Shown here one piece after another: positions 1-64,000 of a stretch of 64,000 bases of DNA. Every line of letters begins with the position of its first letter. Position 1 is the first letter of the stretch. Source of the DNA: Methanothrix sp. (GTDB lineage: Archaea > Halobacteriota > Methanosarcinia > Methanotrichales > Methanotrichaceae); contig JBAXWY010000002.1 of NCBI GenBank assembly GCA_037128175.1, positions 1-64,000 of the forward strand, given 5' to 3'. The notes below the pieces were generated by a model. It was not told the DNA's origin and did no database searches. It saw only the letters and a program-made list of their open reading frames with translations. Both the position numbers and the translations under genes were made by a program.

Positions 1-45
1 TTGCTAACCTCAGGTTACTATGTTTTTCCAGTTGTTAGTTAGTCG

Positions 46-207
<162 letters not shown>

Positions 208-460
208 AAAAGAAGAATATGTCGGAATCAACTGCTACATGTTTCATTTCTTATGGAAAGCTTTCTTGATTCGTTCCCTGGTTGCAAGAGCTTCCTCTTT
301 GGTTACTGCCCAAACGATGTTGCCGTTGATATCCACGGCGCCGCCATAAGGCAGCTGGTTTTTCTCCGAATCGTATCTTTGGCCAACTACTTCTTCCGTC
401 ATTCTTTTCCTCTATTCTGGTCTTGCTTCATGAAAAGAAATAGTTTTTCGTCGGATTCTT

Positions 461-679
461 TTATCCGCTCGCAGCCTCCACAATCCCGATCTCCTCCTCC
501 GTCAGCCCATAAAGCTCGTAGACCAGGGCGTCGATCTGCCCGTCCGTGGCCTCGATGCGCCGCTCTAGGGCAGTCTTTTCGTGAGGCGTGCCGGCTTCGG
601 GGAGCTGTTTATGTAAGGAGAGCATCTGCTCTACCAGGGAGACCAGCGAATCGTGGCGGGCGACGTCGGCGGGGTCGGA
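461..679 (-). pseudogene. Orphan duplicate of the C-terminal helical tail of the adjacent restriction-modification gene
   Basis: 475-679 matches 1355-1559 (205 bp, about 12 mismatches by eye); encodes SDPADVARHD...ELYGLTEEEIGIVE; no convincing start. Confidence 0.85.
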
Positions 680-717
680 TTGAACGAATTTGTAATTGCG
701 GACTAAATGGTGAAACG

Positions 718-767
718 GCGGCGGCGCACCCGCGCAGCAAGCTGCGGGGCATCCAAGGCGCCGCCGC
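718..767. repeat. Nested hairpin, IS200/IS605-end or REP-like
   Basis: gcggcggcgc...gcgccgccgc arms enclosing cgcagc-aa-gctgcg followed by gggcatc. Confidence 0.6.
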
Positions 768-800
768 ATGAAGGTGGAACCAGGTTAAGCTGATCCAAAC

Positions 801-1031
801 CTAAGCTGAATACGCATGCCCTTTATCCCCGATGCAAGCATCGGGGTATTGCTTTAAAAGTAAATCCGATGGCAATGGTGGATGGGGACATTGAGTTGTA
901 ATGGGTGCTATGGTTACATCTAAATGACCTTCATAAATAACCAGTGCAGGTCTTAATTTTGTAGAACTAAGATCTGTAAACGGAAAGTGAACAAGAATAG
1001 TTCTTCCCTTTGGGACATTATGGCTGGACAT
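801..1031 (-). pseudogene. Truncated PemK/MazF-family toxin
   Basis: G.TILVHFPFTDLSSTKLRPALVI...IAPITT motif; only 76 aa, and the frame runs into a palindrome at 827-846. Confidence 0.8.
827..850. repeat. Perfect palindrome ccccgatgc-aa-gcatcgggg (IS200/IS605-end or REP-like)
   Basis: 9-bp perfect arms seen directly. Confidence 0.7.
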
Positions 1032-1036
1032 TCCAC

Positions 1037-1180
1037 CTAAAATATAACCTTAAGATCTTCAAGCGTGTAAATGTCAGGCTCGTTTTCAAGAATGCGTGCC
1101 AGGCTTCTTTCTGAGAGTCTCATGAGGCCCCTTGTAATTGCCCTATCTTCATCTATGAAATTCTCCCCGTTGGTAGACAT
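1037..1180 (-). CDS. Small putative antitoxin upstream of the MazF-like toxin
   Basis: 47 aa from ATG 1180, LSERSLARILENEPDIYTLEDLK acidic tail; ends 5 bp before the toxin start. Confidence 0.65.
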   Translation of the reverse strand: MSTNGENFIDEDRAITRGLMRLSERSLARILENEPDIYTLEDLKVIF

Positions 1181-1337
1181 TATCTCATTTCTTTCATTGA
1201 GGCTGTCTGAGCACGCCATATATCTCTTTACTTGTTGTTTTGGTATTTATATTGCTTGATTGCCCACGCTCTTTCAGTCGTTTCAGCTAGTGGGCCTTTC
1301 AAGCCAGCGATCCAAAGATCAATAGGCACAAATTTGC

Positions 1338-4300
1338 CTAGCGCTTGTCGGCTTCCTCCACAATCCCGATCTCCTCCTCCGTCAGCCCATAAAGCTCGTA
1401 GACCAGCGCGTCGATCTGCCCGTCCGTGGCCTCGATGCGCCGCTCCAGGGCAGTCTTTTCGTGAGGCGTGCAAGCTTCAGGGAGCTGTTTATGTAAGGCG
1501 AGCATCTGCTCCACCAGGGAGACCATGCGGTCGTGGCGGGCGACGTCGGCGGGGTCGGAGAAATCGATGGTGCGGATTGGTGTTCTTCGTACAAAGGCCA
1601 CAGAAAAGTTGAAACTATCTCCCTGAAGGTCAGTGCATACACTATGAATGTAAAGACGTAACGGCGAAGAATTCAAAAGGCCCAAAAGGTAGTATGTGGC
1701 ACGCGTGATAAGGTAAACTTTATGATTTGTGTAAGCTCCAGATTCATCGAAAGCAAACCTAGCACTTCCAGAGATCTCCGGCCAGAGTATCTTAGGGATT
1801 TCGAATTCATCATAGTATTCGCAGGATCTAAGTTCCCACCAATATTCGCCTTGGTTGCTTCCGTCTCTTTTAGCAGCAGCATCAGCAAATGGAATTAGAT
1901 GATTAGCTATCGCAGGATAATTCTTCATCAGCCAGTCTAGAGAATCGCTACTTTCATCCATCTTCTTGCGAGTCCAACCTTTGGGCATAAATATCAGATG
2001 TTTATCGCTAACCGGAGGTTGGTATCTCTTGATGTATCTTCCCATAAGGAATGGCTTGATTACTTCAGCACTTCTTGGATCTTCTGCAATTAATTTGTTC
2101 CGCGTCGGTTCATCAATAATGAAAGCCTTATCCAAGCCAGTGAGCACGCCTAGATAGATCTTTCCATTTACGAATTCACCAAGAGGCATGCCTTTCGATA
2201 GTAGTTTATTGATCAATGCCTGCGTGTTTTCATCCGCTAGAGTCCAGCCAATATCCTCAAGCGCAGCTTGATTAATGTGGTAGCAGTGCTCACTGACATA
2301 ATTGTCTAAATCTGAAAAATCAAGGTTTTCGACCTGGGTTACCCGGAAACTTGTATTGGCTTCACGCTTAATGGTGCGGATTATGCATGGGTAGGTTGTA
2401 GCACCCTGGAAAACAGGCAGATCTCCAAAATCAATTATCTCGTCTATATGCTGTGTTTTGAGCCATCTACGCAGAGGCTCGCCGTATTTGGCACGCAACC
2501 ACTTATTTGCCACAATGTAGGAGAAGACGCCATCTTTTTTCAGGAGATATATCCCTCTTTCAATGAAGCAAACATAAAGATCAGCAATTCCACGGTACGT
2601 CTCATAATGCCGCTGGAAATAGCTCTTCATATCGCTTAATAATCCATGTCTCACATAAGGCGGATTGCCTATCACCACATCAAACCAGCCCTTCTGGAAT
2701 ACCTCAGCAAACTCCTTCTCCCAATCAAAGGGATTGATCCTCGCAATCTCCTCCGGCCCCAGGCCCGGATTGTCTTTCAGGATATCCCAGCCGACGAGCG
2801 AGTTGCCGCACTTGATATTCCGGCTCAAGTCGGGCAGCGCCCTCTCTGCAAAGAGCTTGAGTTGCTTGGATATCGTCTCCTCATTCTCGCCCTCCAGCAC
2901 CTTGAGCAGAAGAGAGAGCTTGGTCACCTCCACCGCCTGCCGGTCGATGTCCACGCCATAGATGTTGTTGAGCAGAATTCGCTTGCGCTCCGCCGTGGTC
3001 AGCTTCCATTCCTCTCCCTTCCCCAGGTAAATGGGCAGCTCCGGCTCCCGGCTGCGCCCCTTCTTGCCCTTCGTGGGCGCAGGTGCGGGCAGGAGCCGCT
3101 TGATTTCCTGCATCCTGCCGCCCTCCATCAGGGGCACCAGATTTTGAATGTACCATTCCTTATGCCAGTCCAGGAGATGCTGATAGGCCACAATGAGAAA
3201 GGAGCCCGAACCGCAGGCCGGGTCGAGCACTCGCAAGGCGGCGGCCTCCGGAAGCGTCTTTTCTTTGAGAAGCGGTGCAATCGTATTTTGCACAATGTAC
3301 TCGACGATGTAGGCCGGCGTGTACTTGACTCCGCCCGCCTTCTTTACCTCCGGCTTGTCCTCCACCACTGCGTTGTGGCCTTCATCCAGCCGGATGACCT
3401 GGCCCAGGAATTGCTCATAAATCTGGCCCAAAATCTCAGCGGGAAGGACGGAGAACTCGTAAGGGCTCTCCGGGAAATAGAGGCGCTTGATGATATTCTT
3501 CAGGGTCTCATCATCGATCTCCAGCCCCGGTGTGATGGCGTCGGGATTCTCCCGGCCCGGCTCCTTGCCGAAATGAAAGATTCCCGAGTTGTAGCGATCG
3601 TCCGCCTGCAAGAACAACTCACAGAGCCTGGGATAGACCCGATCACCGCTCAGCAGGTCCTTGAGACGCATGTAACGTTCGATGCCCCGGTCCTCGCAGA
3701 TGCGCAGGAAAATGATCCGATCGATAATGGTCTGAACGGCAAAGTTGAGGCTTACCGTGTCTAGCTCGGAATTGTGCCGGGCAATGCTTTTGGCCAGCAT
3801 CTCCCGCCAATCCGAGATGTCGTCCAAAAGGGCAGCGTCCACCCTCTTTTCGCCCCGCTTTTGCGGCAGAGATTGCACATATTTATCGAGCGAACCATTC
3901 AGCACCGCCTCCCTGGAAAAGAGGGCGACAATCTCCGGCCACTTTTCTGCATATTGATCGTACCGGAAATACAAAAGCCGCGACTTCGTGGATTTATCAT
4001 CCTTGGAGGGGCGGGCCCGGCAGTAGTAGACCGAGAACTCCTCAAAGTCGGTGAGAATGGAGATGGCAAGATCAGCAGACCAGGCATACCGCCTTATCTG
4101 GTAAGCGGGATAGACACCGGATTCGATATTTATGGAGGGCCTCTTCACTTCCACGAAGAATTTCCTCTTGTCGAAGAGGCGAAAGCTGTAATCAGGACTC
4201 TTGATCTTACCCTCAACATCGACCGCATCCTCTTCCTTGACTTCTCTCTTATCGGCCCGGCATTCATGTTTATGGTAGACGTCCCAGCCCAGCGCCTCAA

Positions 4301-4421
4301 AAAAGGGATTGATGAACTCCGTTCGTAGCTCGGTCTCATTGTACTGGCTGGATCGATAGATATCCTGGTCACGCTCGAACTTCTCCATCAACTCGATGAT
4401 CTTCGCGGGTGCCGTTGTCAC
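1338..4421 (-). CDS. Type IIG/Eco57I-like fused restriction endonuclease and N6-adenine methyltransferase with TaqI-like specificity domain
   Basis: N-terminal PDY...FVEVK nuclease motif, LDPACGSGSFL (motif I), VIGNPPY (motif IV), C-terminal YELYGLT..EI tail; GTG 4421 follows GGAGG (ORF open to 4460). Confidence 0.92.
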   Translation of the reverse strand: MTTAPAKIIELMEKFERDQDIYRSSQYNETELRTEFINPFFEALGWDVYHKHECRADKREVKEEDAVDVEGKIKSPDYSFRLFDKRKFFVEVKRPSINIESGVYPAYQIRRYAWSADLAISILTDFEEFSVYYCRARPSKDDKSTKSRLLYFRYDQYAEKWPEIVALFSREAVLNGSLDKYVQSLPQKRGEKRVDAALLDDISDWREMLAKSIARHNSELDTVSLNFAVQTIIDRIIFLRICEDRGIERYMRLKDLLSGDRVYPRLCELFLQADDRYNSGIFHFGKEPGRENPDAITPGLEIDDETLKNIIKRLYFPESPYEFSVLPAEILGQIYEQFLGQVIRLDEGHNAVVEDKPEVKKAGGVKYTPAYIVEYIVQNTIAPLLKEKTLPEAAALRVLDPACGSGSFLIVAYQHLLDWHKEWYIQNLVPLMEGGRMQEIKRLLPAPAPTKGKKGRSREPELPIYLGKGEEWKLTTAERKRILLNNIYGVDIDRQAVEVTKLSLLLKVLEGENEETISKQLKLFAERALPDLSRNIKCGNSLVGWDILKDNPGLGPEEIARINPFDWEKEFAEVFQKGWFDVVIGNPPYVRHGLLSDMKSYFQRHYETYRGIADLYVCFIERGIYLLKKDGVFSYIVANKWLRAKYGEPLRRWLKTQHIDEIIDFGDLPVFQGATTYPCIIRTIKREANTSFRVTQVENLDFSDLDNYVSEHCYHINQAALEDIGWTLADENTQALINKLLSKGMPLGEFVNGKIYLGVLTGLDKAFIIDEPTRNKLIAEDPRSAEVIKPFLMGRYIKRYQPPVSDKHLIFMPKGWTRKKMDESSDSLDWLMKNYPAIANHLIPFADAAAKRDGSNQGEYWWELRSCEYYDEFEIPKILWPEISGSARFAFDESGAYTNHKVYLITRATYYLLGLLNSSPLRLYIHSVCTDLQGDSFNFSVAFVRRTPIRTIDFSDPADVARHDRMVSLVEQMLALHKQLPEACTPHEKTALERRIEATDGQIDALVYELYGLTEEEIGIVEEADKR

Positions 4422-4640
4422 TGATGCCTGTGCCTCCAATTTCTTTGCCCTCCGGCGCACTCATTAACCGCTCTCCCGAAAAAGCTTCTGGCAGGAACGC
4501 TGACGAAGCGAGACTTCTGGCTGTGGCAGAAGACTGCTCCTTTTTCGAAAAAATGAGTCCAAAAAGCATAATCTCTAAATATGGATAGTAATAAATAGGC
4601 GGATGCGTAAGTCAAGAAATGCCTGAATTACGGTGGCCAC

Positions 4641-5705
4641 ATGGATCATCTGGATGTTTTCGAGCGTGTAATAAAAATCTTCCTGGACAAAGACGGAAAT
4701 ATAAATATCCGTAATGTAACTCTTGTTATAATTGTATTAATAATAATTTCATCAATTTTCTTGATTATCCCCATTATTCACGGGAAATACTTGCCTGCGC
4801 CCAATCAACCAGAACTAATATCTCCGATCGAAGAACAAAAAGATGTTGAAGTCCTTCCAACATATTCCTGGAAAGGTGGCAATGATGAATCGCAAATCTC
4901 TTTGCTTCTTTCTCAAATAAACATCAACATGACTAATTTGCTTAGTCTAGATCCTGTGATAGAGTATAGTATTTATGTATCTGATAACAAAACAGAAATT
5001 GAGGCGAATTGTTTAGGATCATGCCAAGGAAATGAGTCATCCCTCCCAGTCTACTGTCCTATCAAGCAAAAATTGGGTGCCAACACAACATATTATTGGA
5101 AAGTAGTTGCAGATAACAACAATCGATTCAATAAATGCATTAGTGAAAGCCCTATTCGTACTTTCAAGACCAAGCCTGAACCGATCATTAATTTTAGCTC
5201 AGATAGGCTTGAAATCGTCCCGGGAGAAGAAGTGCATCTCAGTTGGAACGTAACAAATGTTGATCAAGTATGCTTGTATGAAAAGCCAGAATTCTCCGAG
5301 GGTTTTAAAGCCTATTACGATCCTAAACATGAAAAGATCGTAGCACCAACTAATAGTACAGAATACATATTAAATGCCCTTAATGCCGCCGGAGATCTCA
5401 ACAAGACAATAAGCATTTTCGTTAAAAAAATAATCCCTATAATATATTATTTTGGCGCGTTGAATCGTAGTACTGGTAATTACGGAGATAATGTAACATA
5501 TATAAAAATTGGTGAAAACGTCACTCTGGAATGGAAAGTGCTGAACGCAGATTCGGTATGGCTCGTACCAGGCCGCTTTGAGCCTTTTAATCTTAAGGAT
5601 TATCAAGAAGTTGCTCCTCTTAAAAACAGTACATATACTCTCTTTGCACAAAATAAAAATAAAATCGTACCCAGAAGCGTCGAAGTTAATATCATTGGAT
5701 CTTAA
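4641..5705 (+). CDS. Membrane-anchored extracellular protein with Fn3/Ig-like domains
   Basis: N-terminal TM helix, TTYYWKVVA, repeated V.L.W.V.N...P..ST.Y.L.A.N; AT-rich. Confidence 0.7.
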   Translation: MDHLDVFERVIKIFLDKDGNINIRNVTLVIIVLIIISSIFLIIPIIHGKYLPAPNQPELISPIEEQKDVEVLPTYSWKGGNDESQISLLLSQININMTNLLSLDPVIEYSIYVSDNKTEIEANCLGSCQGNESSLPVYCPIKQKLGANTTYYWKVVADNNNRFNKCISESPIRTFKTKPEPIINFSSDRLEIVPGEEVHLSWNVTNVDQVCLYEKPEFSEGFKAYYDPKHEKIVAPTNSTEYILNALNAAGDLNKTISIFVKKIIPIIYYFGALNRSTGNYGDNVTYIKIGENVTLEWKVLNADSVWLVPGRFEPFNLKDYQEVAPLKNSTYTLFAQNKNKIVPRSVEVNIIGS

Positions 5706-5786
5706 TGCACTTGCGCGTGCACAAATGAGACACCACAAAGCCGATATACCTCCTTATCTTAGCGCATAGCGAAAGGCGAGATTAAA

Positions 5787-7490
5787 ATGCTTATAGGAAT
5801 TGATGTGGGCGGCACCACCACCGATGCCGTTGTCGTGGATGGCAATAAGGTGGTCAAGACCGCATATGTGCCGACAGATCACGATAACCTGTTGAAGTGC
5901 CTGCTTTTGGCCTTGGACGAGCTGGTGCAGGGCATCGATACCGGCAAGATCGAACGAGTGGTCCTGAGCACTACCCTGATTACTAATATGATCGCTGAGG
6001 GCAAGACCGACCCCGTGGCTTTGGTGCTCATACCGGGACCGGGAACCAATCCCAAAGACTACGCGCTGGGCGAGAGCATTATCTTAGACGGTGCTATCGA
6101 TTTCCGGGGCAAAGAGATCGATCGGCTCAAAGAATCCCAGATCAAAGAGGCTGCCGCCCAGATCCGGGGGCAGGGCCTCTCCCGCGTGGCCGTGGTAGGA
6201 AAATTCTGCCAGAGAAATCATGCCCACGAGCTAAAGGTTGGCGAGATATTGGCCTTTGCTCTGCCGGGCAGCAAGATCGAGCTGGGGCATAAAGTCTCCG
6301 GCCAGCTCAACTTCCCCCGCCGGGCCGCGACAACCATGCTCACGGCCGCTACCATTGACAGCTATGAGCGTTTTGCCAAAGACGTGGCAAGAGCTCTCAA
6401 GGAACGCAAGATTTCAGCACCCGTCTACATCCTCAAGGCGGACGGTGGCACTCTGCCCCTGGACAAATCGGTACAGATGCCCGTGGAGACCATCTTCTCC
6501 GGGCCTGCCGCCAGCATTATGGGCGTTTTGGCGCTCACCAAGCCGGGCGAGAGCTGTGTGGTCGTGGACATCGGCGGCACCACCACTGATCTGGCTCTCA
6601 TCCTCTCCGGCAAGCCCCTCCTCTCTGCTAAAGGGGCGCGGGTTGGCTCTCTTCTCACCCAGGTGCGGGCCTTTGCCGTCAAGTCGGTAGCCATCGGCGG
6701 CGACAGTGCTGTAGCCGTCTCCAGTCAGGGCTGCGATCCTAGCACCAAGAGCTGCTGTGGCAGCCTGGCCGTCGGGCCGCACCGGGACGGCGCGCCGCTT
6801 TGCATGGGCGGGTACGGGCCCACGCCCACCGATGCTTTGCGGGTTTTGGGGCTTACCCAGATCGGTGACGCCGCCAAGGCTGAGAAAGCCATGCAGATCG
6901 TGGCGCAGGGCCTGGGCTGCACAGCCATGCAGGCCGCCCAAACGGTCATCGATGCCGTGGTGGACAAGATAGTCTTTGAGATAAATGAGATGTTCAGGGA
7001 ATGGGAGCAGGAGCCTGCTTATCGCATCTGGGAGATCATGAAAAAAGAGACGCTTTCCGCGAGAAGCGTGGTCGGCGTGGGCGGAGGCGCTCCCCCCCTC
7101 GTGCCGCTGGTGGCCGCCCGCCTGGGCGCAGCCGCCATTGTTCCCGAGTACGCTCCAGTGGCCAATGCCATCGGGGCCGCTGTGGCCCGGCCCACCTTAA
7201 CCCTGAACCTGCACATCGACACAGAGAAAGGCGAATTTAGCGTGGCCGAAGACGGTCTCATGGGCCGGGTGACAGACCAAAAGATGACTCCAGAAGATGC
7301 AGAGAGGCTAGCCCGGCGACTTTTGGCGGAGCGGGCGGCGCTTCTCGGCATCGGCGAGTACGCCAGCGAAGCCGAGGTTACTTACAGCGAGGTTTTCAAT
7401 ATGATTCGAGGCTGGTCAACCGTGGGAAAGCTGATGGACGTGCGAATGGAAATTCCGGCCGGTCTTCTACCCTCCTGGGGGAGGTGCTGA
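5787..7490 (+). CDS. Hydantoinase/oxoprolinase family protein
   Basis: IGIDVGGTTTD, SGPAAS, VDIGGTTTD, GGDS, PTPTDA, ANAIGAA. Confidence 0.9.
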   Translation: MLIGIDVGGTTTDAVVVDGNKVVKTAYVPTDHDNLLKCLLLALDELVQGIDTGKIERVVLSTTLITNMIAEGKTDPVALVLIPGPGTNPKDYALGESIILDGAIDFRGKEIDRLKESQIKEAAAQIRGQGLSRVAVVGKFCQRNHAHELKVGEILAFALPGSKIELGHKVSGQLNFPRRAATTMLTAATIDSYERFAKDVARALKERKISAPVYILKADGGTLPLDKSVQMPVETIFSGPAASIMGVLALTKPGESCVVVDIGGTTTDLALILSGKPLLSAKGARVGSLLTQVRAFAVKSVAIGGDSAVAVSSQGCDPSTKSCCGSLAVGPHRDGAPLCMGGYGPTPTDALRVLGLTQIGDAAKAEKAMQIVAQGLGCTAMQAAQTVIDAVVDKIVFEINEMFREWEQEPAYRIWEIMKKETLSARSVVGVGGGAPPLVPLVAARLGAAAIVPEYAPVANAIGAAVARPTLTLNLHIDTEKGEFSVAEDGLMGRVTDQKMTPEDAERLARRLLAERAALLGIGEYASEAEVTYSEVFNMIRGWSTVGKLMDVRMEIPAGLLPSWGRC

Positions 7491-7492
7491 AA

Positions 7493-8857
7493 ATGTCCTC
7501 CCAAGGCAAGTCCGGCAAGACGGGCCTCATATTCTTCCCAGCCTTTGACTGGGCCATCTCGCCCACTCACCCGGAACGAGAGGAGCGGCTGCTCTACACC
7601 CGTGACCAGATCTTCGAGGAGGGGCTGATGGACCTGCCCCAAATTGAGGAGTACAAGCCCCGCCTGGCCGGGGAAAAGGACGTGGCTCGTGCCCATTTCT
7701 GCGTTCCCGATGTGGGAAGCCAGGTGACAGAAGCGCACCTCATCGCCGCCGGCAGCACCCTGACTCTGGCTGATGCCCTGGAGAAGGGAGAGATTCGAAA
7801 CGGCTTTGCGCTGGTGCGCCCCCCCGGCCACCACAGCATGCGTGTGGTGCACGGCAACCGCGGCTTTTGCAATATCAACAACATGGCCATTCTGGTCGAG
7901 TACCTGAGAACCAAATACGGCCACAAGAGGATCGCCGTCATCGATACCGATGTGCACCACGGCGACGGAACCCAGGATATATTCTGGCACGACCCGGATG
8001 TGCTCTGCCTATCCTTCCACCAGGACGGCCACACCCTCTATCCCGGCTCGGGTTTTGTCAATGAAATGGGCGGACCACAGGCTCTGGCCAGAACGCTGAA
8101 CGTTCCCCTGCCGCCCGGCACCACGGACGAGGGCATTCACTACGTTTTGGACAATCTCATCCTGCCCATACTCAAAGAGTTCAAGCCCGATTTGATCCTG
8201 AACTCAGCCGGCCAGGACAACCACTACACCGATCCGCTGGCCAATATGCGCTTCTCGGCCAACGGCTACGCCCGGCTCAATGAAAAGCTCGCCCCCGACC
8301 TGTGCGTCCTGGAGGGAGGCTACGCCGTGGAGACGGCCTTGCCTTACGTGAACACGGGCATCATCCAGGCCATGGCCGGCCTCGATTACTCGCATGTCAA
8401 GGAGCCGGACTATGTGCCCGGTCGCTTCGTGCAGACCCCGGGGATGGCGCGGGATATCGAGCACACCGTGGCCCAGGTGCAGAATATCTGGGAGCAGAGG
8501 GACGAACTGACAAAAGATGCGCTGGAGAGATTAGGCGACTTCTACCGCAGGAAGAGGCGCGTCTTCTACGACACGGACATGATCAACGAGAACCAGGAAG
8601 AGGTAGTTCGCCTCTGCCCGGACTGCGCCGGTTACATGACGATCAATACCTCCGCCCAGCGCGGCTACGGCATTTTGAACAGCGCCTTTTGCGTCTCAAT
8701 TCCCCGCAAAGCCTGCTCCTCCTGCCGGGATGATGCCAGAGAGGAGTATGCAGAGCATGTGGACGACAAGAGGGTAGGTTATGTCTTGATGCAGGACAAG
8801 GACAAAGACAAGTTCAAGTTCTACAATAACATGACCCGAACGGAGAGGGGCTACTAG
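7493..8857 (+). CDS. Histone deacetylase/AcuC-family amidohydrolase with Cys-rich C-terminal extension
   Basis: HPE, RPPGHH, GFC, DTDVHHGDGTQ, SAGQD, LEGGY; CPDC...CSSC tail. Confidence 0.9.
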   Translation: MSSQGKSGKTGLIFFPAFDWAISPTHPEREERLLYTRDQIFEEGLMDLPQIEEYKPRLAGEKDVARAHFCVPDVGSQVTEAHLIAAGSTLTLADALEKGEIRNGFALVRPPGHHSMRVVHGNRGFCNINNMAILVEYLRTKYGHKRIAVIDTDVHHGDGTQDIFWHDPDVLCLSFHQDGHTLYPGSGFVNEMGGPQALARTLNVPLPPGTTDEGIHYVLDNLILPILKEFKPDLILNSAGQDNHYTDPLANMRFSANGYARLNEKLAPDLCVLEGGYAVETALPYVNTGIIQAMAGLDYSHVKEPDYVPGRFVQTPGMARDIEHTVAQVQNIWEQRDELTKDALERLGDFYRRKRRVFYDTDMINENQEEVVRLCPDCAGYMTINTSAQRGYGILNSAFCVSIPRKACSSCRDDAREEYAEHVDDKRVGYVLMQDKDKDKFKFYNNMTRTERGY

Positions 8858-8945
8858 CTCGGTTGGTGGGCAAAAGGGGAGCTGGAAGCGGGAAGCTTTC
8901 GAGGGCTTTCCGCTCTCTTCTTATTAATATTATGGTTTCGTTACG

Positions 8946-9344
8946 CTACTCGGTTCGTTTGATGACAATGGTATCAGATATCCGATTGAACAAACGCTGC
9001 CGGTTTATGCGAAGAGCATACCAGCCGATGAGGCAGTCGACGGGAAGCAGAAATGCCTTTCCAAATGACTCTACTGCTGCATCTCTAAATCGGATGCTCT
9101 CGCCAAGAGGGCCGGTTACGACTATGTTTAATAGCATCTTCCCCAGCGACTGGCCTCTATAACCCTCCAACGCAGTCCAATAAATGAATAATATTGCTGC
9201 CAGCAGAAGGACTCCGCTAATGCCTAACGCATCTATTTTTAAAACGATCGCAACTCTGTACCAGAGGATGCCCATAAGAAGAACATCGATCAACCAGGCC
9301 CAAAAACGATCGTTCCAGCTTGACAATACTATTATTTCATCCAT
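8946..9344 (-). CDS. RDD family membrane protein
   Basis: RFWAWLID, GQSLGKMLLNIVV, RQRLFNRISDTIVI. Confidence 0.85.
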   Translation of the reverse strand: MDEIIVLSSWNDRFWAWLIDVLLMGILWYRVAIVLKIDALGISGVLLLAAILFIYWTALEGYRGQSLGKMLLNIVVTGPLGESIRFRDAAVESFGKAFLLPVDCLIGWYALRINRQRLFNRISDTIVIKRTE

Positions 9345-9457
9345 AAGAACTCCTTCGAGATTGCCTGAATCCGTTCGTTATATTCTGATATTTCTAAATT
9401 GGTGTCGCAATCCGAACTGATCTCTTACCCCCCTAAAAGGTAGAGGCAGCCTGATGA

Positions 9458-10513
9458 TTAGGAGGCCTTCTTCTGTTTCTTTCGGTACATGTATCCCCCG
9501 GCTGCTATTAAGATGATGAGAACAATCCCTGCGGGCAAGAGCAGCGATGTGGGGGCGGCCTTGACAACAACTGGTATCTTCATGCTCTCAGAGATGACGG
9601 TGTCGCCGTTTAGGTCGGTATACTTGATCTCGCTGTTAATTGCGTAGTCCTTGGGCGTAGCATCGGAGTCCACATCCAGCCGGAAGACCACTGTTTTCTC
9701 CTCTCCGGGCAGCAATGTGCCGATGAAAGCCTGATCGTCAGTAGATGAGAAGGGCTTGAAGATGGACAGCCTTGCCACTGCATCCTTGATGGGGTCTTCA
9801 CCGATATTCTTGTAGGTGGCGGAAACTGGCGCCTTCTTGGTTCCGGCAGAGAGTTCTCCGGAATTGTTGAGGATCTCAAAGTCTGCCTGCTTCTTGACGG
9901 TAATGGTTATGGGCAGCGTCTGGTTGGCCTTCTGGTAGATGTAGGATTCTCGGAAATTTGCCAGAGCCGGAGAGCTTCCGCTGGTGACAAGAGTCGAGGC
10001 ATAAACCCGAACATTGTCCTGATAGTCGTAAGAGATATTCAGATGGAGCGGATATTTTCCGGCAGGAGCGTGCTCCCCTATCTTCAGGGTGAACTTCAAG
10101 GGTGCTTGGGTCTTGTCCCCCGATTTAAGGGACTGGACAACCTGGTCGCCGGACTTTATATTGATCTGCTGGCCTTCCGAGCTGAGGCTGGCGGTGATCC
10201 CCAAAGCTGTAGGCTTCTTATACTCCTCTTGCAATTCTGCCGCAGCTAGCGCGAACTCTTTGGGGTTTTGCGGTGTCAGATCCTCCTTGAAGCCGAGGAT
10301 CCTTCCGTAGTTGGTCAGATCCAAATACAGCGTAACGGTATCTCCGCGCTCGAACTCATTAGTTCCGGAAACACTGGCTGAGATATCCGGACTACCGTAC
10401 ATGGTATAGTAATTGTCTCCTCCTAGTTCATAGGGTATGTAGGTGTTCTGGGCCTGACCCGTAGCCAGGAGTGTCAACATGATAACCAACGCTATGGCAA
10501 ATTTAATTTCCAT
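9458..10513 (-). CDS. COG1361-type S-layer/Ig-domain protein, partner of the RND exporter
   Basis: Signal peptide, N.G...L..G...F...G.Y repeats, C-terminal TM plus basic tail; overlaps the RND gene. Confidence 0.75.
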   Translation of the reverse strand: MEIKFAIALVIMLTLLATGQAQNTYIPYELGGDNYYTMYGSPDISASVSGTNEFERGDTVTLYLDLTNYGRILGFKEDLTPQNPKEFALAAAELQEEYKKPTALGITASLSSEGQQINIKSGDQVVQSLKSGDKTQAPLKFTLKIGEHAPAGKYPLHLNISYDYQDNVRVYASTLVTSGSSPALANFRESYIYQKANQTLPITITVKKQADFEILNNSGELSAGTKKAPVSATYKNIGEDPIKDAVARLSIFKPFSSTDDQAFIGTLLPGEEKTVVFRLDVDSDATPKDYAINSEIKYTDLNGDTVISESMKIPVVVKAAPTSLLLPAGIVLIILIAAGGYMYRKKQKKAS

Positions 10514-12830
10514 TGATTTTTCTCCTCGATTGATTATTGATTAGCGCTATAGCTTTTTTAAGATCCTGTTTAGCATTCTCAAATACTTCACGTTGAATTT
10601 CCATGCGAATCGCTAAGACAACGAATACTGTGAATGTGGTGATGAGGGCGAGGACTACCGACATCACAGTCACCACCCCGAAGTTGCTGATGATGTTGAA
10701 GGGCGATGCGATCAGAGCGGCAAAACCAAAGATCACAGTCATTCCCGACGCCATCAGGGCCGAACCTATACGGTTGGCAGTGATCTTCATTGCCTCATAG
10801 GGATCGCCGACATTGCCTAGCTCCTCATAGAAGCGTTCCATCATCAGTATGGCATACTCCGAGCCGACTCCCAGGACCAGAGCGCCTAACGTGGCCGTGA
10901 GGGGGGTGTACTTCAGGCCGCCATAGTACATGACCAGGCCCATCCAGCCTATCACTACGAGCATGGGCAGCACAGGCAACAAGGCCTTGGTGAGATCTCT
11001 GTATATTATCAGGAGCAGGATGAATATCAGGACTAAGCCGAGCAGCGACATCTCCACTCTGCCTGATGTCAGAGCAGTCATGACCGTGGTCATAAGCACC
11101 GACTGGCCAGTTATCCTGACTGAAATCCCAGGAGGCGGGGTATTCCAGGCCAGGTCATCTTCGTACGACGCGATCAGTCGTGACATGCCCTCCGTTCCCA
11201 GATTGCTCTGGACGTCGCCAATATTTACATTAACAACTGCTAGGTTATGGCCGCTCAAGTAAGCATTGGTTACGGATGAGGGCAGAGCGGCAATTATCTC
11301 CCTTATTCTCGTTTTATCATCCGGCAGCTCTCCACCATTGGCTGCTTTGACATAGGTGGCGATGCTTGTAGTTCTTTCCGTCCGGTCTTCTCTGGCTGTC
11401 AACAGGTAGCTTTCGAAATCATCTATCCACCTGAGATTTTGCGGGTCCGTAACATCGTCAGCCTGAACTAGGAAATTAATTGAGTCCGTCCCGCCATAGA
11501 CGTTTTTCATATGTTTCAGATCAATCAGAGGGGCCAGGTCCTGGGGAATGAAATTCTTAGAATCCGTCTCTATGGGGACCAGTGTGTCGGCATAATTTCC
11601 TGCCAGGGCCAATAGCAGAGCCACGACCAGCACTGCCTTCCATCTTTCGATACTGTATGTTGCCGTCTTCTGAACGATTGCCCCAAATGATGAGCCTTCC
11701 TCAGAATGGCCTTGTGTCTTCTTCTTTCTGGGGGATCTTTTTTCAGACTGATAAAGGATTGTCACGTTCACAAAGAGGGCGGAGAGGTAGCACATGATAA
11801 GGCCGATGATGCAGATCTTTCCGAAATCGTTGATCATGGGCACAGCGGAGCTGAGAAGCGAGACAAAGCCTGCAATGGTTACAGTCAGAGCGATTATTAC
11901 AGGAAAGGCCACATGGTTTATGGTATTGATGGCCGCTTCCAGAATGGGTTCTCCTTTGCTTAATTCTTCATCTATCCGGTTGTGGAATTGTATGGCATAG
12001 TCTATGCCTATTCCTATCATAATGGGAAACGCGGCAAATGTGACCATGCTCATTTTTATATGGAATAGACCCATGGCCCCGAAGGTCCAGATTATGCCCA
12101 GTAAGACCACGGGTATGGGGAGGAGAGACCATCTGACATGCCTGAAGAACAAAAGCAGGGCTACAACCATCAGCACTCCACACAGGGCAAGGATCGAGCC
12201 GTTGCTACTGTTCATCAGCCCCGTAATTGATGCCTGGAAAGATGGGTCGCCCGTGACGATGGTGCTATACCCCGCAGGATATTTTGCGAAATCGACTGCA
12301 TTATTTATTTCCAGGAGGAGCTTGCTTCGTTGTGCCTCAGAAAGGATGCCCGAAGTAGGCATCCCCACAATCATTCTGGAATGTTTGCGGTCAGGCATTA
12401 GGCCCTGGACACTTGTGCCCGCGCTGGCCAGGATCTCGTCTATCCTCTCCTGAGAGGGGATACGGCGAATGCCGCTTGTCTCATATTCCGCATCGGCTAC
12501 GACGTCGGCTATGCTCGATACACCAGTAACATGTTCAACCTTCTTCATGTGATCGGATAGACGCAGGCCGGCCGAAAGAACTTCAGCTTTTGCCACATCG
12601 TCGCCCTCTATCATTATCATATTGCCATCAGAGCCGAAGTTTTCCTGGTAGAGATGATCATATAACTGATAGAGTGCCGAATCTTTTGACACAAAGGTCT
12701 CTGTAGTCATGCCCTGGCTCTCTATATATTGAGCGTAGTGAAAAGAGCCCAGAGTCATGAGGACTGCTATGGCTATGATTATTACAGGATTCCTGGTGAT
12801 CCACACCCCGAGTCGTTCCATGCCGATCAT
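10503..12830 (-). CDS. RND/MMPL (HAE3) family transporter
   Basis: Two halves each with a large external loop; GIGIDYAIQF and GVGSEYAI motifs. Confidence 0.9.
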   Translation of the reverse strand: MIGMERLGVWITRNPVIIIAIAVLMTLGSFHYAQYIESQGMTTETFVSKDSALYQLYDHLYQENFGSDGNMIMIEGDDVAKAEVLSAGLRLSDHMKKVEHVTGVSSIADVVADAEYETSGIRRIPSQERIDEILASAGTSVQGLMPDRKHSRMIVGMPTSGILSEAQRSKLLLEINNAVDFAKYPAGYSTIVTGDPSFQASITGLMNSSNGSILALCGVLMVVALLLFFRHVRWSLLPIPVVLLGIIWTFGAMGLFHIKMSMVTFAAFPIMIGIGIDYAIQFHNRIDEELSKGEPILEAAINTINHVAFPVIIALTVTIAGFVSLLSSAVPMINDFGKICIIGLIMCYLSALFVNVTILYQSEKRSPRKKKTQGHSEEGSSFGAIVQKTATYSIERWKAVLVVALLLALAGNYADTLVPIETDSKNFIPQDLAPLIDLKHMKNVYGGTDSINFLVQADDVTDPQNLRWIDDFESYLLTAREDRTERTTSIATYVKAANGGELPDDKTRIREIIAALPSSVTNAYLSGHNLAVVNVNIGDVQSNLGTEGMSRLIASYEDDLAWNTPPPGISVRITGQSVLMTTVMTALTSGRVEMSLLGLVLIFILLLIIYRDLTKALLPVLPMLVVIGWMGLVMYYGGLKYTPLTATLGALVLGVGSEYAILMMERFYEELGNVGDPYEAMKITANRIGSALMASGMTVIFGFAALIASPFNIISNFGVVTVMSVVLALITTFTVFVVLAIRMEIQREVFENAKQDLKKAIALINNQSRRKINGN

Positions 12831-12844
12831 GCCAATAAACCTTC

Positions 12845-12873
12845 TATTCGGATTTTGCCGAACACACCGAATA
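12845..12873. promoter_or_regulatory. Possible operator (ttcgg-N6-ccgaa; tattcgg...ccgaata) in the divergent promoter
   Basis: Inverted repeats between the RND gene and a GbsR-like regulator. Confidence 0.35.
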
Positions 12874-12927
12874 AACGCAAAATACTTAAACTTTGTGATT
12901 GATCAGATCAATGTGAACGATGAAGAA

Positions 12928-13458
12928 ATGCTGGAGCTAAAAAGACCCATCATTGACGCATGCATCAAATCTGCAAAAAAAATTGGGTGGAGCGATGCAA
13001 TGGGAATACTACGAGGCACTCTCTTCCTGGAAGGCGAACCCATGTCCATTGATGCTCTGGCTGAGAAGACCGGCTACAGCAAAACGACAGTACGCACTAA
13101 TATGAGCTACCTGGAAAATATCGGCATGGTGCGACGCGTGGTAGGTCCGGTTAGCAAGCCGCATCGCAATAAGCAGCATCGCTATGCTCTGGAGACTGAC
13201 ACGGAAGCAAGGAGACCGGTGGTTCTGTCTGCTGCGAAGGAGGAAGTACATTCGGTCTTGCAGGCTCTCAATCAAATCGAGAAAAATCTAGAGGGCCATA
13301 ATCTAGAAGCTGAAAAAATGAGCGCGATAATGGCCAAAACGAGACAATTTTATGAAGAAATGGACAGAATCTTGCAACTTATGGACCATTATACTCTGAA
13401 AGAGCTCATTGAGCTTTTAGAGAGCAAGAAAAACGGAATGGCTAATCCGATATTATGA
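12928..13458 (+). CDS. GbsR/MarR-family transcriptional regulator
   Basis: G.SDAMG.L.G.LFL..EPMSID.LAE.TGYSKTTV.TNM..LE..GMV.R; start uncertain (12913 or 12928). Confidence 0.85.
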   Translation: MLELKRPIIDACIKSAKKIGWSDAMGILRGTLFLEGEPMSIDALAEKTGYSKTTVRTNMSYLENIGMVRRVVGPVSKPHRNKQHRYALETDTEARRPVVLSAAKEEVHSVLQALNQIEKNLEGHNLEAEKMSAIMAKTRQFYEEMDRILQLMDHYTLKELIELLESKKNGMANPIL

Positions 13459-14066
13459 CGAACCGCGCTAAAGAGCTTGAGGCGGCAGCAAAGGACATTA
13501 ACCTCGAATCCCTGCAAGCGGCAAAGGATGCCGTCGCCGCTTCCTGCGCTGAGTACGTTCGCTGGGCTGACCTTTTCTCCCGCCGCCTGGAGAGCGTCGA
13601 TCCTGGCGAGCTGCACAAGTTCGCCCGCGCCTTCAGCCTCACTTTGCTCGGCCACCTGCCCACCCGGCCCGGCACCTGCCCCTTTTGCATCCAGTACGAC
13701 CGAGATCGAGCCTGCACCGGCTGCGGCTACGCGGCCACGCACGGACGCTGCGATGCCGACGATTCAGCTTTCAGCCTTTTTATCGAGGCCTTCCAGGAGC
13801 TGGGGCGGGCGATATATCAGGATACGGGCAAGCTATGCTGCTCACCCCATGACGCCCGAATGCATCTCAATTTATCCATCAAGGTCTCCCGCGACCTGGC
13901 CATGCGACTGCAAGAGGATCTTCCACCAGCTGGAGCTGAGCAGCTTATGGAACTGAAGGCCGCATATCTCGATGCAATGATCCGGCTTCTTCCCGGACTG
14001 CTCTTAGGTGAAGAGGTTCAGGAAAAATGCCTTCTGGTGAGAAGGATGCTTTTGAATTACTGGTGA
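13455..14066 (+). CDS. Hypothetical Cys-rich (putative metal-binding) protein
   Basis: CPFC-x7-C-x2-C-x5-HG-x-C cluster; ATGA overlap with the regulator. Confidence 0.7.
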   Translation: MTNRAKELEAAAKDINLESLQAAKDAVAASCAEYVRWADLFSRRLESVDPGELHKFARAFSLTLLGHLPTRPGTCPFCIQYDRDRACTGCGYAATHGRCDADDSAFSLFIEAFQELGRAIYQDTGKLCCSPHDARMHLNLSIKVSRDLAMRLQEDLPPAGAEQLMELKAAYLDAMIRLLPGLLLGEEVQEKCLLVRRMLLNYW

Positions 14067-14078
14067 AGCAAAGGTTAA

Positions 14079-15500
14079 TTGATGACGATGCCAACAAGTC
14101 CCAGGATGCAGACCTGCACAAGCTCGGATATCAGAAGATGCGCTCTGGTCATCGCCACACTCACCTCCTTCCTGCCCCCCTTCATGGCCTCTTCCATCAA
14201 CATTGCTCTCCCCGCCATTGGAGCCGAGTTCTCCATGGATGCCATCCTTTTAGGCTGGATCGCCACCAGCTATCTGCTCTCTGCTGCCGTCTTCATGGTG
14301 CCCTTCGGAAAGATCGCTGATATCTACGGCATGAAGAAGGTCTTTTTCATTGGTCTTTTCATATTCACGGCATCATCCCTGGTTGCCTTCTTTGCCCCCA
14401 CTTCCTCGATCCTTATCGGCTCAAGGATTCTGCAGGGCATCGGCAGTGCCATGATCTTCGGCACGGGAACGGCCATTTTAGTCAGCGTATTCCCGGTGCA
14501 GGAGCGGGGCAAGATTTTAGGAATCAATGCCGCCTCCGTCTACCTGGGACTCTCCCTGGGGCCGTTCCTGGGGGGCCTGCTCACTGAGTATTTTGGCTGG
14601 AGAAGCCTCTTTCTGATCAACGTCCCCCTGGGACTCATTCCGCTGGCCCTGGGGATGTGGAAGCTGAAAGGCGAGTGGGCCGGAGCCAGGGAGGACAGAT
14701 TCGACCTTACGGGATCGGCAATCTACAGCCTGATGCTTGTGGCGGTTATGTTCGGCTTTTCCCTTCTTCCCGCCTGGCAGGGGGCAGCGTTGGTCCTGGT
14801 GGGAGTGGCGACCTTTTTCCTGTTTATTCGCTGGGAGTCGGGGGTGGCCTGTCCGGTGCTGGATGTGCGCCTCTTCAAAAATAACCGGGTCTACGCCTAC
14901 TCCAATCTGGCGGCGCTCATCAGCTACAGCGCCACCTTTGCCATAACCTTCCTCTTGAGCCTCTATCTGCAGTACATCAAGGGGCTGGCGCCCGATCAGG
15001 CCGGGCTGATTATGCTGGCCCAGCCGGCCATGATGGCCATTTTTTCCCCATTTACGGGAAGGCTCTCCGACAAAATGGAGCCGCGCCTGGTGGCCACCGC
15101 CGGAATGGCTCTCACATTTGTGGCCGTCTTGGCATTCGTCTTTTTAAGTGCAGAGACAAGCCTCATTTTCATAGTGGCCTGCCTCATCACTCTGGGCCTG
15201 GGTCTGGCATTATTCACTTCGCCCAACACCAACGCCATCATGTCCTCCGTGGAGCCGCGCTGCTATGGCGTAGGGTCGGCTACTCTTGGAACCATGCGTT
15301 TGGTGGGGCAGGTCGCCAGCATGAGCTTTGTCATGATGGTCTTCTCGCTGTATCTGGGAAAGGTGGAGATCACGCCCCAGTACTATCCCCTGTTCCTTTC
15401 AAGCGTGAAGGTGGCCTTTGCCGTCTTTTCTGCTCTATGCATCCTGGGGATTTTTGCCTCCCTGGCGAGAGGGAAATTAAGAAAAGGAGAACAGGGATAA
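14079..15500 (+). CDS. MFS transporter, DHA2 (EmrB/QacA-like)
   Basis: About 14 TM helices; GKIADIYGMKK, ERGKILG, GPFLGGLL..YFGWRSLF. Confidence 0.92.
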   Translation: MMTMPTSPRMQTCTSSDIRRCALVIATLTSFLPPFMASSINIALPAIGAEFSMDAILLGWIATSYLLSAAVFMVPFGKIADIYGMKKVFFIGLFIFTASSLVAFFAPTSSILIGSRILQGIGSAMIFGTGTAILVSVFPVQERGKILGINAASVYLGLSLGPFLGGLLTEYFGWRSLFLINVPLGLIPLALGMWKLKGEWAGAREDRFDLTGSAIYSLMLVAVMFGFSLLPAWQGAALVLVGVATFFLFIRWESGVACPVLDVRLFKNNRVYAYSNLAALISYSATFAITFLLSLYLQYIKGLAPDQAGLIMLAQPAMMAIFSPFTGRLSDKMEPRLVATAGMALTFVAVLAFVFLSAETSLIFIVACLITLGLGLALFTSPNTNAIMSSVEPRCYGVGSATLGTMRLVGQVASMSFVMMVFSLYLGKVEITPQYYPLFLSSVKVAFAVFSALCILGIFASLARGKLRKGEQG

Positions 15501-15547
15501 GAATAAGAACTGGGATCAGAGAGAAAGCAGTAAAATGAAAATGGCCC

Positions 15548-16642
15548 TCAGTTCAAATGTTGCCGGAGCACATCCTGATAAAGCCTTTTTACGTTCTCCT
15601 CTGTCTTGGCCATCTTTGGAAATCCCCGGTACTGCATGGCCTCTTCCACGTCCTCGGCCAGCCGCAGCTTGTACTGGCTCTTAGATAAAAACCATCCCTG
15701 CCTGGCGTAGTAGCGGGAGAGGTACTCCTGCTCCGTCTGGCCGGGGGTGGGCGTGAAGAGCCCGTGCTTCTTGTCCAGCTCCGCCAGTTCCATCATAGTA
15801 GTATAGCCGGACCTGGTAATGATGAAGCGGGCCCGGTTCATGAGCACTGCTTTCTCCTCTGTGGAGACGTAGGAGTGCATCGTGGTGTGAGCGTCCACCT
15901 TTTGATGCAGGTCCTTTTGCGGGCTACCCAGGAGTACTACCTTCTCGCCTGGCAGCTTTTGCACCTGCTTCATGACGATCTCCTCCAGCCTGGTTCTCTG
16001 CGGCTCGGGACCGGATACGATGGCCAGATAGTCCAGATCCTCGGCTACCGCCATTTTTTTGGTGCTGGTCAAAATTCCGGCGTAGTAGACCTTTCGCTTC
16101 GTGACGTTCAGATTGGTTCGACAGAGCTTGCCGCTCAAATTTTTGCTTTTGCCCTGGGGATCGATATCCGGCACAATCACGCCCTGGAATTTGCTGTGAA
16201 AAAAGCTGTTGAAGGGAATGGTCATCAGTTCTAAAGGATAGAGATAGCCGGGCATGCTATAGCGCAGTTGATGAGAGATGAAGTAGCTGGGAATCAACGA
16301 ACTGTAGACACACATGCGGTTGTCGCTGATAATCAAGTCGAATTTATTTTCAGCCAGTATTTGCTCCAGCCTTTTTCTTTCAACCGCAAAAGCCCGCAGT
16401 AGGGCGGGAATGCCTGCGATAAATGAAGGCAGGAAAAATCGAGAGTCGCTGTAGGGTGCCGGATAATCCTTAAAGGTGATGAAGTTGCACTCCGGGCATT
16501 CTCTCTGCAAGAGGGTCAGGGCATTGCCGCTCGTACCTATGGTCACTTCATGCCCCTGGCGCAAAAGCTCCTCGATGATGGGAATATCTCTTGTGGAGTG
16601 GCCCAGACCCCAATTTAGAGGACTTACAAATACATGTCCCAT
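15548..16642 (-). CDS. GT-B glycosyltransferase (GT28-like)
   Basis: WGLGHSTR, IISDNR, ITRSGYTTMME, PTPGQTEQ. Confidence 0.85.
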   Translation of the reverse strand: MGHVFVSPLNWGLGHSTRDIPIIEELLRQGHEVTIGTSGNALTLLQRECPECNFITFKDYPAPYSDSRFFLPSFIAGIPALLRAFAVERKRLEQILAENKFDLIISDNRMCVYSSLIPSYFISHQLRYSMPGYLYPLELMTIPFNSFFHSKFQGVIVPDIDPQGKSKNLSGKLCRTNLNVTKRKVYYAGILTSTKKMAVAEDLDYLAIVSGPEPQRTRLEEIVMKQVQKLPGEKVVLLGSPQKDLHQKVDAHTTMHSYVSTEEKAVLMNRARFIITRSGYTTMMELAELDKKHGLFTPTPGQTEQEYLSRYYARQGWFLSKSQYKLRLAEDVEEAMQYRGFPKMAKTEENVKRLYQDVLRQHLN

Positions 16643-16759
16643 GAAAGAGGACTGTGCTGCCTGACAGTATAAATCATTTTCTTGGATAAAATAACGTTAA
16701 ATAGTTTCAGGCGGATTCGCTCCTGGTTTGTGCTCAGAAATCATTATAGAGGTACTGAT

Positions 16760-18607
16760 ATGGCAAAGGATGTTCGTGATAGATCCATAGATCCCGCCAG
16801 CCGGGAAATGCTCGATGTATGCCAGAGAGCCGGTCTGGAGACGGCCTGGGATCGCTTGGAAAAACAGCAGCCACAATGCGGCTTTGGCGAGCTGGGGCTG
16901 TGCTGTCGAAACTGCAATATGGGACCCTGCCGCATAGATCCCTTCGGGGAAGGTGCCAGCAAGGGTGTCTGCGGAGCGACCGCCGACATAATCGTTGCCC
17001 GCAATTTTCTGCGCAGCATCGCCGCAGGAGCTGCCGCCCACTCCGATCATGCTCGCGACGTGGCCCAAACCTTCCGGGCCGTAGTTATGGGCAAGGCTCC
17101 TTCTTACAGCATCAAAGACCAGGCCAAGCTGGAGCGCCTCATGCTGGAGTATGGCGTGGAAACCGAGATCGCTCTGGCAGACGCCATTATGGCACAGTTC
17201 GGCCAACAGGATGGGAGCCTCCAGTTCACCAGCCGGGTTCCTGCCAAGCGGCTAGAGCTATGGAAGAAACTGGGCATTGAGCCGCGCGGCATTGACCGGG
17301 AGATCGTGGAGTGCATGCATCGTACTCACATGGGCGTGGACAACGACTATGTGAGCCTGATACTGCAGGGGCTACGCACTGGTCTGGCCGACGGCTGGGG
17401 CGGCTCCATGATCGCTACCGAGCTGCAGGACGTACTTTTCGGAACACCCACGCCCACATTCTCCGAGGCCAACCTGGGTGTCCTGGAGACAAACCAGGTC
17501 AACATCATTGTGCATGGTCATGAGCCTCTTTTGTCGGAGATGATTGTGGCGGCGGCGGTAGATCCAAAGATGGTGGAGCTGGCCAAAAAGCAAGGCGCAG
17601 TGGGCATCAACGTGGCTGGAATGTGCTGCACAGGAAACGAGATACTCATGCGCCACGGCGTGCCGGCGGCCGGAAACTTCCTGCAGCAAGAGCTGGCCGT
17701 GGCCACAGGAGCCGTGGATGCCATGGTTGTGGATGTGCAGTGCATCATGCCCGCGCTGGGCGCGCTCGCCGGCTGTTTCCATACCAAGTTCATCTCCACC
17801 TCTCCCAAGGCCAAGTTCCCGGGCGCGGTGCACATGGAATTTCAGGAACAGACTGCACTTGAAACGGCCAATGCCATTGTCTCGGCGGCTGTGCTCAACT
17901 ACAAGAACAGAAATCCTGCCAAGGTTCACATCCCCAATGAAAAGTCCAAATGTATGGTGGGCTTCTCAGTAGAAACGATTGTCGGCGCCCTCGGTGGAAC
18001 TTTAGATCCGCTGATCGGGGCCATCAAGAGCGGCGCTGTGCGAGGCATTGGTGCTGTGGTCGGCTGCAACAACCCCAAGATTGTTCATGATTACGGCCAC
18101 ATCAACATGGTAAAAGAGCTCATTAAGAACAATGTGCTGGTACTCACCACGGGCTGCAATGCCCAGGCCTGTGCCAAGGCCGGCCTGCTCCTTCCCGAAG
18201 CGGCAGACCTGGCTGGAGAGGGCTTGCAGGGTGTATGTAAGGCTCTGGGAATTCCGCCCGTGCTGCATATGGGCTCCTGCGTGGATATCAGCCGCATTCT
18301 AGTCGCTGCCGCGGCGCTCGCCAATGCACTGGGCGTGGACATAAGCGACCTGCCCGCGGCCGGCGCCGCTCCGGAATGGATGAGCGAAAAGGCGGTGGCC
18401 ATTGGAGCCTATGTGGTGGGCTCGGGAGTGTACACGGTGCTGGGCACGGTGCCCCCCGTCCTGGGAAGTTCTGCCGTAGCCGGACTGCTCACCGCAGGCG
18501 CTAAGGACGTGGTGGGTGCATGCTTTGCGGTGGAGCCCGATCCATTCAAGGCGGCAAAGCTTATGATCGATCACATCGACAGCCAGCGCAAAAAGCTGGG
18601 GCTGTGA
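16760..18607 (+). CDS. cooS: Monofunctional Ni-Fe carbon monoxide dehydrogenase catalytic subunit
   Basis: QCGFG..GLCCRNCNMGPC, HGHEP, GMCCTGNE, DVQC, GCNN, TGC, GSCVD, WMSEKA; GAGGT before ATG 16760. Confidence 0.95.
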   Translation: MAKDVRDRSIDPASREMLDVCQRAGLETAWDRLEKQQPQCGFGELGLCCRNCNMGPCRIDPFGEGASKGVCGATADIIVARNFLRSIAAGAAAHSDHARDVAQTFRAVVMGKAPSYSIKDQAKLERLMLEYGVETEIALADAIMAQFGQQDGSLQFTSRVPAKRLELWKKLGIEPRGIDREIVECMHRTHMGVDNDYVSLILQGLRTGLADGWGGSMIATELQDVLFGTPTPTFSEANLGVLETNQVNIIVHGHEPLLSEMIVAAAVDPKMVELAKKQGAVGINVAGMCCTGNEILMRHGVPAAGNFLQQELAVATGAVDAMVVDVQCIMPALGALAGCFHTKFISTSPKAKFPGAVHMEFQEQTALETANAIVSAAVLNYKNRNPAKVHIPNEKSKCMVGFSVETIVGALGGTLDPLIGAIKSGAVRGIGAVVGCNNPKIVHDYGHINMVKELIKNNVLVLTTGCNAQACAKAGLLLPEAADLAGEGLQGVCKALGIPPVLHMGSCVDISRILVAAAALANALGVDISDLPAAGAAPEWMSEKAVAIGAYVVGSGVYTVLGTVPPVLGSSAVAGLLTAGAKDVVGACFAVEPDPFKAAKLMIDHIDSQRKKLGL

Positions 18608-18618
18608 GGAGCAAAGCC

Positions 18619-19128
18619 ATGAAAGAAGTATTCGTCCGTCTGGATCGGTGTTTAGGCTGCAAGTCCTGCGAGATGGCCTGCGCCGTGGAGCATTCCGCTG
18701 GCAAAAGCCTCATGGCTGCCGTCTCCGAGAAGCCGGGGCCGGTGCGCCGGATCTACGTGGAGATGGCTGAGGGGCAAAAGGTGCCTCTCGTCTGCCGTCA
18801 CTGCGAAGATGCGCCTTGCGTCGCCGTCTGCCGTACCGGTGCCATGCACCAGGACTCGATAACCGGCATCGTCGATCGCAATGAAGAGAATTGTGTGGGC
18901 TGCTGGATGTGTGCCATGGTCTGCCCCTACGGCGTCATTGGCCGGCACACCGAGGTGCGAGTGGCTGTGAAGTGCGACCGCTGCAAGAATCTGGAGGTTC
19001 CGGTATGCGTTGCCGCCTGTCCCACTGGCACCCTCATCTTTGCCACGCAAAGGGAATTCGTGGAGATGATGCGAAAGGAGGCCGCCACCCGGATCGCCCG
19101 CGAGGCAAAGGGCCTGGCTAGGGCCTGA
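18619..19128 (+). CDS. cooF: CooF-like 4x[4Fe-4S] electron-transfer protein
   Basis: CLGCKSCEMAC, CRHCEDAPC...C, CVGCWMCAMVCPYG, KCDRC...CV.ACP; directly after cooS. Confidence 0.88.
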   Translation: MKEVFVRLDRCLGCKSCEMACAVEHSAGKSLMAAVSEKPGPVRRIYVEMAEGQKVPLVCRHCEDAPCVAVCRTGAMHQDSITGIVDRNEENCVGCWMCAMVCPYGVIGRHTEVRVAVKCDRCKNLEVPVCVAACPTGTLIFATQREFVEMMRKEAATRIAREAKGLARA

Positions 19129-19175
19129 ACCCAGGCAAGGCCTGAATTTAAATCAAAGAAGAGGGACAGGGGAAG

Positions 19176-20546
19176 CTAGACGATGGGCGTCAGGCTGATC
19201 CTGTTCCGCTCTTCCAAAAGCATATAATAGGGCTCAGTTCGGGGGATAATTCCATAGAGACACAGCCCGCCGTTCAATTCGTTGACCAGCAAATAAGTAT
19301 CCGCGGTATGAACGGCCATGTTCATGCTCTCCTGGCCGCTTTTTACCACGAGCACATTTATGTCGTTGGTCTCCTTCCAGTTGCGGATCATCAGGTTAAC
19401 TAAATTGAGCACCGCTTTGTAGCCGAAGGCAAACTCAATGGAGTCCAGGCCGATTATGTTCAGTATGGGCCGGCCCGTCCTCTCCCGCAGTGCATCCCAC
19501 TTCTCCTGCAGCTCCTTTCCCCATGCTACAGGATCCTCTCCTTCCGGCTGGGAGACAATGACGTTGGTGGGCACAAAAATGTCGCGGGTGCTGAGCTGGT
19601 AGCCGATGCTGGGCAGGATAAATACGCCTCTGCCGTTCTTAATGGCGTTCGACGCCAGGGCGGTCAGGATCTGGTAGTACCTTTTGCCCACACCGTGATC
19701 AATCTCCAGGACATTGCATGAACCGTACTTCAGACCGCCCGTCACGATATCGAGGTCAGGAATGCCAGTGGAGATGCGATCCTCTTTGGGATCGGGAACT
19801 CTCATACCATCACTGGCAATTCTGGCATCATTGTGTTCCCGGTAAGGCTCAAAGAACCTGAACCGGCCGCTATGCAATGTGACTGTGTAGGTCTTCTGGC
19901 AAATCTCCACCCCTCGCAACTTGTCCAGTTTAATCTGCCGAACATAGCGGCTCCTCATGCTTCCCTCGGCATAGCCGGGCAGGCGGAACTGCTCCATGGT
20001 CACTACTCCATCCACGATGTAGTCCAGGGGCATGACACTGGCAAATTCGGAGACAAAGATGAGATGCGTGTCCAGATCACGGGCAAATTCGCAGATATTC
20101 TGCTCGAAACTGTGTTGGGCATCGCCGATGAGGTGGGCGGTATAATTCAAGACCGCGTCCCAGCTATCGATGATAATCATGGGATTGTCCATCTCCTCTG
20201 CCTCGTCAAAGAATACCTTGAAAAAATCTAAGACGGCATAGTAGTTGGATAGATCTTTACCCACTCCCTTCAGGCTCTCCAAGAGCTTGGTCTGGGTGGC
20301 ATTTACCACATTCTTGGGGGGGACGACCTCTTCCACCCAAGGGTTAGTGGCATAAAGCCGGCGAGGATCTATGCGAGTGGATATGTACATTCCATTCCGA
20401 TCCTCGCATAAGTTATTCATGATCTCCAGAGCTAAAGTGGTCTTGCCTGTTCCAGGCAGGCCCTTGATAAGAAGCGTCTGGCCGCTTTCAACCGTGAAGA
20501 AGTCTTTGATCTCCTTTGGTATGGTCATCTGCGGGGCGTTAGGCAT
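19176..20546 (-). CDS. GvpD-like / KaiC-RecA superfamily ATPase (active plus degenerate domain)
   Basis: GLPGTGKT, IIDSWD, DYIVDGVV, LDKLRG; second domain ISTGIPDLD without Walker A. Confidence 0.8.
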   Translation of the reverse strand: MPNAPQMTIPKEIKDFFTVESGQTLLIKGLPGTGKTTLALEIMNNLCEDRNGMYISTRIDPRRLYATNPWVEEVVPPKNVVNATQTKLLESLKGVGKDLSNYYAVLDFFKVFFDEAEEMDNPMIIIDSWDAVLNYTAHLIGDAQHSFEQNICEFARDLDTHLIFVSEFASVMPLDYIVDGVVTMEQFRLPGYAEGSMRSRYVRQIKLDKLRGVEICQKTYTVTLHSGRFRFFEPYREHNDARIASDGMRVPDPKEDRISTGIPDLDIVTGGLKYGSCNVLEIDHGVGKRYYQILTALASNAIKNGRGVFILPSIGYQLSTRDIFVPTNVIVSQPEGEDPVAWGKELQEKWDALRERTGRPILNIIGLDSIEFAFGYKAVLNLVNLMIRNWKETNDINVLVVKSGQESMNMAVHTADTYLLVNELNGGLCLYGIIPRTEPYYMLLEERNRISLTPIV

Positions 20547-20550
20547 GTAG

Positions 20551-20937
20551 TTATTCCTCTATTAATATATCATTAGCCTTGCACATGCATTTGTTGGCAC
20601 GCTTCAAGAGTGCACATATCCGATCCGGATCAACCCGAAATGAAAAGTTAACGGTATTGTCTTCGCCATTGCAAAAATCAATATCTACCATTGGCTCTGC
20701 CTCTACATTCAGAGTCTGCGCTCCCTCTTCCCTATACTTTGTGCCGGTTCTTTTATTTCTCCAGAGCTTGGACGGGCCTACCTCCACGAATTCAACCTGG
20801 CCCTCGGAGCTGAGCACGGAGAGGTACTTGATCACCGTGGTCTTGCTGACCCCTGCTTTCTTGGCCACATCTACCGTGGTAAGACCTACCTCGGCGTCCC
20901 CAATGACTTCCAGGATCTTTTCTTTGTATGAGGCCAT
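20551..20937 (-). CDS. Winged-HTH transcriptional regulator
   Basis: LTTVDVAKKAGVSKTTVIKYL..L...G.V...VG..KLW. Confidence 0.82.
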   Translation of the reverse strand: MASYKEKILEVIGDAEVGLTTVDVAKKAGVSKTTVIKYLSVLSSEGQVEFVEVGPSKLWRNKRTGTKYREEGAQTLNVEAEPMVDIDFCNGEDNTVNFSFRVDPDRICALLKRANKCMCKANDILIEE

Positions 20938-21085
20938 TTTAGTGCCACCATTCGCTTGGTAAGACTGATATCGCAAAGCGTAATCTTGTAAGAGTGATTT
21001 CCTTATTTGACCTACTCATATTTCAATTTTTCATATTGATTTTTGCGAGGGCAGTCATGTCAGATTTAAGACCGGAAAAAAATAA

Positions 21086-21754
21086 ATGCTTGATCTGTCT
21101 TCTAGGACAGCAGCAGGGGCAATATGGCTGAAGAAGGCAATAGCTAGCAAACTAGGCTACGAAGAACCCTGGCCGCCTGTGCGCGGCGACTATCAGGTAG
21201 GTAGCCCAAATGCCGGTGTGGCGGTGGTGACCTTAGCCAGTTCGCTCTTCCCAAAGGGCGCTGCCATCTTTGGCCCGTGCAAGACTGAGAATCTGGGTGT
21301 AGAGAAGATCGTGGCCAATGTGATATCCAATTGCAATATCCGGTTCCTTATCCTCTGCGGTGTGGAGTCGAAAGGCCATCTGCCCGGCAATACCATTCTA
21401 GCCCTGCACAAAAACGGCATAGATGAGCAGGGCCGGATAATCGGTTCGAACGGTGCCATACCCTTCATCCAGAATCTGCCGCCCGAAGCCATCGCGCGCT
21501 TCCAGCAGCAAGTGGTGCCCATTGACTGCATCGGCCTGGAAGACATTGTGCAGATCGAAGAGCTGATCTCCAGATATGGCCTCCTTTGTGAGCCCTATCC
21601 TGAGCCGCCCTTCCCGGTAATAAAAAGGAAGACGGCATTGCCAACGGTTGCCTTTGGGAAGGGAGATCTGTTCTTTGGTGCGGGAGTGTTCATGGATACG
21701 GCCGCCTGGCTTGTCAAGGAAGAGGACAATGCAGAGGCTAATGCGGAGGGATGA
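21086..21754 (+). CDS. mtxA: Soluble MtrA-like corrinoid protein
   Basis: WPPVRGDY.VG.P, KTENLGVEK.VAN.ISN.NIRF, ESKGH (Co ligand His), GAIPFI; no C-terminal TM anchor. Confidence 0.85.
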   Translation: MLDLSSRTAAGAIWLKKAIASKLGYEEPWPPVRGDYQVGSPNAGVAVVTLASSLFPKGAAIFGPCKTENLGVEKIVANVISNCNIRFLILCGVESKGHLPGNTILALHKNGIDEQGRIIGSNGAIPFIQNLPPEAIARFQQQVVPIDCIGLEDIVQIEELISRYGLLCEPYPEPPFPVIKRKTALPTVAFGKGDLFFGAGVFMDTAAWLVKEEDNAEANAEG

Positions 21755-21757
21755 CAA

Positions 21758-22681
21758 TTGTTTCGATTCAGCAGAGAGCAGTCCATAGTGAATGTGGGGG
21801 GTGTGAAGTTCGGCGGGCAATGCGGCCAATTGCCTTCGGTTCTATGCGGCACCATCTTCTATCACGGGCACAAAATAGTAGAGGATGAAGAGAAAGGCCT
21901 CTTCGATAGGACGGCCGCCGAGCGGCTGATATCTCGTCAGGCTGAGCTGTCTGAGGAGACGGGATGCCCTTCTGTCCTGCATCTTTACGCCCGTAGCGCT
22001 CCGGCTTTTGAAAGGTACCTCGAATTTGCAGAAGGGGTCTGGAGCGGCCCCTTCATCATCGATTCCGCGGATGCAGCCACGCGAAGCAAAGCTGCGCTGC
22101 TGGTCTCGGAACTGGGCTATGCCGACCGGGCCATCTACAACAGCATCAGCCTGGCTACGGAGGAGAAGGAGGCGCAGGCGCTGCTGAACAGCGAGATCGA
22201 CTCGGCCATCATCCTGGCCTACAATCCGGCAGAGCCGGGCGTGGACGGCTCACTGGCCATCCTGGAGACGGGTGGGACGGTGCGTGAGAACGGGCTGCTG
22301 GCCAGCGCAAGGGAAATGGGACTGGTCAATCTGCTCATCGATCCGGCGGTGTTGCCGCTGGGCAGTGGAGCCGGGTCGGCTCTGCGTTTTTCCGTGGCGG
22401 CCAAAGCGCGGCTAGGCCTGCCCGTGGGCTCTGGCATTCACAATGCCATCTCCTCCTGGCCCTGGCTCTCCCAAAAGGAGACGAGTGTCCGAAAGGGCTG
22501 CGATGCGGCGGCAGGGGCCATGCAGCTCCTCGCTGGAGCGGACTTTCTGCTTTACGGCCCCATCGAGAGCGCCGATATCATCTTTCCTGCGGCGGCCATG
22601 GCCGACATCCTCATTGCCGAAGCTTTACGCGACCTGGAGACGACACCGGGAGAGGCGCATCCTCTGCACCGATTGGTTTAG
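21758..22681 (+). CDS. mtxH: MtrH-like methyltransferase
   Basis: MFRF.REQ, GGQ.G.LP.VL.GTIFY, IYNSI, GSGIHN, GADFLLYGPIE, HPL..LV. Confidence 0.87.
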   Translation: MFRFSREQSIVNVGGVKFGGQCGQLPSVLCGTIFYHGHKIVEDEEKGLFDRTAAERLISRQAELSEETGCPSVLHLYARSAPAFERYLEFAEGVWSGPFIIDSADAATRSKAALLVSELGYADRAIYNSISLATEEKEAQALLNSEIDSAIILAYNPAEPGVDGSLAILETGGTVRENGLLASAREMGLVNLLIDPAVLPLGSGAGSALRFSVAAKARLGLPVGSGIHNAISSWPWLSQKETSVRKGCDAAAGAMQLLAGADFLLYGPIESADIIFPAAAMADILIAEALRDLETTPGEAHPLHRLV

Positions 22682-22748
22682 AACAGCGCGGCCTAATTAA
22701 ATCCATGATTGTGAGAGGATAACGTGCCTTTGTGAACGGCTGATTGTT

Positions 22749-22803
22749 CTTCGCGACTTCGCGTGAGATTCAACCACGGTCCGGTTTCACGCGGAGGCGC
22801 GAA
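22749..22803. repeat. Hairpin repeat copy A (cttcgcg...cacgcg family)
   Basis: Imperfect palindrome; direct repeat with 27249-27302. Confidence 0.75.
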
Positions 22804-22890
22804 TTTAAAACATTGGTTTATTTCGGCCTCGCTGTACTCGCTGCATGTGAGTCGTTTTTTCCCAATTCACCAAGCGTGACGCCATGAAGT

Positions 22891-25179
22891 TCACGATGTA
22901 TAAATAAAATGTATTGATGATTCAGCGAGTTTAGTATGAGGGTAGTCGCTATTATCCCATATAAAGACATCAACTATTAGATTATTTTGCATCTTTAATA
23001 ATAAATGAAGTTGGCTGTACGGAATAAAAAGTTTGAAATCGTTATATTCCGTCTTACGATAAATAGGTGTAAAACTCTCGAATGAAGATACTTGTCCATC
23101 CGGCGATGCATAGTTGCCATCAGTATCAAGGATTTCAGCGTTATTACCAAAAGAGAAGTATGCCTGAACAGATCCTGTTTCATAGGCAAAATTATCTATG
23201 TAGAACTTAGTATGGATGATCATGCCAAAATTATCTCCTTGCCATACATTATGTTCTACATAAATACTACCAATTTTTGCTGAGGGTATGGTTGTGACTG
23301 GATTTGTTTCGGTTGGAGAAATAATCTTTGAAGGCAACCATTTTTCTTCTGTGCTGGTGGAAGGAAGTGCAGTTATCTTGTAATTAACATTCATGTTATC
23401 GTCAAAGCTATTCGGATCTGCATGGAAACCATCTCTTATTTTCACTTCTATTTGATTGACTCCAGCATCAGCATCTTCAGCAGACCATGGCCAAGTATTC
23501 TCAGTCGACCATCCGGTCATTGCTTTGCCGTTTAGGTAGAATTTATAGCTAATAGGATTGTTCTCTGTATCCTTAGCAACTACAGTCCAAGTAATCAAGG
23601 CCCCTATTTTTTGCGGACTGTCCTTGTCAGGTACAAGGCTATTGATTACAGGAGGCAGATTTTCTGGCGCCGCAGGCTTTGATTCAACTATAGTGAAGCT
23701 AGCTACCTTATTGCTATCGAAGCCATTTGGACCTACGTGTTTTCCATCCCTTACTTGAACTTCGATTTGGTTTTCACCAATTTCATCTGATGTGGTGGCC
23801 CAAGACCAACTACTAGCCGAACTCCAATCGGAAACGGTCTTGCCCCTGAGCAGGAATCTATAAACAAGCGAATCGCTCTCAGGATCAGATGCCTCTGCAG
23901 TCCAGGTCACTATAGTTTCTGTATCTTGTGGACCGGATTTATCCGATACCATGCTAACTATAACTGGTGGTTGGTTTTCCAGGACGGTAGGTTTCTGCTC
24001 GGCCTCAGTTATAGTGAAGCTAGCCACCTTATTGCTATCGAAGCCATTTGGGCCTGCGTGTTTTCCATCTCTTACATAAACTTCGATTTTATTATCATCT
24101 GTATCAGCTTCAGTAGTTGTCCAAACCCATGAATTATCGTTTATCCATTTGGTTACAGTATAGCCATTCAGGAAGAAGCGATAGAAGATCCGATCGTTGT
24201 CTGGGTCCATGGCCTTAGCTGTCCATGTCACGACTGACCCTACTTTTTGGGGGCTATTTTTGTCTGGAGCCAAGCTTATTAGCCTAGGTGGCTTATCGGG
24301 AGTTTCAGGCATCCTTACAGGAATTAGTTTGTACTGATCTCTGATGCGAAGGACGTCATGTCTCTCTCCCTGAAACAAAGGCCCCCCAGGATGAGCATTG
24401 CCTTTTTCATCCGGTCCCCAGTCTAGGTTGAGCCAGACTTCTTTTGTATCTGTGTCTACATGACCATAAATTTTGCCCGTATCAGACTCCTGTTGCAGCC
24501 ATTCCATGATCGCTTCTACCTGACAATTTGGATCATTTATCCGGCCTAAGTAGACTTCAGTATAAGCATGTCCGCCTTTGCTATTATTATTTGCCAGAAT
24601 AATTCTCGTGGCCCCACCGATGGATTCAACGAATGCTGCCATGAGGATTGCAAAATCATCACAATCCCCTAAGCCAACGCACTTTGCCCTATCACCTATT
24701 TTCATTGACGCATTGGCATAGTTCCAAGAATCTATACCTCTTGGATCTCGCACATATCTCCAGCCATTCTTTGTTTGGTTGCCATATTTCATATAAATAT
24801 ATATCTCATTGATCTGATCGATCCCGAGATCGCCTGGATACTTGGATGCCAGCATGACTGCATCCTCGCGTATGCTAATATAATCTGGCTCTACCTTCTT
24901 ATTCAGCTCATCTTTTAGGTCTTTTACTCCCTTTTCTAATTTACCTTCGGGGGTGCTTCCGCCACCTGTTACAGGGATTTCCAAGACCTCACTATCCGAT
25001 GGCGAAATAACTGGAGGCACACCAACTAGATCTGGAGAAGAAGAGCTAGCTTCTTGCAGTTGATCAGAAGAATAGTCAGTCAAATTCGAATTGTCTTCAC
25101 CAAATACAAATGGCACATCTGAGGCTAATCCTGACCCGCAAAGAGTGATTAAACATAGCCAGAAAAGTCGAGGCGACAT
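22891..25179 (-). CDS. Secreted transglutaminase-like (Cys-His-Asp) protein with three tandem Ig-like repeats
   Basis: Signal peptide; GDCDDFAIL, GHAY.E, W.NLD; three ~105-aa repeats PP.I.SL..DK..PQ..G..VTWT..A.D...Y.F.L.G...W.W...IEV.VRDG.H. Confidence 0.85.
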   Translation of the reverse strand: MSPRLFWLCLITLCGSGLASDVPFVFGEDNSNLTDYSSDQLQEASSSSPDLVGVPPVISPSDSEVLEIPVTGGGSTPEGKLEKGVKDLKDELNKKVEPDYISIREDAVMLASKYPGDLGIDQINEIYIYMKYGNQTKNGWRYVRDPRGIDSWNYANASMKIGDRAKCVGLGDCDDFAILMAAFVESIGGATRIILANNNSKGGHAYTEVYLGRINDPNCQVEAIMEWLQQESDTGKIYGHVDTDTKEVWLNLDWGPDEKGNAHPGGPLFQGERHDVLRIRDQYKLIPVRMPETPDKPPRLISLAPDKNSPQKVGSVVTWTAKAMDPDNDRIFYRFFLNGYTVTKWINDNSWVWTTTEADTDDNKIEVYVRDGKHAGPNGFDSNKVASFTITEAEQKPTVLENQPPVIVSMVSDKSGPQDTETIVTWTAEASDPESDSLVYRFLLRGKTVSDWSSASSWSWATTSDEIGENQIEVQVRDGKHVGPNGFDSNKVASFTIVESKPAAPENLPPVINSLVPDKDSPQKIGALITWTVVAKDTENNPISYKFYLNGKAMTGWSTENTWPWSAEDADAGVNQIEVKIRDGFHADPNSFDDNMNVNYKITALPSTSTEEKWLPSKIISPTETNPVTTIPSAKIGSIYVEHNVWQGDNFGMIIHTKFYIDNFAYETGSVQAYFSFGNNAEILDTDGNYASPDGQVSSFESFTPIYRKTEYNDFKLFIPYSQLHLLLKMQNNLIVDVFIWDNSDYPHTKLAESSIHFIYTS
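23689..24087. repeat. Intragenic near-identical direct repeat (offset 321 bp)
   Basis: tatagtgaagctag.caccttattgctatcgaagccatttgg... at 23689 and 24010. Confidence 0.85.
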
Positions 25180-25283
25180 GGCGATCCTACATATGTTATC
25201 TATTAACTACTATAAGTACTTTTAAGTAAGACTGTATACTCAGAATTAATCCTATATCGATATATGTCTTCATTTTATACGCC

Positions 25284-25757
25284 TTATACTCCTGATTTGG
25301 GACTTTGTTCGCCGGGAGGTGATTTGCCCAGTAGATATCCCACAATTGTCCCCAGCAAGCCGAACATAGGCGCGATTTGTTGGTCAGAATATCCAGCTGT
25401 TATGAGGAACAATCCCGCGGTGACAATCAGCGAGATGGTAAATACACGAGTTGATTCTTGGTCCCAACCGGTATTTTTTCTAAGAGCAAGTATCACTGTG
25501 AATACGACAAGAATCAGTCCAAAAACTAGTACCCCTAGGCTGAGGTATATTTCTGTCATCGACCTGGGTTTTATGACCAGCTCGCTTGGGATATTTTCGC
25601 TAGAAATATTACGTTCTATATCTTCGAGTTTAACATCGAAAGCCGGATTCCCTACTGCTTCTGATTCAGTATATTTTGCAGGCTGCATATCTCCTACTGC
25701 AGAATATATGAGCAATACAGCAAATATTATAGAAATACGCGTCCTCCCTGTCCTCAA
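25284..25757 (-). CDS. Hypothetical membrane protein (signal plus ~3 TM)
   Basis: Hydrophobic segments ending in GLLGTIVGYLLG; overlaps the TPR gene stop. Confidence 0.7.
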   Translation of the reverse strand: MRTGRTRISIIFAVLLIYSAVGDMQPAKYTESEAVGNPAFDVKLEDIERNISSENIPSELVIKPRSMTEIYLSLGVLVFGLILVVFTVILALRKNTGWDQESTRVFTISLIVTAGLFLITAGYSDQQIAPMFGLLGTIVGYLLGKSPPGEQSPKSGV

Positions 25758-26443
25758 AAATGTTCCTCCTGCATAGCTTCATTTTTGTAACCAATTGCTT
25801 GGAGTGCAGTTTCTTTGCTTTTCAATGCTTTCGCATAATGAGGATCAATATAGAGGGCCTTGTCGAATGCTTTTATGGCCTCTTGGTATTTTTCTAATCT
25901 ACATAGAGCCATGCCTTTATTGCACCAAGAACCAGAAAAGTTCGGATTAATCTGGATTGCCTGGTCGTAACATGCTATAGCTTTTGCATAATTCCCGTTA
26001 TCGTAATTAGTATTACCTTCATTAAACCAATCATCTGAGCTTGAGGGAGGAACAACAGGGGGTAATATCGTAGGATATTTAGGCGGTAATTCGGTCTCGA
26101 ATATTTCGGGCGAGAAGTTGGTCGTATTAGCCATAGATGATTGATTAAGTGTAACCAACCCTGACGAAATCCTCTGCCATCTTGTGGTCTTGTTATCACG
26201 GATTGAATTATTAATTGAATCATTTGTAACTAATGAAACCTCGATCATATCATCATTACCTGGTGAGGAGACTGGCGGAACTCCTGCAAGGTCGTGAGAC
26301 AAGGCACTGGCCTTCTCCAGCTGATTAGAATCATATCTAGCTAAATCTGAGGTGTTTTCATCAAAGACGAAAGGCAAGTCTATGGCCATTCCTGATTCTG
26401 CTAAAAGGATTGCAGAGAGCAAGCAAAGATACGAGTGGGGCAT
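25754..26443 (-). CDS. Secreted TPR-repeat protein
   Basis: Signal peptide; WFNEGN...GNYAKAIACYDQAIQINP, WCNKGMALCRLEKYQEAIKAFDKALYIDP. Confidence 0.85.
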   Translation of the reverse strand: MPHSYLCLLSAILLAESGMAIDLPFVFDENTSDLARYDSNQLEKASALSHDLAGVPPVSSPGNDDMIEVSLVTNDSINNSIRDNKTTRWQRISSGLVTLNQSSMANTTNFSPEIFETELPPKYPTILPPVVPPSSSDDWFNEGNTNYDNGNYAKAIACYDQAIQINPNFSGSWCNKGMALCRLEKYQEAIKAFDKALYIDPHYAKALKSKETALQAIGYKNEAMQEEHF

Positions 26444-27248
26444 AGTTCAAACGGATCTCGGGTCATGACTATTAATAAGTTTTGATAGAACCGCTTGTGC
26501 AGCTACAAGGATTGGCTGGTGACTGGGGTGCCCCCCTGGAGTGGACAATGAGTTAAGGTGTTGACGGAAGATAATTTGCATATTTCTGGAGGCATGCTTG
26601 AAATTCCCTTGTTTGAAGATAACGATTTCGGGATATGCTCGCCAAAATTTGAGTATTTTATTTCCTGTCAACGACTAAGTAGTAACGATTTTAGAATATC
26701 GCGACTGACACGTACTGCAATATACAAACAACTTGACCACCAATAGCCCAACATAAAATTTTATAAATACTAATTTGACCTCGTAAGGTCTTATGTTCCG
26801 CGGTGGAGTCTACAGCGCTTTTTTTTGTTTTGCCGGTGCGGGTTCAATCGATATCATGCAATTGTCGAAAATTCATTCCGTAAAGTCTGGACTGGTTAGA
26901 AAGACAAAAGTGATTTAAATCTTATCTGAAAAAAAAAAATTTGAAAAGGATGAAACCTTTGCAGGTTATACATACTCATGAGAGGTCATCACACCATGCG
27001 GCGGAGGATCGATGCCACCAGTAATCCAGAGAGAGCGTTGGGATAAGAAGCCGCAAAACCCGCAGGGCGTTTTCATCGCACTGCCCCGGTCTTGACCCCA
27101 GGCCAGGCATCTTCGTCCATCCTCTGCCCGCGAGGCGCGTGTGCTTGGCCACCGTCCGGGCTGATCAGGGCTGCAGCCATTGAATCATCACAGAAGTCAA
27201 ACCCAGATCCTGCTTGAGGGCGGCAATCATGGTTGCCAGGCTTCGCGC

Positions 27249-27302
27249 CTTCGCGGCTTCGCATGAGATTCGACCGGGTCCGTTTTCACGCGAAGTCACG
27301 AT
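27249..27302. repeat. Hairpin repeat copy B
   Basis: cttcgcggcttcgcatgagattcgacc...gtcc..tttcacgcg aligns with copy A at 22749. Confidence 0.75.
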
Positions 27303-27386
27303 GAGAGAAGGACATCTCTTGCACGAAATTCTGGAACGTAAGTTGCAGGAAAAGAGTTTATTGCCAAGAGCCCAGAGCCAATAGCC

Positions 27387-28553
27387 ATGTACCTGTCCCG
27401 TGAGGAAGAAGGCATTTATCAGGGCGATCAAGGCGAGACCCTGCGCCGCATGATGGAGATCCTGGTGGCGCTGGGCGACATTTACGGCGCAGAGAATCTC
27501 GTGCCGGTAAGGTCGGTGCAGATAGCTGGAGTATCCTACAAGAACATCGGCGAAGCGGGCCTGGAGTGGATCTCCGATCTGCAAGGCCAGGTGGTGGTGC
27601 CCAGCATCCTCAACCCGGCGGGCATGGACCTGTGCCGCTGGCAGGAGATGGGCATTGAGGAAGAATTTGCCGTCAAGCAGAAAGAGACCATCGAAGCCTA
27701 CCGCCGCCTGGGTGTCACCATCGACTGCACCTGCACTCCTTATCAGATCTACGACCTCGCCGCCAAAGGCGATCACCTGGCCTGGAGCGAGTCCTCCGCC
27801 GTCTCCTATGCCAACTCGGTCATTGGTGCCCGCACCAACCGCGAGGGAGGGCCGTCTGCCCTGGCGGCGGCGCTGGTGGGAAAGACGGCTCTTTACGGCT
27901 ACCATCTGGACGAGAACCGACTGCCCACCCTTCTGGTGGAGGTTGACGCGATTCTGCGGGGATCGGACTACGGGGCACTGGGATTTTTGGTGGGCAGAAT
28001 CGTCAAGGACGGCGTGCCCTTTTTCCGGCTCCGGGGTGTGCCCACCCAAGACAAGCTCAAGGCCCTGGGCGCGGCCATGGCCGCCAGCGGCTCCGTGGCC
28101 CTTTACTACGTTGAGGATGTCACGCCTGCGCCACCCGTCCCCTGGCAGGCGGAGGAGACGATCTGTATCGGCAGAAAGGAGATCGATGAGGTCTATGCCA
28201 AATATCCAGGGGACGGCGCGGATGTGGTGGCCCTGGGCTGCCCCCACTGCTCGGCGACGGAGCTGGAGAAGATTGCCCGGCTTTTGCAAGGCCAGAAGGT
28301 GCAAAAGGAGCTGTGGGTCTGCACAGCCCGCAAAATCGCAGATGCGCATCCTCATCTGGTGGCGGCCATTGAGGAGAGCGGGGCGCGGATCTATTGCGAC
28401 ACCTGCATGGTCGTCTCCCCGGCCACGGAACGCTTTGGTAAGATGATGGTCAATTCCGGCAAGGCGCTGGTCTATCTGCCCGGCCTGGCCGGCGTTCAAG
28501 CTGGTCTTGGATGTCTGGAAGAGTGCATTGATGTAGCTCTGGGGAGGCGGTAA
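27387..28553 (+). CDS. Aconitase X catalytic subunit (probable phosphomevalonate dehydratase large subunit)
   Basis: GVSYKNIG..G, LNPAGMD, CTCTPY, WSESSAV.YANSV.GARTNREGGP, LGCPH, DTCMVVSP, NSGKA. Confidence 0.9.
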   Translation: MYLSREEEGIYQGDQGETLRRMMEILVALGDIYGAENLVPVRSVQIAGVSYKNIGEAGLEWISDLQGQVVVPSILNPAGMDLCRWQEMGIEEEFAVKQKETIEAYRRLGVTIDCTCTPYQIYDLAAKGDHLAWSESSAVSYANSVIGARTNREGGPSALAAALVGKTALYGYHLDENRLPTLLVEVDAILRGSDYGALGFLVGRIVKDGVPFFRLRGVPTQDKLKALGAAMAASGSVALYYVEDVTPAPPVPWQAEETICIGRKEIDEVYAKYPGDGADVVALGCPHCSATELEKIARLLQGQKVQKELWVCTARKIADAHPHLVAAIEESGARIYCDTCMVVSPATERFGKMMVNSGKALVYLPGLAGVQAGLGCLEECIDVALGRR

Positions 28554-28555
28554 AT

Positions 28556-28960
28556 ACGGAAATAAAATGTCATAAGGTTGCCAGCGGCTGCGCTAGCGGT
28601 CCTGCTCTGGTGACAGGGGATGCCATCTCCTTTTTGGGAAATGTCGATGCCAGGACCGGCATGGTGGTCGATCCGGCACACGAGCTATTTGATCAGTGCA
28701 TCGCAGGAAAGGTGCTCATCTTTCCGGGTGGCAAGGGCTCCACGGTGGGCTCCTACGTCATCTATCAGCTTAAAAAGAGAGATCTTGCGCCAGTGGCCAT
28801 GATCAATATCCGCTCCGAGCCGATCGTGGCAGTGGGGGCCATCATCAGCGGCATTCCTCTGGTGGACAGAGTGGCGGAGGAGATTATGCTGATAAAGAGC
28901 GGCACTTTGGTCGAGGTCGATGCTGATCAGGGGCTGGTCAGGGTTTTCGGAGAAGATTGA
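28556..28960 (+). CDS. Aconitase X swiveling (DUF126) small subunit
   Basis: ISFLGNVD..TG.V.D..H.L, GKGSTVGSYVIY, EPIVAVGAII; frame extends upstream of GTG 28610 to a non-canonical codon. Confidence 0.88.
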   Translation, partial: TEIKCHKVASGCASGPALVTGDAISFLGNVDARTGMVVDPAHELFDQCIAGKVLIFPGGKGSTVGSYVIYQLKKRDLAPVAMINIRSEPIVAVGAIISGIPLVDRVAEEIMLIKSGTLVEVDADQGLVRVFGED

Positions 28961-28967
28961 TTAGCTG

Positions 28968-28999
28968 GTCAACTACCGCGCCCTAAAGGATGGGGGCTG
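28968..28999 (+). mobile_element. IS200/IS605-type terminal hairpin remnant
   Basis: gtcaactaccgcgccctaaaggatgggggct resembles the GTCAACTACCCC..CTAAAG..GGGG ends of IscB/TnpB elements; no transposase nearby. Confidence 0.55.
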
Positions 29000-29074
29000 T
29001 GCGCTGCCACGAAGATGAATATAAAATTCGTCGGAAAGCGCAGTAAATATATATACGCAAACAGTATATAGAAA

Positions 29075-30337
29075 TTGATGAGTATAATTTCAGGAGCATC
29101 GCGAGCTCTTCTATTTTCTGTCCTATTGATACCTGTATTTGTTGCCTACTCGTCGTCATCTACATGGGATGATGCTTCCGAAAAGATGAACAAGACGGAT
29201 AAAGGAATTCCTGAGGTTGAGCTGCTTTTTTGCAAAGGGCAAAGCATCCTTCCCGTGCTGCTGACCACCGGGCAGATAGACGGCTACGTGGCCTGGCAAC
29301 CTTACCTGGCTCTGGCCGAGATGAGTGGCATAGGAAAAGTTGTTGCCTTCTCCCGAGACTTTCCGCCAGACGGGGCATGGCATAATCATCCTTGCTGCGT
29401 TCTGGTCGCCAGCAATGATATTTTGCAGAATTATCCCGATTTGGCCATGGCCGTGAGCGCCATTCTTCTTTCAGGAGACGATTTTGCAGAGCAACATCCG
29501 GAAGCTTTGCCAGAAATCACCGCCGATTGGCTTATGGGAGACCAAGATTATTTATTGGGAAGCCATATCATTTCTCCGGTTAGCTTATTTAATAGATCTC
29601 TTTCCACTTTTGTGTTCTCTTCTCAGGTAAATGGAAAATGGAATGCTTCTGCACAAATCCTAGTCGATCGGATGGGAGACATTCTCAACACCTTAGATAG
29701 TGCTCAGCATAATGGATCCGAGACTAAACTGTCAGAATTTATGGATTCCAGGCCTTATTATCAGGCAGTTAACTGGATTGCTTCGCAAGATCGGGCATCA
29801 TATAATATTTCCAATAAGCCGGGGAAGAATCTAATCAGAATAGGATACCTCATGATCGATCACCAGGCACCACTCTTTGCTGCTGTCAAGAACTGGCCGT
29901 ATTTCCAACAAGAATACAAAATTGCGCTAATGCCGGTTGAGGGCATCAAGCGGCCTCGATATCTGGAGCTGATGATCAACGGCCAAAAAGCGGCCGATGT
30001 GGAGCTTATATCCGCGCCTACCGGGCAGAATCTTATGACTTTGATGGAGCAAGACAACCTGGATATGGCCATAGTAGGCATAACCCCGGCCATAGGATCA
30101 ATCAGCCTGGGCTGTGAAGCTAGAATTATTCAACCGGTGCAGAATTTAGGCTCGGGACTGGTCCTGGCGACCGCATCTGGGGCAGAAGATTGGGATGATT
30201 TCGTTTCCCTGGCCAAAGCCTCCTTTGCCCTAGGTCGGCCGCTGAAGATAGGCGATCCGGATTTAGGGACCATTACAGACGTCATATTTCAGGATGCACT
30301 GAGAGCATCCGGCCTGCGGGGCGTGAGAGCATCATGA
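29075..30337 (+). CDS. ABC transporter substrate-binding protein (SsuA/NrtA/NMT1-like), apparently permuted
   Basis: GQIDGYVAWQP, HPCCVLVA, IRIGYL..DH.APL, GSGLV, LKIG.P..G. Confidence 0.85.
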   Translation: MMSIISGASRALLFSVLLIPVFVAYSSSSTWDDASEKMNKTDKGIPEVELLFCKGQSILPVLLTTGQIDGYVAWQPYLALAEMSGIGKVVAFSRDFPPDGAWHNHPCCVLVASNDILQNYPDLAMAVSAILLSGDDFAEQHPEALPEITADWLMGDQDYLLGSHIISPVSLFNRSLSTFVFSSQVNGKWNASAQILVDRMGDILNTLDSAQHNGSETKLSEFMDSRPYYQAVNWIASQDRASYNISNKPGKNLIRIGYLMIDHQAPLFAAVKNWPYFQQEYKIALMPVEGIKRPRYLELMINGQKAADVELISAPTGQNLMTLMEQDNLDMAIVGITPAIGSISLGCEARIIQPVQNLGSGLVLATASGAEDWDDFVSLAKASFALGRPLKIGDPDLGTITDVIFQDALRASGLRGVRAS

Positions 30338-31092
30338 ACATTCGAAAGCTGGTCCTTCCGATCAGTGTGATCCTGATCTGGCAAGCTTTGGCTCTCTACG
30401 TCAACAATCCTTTCGTGCTTCCTAATCTGGAGGCGGTCCTCTCTGTCCTTCTCAAGCCGACAGCAGATATCCTGGGCAGCGGCTCTCTCCTAGAAAATGC
30501 CAGGTTGAGTCTTGTCAGAGTGACACTGGGATTCCTCATTGCCGCTTCTCTGGCGGTGCCTTTAGGCGTGGCCATAGGCCGCTGGGAGGTGTTTAAAGAT
30601 GTCTCGGAGGGCTTGATCTCAGCTCTGCGACCTGTGCCGCCGCTGGCCTGGGTTCCTCTGGCCATGGCTTGGCTTAAGATTGGACTGGCATCTATGGTTT
30701 TCATAATAGCCCTGGGAGCGTTCTTCCCAATTCTGCTCAGCACGGCTCAGGGAGTTCGAGGCGTGAAGAAATCCTGGCAGGAGGCGGTCTCCATGATGGG
30801 CGCGGGGGAGGTTCATATCATCTCCAAGGTCATCTTGCCCGGCAGCGCTCCCGAGATATGGACGGGAATGCGGGTCGGCTTTGGGATTGCCTGGATGTGC
30901 GTGGTGGCAGCGGAAATGCTGCCCGGTACCAGCTCAGGTCTAGGATATCTAATCATGTATGCTTACGGCTGGGGGCAGATCCAGGTGGTAGTGGCGGGGA
31001 TGGTGGCCATTGGCGTCCTCGGCATACTGATCGACCGGTTCTTCATAGCCGTGGAAAGAAGATGGTTCTCCTGGAGGGCATACGACCGATGA
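30334..31092 (+). CDS. ABC transporter permease (SsuC/TauC-like)
   Basis: SL.RV..GF, LRPVPPLAWVPL, EAVSMMGA, W.CVVAAEM. Confidence 0.92.
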   Translation: MNIRKLVLPISVILIWQALALYVNNPFVLPNLEAVLSVLLKPTADILGSGSLLENARLSLVRVTLGFLIAASLAVPLGVAIGRWEVFKDVSEGLISALRPVPPLAWVPLAMAWLKIGLASMVFIIALGAFFPILLSTAQGVRGVKKSWQEAVSMMGAGEVHIISKVILPGSAPEIWTGMRVGFGIAWMCVVAAEMLPGTSSGLGYLIMYAYGWGQIQVVVAGMVAIGVLGILIDRFFIAVERRWFSWRAYDR

Positions 31093-31847
31093 AGCTGGAA
31101 TTGTTGGAAATAACAAAGCAATTCGATCAAGGAAACGGCAAACCTGTTGTAGTCCTGCAAGATATTTCGCTGCAAATAAATGAGCAGGAGATGGTGGGTA
31201 TCCTGGGGCCATCGGGATGCGGAAAGACTACTCTGCTCAGGATAATTGCCGGACTGGAACAAGCAACTCATGGGCAGGTGCTGCTGGATGGAGAGCCCGT
31301 AACCAGGCCCAGCGCAAGGATGGGAATGATTTTCCAGGAGCATGCTTTGCTTCCCTGGCGCTGTGTGCTCGATAATGTATCCCTGGGGCTGGAAATGCAG
31401 AAAATGCCCCGCAAGGAAAGGCATGAGAAAGCTATGAAGTACCTTGAACTGGTGGGCCTGCAAGACAGCGCGCATAGCCGTCCTTACGAGCTTTCCGGAG
31501 GCATGCGCCAGAAAGCGGCAGTGGCCAGAGCCCTGGTTCTGGAGCCCTCTTTGCTGCTCATGGACGAGCCATTCTCGGCTCTTGACCCCCAGACCAGAAA
31601 GCAGATTCAAGCGGATATCATTTGCATCCAGGAAACGACAGCAAAAGCCATCGTGTTCGTGACTCATAGTGTGGAAGAGGCCATATTTTTAGCTGACAAG
31701 CTGGTAATCCTCAGTGCCAGGCCGGGAAGGGTCCAGGAGTTATTGGATGTGAAGCTAGAGCGGCCAAGAGACAGGATGAGCCCGCGATTTCTGGAGATGA
31801 GGGAAATGGTTCTTGGGTCTTTGGACGGGAGTAATCGGAAGACGTGA
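31089..31847 (+). CDS. ABC transporter ATP-binding subunit (SsuB/TauB-like)
   Basis: GPSGCGKT, LSGGMRQ, LLMDEPF, VTH; ATG 31089 overlaps the permease stop. Confidence 0.93.
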   Translation: MKLELLEITKQFDQGNGKPVVVLQDISLQINEQEMVGILGPSGCGKTTLLRIIAGLEQATHGQVLLDGEPVTRPSARMGMIFQEHALLPWRCVLDNVSLGLEMQKMPRKERHEKAMKYLELVGLQDSAHSRPYELSGGMRQKAAVARALVLEPSLLLMDEPFSALDPQTRKQIQADIICIQETTAKAIVFVTHSVEEAIFLADKLVILSARPGRVQELLDVKLERPRDRMSPRFLEMREMVLGSLDGSNRKT

Positions 31848-31876
31848 CTACTCACACGACTGAAGTCGCGGGCATC
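31844..31876 (+). mobile_element. IS200/IS605-type hairpin remnant
   Basis: gactactcacacgac-tgaa-gtcgcgggcatc hairpin ending in gggcatc like the copy at ~729-753. Confidence 0.45.
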
Positions 31877-32201
31877 TAGGCTTTCGCCATAGACTGTAAT
31901 CCCAGTCTGATAATATTTTTTTGAAGCATTAAGATCTCGGTCCATGACCAACCCACATTTAGGGCAGTTATGGACTCTCTTTTTTCGATATGCTTTAAAT
32001 GGTTGGACATTATTATTAGGATACTTTCAGGCTTAAACCCCTTATGATGCGCGACAGATTGGGGATTCGCTTTTTTTGCTTTGTAACTAGATAGATGTTT
32101 CTCTACCAGGAATACAACATTTTGAGCCAGTATAAGCGGCCAGCAGCGTTGTGGTGAAAATCGTAAGGCCCAGAGTATAGCCCAAATGCGCCTTAATACT
32201 A

Positions 32202-33278
32202 CTAACTTGACAATTTCGTGTTAGCATTCTTGAACTCCTCCATGAAGCGATCGTTATCTTCCGACCTGCCCACAGTGACCCGCAAGCAGTGCTCCCCGGA
32301 GCCGGGAAAGGAGCTGCAATCCCGCACTACAATCCCCTGGCAGAGCAGCCGCTCCACTACCACCTCTGATTTCTCCTCGGTATGAACATAGAGGAAATTA
32401 CCCTCCGAGGGATGAGCAGAGGCCAAGCTCTGGCGCATTCTCTCTCGCTCCGCGACTATTTTGCCCACACACTCCCTCATCCAGCCCAGATCCTGCAGCG
32501 CGGCCACGCCCGCCGCCAGAGAGAGACTGCTTATGCCAAACAGTGGTGCAACGCGCCGGTACTGCCGGGCGATCCAGGGCGGAGCTACGGCATAGCCCAG
32601 GCGCAGCCCGGCCAGGCCGAAGGCTTTGGAGAGGGTGCGGCCCACTACCAGGTTATCGTACTCTCTCACCAGCTTTAGCAGGCTCTTTCCGGCAAACTCG
32701 GCATAGGCCTCGTCCAAAAAGACGATTGATTCGGTGCTTTCCACCACGGCCCGCACGTTTTCTTCCGAGAGGGCATTTCCCGTGGGGTTGTTGGGCGAGC
32801 ATAGAAATGCCATCTTGATTCCTTCCGGGATTTTCCGGTCCACAGAAAAGCCGGCAAGCCTGGGCTGATAGTGGGGCACAGCCCCGCAGAGCTCCACTGC
32901 CAGGCCATAGAAATTGTAGGTGGGCACGGGAATGAGGACCTTGTCCCCGGCCCCCAGGAAGATGCGGCAGATAGTAGTAATGATCTCATCCATGCCCGCT
33001 CCCGCCACCAGACACTCTTCTGGATAGCTCGTGTACCCGGAAAGAGCCTTTAAAAATGGCCGGGAATCAGGGTACCTGTGCAGAGATACATCGGTTAAAG
33101 CCGCGCGGACGCGGGGGCTCGCGCCGTAAGGATTCTCATTTCGGCTGAGCATAACGATGCGCTCCTGGGAGATGCCGTATCTTCGCGATATCTCCGCTGC
33201 ATCGGGGCCGGCCTCATCCTCCTCCAGTTGGGCCAGATAGGGCAGGACATTCTTGGTAAAATCCGCCTTGTCGCTCAC
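32202..33278 (-). CDS. hisC: Histidinol-phosphate aminotransferase
   Basis: LSRNENPYG, RYPD, G.DE.I, CSPNNPTG, DEAYAEF, RTLSKAFGLAGLRLGY; GTG 33278 likely start. Confidence 0.9.
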   Translation of the reverse strand: MSDKADFTKNVLPYLAQLEEDEAGPDAAEISRRYGISQERIVMLSRNENPYGASPRVRAALTDVSLHRYPDSRPFLKALSGYTSYPEECLVAGAGMDEIITTICRIFLGAGDKVLIPVPTYNFYGLAVELCGAVPHYQPRLAGFSVDRKIPEGIKMAFLCSPNNPTGNALSEENVRAVVESTESIVFLDEAYAEFAGKSLLKLVREYDNLVVGRTLSKAFGLAGLRLGYAVAPPWIARQYRRVAPLFGISSLSLAAGVAALQDLGWMRECVGKIVAERERMRQSLASAHPSEGNFLYVHTEEKSEVVVERLLCQGIVVRDCSSFPGSGEHCLRVTVGRSEDNDRFMEEFKNANTKLSS

Positions 33279-33306
33279 AGTTCTTCCTTGACAAGGATGA
33301 TATTTA

Positions 33307-33440
33307 GGTTCCTCGTTGTTTCGAGTGGGCAATAGAATAAAATCGAGTTCTCTGTGAGTCCTCCGTGCGCTCTGTGTCTCTGTGGTGGTAGTATCGTCTG
33401 CCGTTTTTTATAGTCCGTGGTTAACGACGTTTTCAACCAC
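33307..33440 (-). repeat. CACAGAG-rich dispersed repeat, copy 2 (inverted)
   Basis: Reverse complement aligns with 78-207, including caccacagagacacagagcgcacggaggactcacagag. Confidence 0.85.
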
Positions 33441-33482
33441 AAAACAAAATCCTTTTATCTTTTCTCGGCCTTTCGTAGCGGC

Positions 33483-34307
33483 ATGTTCAAGATCGGTTTT
33501 GTGAAGCTCGGAAACATAGCCACCTCGACGGCTATTGATCTCTCCCTGGATGAGATTGCGGAAAGGTCCGACATCGAATTCAAGATCGTCAGCTTCGGCC
33601 CCAAGATGACCAAGAAGGAGGGCGAAGGCGCAGCCGAACTGTTGGCCTGGGCCCCTCAATTGGTGGTCATCTGCAGCCCCAACGCCGCGACTGCCGGACC
33701 CACGGCGGCGCGCGAGCATTTCAAAGGCGTGCCCACCATCGTCATCTCCGACGGTCCCGCCAAGAAAGAGTCGCGCGACCTATTGACGACAGAGGGATTT
33801 GGCTACATCATACTGCCCATGGACCCGCTCATCGGTGCCAAGCGCGAGTTTCTCGACCCGGCGGAAATGGCCCTCTTCAACTCCGACGCCCTGCGGGTTC
33901 TGGCCGCCTGCGGAGCCATCCGGCTGGTCCAGGAAGAGCTGGACAGCGCATTGATCAGCATCGCCGCAGGCCAGGCCAAGCTTCCCGCCATTCTGGCCAC
34001 GCCCGAGAAATGCGCCGAGCGCATGAACTTCTCTAACCCTTACGCCCGCGCCAAGGCCGTGGGGGCTCTCTACATGGCGCAGACCGTGGCCGGCATCGAT
34101 GCTGCTGCCTGCTTCCGCCTGAAAGAACTGGAGGCGATCGCCTTGGCTGCGGCCGCGGGCCATGAGGTCATGCGCGCCGCTGCGCGTCTCGCCGACGAGT
34201 CCAGAGAGCTGGAGAAGGCCAACGACACCGTCTCCCGCCGGCCCCATGCCCGCACCGGGGAACTCATGAACAAGACCCGGCTGCTGGAAAGGCCGGAGAA
34301 GATCTGA
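33483..34307 (+). CDS. mtd: F420-dependent methylene-tetrahydromethanopterin dehydrogenase
   Basis: KLGNIA, LDE.AER.DI, G.KM, SPN...GP..ARE, DP.IGA.REFLDP.EMA.FN.D, F.NPYA.AKA, AA.HE, R.PH. Confidence 0.93.
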   Translation: MFKIGFVKLGNIATSTAIDLSLDEIAERSDIEFKIVSFGPKMTKKEGEGAAELLAWAPQLVVICSPNAATAGPTAAREHFKGVPTIVISDGPAKKESRDLLTTEGFGYIILPMDPLIGAKREFLDPAEMALFNSDALRVLAACGAIRLVQEELDSALISIAAGQAKLPAILATPEKCAERMNFSNPYARAKAVGALYMAQTVAGIDAAACFRLKELEAIALAAAAGHEVMRAAARLADESRELEKANDTVSRRPHARTGELMNKTRLLERPEKI

Positions 34308-34515
34308 AAAACACTTTCGCCCCGCGCGGCTTGCGGCTTTATAGAAGGCCGGTGCAACTAGTATCTGTGGCAAGGAAGACTGCACCGGCCCTACAAGCTT
34401 CTGGGCAAATGGGCAGTCTTCCCATTCACCCCATTTTCTTAAGTTTCAACTCATCTTCCCATCAAAAATCAAGGATCACCGATATATCCTATTGCCACCT
34501 TAAAGTGATGCAGCT

Positions 34516-35094
34516 ATGTATTCAATCATTGCTTGCGGCATTTTTGAAAAGGAGATCGAAGCGCTGCGCTCTGAGCTGGTTTTTCCCTTTGAGGCCCACT
34601 ACCTGGGAGCAGGTCTGCACGTAGACTTCGATGAGTTAAAAGGGGCTCTCGTGGCCGAGTTGGAGAAGTGCCAAAAGAATGGAAGCGATGGGCAAATAGT
34701 AGTATACGGCCAGTGCCTCCCCTTGATTGAAGAAATCCTCGCGCCCTACCATGCTGCGCTTGCGGCATGCCAGAACTGCGTGGACGCCTTCATCACCCGG
34801 AAGGGGCTGGAAAAGAAGGCCAAGGATGGACTTTTCTTCTACCTCTCTCCAGGCTGGCTGGATGCCTGGAAGGACATTTTCCGCCGCCTTAATTGGGGCC
34901 CGGAAGAGGCCAGGATGCAGATGGGCTCATTTAAGGGAACGGTCTACCTGGACACTCTGAAAGATGCGCAGGCACGCGAGGAAGAGCTTTTAGAATTCTT
35001 TGACTTCACTAACCTACCCTTCGAGATAATGCCCGTAGATCTGGGCCACTTCAAATCCCTCATAGTAAATGCCAAAGAAAGATTGGAGGATTGA
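34516..35094 (+). CDS. DUF1638-family protein
   Basis: IIACGIF..E, L..GLH, YGQC, NC, F.LSPGW. Confidence 0.75.
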   Translation: MYSIIACGIFEKEIEALRSELVFPFEAHYLGAGLHVDFDELKGALVAELEKCQKNGSDGQIVVYGQCLPLIEEILAPYHAALAACQNCVDAFITRKGLEKKAKDGLFFYLSPGWLDAWKDIFRRLNWGPEEARMQMGSFKGTVYLDTLKDAQAREEELLEFFDFTNLPFEIMPVDLGHFKSLIVNAKERLED

Positions 35095-35504
35095 GCTTGG
35101 ACGAGTTGGAAGAGATAAAAAGGAAGAAAATGGAACAGATGAAAAAAGATATGAACGCATCAGCGAAACCGTCCGTCGAGTTGCCGGACAAGCCCGTTAT
35201 TGTCACAGACGCGACAATTGATGCCGCAGCCGGCCAGTATCCGGTCTTCATTCTGGACTGCTGGGCGGAGTGGTGCGGACCATGCCGCACGATCGGGCCG
35301 ATTATCGAGCAGCTTGCGACCGAGATGAAAGGAAAGGTCGTCTTCGGCAAGCTGAACATCGACGAGAATATGCAAACCGCCAACAAGTACAGGATCTCGG
35401 CGATTCCCACTCTGATGATCTTCAAGGACGGCAAACTCATCGATAAACTGGTGGGAGCTTACCCCAAGCCCGCCTTAGCCGCAAAAATTCAGAAGTTCCT
35501 CTGA
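35091..35504 (+). CDS. trxA: Thioredoxin
   Basis: DCWAEWCGPC, IPT, GA.P. Confidence 0.93.
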   Translation: MSLDELEEIKRKKMEQMKKDMNASAKPSVELPDKPVIVTDATIDAAAGQYPVFILDCWAEWCGPCRTIGPIIEQLATEMKGKVVFGKLNIDENMQTANKYRISAIPTLMIFKDGKLIDKLVGAYPKPALAAKIQKFL

Positions 35505-35523
35505 AGGCTAACCTTCCGAGGAT

Positions 35524-35551
35524 CTTTCTTTTTTATTACTTTTTCTTTTCC
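35524..35551 (+). terminator. Oligo-T terminator after thioredoxin
   Basis: Successive T-tracts between convergent genes. Confidence 0.45.
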
Positions 35552-35552
35552 A

Positions 35553-36143
35553 TCAAGGTATACTATTGGCAACTTTGATATCTGGATAGCCGGAGATGCT
35601 GTAAACCGGTTTGGACGAGAGAGTGTCAGGCACCTCATAAAGGGGCTTGGTTCTCGAGTATTGACTGATATTGTAAGTGGGCTTATAGATATCGGTATTG
35701 TAGGTGAATTGGGATACATTTCCCAGACGCTGGCTCACATTGAATGCGGTACTTGGTGATGTGCTGGAAGGTATATTATAGGTGGATTTGTTGCCGTACA
35801 CATCCAGGTTATTTAGTGGCTTGGGTCTCGCGAAGCCGGCCCGAAGGACCTTGGTGTGCGAAGAAGCATTCCCAGTACCCAATTGAGTGGCGACCGGGGC
35901 GCTTTTTAGGCTATCATCAGGAGAAATAGCCTTTGTCGCATCGGGGTTTGCAGCCACTGTGACGCTCGCAGTGACGTTTTGAGTCTCATTTAGCGCGATG
36001 TTCTTTGTGACATTCAGAGTCTCGTTTAACGTGATGTTCGCGGTAGCGTTCTGACTGTCTTCTGCAATTGAAGCCGGCATTAAATAGGCCAGCAGCGCCA
36101 GAGTGCAGATAAGGCCTACAAGAATTTTTTGCATAATGGTCAT
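35553..36143 (-). CDS. Secreted low-complexity hypothetical protein
   Basis: Signal peptide, many N-x-T sequons, KP.Y.I repeats. Confidence 0.7.
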   Translation of the reverse strand: MTIMQKILVGLICTLALLAYLMPASIAEDSQNATANITLNETLNVTKNIALNETQNVTASVTVAANPDATKAISPDDSLKSAPVATQLGTGNASSHTKVLRAGFARPKPLNNLDVYGNKSTYNIPSSTSPSTAFNVSQRLGNVSQFTYNTDIYKPTYNISQYSRTKPLYEVPDTLSSKPVYSISGYPDIKVANSIP

Positions 36144-37207
36144 CTCCTTTTCCTGATTAGAACGATAGTGAGCAAGGCTAATGCTGCAACTCCAGCCGGA
36201 AAGTTGGCTTTCTTTGCCGTATCTGTGGCGTTGCTCCTCAGCAGAGATTTAGCCTCAATCACATTCTCCTCCAAATCCATAACGGCACCGCCCTGGCCGA
36301 GCAAAACGGTGCGCAGTTGGTAGATGCCCTGCTCAAGAGTTTTGTTCCAGGTGATCTCCACCGTCTCATCGTCTCCAGTAAGAAGGATAGGCGTCCTCTT
36401 CTCGGTGGTATTGAGAATGGAACCATTTTGAGATAGAATAAAGCGCAAAGATCCCGCAAAGGGAACGCGAGAGTTGCCCATGACGGTAGCGCTGGCACCG
36501 GTCTCATCTTGATAGGTCTCGGTGATCAATGCATCCTCCACAGCCAAAAAGGAATTCATGAAGGACCTTGTTTGGTTGTGATTCAGCTCCACAATCTTCA
36601 CGCGGCCCGCATACTCGCGTCCGTTTTCCAGGATCTGTTTCCATGCATAGTCCTTGGTAATCGGCAGGCCATTGCTTCCCGTGATGGGTATAACCTGCTC
36701 TCTGGTGACAAACACGGCCCTGTTCCCGTCGATGAGCATGTAGTAAATATCCACAACGGTAGGATCGCTGGCACTGATGACAAGGTGCATGCCGCGAGAG
36801 TCGGCACGAAAATCGCGCACGTCAAACCGTATGGGCTCCACTCCCCCGTAAAAGAAGCTATTGCATTTCCTGGAGACGGTGGTTCCATTTTCCCATAAGA
36901 GCGCGCAGACATCATAGCTGCCTTTCTCGGCTTTTATGGCAGGCCAGCGAATGACAAAGGTTCCCGCACCATCCAGCGTCAGGTTCCTGGTCGCGATCAG
37001 CCTTCCCTCATCCATCAGATCCAGCTCTAAAGCCATGCCGGCCACCTCTCCTTCCAGTGTAACATCAGCCGAGTCTATGCTGGAGTAGAGATTTGCAATC
37101 TCCGAAGAATGGGCTGTGCCCGTCATAGCCATCAGGGCTGCCAGGGCCACCAGGGCCGCTAAATGCCAAACCGCGCTTATTCTCATAGGACCATACCTGC
37201 CGACCAT
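36140..37207 (-). CDS. Cell-surface protein with Ig-like domains and C-terminal TM plus basic tail
   Basis: Signal peptide; G.Y motifs; ends ANFPAGVAALALLTIVLIRKRR. Confidence 0.75.
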   Translation of the reverse strand: MVGRYGPMRISAVWHLAALVALAALMAMTGTAHSSEIANLYSSIDSADVTLEGEVAGMALELDLMDEGRLIATRNLTLDGAGTFVIRWPAIKAEKGSYDVCALLWENGTTVSRKCNSFFYGGVEPIRFDVRDFRADSRGMHLVISASDPTVVDIYYMLIDGNRAVFVTREQVIPITGSNGLPITKDYAWKQILENGREYAGRVKIVELNHNQTRSFMNSFLAVEDALITETYQDETGASATVMGNSRVPFAGSLRFILSQNGSILNTTEKRTPILLTGDDETVEITWNKTLEQGIYQLRTVLLGQGGAVMDLEENVIEAKSLLRSNATDTAKKANFPAGVAALALLTIVLIRKRR

Positions 37208-37304
37208 TGCCGGGTATTCTGTTTTACCTTAATGGGTTTAAAACTACCGTATCGAAATAGAAGATATCAAAAAAAAAATGCCCCGAGGCTTGATGCCGGG
37301 CCGG

Positions 37305-38948
37305 CTAAATAGTCAGCCAGTTGGTGAACGGCGCGATCAAGGTTATGAGCAGGGATGTCAGCACCAACCAGGTAAGAATGGCCACGGTCGTCTTGGTGAA
37401 TCTTTCCGCCTCTGAAGGCCGGACAATCCTCTCAAAGCCGGACTGCACCAGATCCCTGAAGATATGCCCGCCATCCAATGGCACCGCAGGAAGGCAGTTG
37501 AACAGGCCTGCATAAAGGTTGATCCAGCCGATCCAGAGCAGAAGGTTGGCAATCCAGAAGAACCTGCCCCCCAGGGGCTCTGCCCATCCGCTGGGCTCAA
37601 AGACGGCGGTCAGCCAGCCACTAAAACCGGGAAAGCCCTTCTGGGTGAATCCCGGGATTCCCGTAAAAGGCAGGCTGAGCATTAAGTGAAACCCGGTTAT
37701 GCCCATGCTGGGTATATCCTTGAGTGTCTGCAAAAATTGCCTGGCCGGAACCTCCTGAAAGAGTGCGCCCCCTGATAAAACCGCATTCCCTGAGATGCCT
37801 ATGCCTATGAATCCACCGCGGTCTTCCTTGGCCGCAGCCTCTTTCGCAGTTAGATTGACCTGGTAGGTATTGCCCTGACCGGTGGATATGGCGATGATTT
37901 GGCCGGGGCGAGTGGTGTTCATCTGCTTTCTGAAGCCCTCCAGATTTGCGATCTTTATTCCATCAATTTCTGTGATCACACTCCGGGAAGGAAGACCAGC
38001 AGATTCGGCAGGCGAGCCCTTGAAGACAGAAGCCACCATGATGCCTCGCGCCGGCTCGCCGGAGAGGGGCAAGATCTGTTCTCGATCGTCATAAAGCACT
38101 TTCAGGCGGGTTGTGGAACTGCCCAGATGACTGTAGAACTGCTCGATATTGCTATCTCGGTTACCATTTACATCCAATAGCACCATGCCGCTCTCAAAAC
38201 CTGCCTTCTCTGCGCTAGAGCCGGCCTGAACATCGACTACAATCAGCCGATCCACCGGAGATATGGACCCGATGACCGGTCCGAAGAAGAGGGCCATAGC
38301 CACTGCCGCCACAATGAAATTGGAGATGACACCTGCCGATAGAATCCTGATTCTTGCCGCCTTGCTCACCTTTGCCGGCATATCTTTGTTGCCGAAGAGA
38401 TCCACTTCATCCGGCTCCACAAAAGCTGCTATTGGGGCAAATAAAACGGCTACGATTCCCATGGACTTGACGCGCACGCCCTCTACGCGACTGAGTATGC
38501 CGTGAGCGAACTCGTGCACGACCATGGTCACAAAAAGAGCAATCCAGCCCCAGACGAAGGGTATGTACTCATTTAAGCCGGGAATGAGAAGAATGTTTCT
38601 CGGAGCATTATAGCTGCTGGGCAGAGGAGGCTCCTGAATCATGTAATAGGTCATGGCAAGGACCAGTAGCAAAAAATAGGTCATGCTCAATACGACCAGG
38701 GGTATGCCTGCCGAGGCTACCAGTCTCCAGAAACTCTTGGGACGGGCCAGCCTGTCCAGCAGATCCAGACCCCTGGTAGTACGAAAGAACATGGCCAAAG
38801 GAATGCCAAACAAGCATCCTACTGAGATTCCCCGGCTTCGCCATTTTTCGCTATCTTTCAAAGGCAAAAGAAGGATGGAATACAGGCCGATCAGTGCCAG
38901 AGCTATGAGCAGCCAATCAACGTAGTCAAGCTGAAACTGCAAGTCCAA
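37305..38948 (-). CDS. Site-2 (M50) intramembrane metalloprotease with PDZ domains
   Basis: HEFAH, AGVISN, FNCLPAVPLDGG; two GS.AE.AG PDZ segments. Confidence 0.93.
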   Translation of the reverse strand: MDLQFQLDYVDWLLIALALIGLYSILLLPLKDSEKWRSRGISVGCLFGIPLAMFFRTTRGLDLLDRLARPKSFWRLVASAGIPLVVLSMTYFLLLVLAMTYYMIQEPPLPSSYNAPRNILLIPGLNEYIPFVWGWIALFVTMVVHEFAHGILSRVEGVRVKSMGIVAVLFAPIAAFVEPDEVDLFGNKDMPAKVSKAARIRILSAGVISNFIVAAVAMALFFGPVIGSISPVDRLIVVDVQAGSSAEKAGFESGMVLLDVNGNRDSNIEQFYSHLGSSTTRLKVLYDDREQILPLSGEPARGIMVASVFKGSPAESAGLPSRSVITEIDGIKIANLEGFRKQMNTTRPGQIIAISTGQGNTYQVNLTAKEAAAKEDRGGFIGIGISGNAVLSGGALFQEVPARQFLQTLKDIPSMGITGFHLMLSLPFTGIPGFTQKGFPGFSGWLTAVFEPSGWAEPLGGRFFWIANLLLWIGWINLYAGLFNCLPAVPLDGGHIFRDLVQSGFERIVRPSEAERFTKTTVAILTWLVLTSLLITLIAPFTNWLTI

Positions 38949-38958
38949 AATTTAATCC

Positions 38959-39501
38959 TCAGAGTAAGCCCTGCGCCCTCAGCTCTTCCTTGGCCAGCTC
39001 CTGATGCTTCTTCTCCAAAAAGCTATAGACATTTCCATGCGGAGCCCCATCAAGCAGCATCTCTATGGCGGTACGTGCAACTCGCATTTGCTCCGCATAG
39101 CCTAATATGGCGACCGTCTTGCCATACACAGATACCTTGGCGCCGGAGAGCCTCTCCATGATCTCACGCGACCGTCCGTCCTTGCCGATGATGCGGCCCT
39201 TGATGCGTTCCATATCGTTCTTGGTGCCTGCCATCTTGGACAGGTCCAGCACATCGAGCATCAGCATCTCGTCATCAAGAAGGGCCAGAGCCCTCTCCGG
39301 TGAGAAGCCTCTGCCGATGGCTTTTACCAGGTCTAATACTCTAAGGCCCTGCAATGGGTCTTCTGCCGATGCAATAGAGATCGCACCGGTCTCGCTGTCT
39401 ATCTCAATAGTGGTCTTGGTCTTCTCTTCGATAAAGCGCTTCATGGACCCGCCAGGTCCCACCAGCACACCTACGCGCTCTTCTGGAATCTTGATATCCA
39501 A
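38959..39501 (-). CDS. KH-domain ribosome-biogenesis protein (Dim2/Pno1)
   Basis: IP.ER.GVL.G, AIGRGF.PE.A, GRIIG.DG, G.PH..VY. Confidence 0.92.
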   Translation of the reverse strand: MDIKIPEERVGVLVGPGGSMKRFIEEKTKTTIEIDSETGAISIASAEDPLQGLRVLDLVKAIGRGFSPERALALLDDEMLMLDVLDLSKMAGTKNDMERIKGRIIGKDGRSREIMERLSGAKVSVYGKTVAILGYAEQMRVARTAIEMLLDGAPHGNVYSFLEKKHQELAKEELRAQGLL

Positions 39502-39506
39502 TTTAA

Positions 39507-40313
39507 TCAGCCTTCTTTTTTGTCGATCTCTTCAATCTCTTCTTTGTCTTTGCGAAGCCTTGCCCAGATCTCTTCTGGGGAGCCCACGTTATATTTTTTC
39601 TTAAAGTAATGGGCCACGTTGGCTATATCGCGCTCCAGAAATCTTCTGGCCATGGGATGGTCCAGCGTAACAGACTGCCCCATATCTATTATCACCGGAT
39701 CGCCTTCGTCATAAAGTATATTGAACTCGCTCAGATCGGCATGAACGAGCTTCCCACGGTTATAGAGCACCGAGATATATTCGACGATTTTTTCAAAAAT
39801 GCGCTTAGCGTCCTCAGTCTCCAGTTCCACGTCTCTTAGCGGAGGAGCAACATTCTCGCCTTTGCCGATAAGATCCATAACCAGTATGTTCTCCCTCATG
39901 GCTATGGGATGGGGCACGGCTACACCCACCTCTTCCGCTCGCGTCAGGTTCCGAAATTCCTTCCGGGTCCAGGCCGCGACAATAGCTCTCTTTGTGCCCT
40001 TCACGTTTCCAAATCGTGGATCGCCATGCAAGTAGTCCTGCATGGAATTGAAATTGCTGGTAGAGATGCGGTAAATCTTTAGGGCAAGCTGTTTTTCACC
40101 CACGATGGCCTTAAAAATGTTGGCTTCTTTGCCGGTGCAGACGGACCCGCCCAGAGCATCGATTACGCCCTTGCTGGCCAAGCTGTAAAGGTCCATCAGG
40201 GTGCGCTTATCGAAGACAGCATCCTGGACGTTTAGATCATCGGAGTCCTTTATCCTGGTACGAAGAACATCGATCTTGGTATCGAAATCTTCATCCTTGG
40301 TACGCCGGCTCAT
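39507..40313 (-). CDS. rio1: RIO1 serine/threonine kinase
   Basis: TGKEANIF, A.KIY, KEFRNL, LVHADLSEFNIL, IIDMGQ. Confidence 0.95.
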   Translation of the reverse strand: MSRRTKDEDFDTKIDVLRTRIKDSDDLNVQDAVFDKRTLMDLYSLASKGVIDALGGSVCTGKEANIFKAIVGEKQLALKIYRISTSNFNSMQDYLHGDPRFGNVKGTKRAIVAAWTRKEFRNLTRAEEVGVAVPHPIAMRENILVMDLIGKGENVAPPLRDVELETEDAKRIFEKIVEYISVLYNRGKLVHADLSEFNILYDEGDPVIIDMGQSVTLDHPMARRFLERDIANVAHYFKKKYNVGSPEEIWARLRKDKEEIEEIDKKEG

Positions 40314-40338
40314 AAAGTGCCTTTCAAGAAGATTCCTT

Positions 40339-40662
40339 TCAAGAAGTTCCTTTCAGAAATCCCTTGCGCTGCAGCCAGTCCACCTGGGGGCCTGTGTATC
40401 TCCAGACTACATCGGCCTTCTCATTCTGGATTTCCCAGGGAATGACAATAACCACATCACCCTGTCTAATCCAGATCCTCTTCTTCATCTTGCCAGGTAT
40501 GCGCCCCATCCTGGTGATGCCGTCGATGCATCTCACCTTTATGCGATTGGCTCCAAGTAAGCTTTCCACATGACCGAATATTTCTCGATCCTGTTTGCGG
40601 GGGAGACGGACTCTGGTAATTACAGCTCCTTCTTCTTCCCTGCCACGACCTCTATTATACAG
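40339..40662 (-). CDS. eif1a: Translation initiation factor aIF-1A (probable CTG start)
   Basis: RVRLP...LLGAN...C.DG..R..RIPGKM.KRIWIR.GDVV...PW...KAD..WRY; frame open to CTG 40662 after GAGGTGA. Confidence 0.93.
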
Positions 40663-40810
40663 CTTATCACCTCAAATAATAATTATGGACACGAGACTCA
40701 TGGAATCTTCGGGGCCGCTCTTGCCCCGAGTAGCCAAAGTATCTTTCTTTTCGCCCTTCGGCTAAAAACCACTCTTAAATAGTTAAAGCTTGTGTCGGCC
40801 AAAATGCAAA

Positions 40811-40884
40811 TGGGCCCGACGCGATTCGAACGCGTGATCCCCGCCGTGTGAAGGCGATGTCATAACCAGCTAGACCACAGGCCC
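40811..40884 (-). tRNA. tRNA-Val(CAC)
   Basis: gggcctg...cgggccca acceptor stem, TTCGAA T-loop, anticodon loop tt-cac-ac. Confidence 0.93.
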
Positions 40885-40999
40885 TCGAAGTAAGCCTAGT
40901 AAGTCATCAGCTATTTGTATCTTGCCCTTGGGAAGAGAACGGCAAAACTCATGCGCCTAGGAATTATTTAAATACTAATTCGCGAAGCTAATAAAACGA

Positions 41000-41785
41000 A
41001 TGAGTTTCATTTTGCGAAACCCAGCCTACACCTTTTATGAGCGGCTTTTAAAGTCACGCATTCTTGCCGGAGAGCCGGTGGAGCATGTGGCCATAATTCA
41101 GGATGGAAACCGCAGATATGCCCTGCAAAAAGGCCTCTCCAGGTTCCTGGGGCACAGCCTTGGTGCCGACACCTCGGAGAAGGTCTCCGATTGGTGCCTG
41201 GAGGTAGGTGTTAAGCATCTTACCCTCTATGCCTTTTCCACAGAGAACTTTGATAGGGACGAGTTGGAGAAGCGCTATCTCTTTGATCTGATCAAAAACA
41301 AGTTTGGGGAGCTTTGTCGCTCCAAAAAAATTCATGCCAACAGGGTTCGCGTAAGGGCCATCGGCAGGGTGGAGATGCTGCCCCTGGACCTTCAGGAGGA
41401 GATCTGCCGCACTGAGGATGCCACGCGAGAATATGAGACGATGTACCTGAACGTAGCCCTGGCCTACGGCGGCCAACGCGAGCTGGTAGACGCAGCGCGA
41501 TTCCTGGCGCGCCAGATAAGAGAGGGAAAGATCAGGGCAGAAGATGTGGACGAGGATCTGATCGCAACGCACCTCTATCCGCAGGACGGCATTTCTGTGC
41601 CCAAAGTGGATCTGATCATCAGGACGGGCGGGGACAGCCGCACCTCCAACTTCTTGCCCTGGCAGGCCAACGGCAATGAGTGTGCCGCATACTTTTGTGC
41701 GCCCTACTGGCCCGAGTTTCGGAAGATCGACTTTCTGCGCGCCATTCGCACTGCCCAGACCAGGGGGCCGGGCCAACAAGCTTAA
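41000..41785 (+). CDS. uppS: cis-prenyltransferase (undecaprenyl/polyprenyl diphosphate synthase)
   Basis: HVAIIQDGNRRYA, YAFSTENF, ALAYGG, DLIIRTGG..RTSNFL.WQ. Confidence 0.95.
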   Translation: MSFILRNPAYTFYERLLKSRILAGEPVEHVAIIQDGNRRYALQKGLSRFLGHSLGADTSEKVSDWCLEVGVKHLTLYAFSTENFDRDELEKRYLFDLIKNKFGELCRSKKIHANRVRVRAIGRVEMLPLDLQEEICRTEDATREYETMYLNVALAYGGQRELVDAARFLARQIREGKIRAEDVDEDLIATHLYPQDGISVPKVDLIIRTGGDSRTSNFLPWQANGNECAAYFCAPYWPEFRKIDFLRAIRTAQTRGPGQQA

Positions 41786-41815
41786 TAACTAAAAGCATGC
41801 CATGAGGGATGTTTT

Positions 41816-41903
41816 GTCCCGATGGGGTAGTGGACATCCCGAAGGCCTGCGGAGCCAAAAGCGCAGAGAGCCTTCAACCCGGGTTCGAATCCCGGTCGGG
41901 ACG
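41816..41903 (+). tRNA. tRNA-Arg(GCG) with ~16-nt intron at the canonical 37/38 site (about 41853-41868)
   Basis: gtcccga/tcgggac acceptor stem, aaggc-ctgcgg^a-gcctt anticodon arm once the insert is removed, GTTCGAATC. Confidence 0.88.
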
Positions 41904-42030
41904 TTGATTTACAGGCAATGGATCACGGTTTTATCGTATAGATCGCATTGGCAATGAAGATAGGTAGATAGGCCCAAGGCCAGCCTCCTCTCGACCTCAT
42001 TTCTTGGTCGCGATGCAATCGCTTTTGAGA

Positions 42031-43248
42031 TTAGTTTTCTCCATCTTTGCCGAGTCTTTCCCTAATAACCTCGAAATTGTAGCTTGATTGTATTAGAGAA
42101 AAGGAGTTCTCAACCAGATTCCGTCCTATACTCGAATCGAGCATCAATCTGATACACTGTCTCGCAAAATCTTCTGCAGTATCCCCAATCAATACGTGCT
42201 GTTCGTGATTCACAGGAATGCCCTCTACACCAACCGAGGTCGAAATGACCGGTTTTCGATAGGCAAAAGCCTCTAAGGCTTTAATTCGGGTCCCCCCCCC
42301 AGCACGTATGGGTATAACCACTGCATCTGAATATTCATAAATAGGTCCCGTATCGACCACGGGTCCGATTAGGTCAACTTCAGGGATCTTTGATAGATAG
42401 GACGCAAATTTTTTTGGTACATTCATCCCTACAATCTTGAAAGAAAATGCCATTGGAGCATGCTTCCTTATAATAGGAAGGATTTGATCACAGAAATAAA
42501 TCGCTGCATCACGATTAGGGTAATACCCCAAAGAACCCACAAATAGGAATTTAAAAAGAGTTGTTTTTCTCTCCCGCCCCCTTGAATTAGGGATGTCTAT
42601 GATGTTTGGAACGACTTTAACACGATAATATTTATATTTTTCATAAATTTTATGTTTATCGCCTTCTGAACAAACGCAGACTTGATCGAAAAGAGGTAAC
42701 TGCGCTCTTTCCATTTCTTCATATTGGCTAGATTCCAGATCTACCCTCTTTGATACCCGCCCCTCACCATTCAACTCATAGAGCTTGCTCAGTCGTTTCC
42801 TGGTTATGGATTCGATATCATCTAAATCTAGTTGAAGATATTGTCCTGAATTGAGTTCGAGCATATCTTTTACATAGGGAACCATGTAAAGCCGGAATAC
42901 ATGAATCATGTCAAAATGTATTCCTAAGAAGGATTGATTAATCTTCGTCAACCTATTTCCTGTTAAGAATAATAGTTCGCGGGGTTTTCTAGGCCAGAAA
43001 ACAATCGATATACCCTTTTTCAGAAAATACTCAAGAGGATTTATAGTATATACAACAATATCATGACACATTTCCAGTACTTCAGGGCCCAAAGCAGGCT
43101 TTCTAAAACCAGAAACCTTTATTATCAAGAGGTATATTTCATATTCGATCGATAAAGCCCTTAAATTGTTATACGCCCTAATGGAGATACCTGGACCTGT
43201 GATACAAGGCGGTACAGGTGTGACGAATAGAAGTTTTGGTTTCGACAT
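42031..43248 (-). CDS. GT4 glycosyltransferase
   Basis: FVGSLGYYPNRDA, PIRAGGGTRIKALEAFA, STSVG.EGI. Confidence 0.9.
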   Translation of the reverse strand: MSKPKLLFVTPVPPCITGPGISIRAYNNLRALSIEYEIYLLIIKVSGFRKPALGPEVLEMCHDIVVYTINPLEYFLKKGISIVFWPRKPRELLFLTGNRLTKINQSFLGIHFDMIHVFRLYMVPYVKDMLELNSGQYLQLDLDDIESITRKRLSKLYELNGEGRVSKRVDLESSQYEEMERAQLPLFDQVCVCSEGDKHKIYEKYKYYRVKVVPNIIDIPNSRGRERKTTLFKFLFVGSLGYYPNRDAAIYFCDQILPIIRKHAPMAFSFKIVGMNVPKKFASYLSKIPEVDLIGPVVDTGPIYEYSDAVVIPIRAGGGTRIKALEAFAYRKPVISTSVGVEGIPVNHEQHVLIGDTAEDFARQCIRLMLDSSIGRNLVENSFSLIQSSYNFEVIRERLGKDGEN

Positions 43249-43252
43249 GCAT

Positions 43253-44197
43253 TCAAATTCTCCTTATTAATGTGTGTTTTCTCAAGATTAGATTTAGAAA
43301 TAAAATTAAATATTTGGGGTAATACCTTGAGTATCTTGTCATGCCAATAAGATATTTTGCACTCAAAAGACTCTTTTGCCTCAATAGCGTCAAAAAGGTT
43401 AAGCTGTAAATAAAGAAAAAATCCTCAGGATCATGTAGCATACCGCCCAATAATAATTTGTGAAGAAATTTAAGTAGATGTTGATTATAGTCGCTTAGGC
43501 ACGTTTGATTTGCACTATGACGACGATAGAATGCATGGATTTCCCTATTACATTTAAAACGGCATCCCTGGGACGCCAAGGTAAGCCAAAAATATTTGTC
43601 TTCACCAACTCGCAAATCCTCGAGAAACCTCACATGCTTCAGGCTGCATCTCTTGATTATTAAGGAATGAATGGGATGAGAATAGCATAGCAACTCATGA
43701 AAAGGACTCAATTCCAGGTCTTTACAGTGTGTTTGATAAATAGGTTTTACAAATTTCGTCGGTATTTCCCAAGGCATCCGGTTAGATGAGGATGCTATTT
43801 TTTCTAAATTTCCGTCTAATGTAAAGAAGTAGGCAAATAGAGATGATACAATATCTACATCATCTTCAAATAGAGGCAAACTAGACTCGATCATTCTTGG
43901 GTGGATTAGATCATCATCATCTAAGAAGATAATAAACTCACCCACAGCTTTATCCAGGGCAAAGTTTCTTGCAAACGAAGGTCCTCTGTTCTCAGGAAGA
44001 TAAAATACTTTTATTATAGGACTCAGCTTTGTTACGTCATTTATTTGTCCCAATAAATCCTTCCTTGACCCATCATCCGCAATTAAGATTTCATAAATAG
44101 GATGAGTCTGATCCAGAACCGATTTTACAGCTTGAGCAAGGTAAAATGGCCTGTCTTTGGAAGTTATGACAACTGAAACGTTACCAACCATGTTCAT
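43253..44197 (-). CDS. GT2 glycosyltransferase
   Basis: VSVVI, SVL.QT, ADDGS, GPSFARN, FLDDDD, GED. Confidence 0.9.
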   Translation of the reverse strand: MNMVGNVSVVITSKDRPFYLAQAVKSVLDQTHPIYEILIADDGSRKDLLGQINDVTKLSPIIKVFYLPENRGPSFARNFALDKAVGEFIIFLDDDDLIHPRMIESSLPLFEDDVDIVSSLFAYFFTLDGNLEKIASSSNRMPWEIPTKFVKPIYQTHCKDLELSPFHELLCYSHPIHSLIIKRCSLKHVRFLEDLRVGEDKYFWLTLASQGCRFKCNREIHAFYRRHSANQTCLSDYNQHLLKFLHKLLLGGMLHDPEDFFFIYSLTFLTLLRQKSLLSAKYLIGMTRYSRYYPKYLILFLNLILRKHTLIRRI

Positions 44198-45044
44198 CCT
44201 CTCGTTGTGGTAAAAATGGCCTAGCAATGATATTATATGTTGTATCAATATTGCGTATATAATCTTCTGTAATTAAATCTCCGTGAAAGGATGAAAAATC
44301 CTTGCGTTTCTTCGACCACCAGAGATGACTCCAAAGATGCATGCTGATGACTCCTTCGAGATCTCTGTCACATTCCTCGAAAAGAGTTCTGATCCCTTCA
44401 ATCGTCCACATATGCCGATAGAAGGTCCTGCTGGGCTCTATGTGGATAAGATCAGGATACTTTTTGCTCAGTCGATATGGGAGAAGAGTTGAATGCTTGC
44501 TCCAAGAGCCATCGAATTCTTTTTCCATGGCATCAAGCCATATCTTAGCAAATTCGGAGCCCTTTTGGGACATGATGAGGGCGTTGCACAAAGAGGGCCT
44601 TTTCAAACCAGATCTTCCCACCCAAATATCGTCTTCCCTTCCAAGGACAAAGGACTTTGAAAGAAGAATATCTGAAAATTTTTTTACGAAAATAGTGTCT
44701 ATATCAGCATAAATTCCGCCCCTTTGAATTAATTTTTTTAATCTTATAAAATCTGAATGGTGCGCGTAAATATACTTCTTGCAGGCCCTATTGCGAAATC
44801 CATATGGAAATTTTGCGATAAAGGGCACCAAATCCACCTGTTCTAAGGTTAAGTGCCTCTTAATGAGTTCCCAATATATCCCATAAGGCTTGTTATGATA
44901 ATAAAAATAAATTTTATCGGGTTGATTGATCCGACGACATGATTCAATGCAGAGATAGTGAGCAAGATGAAACGGTTCCTTTTGGTTTTTTAGACCAAAT
45001 ATAAAGTGAAATTGATTAGGTATGGTTGTATTCATTATTCTCAA
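44181..45044 (-). CDS. GT32-like DXD glycosyltransferase
   Basis: IP...HFI, AH.SD.IRL..L...GGIYADID, H.W. Confidence 0.85.
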   Translation of the reverse strand: MRIMNTTIPNQFHFIFGLKNQKEPFHLAHYLCIESCRRINQPDKIYFYYHNKPYGIYWELIKRHLTLEQVDLVPFIAKFPYGFRNRACKKYIYAHHSDFIRLKKLIQRGGIYADIDTIFVKKFSDILLSKSFVLGREDDIWVGRSGLKRPSLCNALIMSQKGSEFAKIWLDAMEKEFDGSWSKHSTLLPYRLSKKYPDLIHIEPSRTFYRHMWTIEGIRTLFEECDRDLEGVISMHLWSHLWWSKKRKDFSSFHGDLITEDYIRNIDTTYNIIARPFLPQREDEHGW

Positions 45045-46240
45045 CTCTGTTTAATGGCCTGGATCAAACTCGGTATTATGACCGATTCGTTAAAGCACTC
45101 GTGGATGTGCCTGCTCAGCATTATTCCTCTATGATCAGCCGTGTTTCTCTCCTCAAAAACCTGTCGGATTAATTTGGATGCATGGGTCAGATTCGGTTCA
45201 GCCCACCTCTGATCCTGTGAATAGGATTTCTTTCCGACCGCATCTATCACGGGCACAAGACGGTAATCCACTAAATAGGCCAAATGCCCAGGCAGGTATT
45301 CCCTCTGACCGCCATATCCTGTGATTATAATCGGTTTTCCAAAGCTGGCAGCATCAAAGGCTCCCAAACCCCAACCCTCAGACCTGCATAGTGAGATGTA
45401 GCAGTCTCCACGGGCATGAAGATTGAGAATATCTTCCCCACTTATTTCCTCATCAATGAGCTTTACACGTGCCGGATTTCTATAATCTTTCAATATTTTC
45501 TTAACAGCTCCCTCTGTGTGGGAAAAGAACCTCCAAAAATACCTCTTTGTATGATCAAATTTCGTCGTTTTGATCAATAAGAGTGTATTATCATCCGCTG
45601 TAAAATTATCAAGATAGCACTGAATTGTATTACCAAGGGCCTTTCGGGCGGTCCACATCCCAATGCTATAAAAGACATAATCATCCGCTCCAATGCCCCA
45701 GCAAGACATATCGTAAGATGATTGAGATGCATTAGAAGGAGATCGCATAGGATTAGAATTAATTGCTATATGAGGTATAACTAAGATAGGTCTTGTTACG
45801 CCCCATCTTATGAATATCTCTTTGTTCCATTGAGATGGGACCAATAGCAGGTCCATGGTATTAAGAAGGGCCGGCCAGTGTCTTGGAGGCTTATCCGTCT
45901 CCCAGACAGTGTATCCGATCATCCTCTTTCCAGGTTCACGTTTCAACCATAAGGGATAGTATTCCGGAGTAAGATGCAAAATGATCGTATCGTATTTAAT
46001 ATTGAGATTGCACACAGAATCCAAATCAGTATCGCCTATTTCCCTTCCCAAGAAAGGTGCGTACCCCAAACCCCAGCCTTTTCCAGGGATCATAGGCGTC
46101 CAGGTTATGGGAATGCCCGTTTTAATCAAGCCAAGTAAATAGGCTTTGGCTGCATATCCATATCCACTCTTTTCGTAAAGAGAGACATACTTGATGCCTT
46201 CGACAGAGTTCTCATCATTACTTGGGAATATCGGTGCCAT
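45041..46240 (-). CDS. GT4-like glycosyltransferase
   Basis: GYTVWETDK, RKA, DCYISLCRSEGWGLG.F.AA..GKP.I.TG.GG. Confidence 0.88.
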   Translation of the reverse strand: MAPIFPSNDENSVEGIKYVSLYEKSGYGYAAKAYLLGLIKTGIPITWTPMIPGKGWGLGYAPFLGREIGDTDLDSVCNLNIKYDTIILHLTPEYYPLWLKREPGKRMIGYTVWETDKPPRHWPALLNTMDLLLVPSQWNKEIFIRWGVTRPILVIPHIAINSNPMRSPSNASQSSYDMSCWGIGADDYVFYSIGMWTARKALGNTIQCYLDNFTADDNTLLLIKTTKFDHTKRYFWRFFSHTEGAVKKILKDYRNPARVKLIDEEISGEDILNLHARGDCYISLCRSEGWGLGAFDAASFGKPIIITGYGGQREYLPGHLAYLVDYRLVPVIDAVGKKSYSQDQRWAEPNLTHASKLIRQVFEERNTADHRGIMLSRHIHECFNESVIIPSLIQAIKQS

Positions 46241-47501
46241 CCATCTCGCCTCTCTGCCGAAACTTCGTCTCCGCTAAAGCTGTTATAAACCTTCGCATAA
46301 CTTTATCTTCACCAAAACAATCATTTACGTGCTTGCTTAAGGCTTCTCCTCGTGCTTTAGCCTCTTTCTGATTTTCAAAAACGTGTCTCATCAACCGGCA
46401 TGCTTGGGATTTCATAGGCTCTGCCCACCTCTGATCCTCGGTAAAACGCCCCTGATCCCAATCATCCCTTACGGGAACCAGATCATAACCAACCAGATAT
46501 GTTAATTCTCCGGGCAAAAAATCCAAATGGCCTCCGAAACCAGTTATTATAACCGGCTTGCCCATGCCTGCCGCAGTGAACGGTCCCAAGCCCCATCCCT
46601 CGGATCTACATAATGATATATAACAATCCCCCCGATAATGCAATTCCATGACTTCATTATCGGTTATAGTCTCATCAATCAGCATTATTCTGGCAGGAAA
46701 AACGTATTTCCTTTGAATTGAGCATAGAACACTCACAGAATCCTTCTTGCATCGAGTGAGGTTTAATAAGGTGGCCGCATTTTTTATTATATTTAGATTT
46801 TTCTTAAAATCTTTCATTTTTTTAAATCGTTGCAACTGTGAATCTTCATAGGCATATTTTGTTGTTTTAACAACAAGCAAGACAGGATCATTCCCCGTAA
46901 ACGTATCCAAATAATATTGAATCGTATTCCAAACTGCTTTCCTTGCGGTCCAGGTTTCAATGGTATAGAAGACAAAATCGGAAGGATTGATCACCCGTGG
47001 CAATCTATGGCCATCCGAAGGACGCCTATATCCATCGAAAATATGGGGGATAGCATCGATCGGTTTGCATACGCCGCTCTTTATGAACACTTCTTTGTTC
47101 CATTGACAAGGCACGAGTACACGATCGACAAGGTTCAACAGCTTCGGCCAGTGAGCAGGCAGCTTATCCGTCTCCCATACGGTGTAGCCAATAATTCTTT
47201 TGTCCTTTTCGTTATCTATCCAATAAGGATAATGCTCTGGCGGCATATGGATGATTACGGTGTCATACTTTATCGGCTTGTTGCAGAAAGGATCAAGCTC
47301 CTTGTCTCCGATATTGGCTCCAGTAAACGGTCCCAATTTGCCGTCAGTTCCCCTTACCAAAGGCGTCCAGGTAAAAGGGATGCCAAAATTTTTGAAACCA
47401 ATCATATACCTTTTGGCCGCAATAAAATATCCATTTGCCCCATAGAAAGAGATATACTTAATTCCGTTTAGTGATTTATATTCAGAATCATCATTGATCA
47501 A
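46218..47501 (-). CDS. GT4-like glycosyltransferase (paralog of neighbour)
   Basis: Same GYTVWETDK and DCYISLCRSEGWGLG motifs. Confidence 0.88.
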   Translation of the reverse strand: MINDDSEYKSLNGIKYISFYGANGYFIAAKRYMIGFKNFGIPFTWTPLVRGTDGKLGPFTGANIGDKELDPFCNKPIKYDTVIIHMPPEHYPYWIDNEKDKRIIGYTVWETDKLPAHWPKLLNLVDRVLVPCQWNKEVFIKSGVCKPIDAIPHIFDGYRRPSDGHRLPRVINPSDFVFYTIETWTARKAVWNTIQYYLDTFTGNDPVLLVVKTTKYAYEDSQLQRFKKMKDFKKNLNIIKNAATLLNLTRCKKDSVSVLCSIQRKYVFPARIMLIDETITDNEVMELHYRGDCYISLCRSEGWGLGPFTAAGMGKPVIITGFGGHLDFLPGELTYLVGYDLVPVRDDWDQGRFTEDQRWAEPMKSQACRLMRHVFENQKEAKARGEALSKHVNDCFGEDKVMRRFITALAETKFRQRGEMDGTDIPK

Positions 47502-47608
47502 TAATATTCACCTGGCAGTTGGCATGCTCTGTTTGCTGCCACATTGTTCCTATATCCAGATTTCGACTTCCTTCTACTGGGATAAATACCTTTTATCAAT
47601 TATCCAAC

Positions 47609-48589
47609 CTAGGGATTTGACTTTTTCTCAAAGGAACTGGGTTCTGGAAAATACGACTGCAAGAAAAGCCGAAAGCTCTTCAATATGGCACGGTCAATCA
47701 ACTCACCTGACAGGTCATCATTGACGCAGAAGAATTTTGATCTGTGAAAAAACAAGGAAAGAAAGGCCCGCCATACCTTCAATGGTCGCCCAACCATCAT
47801 TATAAAACTAAAACTATCGGACCCGTATGACAGAAGCTTTGCCTCATGGCCTTTGCTATGCTGATCCTCTGAAAATAAGAGATATGAAAAATAGAGGATT
47901 CTGAGCACCAGATCTTTTCCATCTCTGAACTGATGCCTCGATGTTTCCCAGTAGTGCAAAGCGAACCGCTTGTTTAGCTTTTCCAGGATGGCCTTGTCGT
48001 ATAGTTGAGGAGAATGGGCAGGCAGGTATGTAAGCCTCTGCCCCCCGGAAAACTCTGATGTAATTTTTTGCGTATAGCAATAGGCCTTGTCGTGCACGGG
48101 CAGCAGGGGTGTATACGAAGGCAAGCGAGTGGATTCGAGATAAACACGGATTCCTCCTGCCTGAGTAATAAAATCCGACCGGCTTATCGGACGTCCTAAG
48201 AAGCAGTCATCATTAAAATACAAAAAGCGATCCGATAAGTCGGGTATCTTGTGAAGCTGCAGCTCAATCGCATTGGAGTTGAAGGTGGGCAGATCCTCTG
48301 GGTTGGAAAACAACTCGTCGTGGGTTACGATGCGAACCCGGTTGTTTTCAGTATCAAGCCACCAAGGAACCTGTCCATTAGTGACAATATAGACCCGGCG
48401 AATCCAGGGAGCATACGCTTCCAGTGATCGCAGGGAGTATCTGAGCTCCTCATTATCCCGGAAGCGCTGCATGCCGGAGGCATCGGATGCGATGGCAAAG
48501 CCACGTTCCATCAAACATCGCCTGCGGCTTTCTGCGAAGGCCTCATCCGCTCCATTCACCCACGTATAGACAGCGTCTATGTTCTGCAT
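47609..48589 (-). CDS. Stealth-family hexose-1-phosphate transferase
   Basis: CR1 [12 protein letters not shown]2 ELRYSLRSL...PW..PTFNS.AIE...YFNDD, CR3 HSP, CR4 FFCVND. Confidence 0.92.
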
Positions 48590-48647
48590 ATATGTTGAGA
48601 CACCTTTAAGCAATTACTGGCCGAGAAGGCCTAATTCTGAGCAGTGC

Positions 48648-49820
48648 TCATTCTCCTTCAGCCCCTCCATGAAAATACCTCAGGACATACAACTCATCGT
48701 GAATGCTGAGCTTAAAATGGTACTCCCCTGCAGCGGCATCATCAGGTATTCTGAAGATATAGGTGAACTCTTGGGGTAAACCGCAGGTGAATGGTTTCTT
48801 GTAGACATCTGTTTTGGGATGGCTATTAAATATCAGGAGGTCACCCTTACCAGCATTACCGATTATTTGAAGTGATGCCCAAACATTGACTGCACAACCG
48901 TTATTGACAGCAAAGACTTCAATCGTCAGGCACTCCCCGGGTGCAAAGAACGTGCGGTTGCCTTTGCCCAGAGAATCATATATCTCGATGTGATCTATTG
49001 AGATGCGAGGGAGAGGGAACGAAGGATCGATTATTCGCATAAAAAAAGACTCTGGATGATCTGAGTTCAGATCGACCGAATGATCTTGGGTAATCTTGAT
49101 GCGAGGCAGAGCCATGATATCAGAGGTCGCTAGATTGGCCATGCCAGAATCGTAGGATACCGCTGACATATACCCAGAATGGGAGACCAAAAATCGCAAA
49201 AAAGAGCTATCAACTCCATCGCCAAAAGGATAGGCAAAACAGGTCACCGCCGTGTTTAGCCTTTTTTCTATCTCCTTTTTTGCACCTGCTATTTCCCTGT
49301 AAGCCTTCCATGGATTTACGGTGTCAAGGCGAGGATGGGATAGAGTGTGGGCCTCGCAGGAGTGACCTTCGGCCTGCATGATCGCGGCCTCCTTCCACAG
49401 CATCATGGATGTGGGCCAGCCTCTATCGCCTACATCCCAGGAGTTATCATATCTATACTCAGTCCCGATATAATCCGGGCATATAAAACAGGTTGCTTTA
49501 AAGCCAAACTTGCTGAGTATTGGCCGGACAAGACTATACACGCATTCATAGCCATCATCGAATGTTAGGATGATAGGTCGTGGTGGAAGGGCCATGCTTC
49601 TCTTCTTGAAATTCACGATGTCGAGAAATGAGACAGTAGTATAGCCATAAGCATGCAACGCTGCCATCTGCCGACTGAAGACATGCAGAGTGACCCACGC
49701 TGAATCGCAAGGGTATGGCACATCGGCCACCTTATGATAGGCGAGTATCGGCAGGTTGCGTGTTTCTCTTAATGTCTGATCATCTTCCCAAAGCATGTGA
49801 TTTTTCCACCAAGGATGCAA
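48648..49820 (-). CDS. Polysaccharide deacetylase (CE4, IcaB/PgaB-like) with C-terminal Ig-like domain
   Basis: ILAYH, LTFDDGY, HT.SHP.L, FAYPFG, LPR. Confidence 0.88.
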   Translation of the reverse strand: MHPWWKNHMLWEDDQTLRETRNLPILAYHKVADVPYPCDSAWVTLHVFSRQMAALHAYGYTTVSFLDIVNFKKRSMALPPRPIILTFDDGYECVYSLVRPILSKFGFKATCFICPDYIGTEYRYDNSWDVGDRGWPTSMMLWKEAAIMQAEGHSCEAHTLSHPRLDTVNPWKAYREIAGAKKEIEKRLNTAVTCFAYPFGDGVDSSFLRFLVSHSGYMSAVSYDSGMANLATSDIMALPRIKITQDHSVDLNSDHPESFFMRIIDPSFPLPRISIDHIEIYDSLGKGNRTFFAPGECLTIEVFAVNNGCAVNVWASLQIIGNAGKGDLLIFNSHPKTDVYKKPFTCGLPQEFTYIFRIPDDAAAGEYHFKLSIHDELYVLRYFHGGAEGE

Positions 49821-49828
49821 TACTTATG

Positions 49829-51106
49829 TTAATTATACTTCATTATTGGCGCCAATATTCCCGGTCGCCGATTCATCCAATAAGGAGAATCACTCAACCC
49901 ACCCTGAACGGTTAAGAATATAGGAGGAGCGTTTCTGCCCGGTTCAAAGAGCCACTGACGGGAATGAAGTCTACCTATGCACTCGATCCGATAAGTTCCT
50001 TCATTTAAGAAATGCTTGGGGATCTTGCTCCTCAGTACATTAATGCCCATCGACAGCTTTATCCAGTTCTCCTCGGGTCCATCGGTTTGATAAGACCAGT
50101 AAAGAAGAGTTCCGTCTTCACAATAAATGGCATATCCGAGGGTCAGGGCGAGATCGAGCTGCTTTACTTCGCCCTCAATATACAAATATGTATCAGAACC
50201 GTTGCTTGCAGGCATAATTACATTATTGCCGTCCTCATCTCCCAGGTAGAAGTGCAGGGGCTTAAACCAGGGATTGTCAAGCTCATCACTGCGGTTCACC
50301 CATTCTGAAGTCTTGAAGCTATCTTCTGCTCCGAAGAGGTACTCCCTGACCATATCTCTTACCTCAAAACCATATTTCTTAATCGTCCCATTCTCAAGCA
50401 TCATGCAAGAGCCGCAGAGCTGCTCGATGGCGTTCATGTTATGGCTAACAAAAAGCACGGTACGCCCTTCACCAGATACATCCTTGATCTTTCCCAGACA
50501 CTTCTTTTGAAATCCTGCATCACCTACCGCTAGAATCTCATCCACAAGCAATATTTCAGGGTCAAGGTGGGCTGCAATCGCAAAGGCTAATCTTACATAC
50601 ATGCCGCTTGAGTAGTGCTTTACAGGGGTGTCCAGGAAGCTATCGATATCCGCGAACTTGACTATATCATCAAAATTGTTCTCTATATCCCTTTTTCGCA
50701 TACCCAGGATTGAGCCGTTCAGGTAGATGTTTTCCCGGCCAGTCAGCTCAAGATGAAAACCGGTGCCGACCTCAAGAAGAGAGCCGACGCGGCCGTGCAT
50801 CTTTATATATCCCTCAGTAGGGGATGTTATTCTGGAAAGGATCTTAAGAAGAGTGCTTTTTCCTGCCCCATTCCTGCCAATAATGCCCACAACCTCTCCT
50901 TCATTTATATCAAAGGAGACCTCCTTAAGCGCCCAAAAGAACTGTTTATTGCTCCTTCGGTCCAGCCCCTTAGCGAGACGCCTAAAAGGAGTCTTCATGG
51001 TATTGGCAATAGCTTCTCTCAGGGTCTCCTGGCGCGGCCGTTGGCCTATGATATAACGCTTTCCGATATGTTGAGCATGAATCGATATGTCACCCATATT
51101 CTTCAC
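49829..51106 (-). CDS. wzt: Polysaccharide ABC exporter ATPase with C-terminal carbohydrate-binding domain
   Basis: FWAL.EVSF, GRNGAGKST, YSSGM, LVDE..AVGD..FQ.KC, VSH; long C-terminal extension. Confidence 0.93.
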   Translation of the reverse strand: MKNMGDISIHAQHIGKRYIIGQRPRQETLREAIANTMKTPFRRLAKGLDRRSNKQFFWALKEVSFDINEGEVVGIIGRNGAGKSTLLKILSRITSPTEGYIKMHGRVGSLLEVGTGFHLELTGRENIYLNGSILGMRKRDIENNFDDIVKFADIDSFLDTPVKHYSSGMYVRLAFAIAAHLDPEILLVDEILAVGDAGFQKKCLGKIKDVSGEGRTVLFVSHNMNAIEQLCGSCMMLENGTIKKYGFEVRDMVREYLFGAEDSFKTSEWVNRSDELDNPWFKPLHFYLGDEDGNNVIMPASNGSDTYLYIEGEVKQLDLALTLGYAIYCEDGTLLYWSYQTDGPEENWIKLSMGINVLRSKIPKHFLNEGTYRIECIGRLHSRQWLFEPGRNAPPIFLTVQGGLSDSPYWMNRRPGILAPIMKYN

Positions 51107-51960
51107 ACCACATCAGCAAATATCTTCTCCATTCTCTTGAAATAGAAGGCCCCAGAGACGAGAATTATCAACACCATTAGGACGGAAATTAGCGTTAAAA
51201 TGCTGGGCGGCGCTGTCCCCAGCATGGCCCAGCGAAAGCCTTCTATCACCCCAGCCATTGGGTTCAGGCCAAAGAGCAGATTATATGGTTCAGGTAGAAG
51301 TGAGCTTGGATAGACAACAGGCGAGGCAAATAGCCAGAGCTGAATGAGGAATGGTACCGTATATTGGAAGTCCCTGTACTGGACGTTAAGAGCCGAGAAC
51401 CATAGGCCAACACCAAGAGAAGTCGCTATCCCAAGCACAAGAAAGACAGGAAGAAATAGGATATTGATGGTTGGGACGAAACCATAGTAGAGCATCATGA
51501 CAAGTAGAATAACAAAGGCGATTAGAAAATCGATCGTGGGAGATAGAACGCCGGAGATAGGTAGGATAAGACGGGGAAAGTATGCCTTGGTCATGATGTG
51601 AGAGTTAGCGATCATGCTTCTTGTCGAACGGACTATTCCCTCTGAAAAGAGCATCCAGGGGAGCAGAGCGACGTAACTGAATAGTGGATATGGCAGACCC
51701 TCTGATGGGATTTTGGCCAGTCTTCCGAAGGCCAGAGTGAAGACTACCATCATAAACAGGGGCTGCATCACGGCCCAGGCAGCACCAAGAGCAGTCTGTT
51801 TATATCTAACCTTGATATCGCGACTAACAAAGGTTAAGAGAAGCTCCCTGAAATCCCAAAGCTCTTTCAGGTCTATTGGTATCCAGCCATCTGCCGGACG
51901 AATAATTATAACTGGCACGCTATCAGAACGGGATGACTTGCCTTTCGCTTTAGAGTTCAT
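51103..51960 (-). CDS. wzm: Polysaccharide ABC exporter permease
   Basis: RDIKVRYKQT.LG..W...QP, YFPR, PVVYP, LNPM...IEGFR. Confidence 0.93.
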   Translation of the reverse strand: MNSKAKGKSSRSDSVPVIIIRPADGWIPIDLKELWDFRELLLTFVSRDIKVRYKQTALGAAWAVMQPLFMMVVFTLAFGRLAKIPSEGLPYPLFSYVALLPWMLFSEGIVRSTRSMIANSHIMTKAYFPRLILPISGVLSPTIDFLIAFVILLVMMLYYGFVPTINILFLPVFLVLGIATSLGVGLWFSALNVQYRDFQYTVPFLIQLWLFASPVVYPSSLLPEPYNLLFGLNPMAGVIEGFRWAMLGTAPPSILTLISVLMVLIILVSGAFYFKRMEKIFADVV

Positions 51961-52233
51961 ATTCGGTAAACCTTTTGAATTCGCATTAGCAATACGAGTA
52001 AGCAATAAGAGATATAATCATGGATCAATTTAGATACATCTTTTTATAGCCAGCATTGGGTTTTGTGCCATCCTTCCGGCATCCATTTTCATCGTGCTCT
52101 GATAAAGATCATAATACCGGTAGGCCAATTGACGGATATTATTTAAGCGTTCTCGTGTGTAGCCATGAATGAATTAGGGACCAAACAAAATATCCAATGG
52201 CAGAGATCCGTCTTCGGTCATTTAGGGTGCTTG

Positions 52234-53589
52234 TTATTTCGAAGGGATTGGACCGCAATAGTTGCTGGGTACACTGATAATCACGAAGTTTTTCATTAAT
52301 TGCTCGATTTCCCGCAAATCCTTTTCCAAAGCATTTGAATAATCCATTTCCAAAATTCTTCCTCTAATGGCTTTGGCCAGGTTTGAGCTTAGTATGCACT
52401 TTTCTGGAAGATATTTTTCTGTTAGCGGATATTCTCTCCGGAAATATTCGCTTGGAAATTTTCTTTTTAAAAGTATTGTATCTGAGTTATATTCAATACT
52501 GTAAATCGGATTAATGGTCAGGTTCCTTTTATTAATCAAAATATCACTCCATAAATTTCGATAGATCCTTAAGACCGATGGATCCCTGCTACCTACGATG
52601 GTCAGCGCCATGGAGGAGTTCAGATCAATTGCTGAATATTTCTTATCCAAATCGAGCTTATCCCTCAATATAAAGTCCTCTACAACTGATTTTTCTGATA
52701 GCACCTTGACAGGCAGCCGTTGAAATAAGCGAGCCCAGCCCAAAGGAGGTAATAGATGCCCGTAAGCAAAGTCGCGATACAGGGCGCTGTGTTCGTGAAG
52801 GAGGAGAAGAAGGCCTTGTGGCGAAATCACCCGCTCCATCTCTCTGGCCAGAGATGCCCGAGATTGGATATAGTGAAAGGCATCAAGCATGAGAAGGGAG
52901 CTAAAAATACCATCTCTAAATGGCAAGGGATAATTTGCATCAATACATAAAAATGTAGCATCTCTCACAATATAATTCTTGGCTAAAAACAGATTACGGA
53001 AACTATAATCGGCGCAAAATAGCTGCCTTGGTTTAATATATGTCGATAGAATATATGAGGAATGACCTGCCCCGCAAGACAGGTCCAGAATCCTTCCACA
53101 GGACGCCTCCAGCATCTGAATAAAAGGATATAATGACCACAGAGATTCAGCAGAGAAACGATCCTTTAGATAATTATCAAAATTCCCTTTGCCTAGAAAA
53201 TCGCAAAATGGCCGGACTATGCCCGTTGAATACTTTCTGTGGCAAATTTTCGCATCTAATTTTTCGAATTGCCAAACGAAAGTTTCGAATATTCTTCCAC
53301 CGAGGCCCATAAACCCAGCGATTTTTGAAATATTATGAGTAACATTATTAAAATTTGTTAATGCTAATCCGATCGCTTCCTTTGATCTTCTTTTCCGGAT
53401 AAGTTGTACTAGACGATCCTTTAGTGGGGAAGATGATAGTACTAATATACCATCCAGGATAGGATACTTACTGCATTCACAAGCTATTTGTCCCTCTATT
53501 AGCTCGTCCTTTTCTATATAAATTTCCTCTGGATAAAGATTGGAATCACAATAAGGACATTTCATCAGCTTAAGAATCTCCTGCTTCAT
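52234..53589 (-). CDS. Class I SAM-dependent methyltransferase with N-terminal Trm112-like Zn domain
   Basis: CPYC...CEC..YPI.DGI; ILDLSCGAG; DA..LPF.DG.F; AFHY. Confidence 0.85.
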   Translation of the reverse strand: MKQEILKLMKCPYCDSNLYPEEIYIEKDELIEGQIACECSKYPILDGILVLSSSPLKDRLVQLIRKRRSKEAIGLALTNFNNVTHNISKIAGFMGLGGRIFETFVWQFEKLDAKICHRKYSTGIVRPFCDFLGKGNFDNYLKDRFSAESLWSLYPFIQMLEASCGRILDLSCGAGHSSYILSTYIKPRQLFCADYSFRNLFLAKNYIVRDATFLCIDANYPLPFRDGIFSSLLMLDAFHYIQSRASLAREMERVISPQGLLLLLHEHSALYRDFAYGHLLPPLGWARLFQRLPVKVLSEKSVVEDFILRDKLDLDKKYSAIDLNSSMALTIVGSRDPSVLRIYRNLWSDILINKRNLTINPIYSIEYNSDTILLKRKFPSEYFRREYPLTEKYLPEKCILSSNLAKAIRGRILEMDYSNALEKDLREIEQLMKNFVIISVPSNYCGPIPSK

Positions 53590-53819
53590 GACGCCATCCC
53601 CTTAATTTTTTCAAATTAATTTTACAGATTATGGTTCTTTTATAGCCCTGAAGGCCTTATTATTTTTAAACATATGCCTCAATGCTCTCGTTATATACAT
53701 AATACACATATCTAATAGTCTATTTTCCCTACCCTCACCGAAAGACCTAATTACCTTCGTCGCGAAATAACATGCATCCGGCGCTGCAAATCGCGGCGCA
53801 AAATCGAGTGAGGGAGCGA

Positions 53820-54554
53820 TTGGTTGTGGCATTACAAAGCAGCAAAAATTCCCGATCCAAGTCGGGCGTACCTGGATATGATGAACTGGTCGATGGCGGT
53901 TTTCACAAAGGAACAGTCAACACCATCACCGGATCTTCCGGTACGGGCAAGACCGTCTTTGCCGGCCAGTTCATAAATTACGGCATCAAGATGGGTGAGA
54001 AGGGAATGATCATCACCCCTTCCGAGAGCGCAGAGTACCTGAAGCGAGAGATGATGTCCTCCTTCGGCTGGGACTTCTCCAACCTGGAAAAGGAGGGAAA
54101 ACTCGCCATTGTCGATGTCACCGACCCAGTTTTGCGCCTGCAAAAGAGCATCGATGTCGATCCGGTGGATTTTCTCATAAACTTTCGTAAGCTGGTAGAA
54201 AGAAAGCTGGAGGAGGCCAAGCCCGACCGGCTCTTCATCGACGACCTGACTGCTTTCTTCATGGCCGTAGAGAAGCCCTTTAAAATTCGGTCCCTGACCG
54301 ATGACCTCTTCGGCACCATTCGTGCCAGCGGCGTGACGTCGGTGGTCACCATTGGCACGGCTTTTGGAACCAACCAGTTCCTGGAGTACGGAGCGGACTC
54401 AGCCACCGTGCTCAACCGTGAGCGCATCGGCAACACTCTCATCAGGTCGATATATATCATGAAGATGCGCGGCTCGAAGATCGCCAATAGCATCAGGGTC
54501 CTGGACATATCAGATGAGGGAATCTCCGTGTCCTCGCTCTCGCCCTATCCCTAA
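53820..54554 (+). CDS. Single-domain KaiC-like (RAD55) ATPase
   Basis: SGVPG.DELVDGG, GSSGTGKT, LFIDD, AD, KMRGS; start 53820 or 53826 after GGAG. Confidence 0.88.
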   Translation: MVVALQSSKNSRSKSGVPGYDELVDGGFHKGTVNTITGSSGTGKTVFAGQFINYGIKMGEKGMIITPSESAEYLKREMMSSFGWDFSNLEKEGKLAIVDVTDPVLRLQKSIDVDPVDFLINFRKLVERKLEEAKPDRLFIDDLTAFFMAVEKPFKIRSLTDDLFGTIRASGVTSVVTIGTAFGTNQFLEYGADSATVLNRERIGNTLIRSIYIMKMRGSKIANSIRVLDISDEGISVSSLSPYP

Positions 54555-54582
54555 AGGACCATGAAAACAGAGGGAGCATAAA

Positions 54583-56367
54583 ATGATCGAAAGATGGATC
54601 GTCCTGGCTGCAGAGGAAGCAGGTCCCGTCTCAAATAAGATGGGCGGTATCTGGAATGTGGTGGATGCAGAGGCAGTGACGCTAGCGGGGCTGGTGGCAC
54701 GAGGTGATATTGAAAGCGGCCTGCACATCCTGGTAGCTGGTCCCAACTATCCTACTTCCGGCGGAGACTGGAACACAGGTAGAAACCGGGTCACAGATCT
54801 CACGGGATTCGAGAAGATGAAGAATGGGCCAGAGCTCGAGGGCGTTCTGGCGACACTGAATGCTTCCGGCATTGAGACCGTTACCGGGCAAAGAAATGTA
54901 GAAGGCGTTCCCATCAGCTATGTGCTCTTCAATACCAATTATTATCAGTCCCACATGGTGCGCTGGAATAATCAGGAGATGACCCAGAATAACGCCATCA
55001 AGACGGAGGCCTTTGATCTGGTGGGCCTGGATTCCATGAACTTCGAGAGAGCTCACTATGGCTCTGAGTACAACCACTACCTCAATCTTTCCTATGCCGT
55101 ATCCGAGCTGGTGCGAGGCCTGACGCGCGCCCCGGAAGAGATGGCGCAAAAGTATACCGACCGGGCAGTCTCGGATTTTGCCAAGTCGGTAATGCCCAAA
55201 GTGAGAGTTGCAATGCACTGCCATGAGTTTGGTGTCTTCTATGCGGCAGCCAGGCTGAAGAAGCTGGGCGTTCCTGTTAGATCGGTCTGCACATTGCACG
55301 CCACGGTTCCTGGTCGCACGGCGGGCTATAAATCTCTGCAAAAGGTAGCCCAAGGCGACTCAAACATGGAGCCAGGCACGCCTTCAGGCTTTGCCACATT
55401 GGAGGCTCTGGCCCGCTATGCCGATGCCGTTACATTCGTGGGTGATTCGACCATGAAAGAGGCCATGCTTTTTTACCGCATGAAAGGCATTGTCATCAGG
55501 AATGGAATTGATGTGGCGGCGCAGGAGATCGACTGGGATAAAAAAGAGCGCTGCCGGACCCGGATCCAGCAGTTTCTGACCGACAATCTCTACAAATACT
55601 GCGACGGCAAGTGCGTAAAATCCGAGAATATAATTCCGGTCTTCACCATCTCCCGCATAGAGATCGAGAATAAAGGATATCTTCAGCTCCTTGATGCCCT
55701 GGTGCTTCAGGATCACCTGCTCAAGCATAGATTAGCCAGTCAGCGTCATGCCGAGGAGACAAGGGTGGTATGCTTCCTGATAGCCGCGCACGGTCCTAAA
55801 GACAAGGAGAAGCTTCCGGAGGGATTTCCCATCAACCTCACGCCGGAGGTTCTGGTGGGCGACGAGATCCGCCTGGAGAATATGATCAAGGAGCATGGCC
55901 TGGATGAATCGGAACTGATATCAGGCAGACGAATGGTGGCGGCACTGCTCTATCCTCAGTGGGTGGGACCCGACGACGGCGGCCTGGGAATGAGCGCGGA
56001 TGAGATCATGGCCGGCTGTGTCGCCGGCATATTTCCGTCCCAATATGAGCCCTTCCTTCTCACCGCCCTGGAAGCGGGCCGGGAAGGCACCCCCAACATC
56101 GTCAGCCGGGCGGCAGGATACAGCGATGCTCTAAAGAAGATCAAACGCCGCGTGCCGGGCATGGGGGGCGTGGTGATAGTGGACAACATTGAGGCTCAGC
56201 CCCAGGAGACCGTCCTGGATTATGCCCTGGCCCTGGACTACTTCACCTGGACCTATCTGGATGATGAGGTCAAATACCGGCTGCTCTGCGAAGAGTCCTT
56301 CTCCTTGGCCAGACAGTTTAGCTGGAATGAGCCGGTACTGGAGTATTACAAGAATCTGGTAGCTTAG
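54583..56367 (+). CDS. Glycogen synthase, GT3-like
   Basis: NKMGGI, HCHEF, TLHAT..GR, SR.E.ENKG, G.FPS.YEP. Confidence 0.8.
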   Translation: MIERWIVLAAEEAGPVSNKMGGIWNVVDAEAVTLAGLVARGDIESGLHILVAGPNYPTSGGDWNTGRNRVTDLTGFEKMKNGPELEGVLATLNASGIETVTGQRNVEGVPISYVLFNTNYYQSHMVRWNNQEMTQNNAIKTEAFDLVGLDSMNFERAHYGSEYNHYLNLSYAVSELVRGLTRAPEEMAQKYTDRAVSDFAKSVMPKVRVAMHCHEFGVFYAAARLKKLGVPVRSVCTLHATVPGRTAGYKSLQKVAQGDSNMEPGTPSGFATLEALARYADAVTFVGDSTMKEAMLFYRMKGIVIRNGIDVAAQEIDWDKKERCRTRIQQFLTDNLYKYCDGKCVKSENIIPVFTISRIEIENKGYLQLLDALVLQDHLLKHRLASQRHAEETRVVCFLIAAHGPKDKEKLPEGFPINLTPEVLVGDEIRLENMIKEHGLDESELISGRRMVAALLYPQWVGPDDGGLGMSADEIMAGCVAGIFPSQYEPFLLTALEAGREGTPNIVSRAAGYSDALKKIKRRVPGMGGVVIVDNIEAQPQETVLDYALALDYFTWTYLDDEVKYRLLCEESFSLARQFSWNEPVLEYYKNLVA

Positions 56368-56385
56368 CCGGGATGTGAGAAAACA

Positions 56386-57594
56386 ATGAGAATTGCCTAC
56401 TTGAGTATCGAGTTTCCGCCCAGGATCTTCGGCGGCCTTGGTGTGTACGTGGATGAAATATCCAGAGAAATGGTCTCCCTGGGTGAGAGAATCTCGGTCT
56501 TTACATTGGGGGACAACAAACTGGAGAGGCACCAGGATATGAATGGTGTGGAGGTGTTCAGGGAGGTTACCGTCCCGATCAGGGATGGTCTGGAGATATT
56601 TCTATCCCCGGAGACCCTTTCCTGGGGGGAAGGCCTTTACTTCCTTTTGGACCTTTTCAGCCTAAACCAATTAGCTGCGGCGAGACTCATGGAGAATGGG
56701 CCATTCCATCTCTGTGTGGCCCACGACTGGCTCGGCCTCCTGGGAGCTATGGCCGTTAAGAGGGAAGGTATTCCCATGATTTTCCATGTGCATGGCCTGG
56801 AGGTCGGTCGAACGGACAATCCCAATCCCCAGCTCGTGGCTCTGGAAAAGAAAGGCGCGAAAGTAGCGGATCTGATCATTACCGTTTCAGAGGCCATGAA
56901 GCAGGAGCTGGTCAGCCTGGGAGTTGAGGCAAAGAAGGTTCGCGTATGCTACCACGGCGTGGACGGCGCGTTTTTCGATCCCGGTCGGGCTGATCCCAAA
57001 CGGCTAGCGGCCCTCCGAAAAAGATACGGTTATGCAGAGGATGATGTAGTCGTGCTCTTCATGGGCCGGCTGGAGAGTGTCAAAGGGATTGTACAGCTCT
57101 TTTCTGCCATTCCCATCGTCCAGGCAAAGCATCCCAAATTGAAGCTGTTGGTAGTGGGCAAGGGCAGCCTGGAGAGCTGGGCTCTTTCCGAGGCGAAACG
57201 ACTGGGCGGCATCACTCTGGTCACAGACTTTCTGGATGCCGAGGATAAGATGCACCACTATGCTCTGGCGGATTTGTGCGTATTTCCCAGCATCTATGAG
57301 CCCTTTGGCATAGTTGCTCTCGAGGCGGGGGCCATGGGCAAGGCGGCTGTGGTGGGCGCCGCCGGCACATCCGGTTTGGCAGAGATTGTGAAAAACCCGA
57401 GCGATGAGCGACCTACGGGCGTTCATGTCAATGCTCGCGATTCCCAAGATATCGCCTGGGGCATCAATCTCGCCCTGGAGGACCTGGATAGACTCAAATC
57501 CTGGGGAAAGAACGCCAGGATCCGGGTACTGGAAGAGTTCACCTGGCAGAAAGCCGCAAAGAGGACCCTTGAGATTTATAAGGAAGTGGCTTAA
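56386..57594 (+). CDS. GT4 alpha-glucosyltransferase (glycogen-synthase-like)
   Basis: EFPP...GGLG, HDW, GRL...KG, PS.YEPFGIVALE. Confidence 0.88.
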   Translation: MRIAYLSIEFPPRIFGGLGVYVDEISREMVSLGERISVFTLGDNKLERHQDMNGVEVFREVTVPIRDGLEIFLSPETLSWGEGLYFLLDLFSLNQLAAARLMENGPFHLCVAHDWLGLLGAMAVKREGIPMIFHVHGLEVGRTDNPNPQLVALEKKGAKVADLIITVSEAMKQELVSLGVEAKKVRVCYHGVDGAFFDPGRADPKRLAALRKRYGYAEDDVVVLFMGRLESVKGIVQLFSAIPIVQAKHPKLKLLVVGKGSLESWALSEAKRLGGITLVTDFLDAEDKMHHYALADLCVFPSIYEPFGIVALEAGAMGKAAVVGAAGTSGLAEIVKNPSDERPTGVHVNARDSQDIAWGINLALEDLDRLKSWGKNARIRVLEEFTWQKAAKRTLEIYKEVA

Positions 57595-57622
57595 CGAGAG
57601 AGGATAAGAGGGAACGCAGACG

Positions 57623-58606
57623 ATGACGGAGTTAAGAAGACATTACTTTCTGGATGAATACTGCATCATCGCCGCCGAGCGCAAGAAAAGGCCGTCTGAT
57701 TTCCAGGTGGCAAAGACGGCCCCTGGAAACGAAACCGCATGCCCTTTTTGTCCGGGAAACGAGGAGATGACTCCACCTGCAGTTGCAGTTTACACTGAGC
57801 AAGGTGTATCATCCGATGGCCAGGAGAGGATTTCCGGTTGGGAGATGCGTGTCTTTCCCAATGTTTTCGCAGCCATGGTCCCATGCCCTGCGCCCGCCAC
57901 GACAGAATGGATGGCTCTGCCTGGGCAGGGCTTTCACGAGGTGATTGTAGACAGTCCCCAGCACGGTGAAAATCCGGCTGACTATGCAGAGGAGCACATG
58001 GAAATGCTCATCCAGGTCTACCGGGATCGCTATGTCCATTACTGTAGCAACAGCCTTGTGAAATATGTATCCATCTTCAAGAATTGGGGCAGGGAGGCGG
58101 GAGCATCATTATCGCACAGCCATTCTCAACTCGTCACTCTTCCCATTCTTCCGCCTCTGATTAAAAGAGAACTGGATGCCATCAGCCATGCCTCGCGTTG
58201 TCCGTTCTGCAATATCGTAGCGGAGGAGAAGGAGTCATGCCGGCTCATCGAGGAGAACGAGAACTGGATTCTCATTGCACCCTTCTATTCTCAGGCACCC
58301 TATGAGACCTGGATTTTGCCGAAGAGGCATTTTGCCAACCTCGGAGAGATGCATGAAGATGAAGGCAAGAGCCTGGCGGCCTTGTTAAAAAGGGCCCTGG
58401 GGAGCATGCGATCCGTCTTGAACGATCCGTCCTATAACTGCATGATCTTCCAGCTTCCTTTCGGCTACCACATCAACATCAGAATTCAGCCGGCCATTTC
58501 CAAAATCGCGGGATTTGAGAGGGGCACAGGAATGTACATCAACTCCATTGCCCCAGAGCAGGCCGCCGAGGATTTTAGGCATAAGCTAAAAGCGGCGAAA
58601 AGTTAA
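57623..58606 (+). CDS. galT: GalT-family sugar-phosphate nucleotidyltransferase
   Basis: ER.KRP, CPFCPGNE, HEVIV, N.G..AGASL.HSHSQ, CPFC, AGFE.GTG. Confidence 0.85.
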   Translation: MTELRRHYFLDEYCIIAAERKKRPSDFQVAKTAPGNETACPFCPGNEEMTPPAVAVYTEQGVSSDGQERISGWEMRVFPNVFAAMVPCPAPATTEWMALPGQGFHEVIVDSPQHGENPADYAEEHMEMLIQVYRDRYVHYCSNSLVKYVSIFKNWGREAGASLSHSHSQLVTLPILPPLIKRELDAISHASRCPFCNIVAEEKESCRLIEENENWILIAPFYSQAPYETWILPKRHFANLGEMHEDEGKSLAALLKRALGSMRSVLNDPSYNCMIFQLPFGYHINIRIQPAISKIAGFERGTGMYINSIAPEQAAEDFRHKLKAAKS

Positions 58607-58731
58607 TCAATTATCCGGCTATAGAGAATGAGAATTTGATTATTTCATTCCTAACGTATTTCATAAAGCGTATCGTACCGATAAAAGATCAATAACCATT
58701 AGCTGCAAGGCAAGACAATACTGGTGAATAG

Positions 58732-59895
58732 ATGCGAATTGCAATGCTCTCCTGGGAGAGCTTATACTCAATAAAGGTCGGTGGGGTGGCCCCCCACGTC
58801 TCAGAGATCTCGGAAGCGCTGGCTAGAAGGGGTCATGAAGTACATATCTTTACGCGGCGAGGCGATTTTGAGTCCTACGACAAGATCAATGGCGTCCATT
58901 ACCAGAGGGCCGATGTAGACGGCTCTGGAGATGTCCTGACTCAGATGAACCGCATGTGTGATGCACTTTACGATCGTTTCGGGGCAGTGCAAAATCTCTT
59001 TGGCAAATTCGATATATTGCATGGCCATGATTGGCATCCGGTGCCCGCTTTAACCCGTATAAAGGAGTACTTTGGCTTGCCCTTCCTTCTGACCATGCAC
59101 AGCTCGGAATGGGGCAGGAATGGAAACCACTTCGGTCACGGTATCTCTCAGGAGGTCTCCCATCGAGAGTGGCTGGGCTGCTATGATGCCGCCAAGGTGA
59201 TTGTGACCACCAGGCGCATGCAAGACGAGTTGATGTGGATATACAGCCTGCCTGAAGACAAGATCAGCATTATACCAAACGGCATCATTATGGGAAAGAT
59301 GAGAAAGGGGCTGGACGCCGGCCGGGTCAAGGAGAAGTACGCCATTCATCCCCTGGCTCCAATGGTGCTCTTCTGCGGCAGGATGAGCATCCAGAAGGGA
59401 CCGGACCTGTTGGTAGAGGCTGTGCCTCGTATCTTGAGAAACCGATCCGATGCTCGTTTTGTCTTCATGGGGGAGGGTGACATGAGGCAGGACTGCGAGA
59501 GGAGAGCTCGCGAGCTTGGCGTAGCGGATGCCTGCCGGTTCCTGGGATACACCTCCAGCGCCGAGAAAGAGGAGCTGGTCAATGCCTGCGACCTCATGTG
59601 CGTTCCCAGCAGAAACGAGCCTTTCGGCGTTGTGGTACTGGAAGCCTGGGATGCCTGCAAACCGGTAGTGGCGACGGAGGCGGTGAGCATAATTAACAAC
59701 TTCGAGGACGGCCTCCTGGCCTACATTCAGCCGGAGTCCATCGCCTGGTGCATAAACCGGCTGCTGGCCAATCCCGAGGAGATGATGAAGCTGGCAAGGG
59801 CAGGATGCAGCCGGATCGATGCCGAGTTTAGCTGGGATCGCATCGCCAAGAGGACGGAAGACGTTTATGAATTGGCAAGAAAACACGGCAGCTAG
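58732..59895 (+). CDS. GT4 alpha-glucosyltransferase
   Basis: WESL.SIKVGG, HGHDW, GR...QKG, PSRNEPFG.V.LEAW. Confidence 0.88.
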   Translation: MRIAMLSWESLYSIKVGGVAPHVSEISEALARRGHEVHIFTRRGDFESYDKINGVHYQRADVDGSGDVLTQMNRMCDALYDRFGAVQNLFGKFDILHGHDWHPVPALTRIKEYFGLPFLLTMHSSEWGRNGNHFGHGISQEVSHREWLGCYDAAKVIVTTRRMQDELMWIYSLPEDKISIIPNGIIMGKMRKGLDAGRVKEKYAIHPLAPMVLFCGRMSIQKGPDLLVEAVPRILRNRSDARFVFMGEGDMRQDCERRARELGVADACRFLGYTSSAEKEELVNACDLMCVPSRNEPFGVVVLEAWDACKPVVATEAVSIINNFEDGLLAYIQPESIAWCINRLLANPEEMMKLARAGCSRIDAEFSWDRIAKRTEDVYELARKHGS

Positions 59896-60006
59896 ATATC
59901 CTTTTTCTCTTTTTTTGTGCAATTGCCGGAAAGGCCCAGGTCGCCGGATCTTGGGAAATCTAACCGAAAGGTTCTTGAAGGGTGAGTAGCACAAAGGGCT
60001 CTTGGC

Positions 60007-60080
60007 GCCTCGATAGCTTAGCCCGGTATAGCGCGTCCTTGGTAAGGACGAGGTCGCGGGTTCGAATCCCGTCCGAGGCT
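60007..60080 (+). tRNA. tRNA-Thr(GGT)
   Basis: gcctcg/cgaggc acceptor stem, cgtcc-tt-ggt-aa-ggacg anticodon arm, GTTCGAATC. Confidence 0.95.
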
Positions 60081-60129
60081 TAATTTTCTTTTTATGCCGC
60101 CGTCTTTGTGCAAGTTGTATGACATTTTC

Positions 60130-61965
60130 TCAATTGCACATCTCCCAGGCCCTCAGCACCTCTGCCACCGACCAAGCCTGAGAGATGCATCCGCCCGGAC
60201 GCTGGGGGCAGTCGCCGTCAAAGACCTCGGGGATTGTGTCAATCCCGCCGGCATGCATGTTTATCAAGGGCCTGAGAAGCTCTCTGGCCTTTGCCAGGAC
60301 CGGCCCGGATCTGCCGTTCACAGAGAGCAGTGCATCAATGTACGGCCCCATGAGCCAGGGCCAGACGGTGCCCTGGTGATAGGCTCCATCTCTGCGATGA
60401 GGATCGCCCTCGTATCTGCCTCTATAGCGCGGATCGCGGGGTGAGAGTGTTCTTAGTCCGTAAGGCGTGAGCAATTCCCTTGTTACAACATCAAGAATGC
60501 TCGTTCTCATAACCAGAGGCAGCAGATCGGGAATTCCTGCCGCGATAATCTGGTTGGGACGGATGGATGCATCCTCATGGTCAATTACATCATAAAGGCA
60601 CCCGGTCTCACTATTCCAAAACCTCTGGTAGCTATGGCGTACCCTTTCGGCCAGCTCTGTAAACCCCGCATCTGATTTGTCTAAAGCCTCGCAAAGCTTC
60701 TGCATATCTCGCAAGGCAGAATACCAGAGGGCATTTATCTCGCAGCATTTTCCGGCTCGCGATGTCACCGGCCGGCCATCCAGACGAGCATCCATCCAGG
60801 TGAGCGCGGGCCCGGATATGATAAGACCATCTTCGCACCCTCCAAAGTCCTCTCCAGGCCGAGAATAGCGACGAAACACCTCTAGTAGCCTGGGCCAGAG
60901 CTGCCCGACAAACTCCCGGTCTTTAGAATATTCAAAATAGCGGCATACGGCCCGAACAAACCACAGGGATGCGTCCACGGTGTTGTAAGAGCCGGCCCCC
61001 AGATCGTTAGGCAAAACGCCATCGTTCATTGCTTTTGCGAAGGATTTCAAGACCTGCCTGGCATCCTCAAAGCGTCCTGTAGAGAGCAAGAGGCCAGGCA
61101 GAGAGATCATGGCGTCCCTACCCCAATCATCAAACCAGTGGTATCCGGCGATGAGGCTCATGCCTTGATCTCTTTTCACCAGGAAGGCGTCTGCGGCCTT
61201 TGCCAGATCCGGAATGGGGGCGGTTATCTTTTCCAGACGCTCCATTTCTTTTTTCTGCTCTGCCCGCCAGTCCGGCATGCCGGTCCTCCAGGTAGAGGCA
61301 GCAATGGCAAAGGCGGAGTCTCCCGATAGCTCGATCTCGAAATGGCCCGGCGTGAAGAGGTCCTCCTTCCAGGCTAAGCCCCGCAATCGTTCCTCTTCGT
61401 ACTCGAAGTTATGGTAAATCATCTCCTGCGGCACATAGGCAAGCCCGTCCGAGAATAGAGTGAGGCGGATGTCCGGGCGAAGACGTGATCGGAGAATCGT
61501 TCCCGCACCAAGAGGCTCCTGGCCCAGGGGCGGCAGAGGGGATGCAGCGTGAAAGCTCCTGCTGTGCACCAGGGGAACGATGGCAAACGTTCCCTGCCCA
61601 TTTTTAATTTTGTAGCTGATGATGGTGGTGTTCTCACCACGGATCATGAAAACGGTCTTCTCGATGCAGGTACTGCCCACTTGATAGCATAATCGAGGGA
61701 AGGGATCCGAACGAAACTCCTGCAGGTATTTGAATCCCTGGGGATGAATCACTCCAGGATATTGATGATTGGCCAGAGAAATGCCTGCGATCTCCTCGTC
61801 CAGGGAGCTGAGCAAAAGCCAGCGGTCCGCGGGAGGCTCCAGCGCCGCCACAAGAAGGCCGTGATAGGCCCGCGTGTTGCTGCCTACTATGGTGGCGGAG
61901 GCATAGCCGCCTAGATCGTTGGCCAGCAGCCACTCCCGGCCCGCGCCCTCAACATAACTAATCAT
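60130..61965 (-). CDS. Amylo-alpha-1,6-glucosidase (archaeal-type glycogen debranching enzyme)
   Basis: REWL..N..GGYA, AGY.WF.DWGRD..ISL.G, TWMDA, RPNQ, YHQGTVWPW, QAWS. Confidence 0.92.
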   Translation of the reverse strand: MISYVEGAGREWLLANDLGGYASATIVGSNTRAYHGLLVAALEPPADRWLLLSSLDEEIAGISLANHQYPGVIHPQGFKYLQEFRSDPFPRLCYQVGSTCIEKTVFMIRGENTTIISYKIKNGQGTFAIVPLVHSRSFHAASPLPPLGQEPLGAGTILRSRLRPDIRLTLFSDGLAYVPQEMIYHNFEYEEERLRGLAWKEDLFTPGHFEIELSGDSAFAIAASTWRTGMPDWRAEQKKEMERLEKITAPIPDLAKAADAFLVKRDQGMSLIAGYHWFDDWGRDAMISLPGLLLSTGRFEDARQVLKSFAKAMNDGVLPNDLGAGSYNTVDASLWFVRAVCRYFEYSKDREFVGQLWPRLLEVFRRYSRPGEDFGGCEDGLIISGPALTWMDARLDGRPVTSRAGKCCEINALWYSALRDMQKLCEALDKSDAGFTELAERVRHSYQRFWNSETGCLYDVIDHEDASIRPNQIIAAGIPDLLPLVMRTSILDVVTRELLTPYGLRTLSPRDPRYRGRYEGDPHRRDGAYHQGTVWPWLMGPYIDALLSVNGRSGPVLAKARELLRPLINMHAGGIDTIPEVFDGDCPQRPGGCISQAWSVAEVLRAWEMCN

Positions 61966-63458
61966 TTGCCCCCCAAGAGGGCGGCATCTACTGCCTTCAA
62001 CAGGCCTTTTCGCAGTCTTTCCCCCTTGATGCTCTTTAATTTAGCCATACGCTCTGCCAGAGGCGCATCTGCGAGGCTGGTCGCGGCCCAGATGGCCAGG
62101 TCCCCCCGGCTATTATGATAGTGCAGTGATTCGATAGATACGGTTTTTAAAATATTTTGCAGGCCGGCTAAGCTCCAGGCAACCTCTCCCGTGAACTGAT
62201 CCGTGTCTGTGGCAAAACGGAAGGGTGAATCGGCCAGGTGGGTCCTCATCTTAAGACGGTAGTGCAGGTCACATAGAACGCTAAAGTAAGTGACGGAGGC
62301 ATCATAAGGGATGCCGTAGGGGCTGAAGTAGCTGTGCACCTCTCCTGGGCCCCCGCCGTGAGTGAAAATGTAATAGAGATGATCGGATAAGAGAAGCGTC
62401 CTCCAAATCTGCAGAAGCTCTGGATCCCGGCTCTCTTTGACCGGCGCTTCGAGTCGCTTTTGGTAGATGAAGCAGGCCTGCTGCAAGGCATTTCCCAGCC
62501 AGCAGCTCGTATCCCTCTCCAGGTCCGCCCAGGAGACATAATTTGGCACAGATAACTCTCTTTCTGGAGGAGTGTCGCGGGCGATCTCGGCAGGCGTGGC
62601 AAAGCGGAGGTTCTCATGCCGGAGAACCTCTTTTGGCAGAACACGCAGGAACTCAAAGATGCCCGTGTCCGCCCACTGATGCTCGCCAAAGGTCTCATAG
62701 TCGCAGAAGATGTTTATGCACTGGCCGGGGGTGGCGGCGAGCCAGTTGGCATACTTGTCAGCAGTGAGAGGGTACTCTTCCCAGCTACGCGAGGAGAAGC
62801 GAAAGCCTATGTCGTCTGTGAGCTTGAAATTACGAAGCAGCAAAGATATGCCGGTTTGGGGTGGCCGGTAAACGTAATTGGGGTCGGCCACCACGCCCTC
62901 GGTGAAGACGGCCCGGTATCCCATGCTCTCGACCATTCCCGCAATCTCGTCATTGTAAATCAGCTCCGTATTCTCGAAGGTAGTAGGATAGAGCCCAAAA
63001 ATGTCCCAGATAAGCTCCTTATGCATCTTGACCTGCTCGAAAAATTCGCTTTTATCCTCGAAGAGGCTGGCCAAAGAGTGATAGTAGGTCTGCCCCATCA
63101 CCTCCACCCCGCCCGTCTCCACCAGCTTGACAAAGGAGTCCAAAACCTCGGGACGGTAGGCACGGCACTGCTCCAGGAAGACGCCAGAGAAGCTGTAAGC
63201 GACCTTAAAGGGCCTCTCCGATCCCTCATGCTTTCTAATGCACTCCAAGATCACCTCGTTGGCAGGCAGATAGCATTTGTCGGATACGCGCTCAAAGATC
63301 CTCCGATTCTCGGAATCATCGAAATAAAACTCCCGCAAATTGGGCACAGCCTCCCTTAGGGGGGAGCGATCCCAGAAGAAATTTTTCTTGAGCCGCAGCG
63401 GCTGGTGGACCTCAAAGCATAGGGATACGAGGGTCATGTTTTCTATATCCGGCTGCAA
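61962..63458 (-). CDS. GH57 alpha-amylase with extra C-terminal domain
   Basis: FEVHQP, TYYHSL, NTELIY, DYETFGEH, SWAD, SDH.YY. Confidence 0.92.
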   Translation of the reverse strand: MQPDIENMTLVSLCFEVHQPLRLKKNFFWDRSPLREAVPNLREFYFDDSENRRIFERVSDKCYLPANEVILECIRKHEGSERPFKVAYSFSGVFLEQCRAYRPEVLDSFVKLVETGGVEVMGQTYYHSLASLFEDKSEFFEQVKMHKELIWDIFGLYPTTFENTELIYNDEIAGMVESMGYRAVFTEGVVADPNYVYRPPQTGISLLLRNFKLTDDIGFRFSSRSWEEYPLTADKYANWLAATPGQCINIFCDYETFGEHQWADTGIFEFLRVLPKEVLRHENLRFATPAEIARDTPPERELSVPNYVSWADLERDTSCWLGNALQQACFIYQKRLEAPVKESRDPELLQIWRTLLLSDHLYYIFTHGGGPGEVHSYFSPYGIPYDASVTYFSVLCDLHYRLKMRTHLADSPFRFATDTDQFTGEVAWSLAGLQNILKTVSIESLHYHNSRGDLAIWAATSLADAPLAERMAKLKSIKGERLRKGLLKAVDAALLGGK

Positions 63459-63562
63459 AATATTTACATCCTTCGCGTGGCCTTCTCAATTATCCTCAAA
63501 TGAGCAAAAGATATAAATCCTCGAACTTATTTCTTAGTTGCTCCTGTGGGGGAATCAGGTAA

Positions 63563-63835
63563 ATGTTATTTGGAATGACAATGATCAAAGTTAGCTCTGG
63601 CCAGGAAAGATCGGTTTATGCCAATCTGCAAAAAAGGCCGGAAGTAAGGGACGTCTATCGTCTCTTTGGAGAGTATAGCTTCTTTCTAGTTATGCAGGCA
63701 GAAGAGAGAAATGGACTCTCCCGAATGCTTAGCGATATAAAAGAACGAGAGAATGTCATCAAGACCGGACCCTTCCTTCTCAGCGCAGAAGAGGGCGGCC
63801 CGAAGATGGACAGAACAGATTTCTTCTTTGGGTAA
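63563..63835 (+). CDS. Stand-alone Lrp/AsnC ligand-binding domain protein
   Basis: IKV..G.E..V...L...PEV..VY..FGEY. Confidence 0.8.
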   Translation: MLFGMTMIKVSSGQERSVYANLQKRPEVRDVYRLFGEYSFFLVMQAEERNGLSRMLSDIKERENVIKTGPFLLSAEEGGPKMDRTDFFFG

Positions 63836-63883
63836 AATCATCAGGTCCCTCGCTGTTTCGAGTGAGTCTCTATTCGGTAAAGA

Positions 63884-64000
63884 TTATCCTTTAGCGTTTT
63901 CGTCCGAGCAGCCAGTCTCCAGCAGAGGCGCAAACTTGGTACCGTAGTAGATTATGCCCTTGTCACCCTCTTTTCCCAGTATGCGAAATACAGGCCGTAC
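63884..64000 (-). CDS. 3' end of a DUF35-type Zn-ribbon/OB-fold protein (partial, runs off the window)
   Basis: Manual translation VRPVFRILGKEGDKGIIYYGTKFAP...*. Confidence 0.65.
   Translation of the reverse strand, partial: VRPVFRILGKEGDKGIIYYGTKFAPLLETGCSDENAKG

Follow-up and report, generated by a model that had tools for sequence, protein, structure and literature searches.

The window analysed here, a 64,000-nt stretch of a Methanothrix sp. contig, carries on its minus strand a gene whose product is identified from its sequence as the translation initiation factor aIF1A (eIF-1A), an essential initiation factor. A tRNA-Val gene lies upstream of it, and rio1 and a gene for a KH-domain protein follow downstream on the same strand (Table 1). 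Read from the CTG codon discussed below, the product scores 141 bits against the TIGR00523 profile, above the curated cut-off of 102.9, and covers profile positions 7-97 of 98. The domain PF01176 is matched by residues 27-88 with 80.5 bits (cut-off 30.2). By sequence similarity, residues 15-103 can be aligned with the aIF1A of M. jannaschii, for which a structure is available (1JT8; E = 4.5e-38), and the aIF1A of P. abyssi present in 30S complexes (5JB3) is matched with E = 1.6e-26. Residues 2-14 (40620-40659, minus strand) form an Arg/Gly-rich tail followed by an acidic run; the N-terminal tails of aIF1A in other families are Lys/Arg-rich and vary in length.

Some further features of the region were recorded. 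A tandem copy of cttcttgaaagg at 40319-40350 (minus strand) covers the aIF1A stop codon and the gap of 25 nt up to the ATG of rio1, which is not preceded by a clear Shine-Dalgarno sequence (SD). On the opposite strand, ARAGORN called a tRNA-Arg(GCG) of 90 nt at 41815-41904 (plus strand), a length which could accommodate an intron or an extended arm. A search of positions 40300-41000 against Rfam matched only the tRNA.

Table 1. Features of the aIF1A locus, given in window coordinates
Feature	Position	Strand	Remarks
KH-domain protein gene (PNO1/Dim2-like)	38959..39501	-	PF00013 and PF22891
RIO-type kinase gene (rio1)	39507..40313	-	PF01163, E = 1.3e-59; 25 nt 3' of the aIF1A stop
aIF1A (eIF-1A) CDS	40342..40662	-	107 codons counted from CTG; stop TGA 40341-40339
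GTG chosen by ORF and gene finders	40567..40569	-	would give a truncated product of 76 aa
CTG, proposed aIF1A start codon	40660..40662	-	sole in-frame NTG between TGA 40674-40672 and GTG 40569
Shine-Dalgarno sequence GAGGTGAT	40666..40673	-	3 nt 5' of CTG; invariant in the genus
In-frame TGA	40672..40674	-	overlaps the SD and closes the upstream frame; in 22/22 genus loci
In-frame mini-ORF of 9 codons (ATG 40701 to TGA 40672)	40672..40701	-	not conserved
GC-rich hairpin of 7 bp	40709..40729	-	UCGGGGC / GCCCCGA, loop of 7 nt; in MFE and centroid folds
TATA-like element ctttaactatttaag	40774..40788	-	between tRNA-Val and aIF1A; putative promoter
tRNA-Val(CAC)	40811..40884	-	directly 5' of aIF1A; syntenic in genus loci long enough to include it

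Start site and leader of the aIF1A gene

Read along the minus strand, the region comprises an ATG (40701-40699), the TGA (40674-40672), the triplets GGT GAT AAG, the CTG (40662-40660), 30 further codons and the GTG at 40569. Neither an ATG nor a GTG or TTG occurs in frame between this TGA and GTG 40569 in the minus-strand sequence and its translation, in agreement with the preliminary description, which had called CTG 40662 the only plausible start after the in-frame TGA. That description had also placed the CTG 4 nt after GAGGTGA; this motif was confirmed at 40673-40667, and the CTG follows the full 8-nt match GAGGTGAT after 3 nt. The latter is complementary to GGATCACCTCC, located at the 16S rRNA 3' end in another genome of the same genus (G020), which served as reference because a 16S rRNA gene and its 3' end are absent from the 98-contig assembly of the genome studied here (G000). 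With a 16S-complementary SD at working distance, the aIF1A message has the properties expected of a leadered mRNA. Upstream of GTG 40569, the local sequence contains no SD.

Comparison within the genus was based on 22 full-length loci; one further locus, L023, is frameshifted and stands outside this set. The block of TGA, SD and CTG is found in 22/22 of these loci as tTGAGGTGATAAGCTG, one of them with ACG instead of AAG. At the codon level, the 17 loci with the full 107 codons were compared. Of the 14 nt preceding the CTG, only one site varies, and substitutions of a codon-like pattern start directly after the CTG, with 7, 4 and 25 variable sites at the first, second and third position of codons 2-31. 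In the segment ahead of the called GTG, codons 15-31 contain 15 variable columns, 14 of them purely synonymous, a pattern pointing to constraint at the protein level. Since the variation upstream of GTG 40569 is codon-like, this region appears to be translated, and coding seems to begin at or just after the SD. The proposal that a conserved N-terminus extends upstream of the called GTG is thus supported both by these synonymous changes and by the alignment with 1JT8, which begins at residue 15. Taken together, it is very likely from the comparative data that translation of aIF1A starts at CUG 40662.

Four RNA libraries, each from a different study, yielded contigs that span positions 40660-40674 without a differing letter. 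Their identity to the DNA at the CTG argues weakly against RNA editing, as such contigs may include DNA and give neither a 5' end nor strand or expression level. Upstream of the CTG they reach to 40885 (X1), 40858 (X2) and 40741 (X5); transcript 5' ends cannot be mapped from contigs, and the contig ends at 40672, 40684, 40741 and 40858 are no evidence for a start site.

Every element of the leader listed in the preliminary description was located at the position it had assigned. The TATA-like tatttaag (40781-40774) lies within an element about 112 nt upstream of the CTG, whose core tttaactatt is present in 22/22 genus loci. The octamer itself is unchanged in 21/22 of them and reads tattcaag in L022. 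Counted from 18 nt past the TATA core, the leader would be about 48 to 144 nt long in the genus.

The 7-bp hairpin was likewise present at 40709-40729, but it is missing in 4/22 genus loci (L004, L011, L015 and L022) and receives no support from covariation: 82.4% of the cells were paired compared to 81.3% in shuffled alignments, and 171 of 500 shuffles scored as high. Folding of the 123-nt leader was ordinary (z = -0.77, with 46 of 200 shuffled sequences folding at least as well), and the RNAalifold consensus of 13 leaders was weak (-4.5 kcal/mol). On these grounds the hairpin was ruled out as a conserved regulatory part, and the "structured leader" suggested earlier does not belong to what is conserved. 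The mini-ORF beginning at ATG 40701 was rejected as a conserved element as well, since many genus loci lack its ATG or have it in another frame, and is judged to be incidental. Because neither the hairpin nor the folding energy nor the mini-ORF is supported, the conserved unit consists of the SD, a fixed spacer and the CTG rather than of a structured leader.

An AT-rich segment, ttattattt, located just upstream of the SD (40663-40683, minus strand) is nearly invariant in the genus. RNAalifold placed it in a weak AU/GU stem in which UUAUUAU pairs with GUGAUAA across the SD. All columns of this pairing are invariant and carry no covariation signal; if formed, the stem could partly mask the SD.

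Start codons of aIF1A across Halobacteriota

The survey of aIF1A start sites covered the phylum Halobacteriota. Of the 161 genomes drawn from the class, 158 contained the gene, as did all 201 drawn from the phylum, and 191 loci (30 + 80 + 60 + 21) were compared. For each locus, the start was taken as the in-frame ATG, GTG, TTG or CTG between the upstream stop codon and the conserved core whose 15 upstream nucleotides paired best with GAUCACCUCC. This duplex-energy method over NTG codons replaced an earlier classifier, which relied on the longest exact SD substring, admitted further near-cognate codons and proved noisy with degenerate SDs. It mis-assigns L034, which has ATA at the position, L229, for which a spurious GTG far upstream is selected, as well as L260 and L265. 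Set aside were the frameshifted L023 and thirteen loci from seven families (f12, f20, f22, f23, f24, f28 and f31), which have GC-rich upstream regions devoid of an SD and start with ATG or GTG; most of these are probably haloarchaeal.

Among the remaining 177 loci from 25 families, the SD-linked start codon is CTG in 156 and TTG in 19, with a single ATG (L272) and a single ATA at the exact start position (L034); the genomes are related and not independent samples, so that the CTG counts overstate the number of independent retentions. CTG starts were seen in 24 of the 25 families, the assignment in f30 (L159) being weak. Of the 156 CTG loci, 101 lack any in-frame ATG, GTG or TTG ahead of the core, and a stop codon directly precedes the CTG in seven. 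With respect to spacing, 114 of the 156 have the first G of the SD "GG" 9 nt upstream of the CTG; the median SD duplex amounts to -9.7 kcal/mol. In families beyond the genus, SD and CTG at fixed spacing are the only common feature upstream of the core. Four loci (L039, L041, L050 and L051) carry an ATG that abuts the SD and immediately precedes the CTG, so that their true start is ambiguous. Because of these four loci and the 19 with TTG, CUG cannot be regarded as obligatory.

A set of 80 named contigs, mostly from Methanothrix and in addition from Methanocrinis, Methanosarcina, Methanoperedenaceae and Methanocellaceae, overlaps with the survey genomes and was not pooled with them. Here, 77 of 80 loci scored CTG in frame; the other three comprise SD and CTG in L229, SD and CTG followed by a 1-nt frame break in L211, and ATA in L214. 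The ATA of L034, in the same place as that of L214 from an uncultured Methanotrichaceae contig, sits behind AGAGGTGGT at the exact position of the CTG and would represent a second kind of near-cognate start for aIF1A. Paralogous aIF1A genes in single genomes were encountered in family f3 (L089/L090, L092/L093, L095/L096, L097/L098 and L106/L107). In several of these two-copy genomes, one paralogue has an SD-linked CTG and the other a TTG at the same position. One copy may be more tightly start-codon-limited, or regulated, than the other in such genomes, which belong to some of the Methanosarcinaceae.

Two controls address the identity of the codon. An internal column occupied by leucine in 177/177 loci (column 97) shows the full range of synonymous codons, namely CTG (61), CTT (53), CTC (37), TTG (13), TTA (7) and CTA (6). 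At the start position, CTC, CTT, CTA and TTA never occur in the 177 loci. Synonymous codons would be expected if the CTG merely encoded leucine; the restriction to CTG or TTG among the leucine codons points to a start codon.

The second control was a screen of the genome for an exact 6-mer of GGAGGTGA separated by a spacer of 2-7 nt from the start of an ORF of at least 80 codons, preceded by a stop within 40 codons but by no canonical start; it detects strong-SD sites only. In these sites, ATG was found 104 times, TTG 35 times and CTG 18 times, compared to 3-21 times for non-start codons. ATG is thus enriched after the SD motif genome-wide, and the count for CTG falls inside the non-start range. 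TTG is also clearly enriched after strong SDs in this genome, and GTG (8) is no commoner there than background codons. In eleven of the CTG sites, the 15 codons that follow are also free of canonical ones, and among these sites that of aIF1A alone translates into a protein-like sequence. The aIF1A gene is therefore the only convincing strong-SD CTG start found in this genome. The gene for aIF1 (SUI1) starts with a normal ATG.

The preliminary description had suggested that the start codons of related methanogens be surveyed and had named ATG in the orthologues, or CTG starts common throughout the genome, as observations that would speak against its proposal. Most orthologues turned out to have CTG rather than ATG, and CTG starts are infrequent in this genome as far as the strong-SD screen reaches. 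A non-canonical start appears to be conserved among the orthologues of aIF1A as in infC-type genes, and a strong SD in front of a weak start codon looks ancestral to most of the Halobacteriota. By the same comparison, loss of the CUG arrangement seems confined to lineages without an SD, which are probably haloarchaeal; in others the codon seems to have been softened to UUG.

Possible coupling to start-codon stringency and alternative readings

A single substitution would convert CUG to UUG, AUG or GUG; its retention in 24 families makes selection for CUG itself likely. Coupling of aIF1A synthesis to the stringency of start-codon selection, either as feedback or as cross-regulation through aIF1, is the best candidate for this selection and a plausible one. 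In the mechanism we propose, the 8-nt SD GAGGUGAU, fixed 3 nt upstream of the CUG, would pair with the 3' end of the 16S rRNA and hold the 30S subunit in such a way that the CUG occupies the P site. The initiator Met-tRNAi would presumably read CUG with a mismatch at the first position. Initiation at CUG would be inefficient and would hinge on the strictness of the pre-initiation complex towards near-cognate codons, by which the output of aIF1A would be tied to start-codon stringency. When aIF1A is abundant, together with aIF1, whose ribosome binding it may support, CUG would be rejected more often and less aIF1A would be made; when it is scarce, CUG would be accepted. A CUG start with stringency-coupled output, in which the start is predicted from sequence comparison and the feedback is conjectural, appears to us the best explanation, and our confidence in it is evenly balanced.

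One line of evidence on initiation factors speaks against self-control by aIF1A. In Sulfolobus, according to the available portion of PMC4705826, the non-AUG codon AUU is rejected by aIF1 in a complex also containing aIF1A, and the discrimination is credited to aIF1. Any loop may therefore run through aIF1, aIF1A may not control its own CUG, and a loop by way of aIF1A by itself finds no support. More tentatively, the CUG start might be an ancient device of stringency feedback or cross-regulation acting through occupancy of the 30S subunit by aIF1 and aIF1A, which would be ancestral to the SD-using Halobacteriota (class II methanogens, ANME-2, Methanoperedens and relatives) and lost where leaderless initiation took over.

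The main rival of coupling to stringency is a fixed low-output setting. Here, CUG would be the true start as well; behind its strong SD, the weak codon would act as a throttle that keeps aIF1A output low and constant compared to that of rio1 and the KH gene downstream, and factor levels would not be sensed. We consider this a serious possibility, albeit the less likely of the two. All evidence for the CUG start applies to it equally, aIF1 rather than aIF1A is the discriminator documented in the available text of PMC4705826, and the repeated shifts to TTG (19/177) suggest that the exact codon can be tuned. However, a lower output can be attained in many ways, for instance by a weaker SD, whereas a specific near-cognate codon, only one substitution away from TTG, ATG or GTG, has been kept behind a strong SD in 24/25 families. 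Furthermore, the pattern is restricted to aIF1A in this genome as far as strong-SD sites are concerned.

It is very unlikely that the real start lies elsewhere, either at the called GTG 40569, which would yield a protein of 76 aa, or at a near-cognate ATT or ATA in the N-terminal region. In favour of the GTG, gene finders select GTG 40569, and 76-aa versions of aIF1A occur in public collections (P0036, P0037, P0039, P0043 and P0080), with JGI-type calls consisting of 76-aa truncations or long extensions. The NCBI proteins P0098, P0015 and P0018 have their first M exactly on the CTG of L026, L038 and L044. Prodigal-type callers shorten aIF1A to 76 aa or over-extend it, and NCBI records use the CTG silently. 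Four loci of family f1, genus g12 (L049, L055, L056 and L058) have a frame that is open upstream of the CTG back through the tRNA-Val gene. This open frame explains over-long public calls such as P0025 (123 aa). Against a start at GTG 40569 stands the loss of residues that align with a solved aIF1A from residue 15 onwards and of residues 27-31 of the Pfam domain match. In addition, codons 15-31 are constrained at the protein level, GTG 40569 lacks an SD, and SD and CTG at fixed spacing remain the only upstream feature shared by other families.

A still less probable reading has aIF1A made by readthrough of TGA 40674, or by termination and reinitiation after translation of the mini-ORF. ATG 40701 and the TGA do share the reading frame of aIF1A, with 9 nt between the TGA and the CTG. 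In other loci of the genus, such as L004, L009, L011, L015 and L019-L022, the ATG is absent or out of frame, however, and in other families the upstream stop codons differ or none is nearby. Finally, a sequencing or assembly error or a pseudogene is effectively refuted, in spite of the frame breaks in metagenome-assembled L023 and L211, by the presence of the same CTG in 156 assemblies and in the contigs of four RNA libraries and by an intact gene scoring above the family cut-off. The two loci L023 and L211 each show a single frame break in the N-terminal region of aIF1A and retain SD and CTG; both breaks are likely to be assembly errors.

Comparison with known systems

In the available portions of two reviews, AUG, GUG and UUG are the only start codons given for archaea (PMC7531240, PMC4705826). 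For M. mazei, 5% of the new small ORFs detected by Ribo-seq were predicted to start at CTG, and the term "initiation factor" does not occur in the main text of that study as far as it was accessible (PMC11456600). No description of a CUG start for archaeal aIF1A was found in the literature searched. We know of no archaeal initiation factor whose own start site serves in its regulation. An essential initiation factor that keeps CUG over most of a phylum would provide a testable handle on the control of start-codon stringency in archaea; reporters are feasible in Methanosarcina, and the Ribo-seq data for M. mazei are already public.

With respect to the SD, a close counterpart is the natural strong SD of aEF1A in P. 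abyssi, given in the available part of PMC6237735 as GGAGGUGAU-UUAA-AUG. The two leaders have nearly the same SD sequence and spacing; they differ in the start codon, which is AUG in aEF1A and CUG in aIF1A.

In bacteria, infC, the gene for IF3, has an AUU start codon and is autoregulated, the fidelity machinery repressing initiation at its own weak codon. The aIF1A gene resembles infC in being an initiation-factor gene whose non-canonical start is kept over a large clade behind an SD, and the logic proposed for it is the same. Unlike infC, it is archaeal and known in this respect from sequence alone, its start is CUG instead of AUU, and its product is a homologue of IF1/eIF1A and not of IF3. 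We know of no indication that aIF1A discriminates start codons in archaea.

Eukaryotic eIF1 is reportedly autoregulated through the poor context of its AUG, as Ivanov et al. are said to have described in 2010. It shares with the proposal for aIF1A that the expression of a factor involved in start-site selection would depend on the stringency of this selection. The means are different: eIF1 has an AUG in poor Kozak context that is reached by scanning, whereas the start of aIF1A would be a near-cognate codon placed by SD pairing, and the archaeal homologue of eIF1 itself, aIF1, begins at ATG in this genome. If the reading as an ancient device were true, aIF1A would join infC and eIF1 as a third and independent example of a start-site selection machinery that controls itself by a deliberately poor start.
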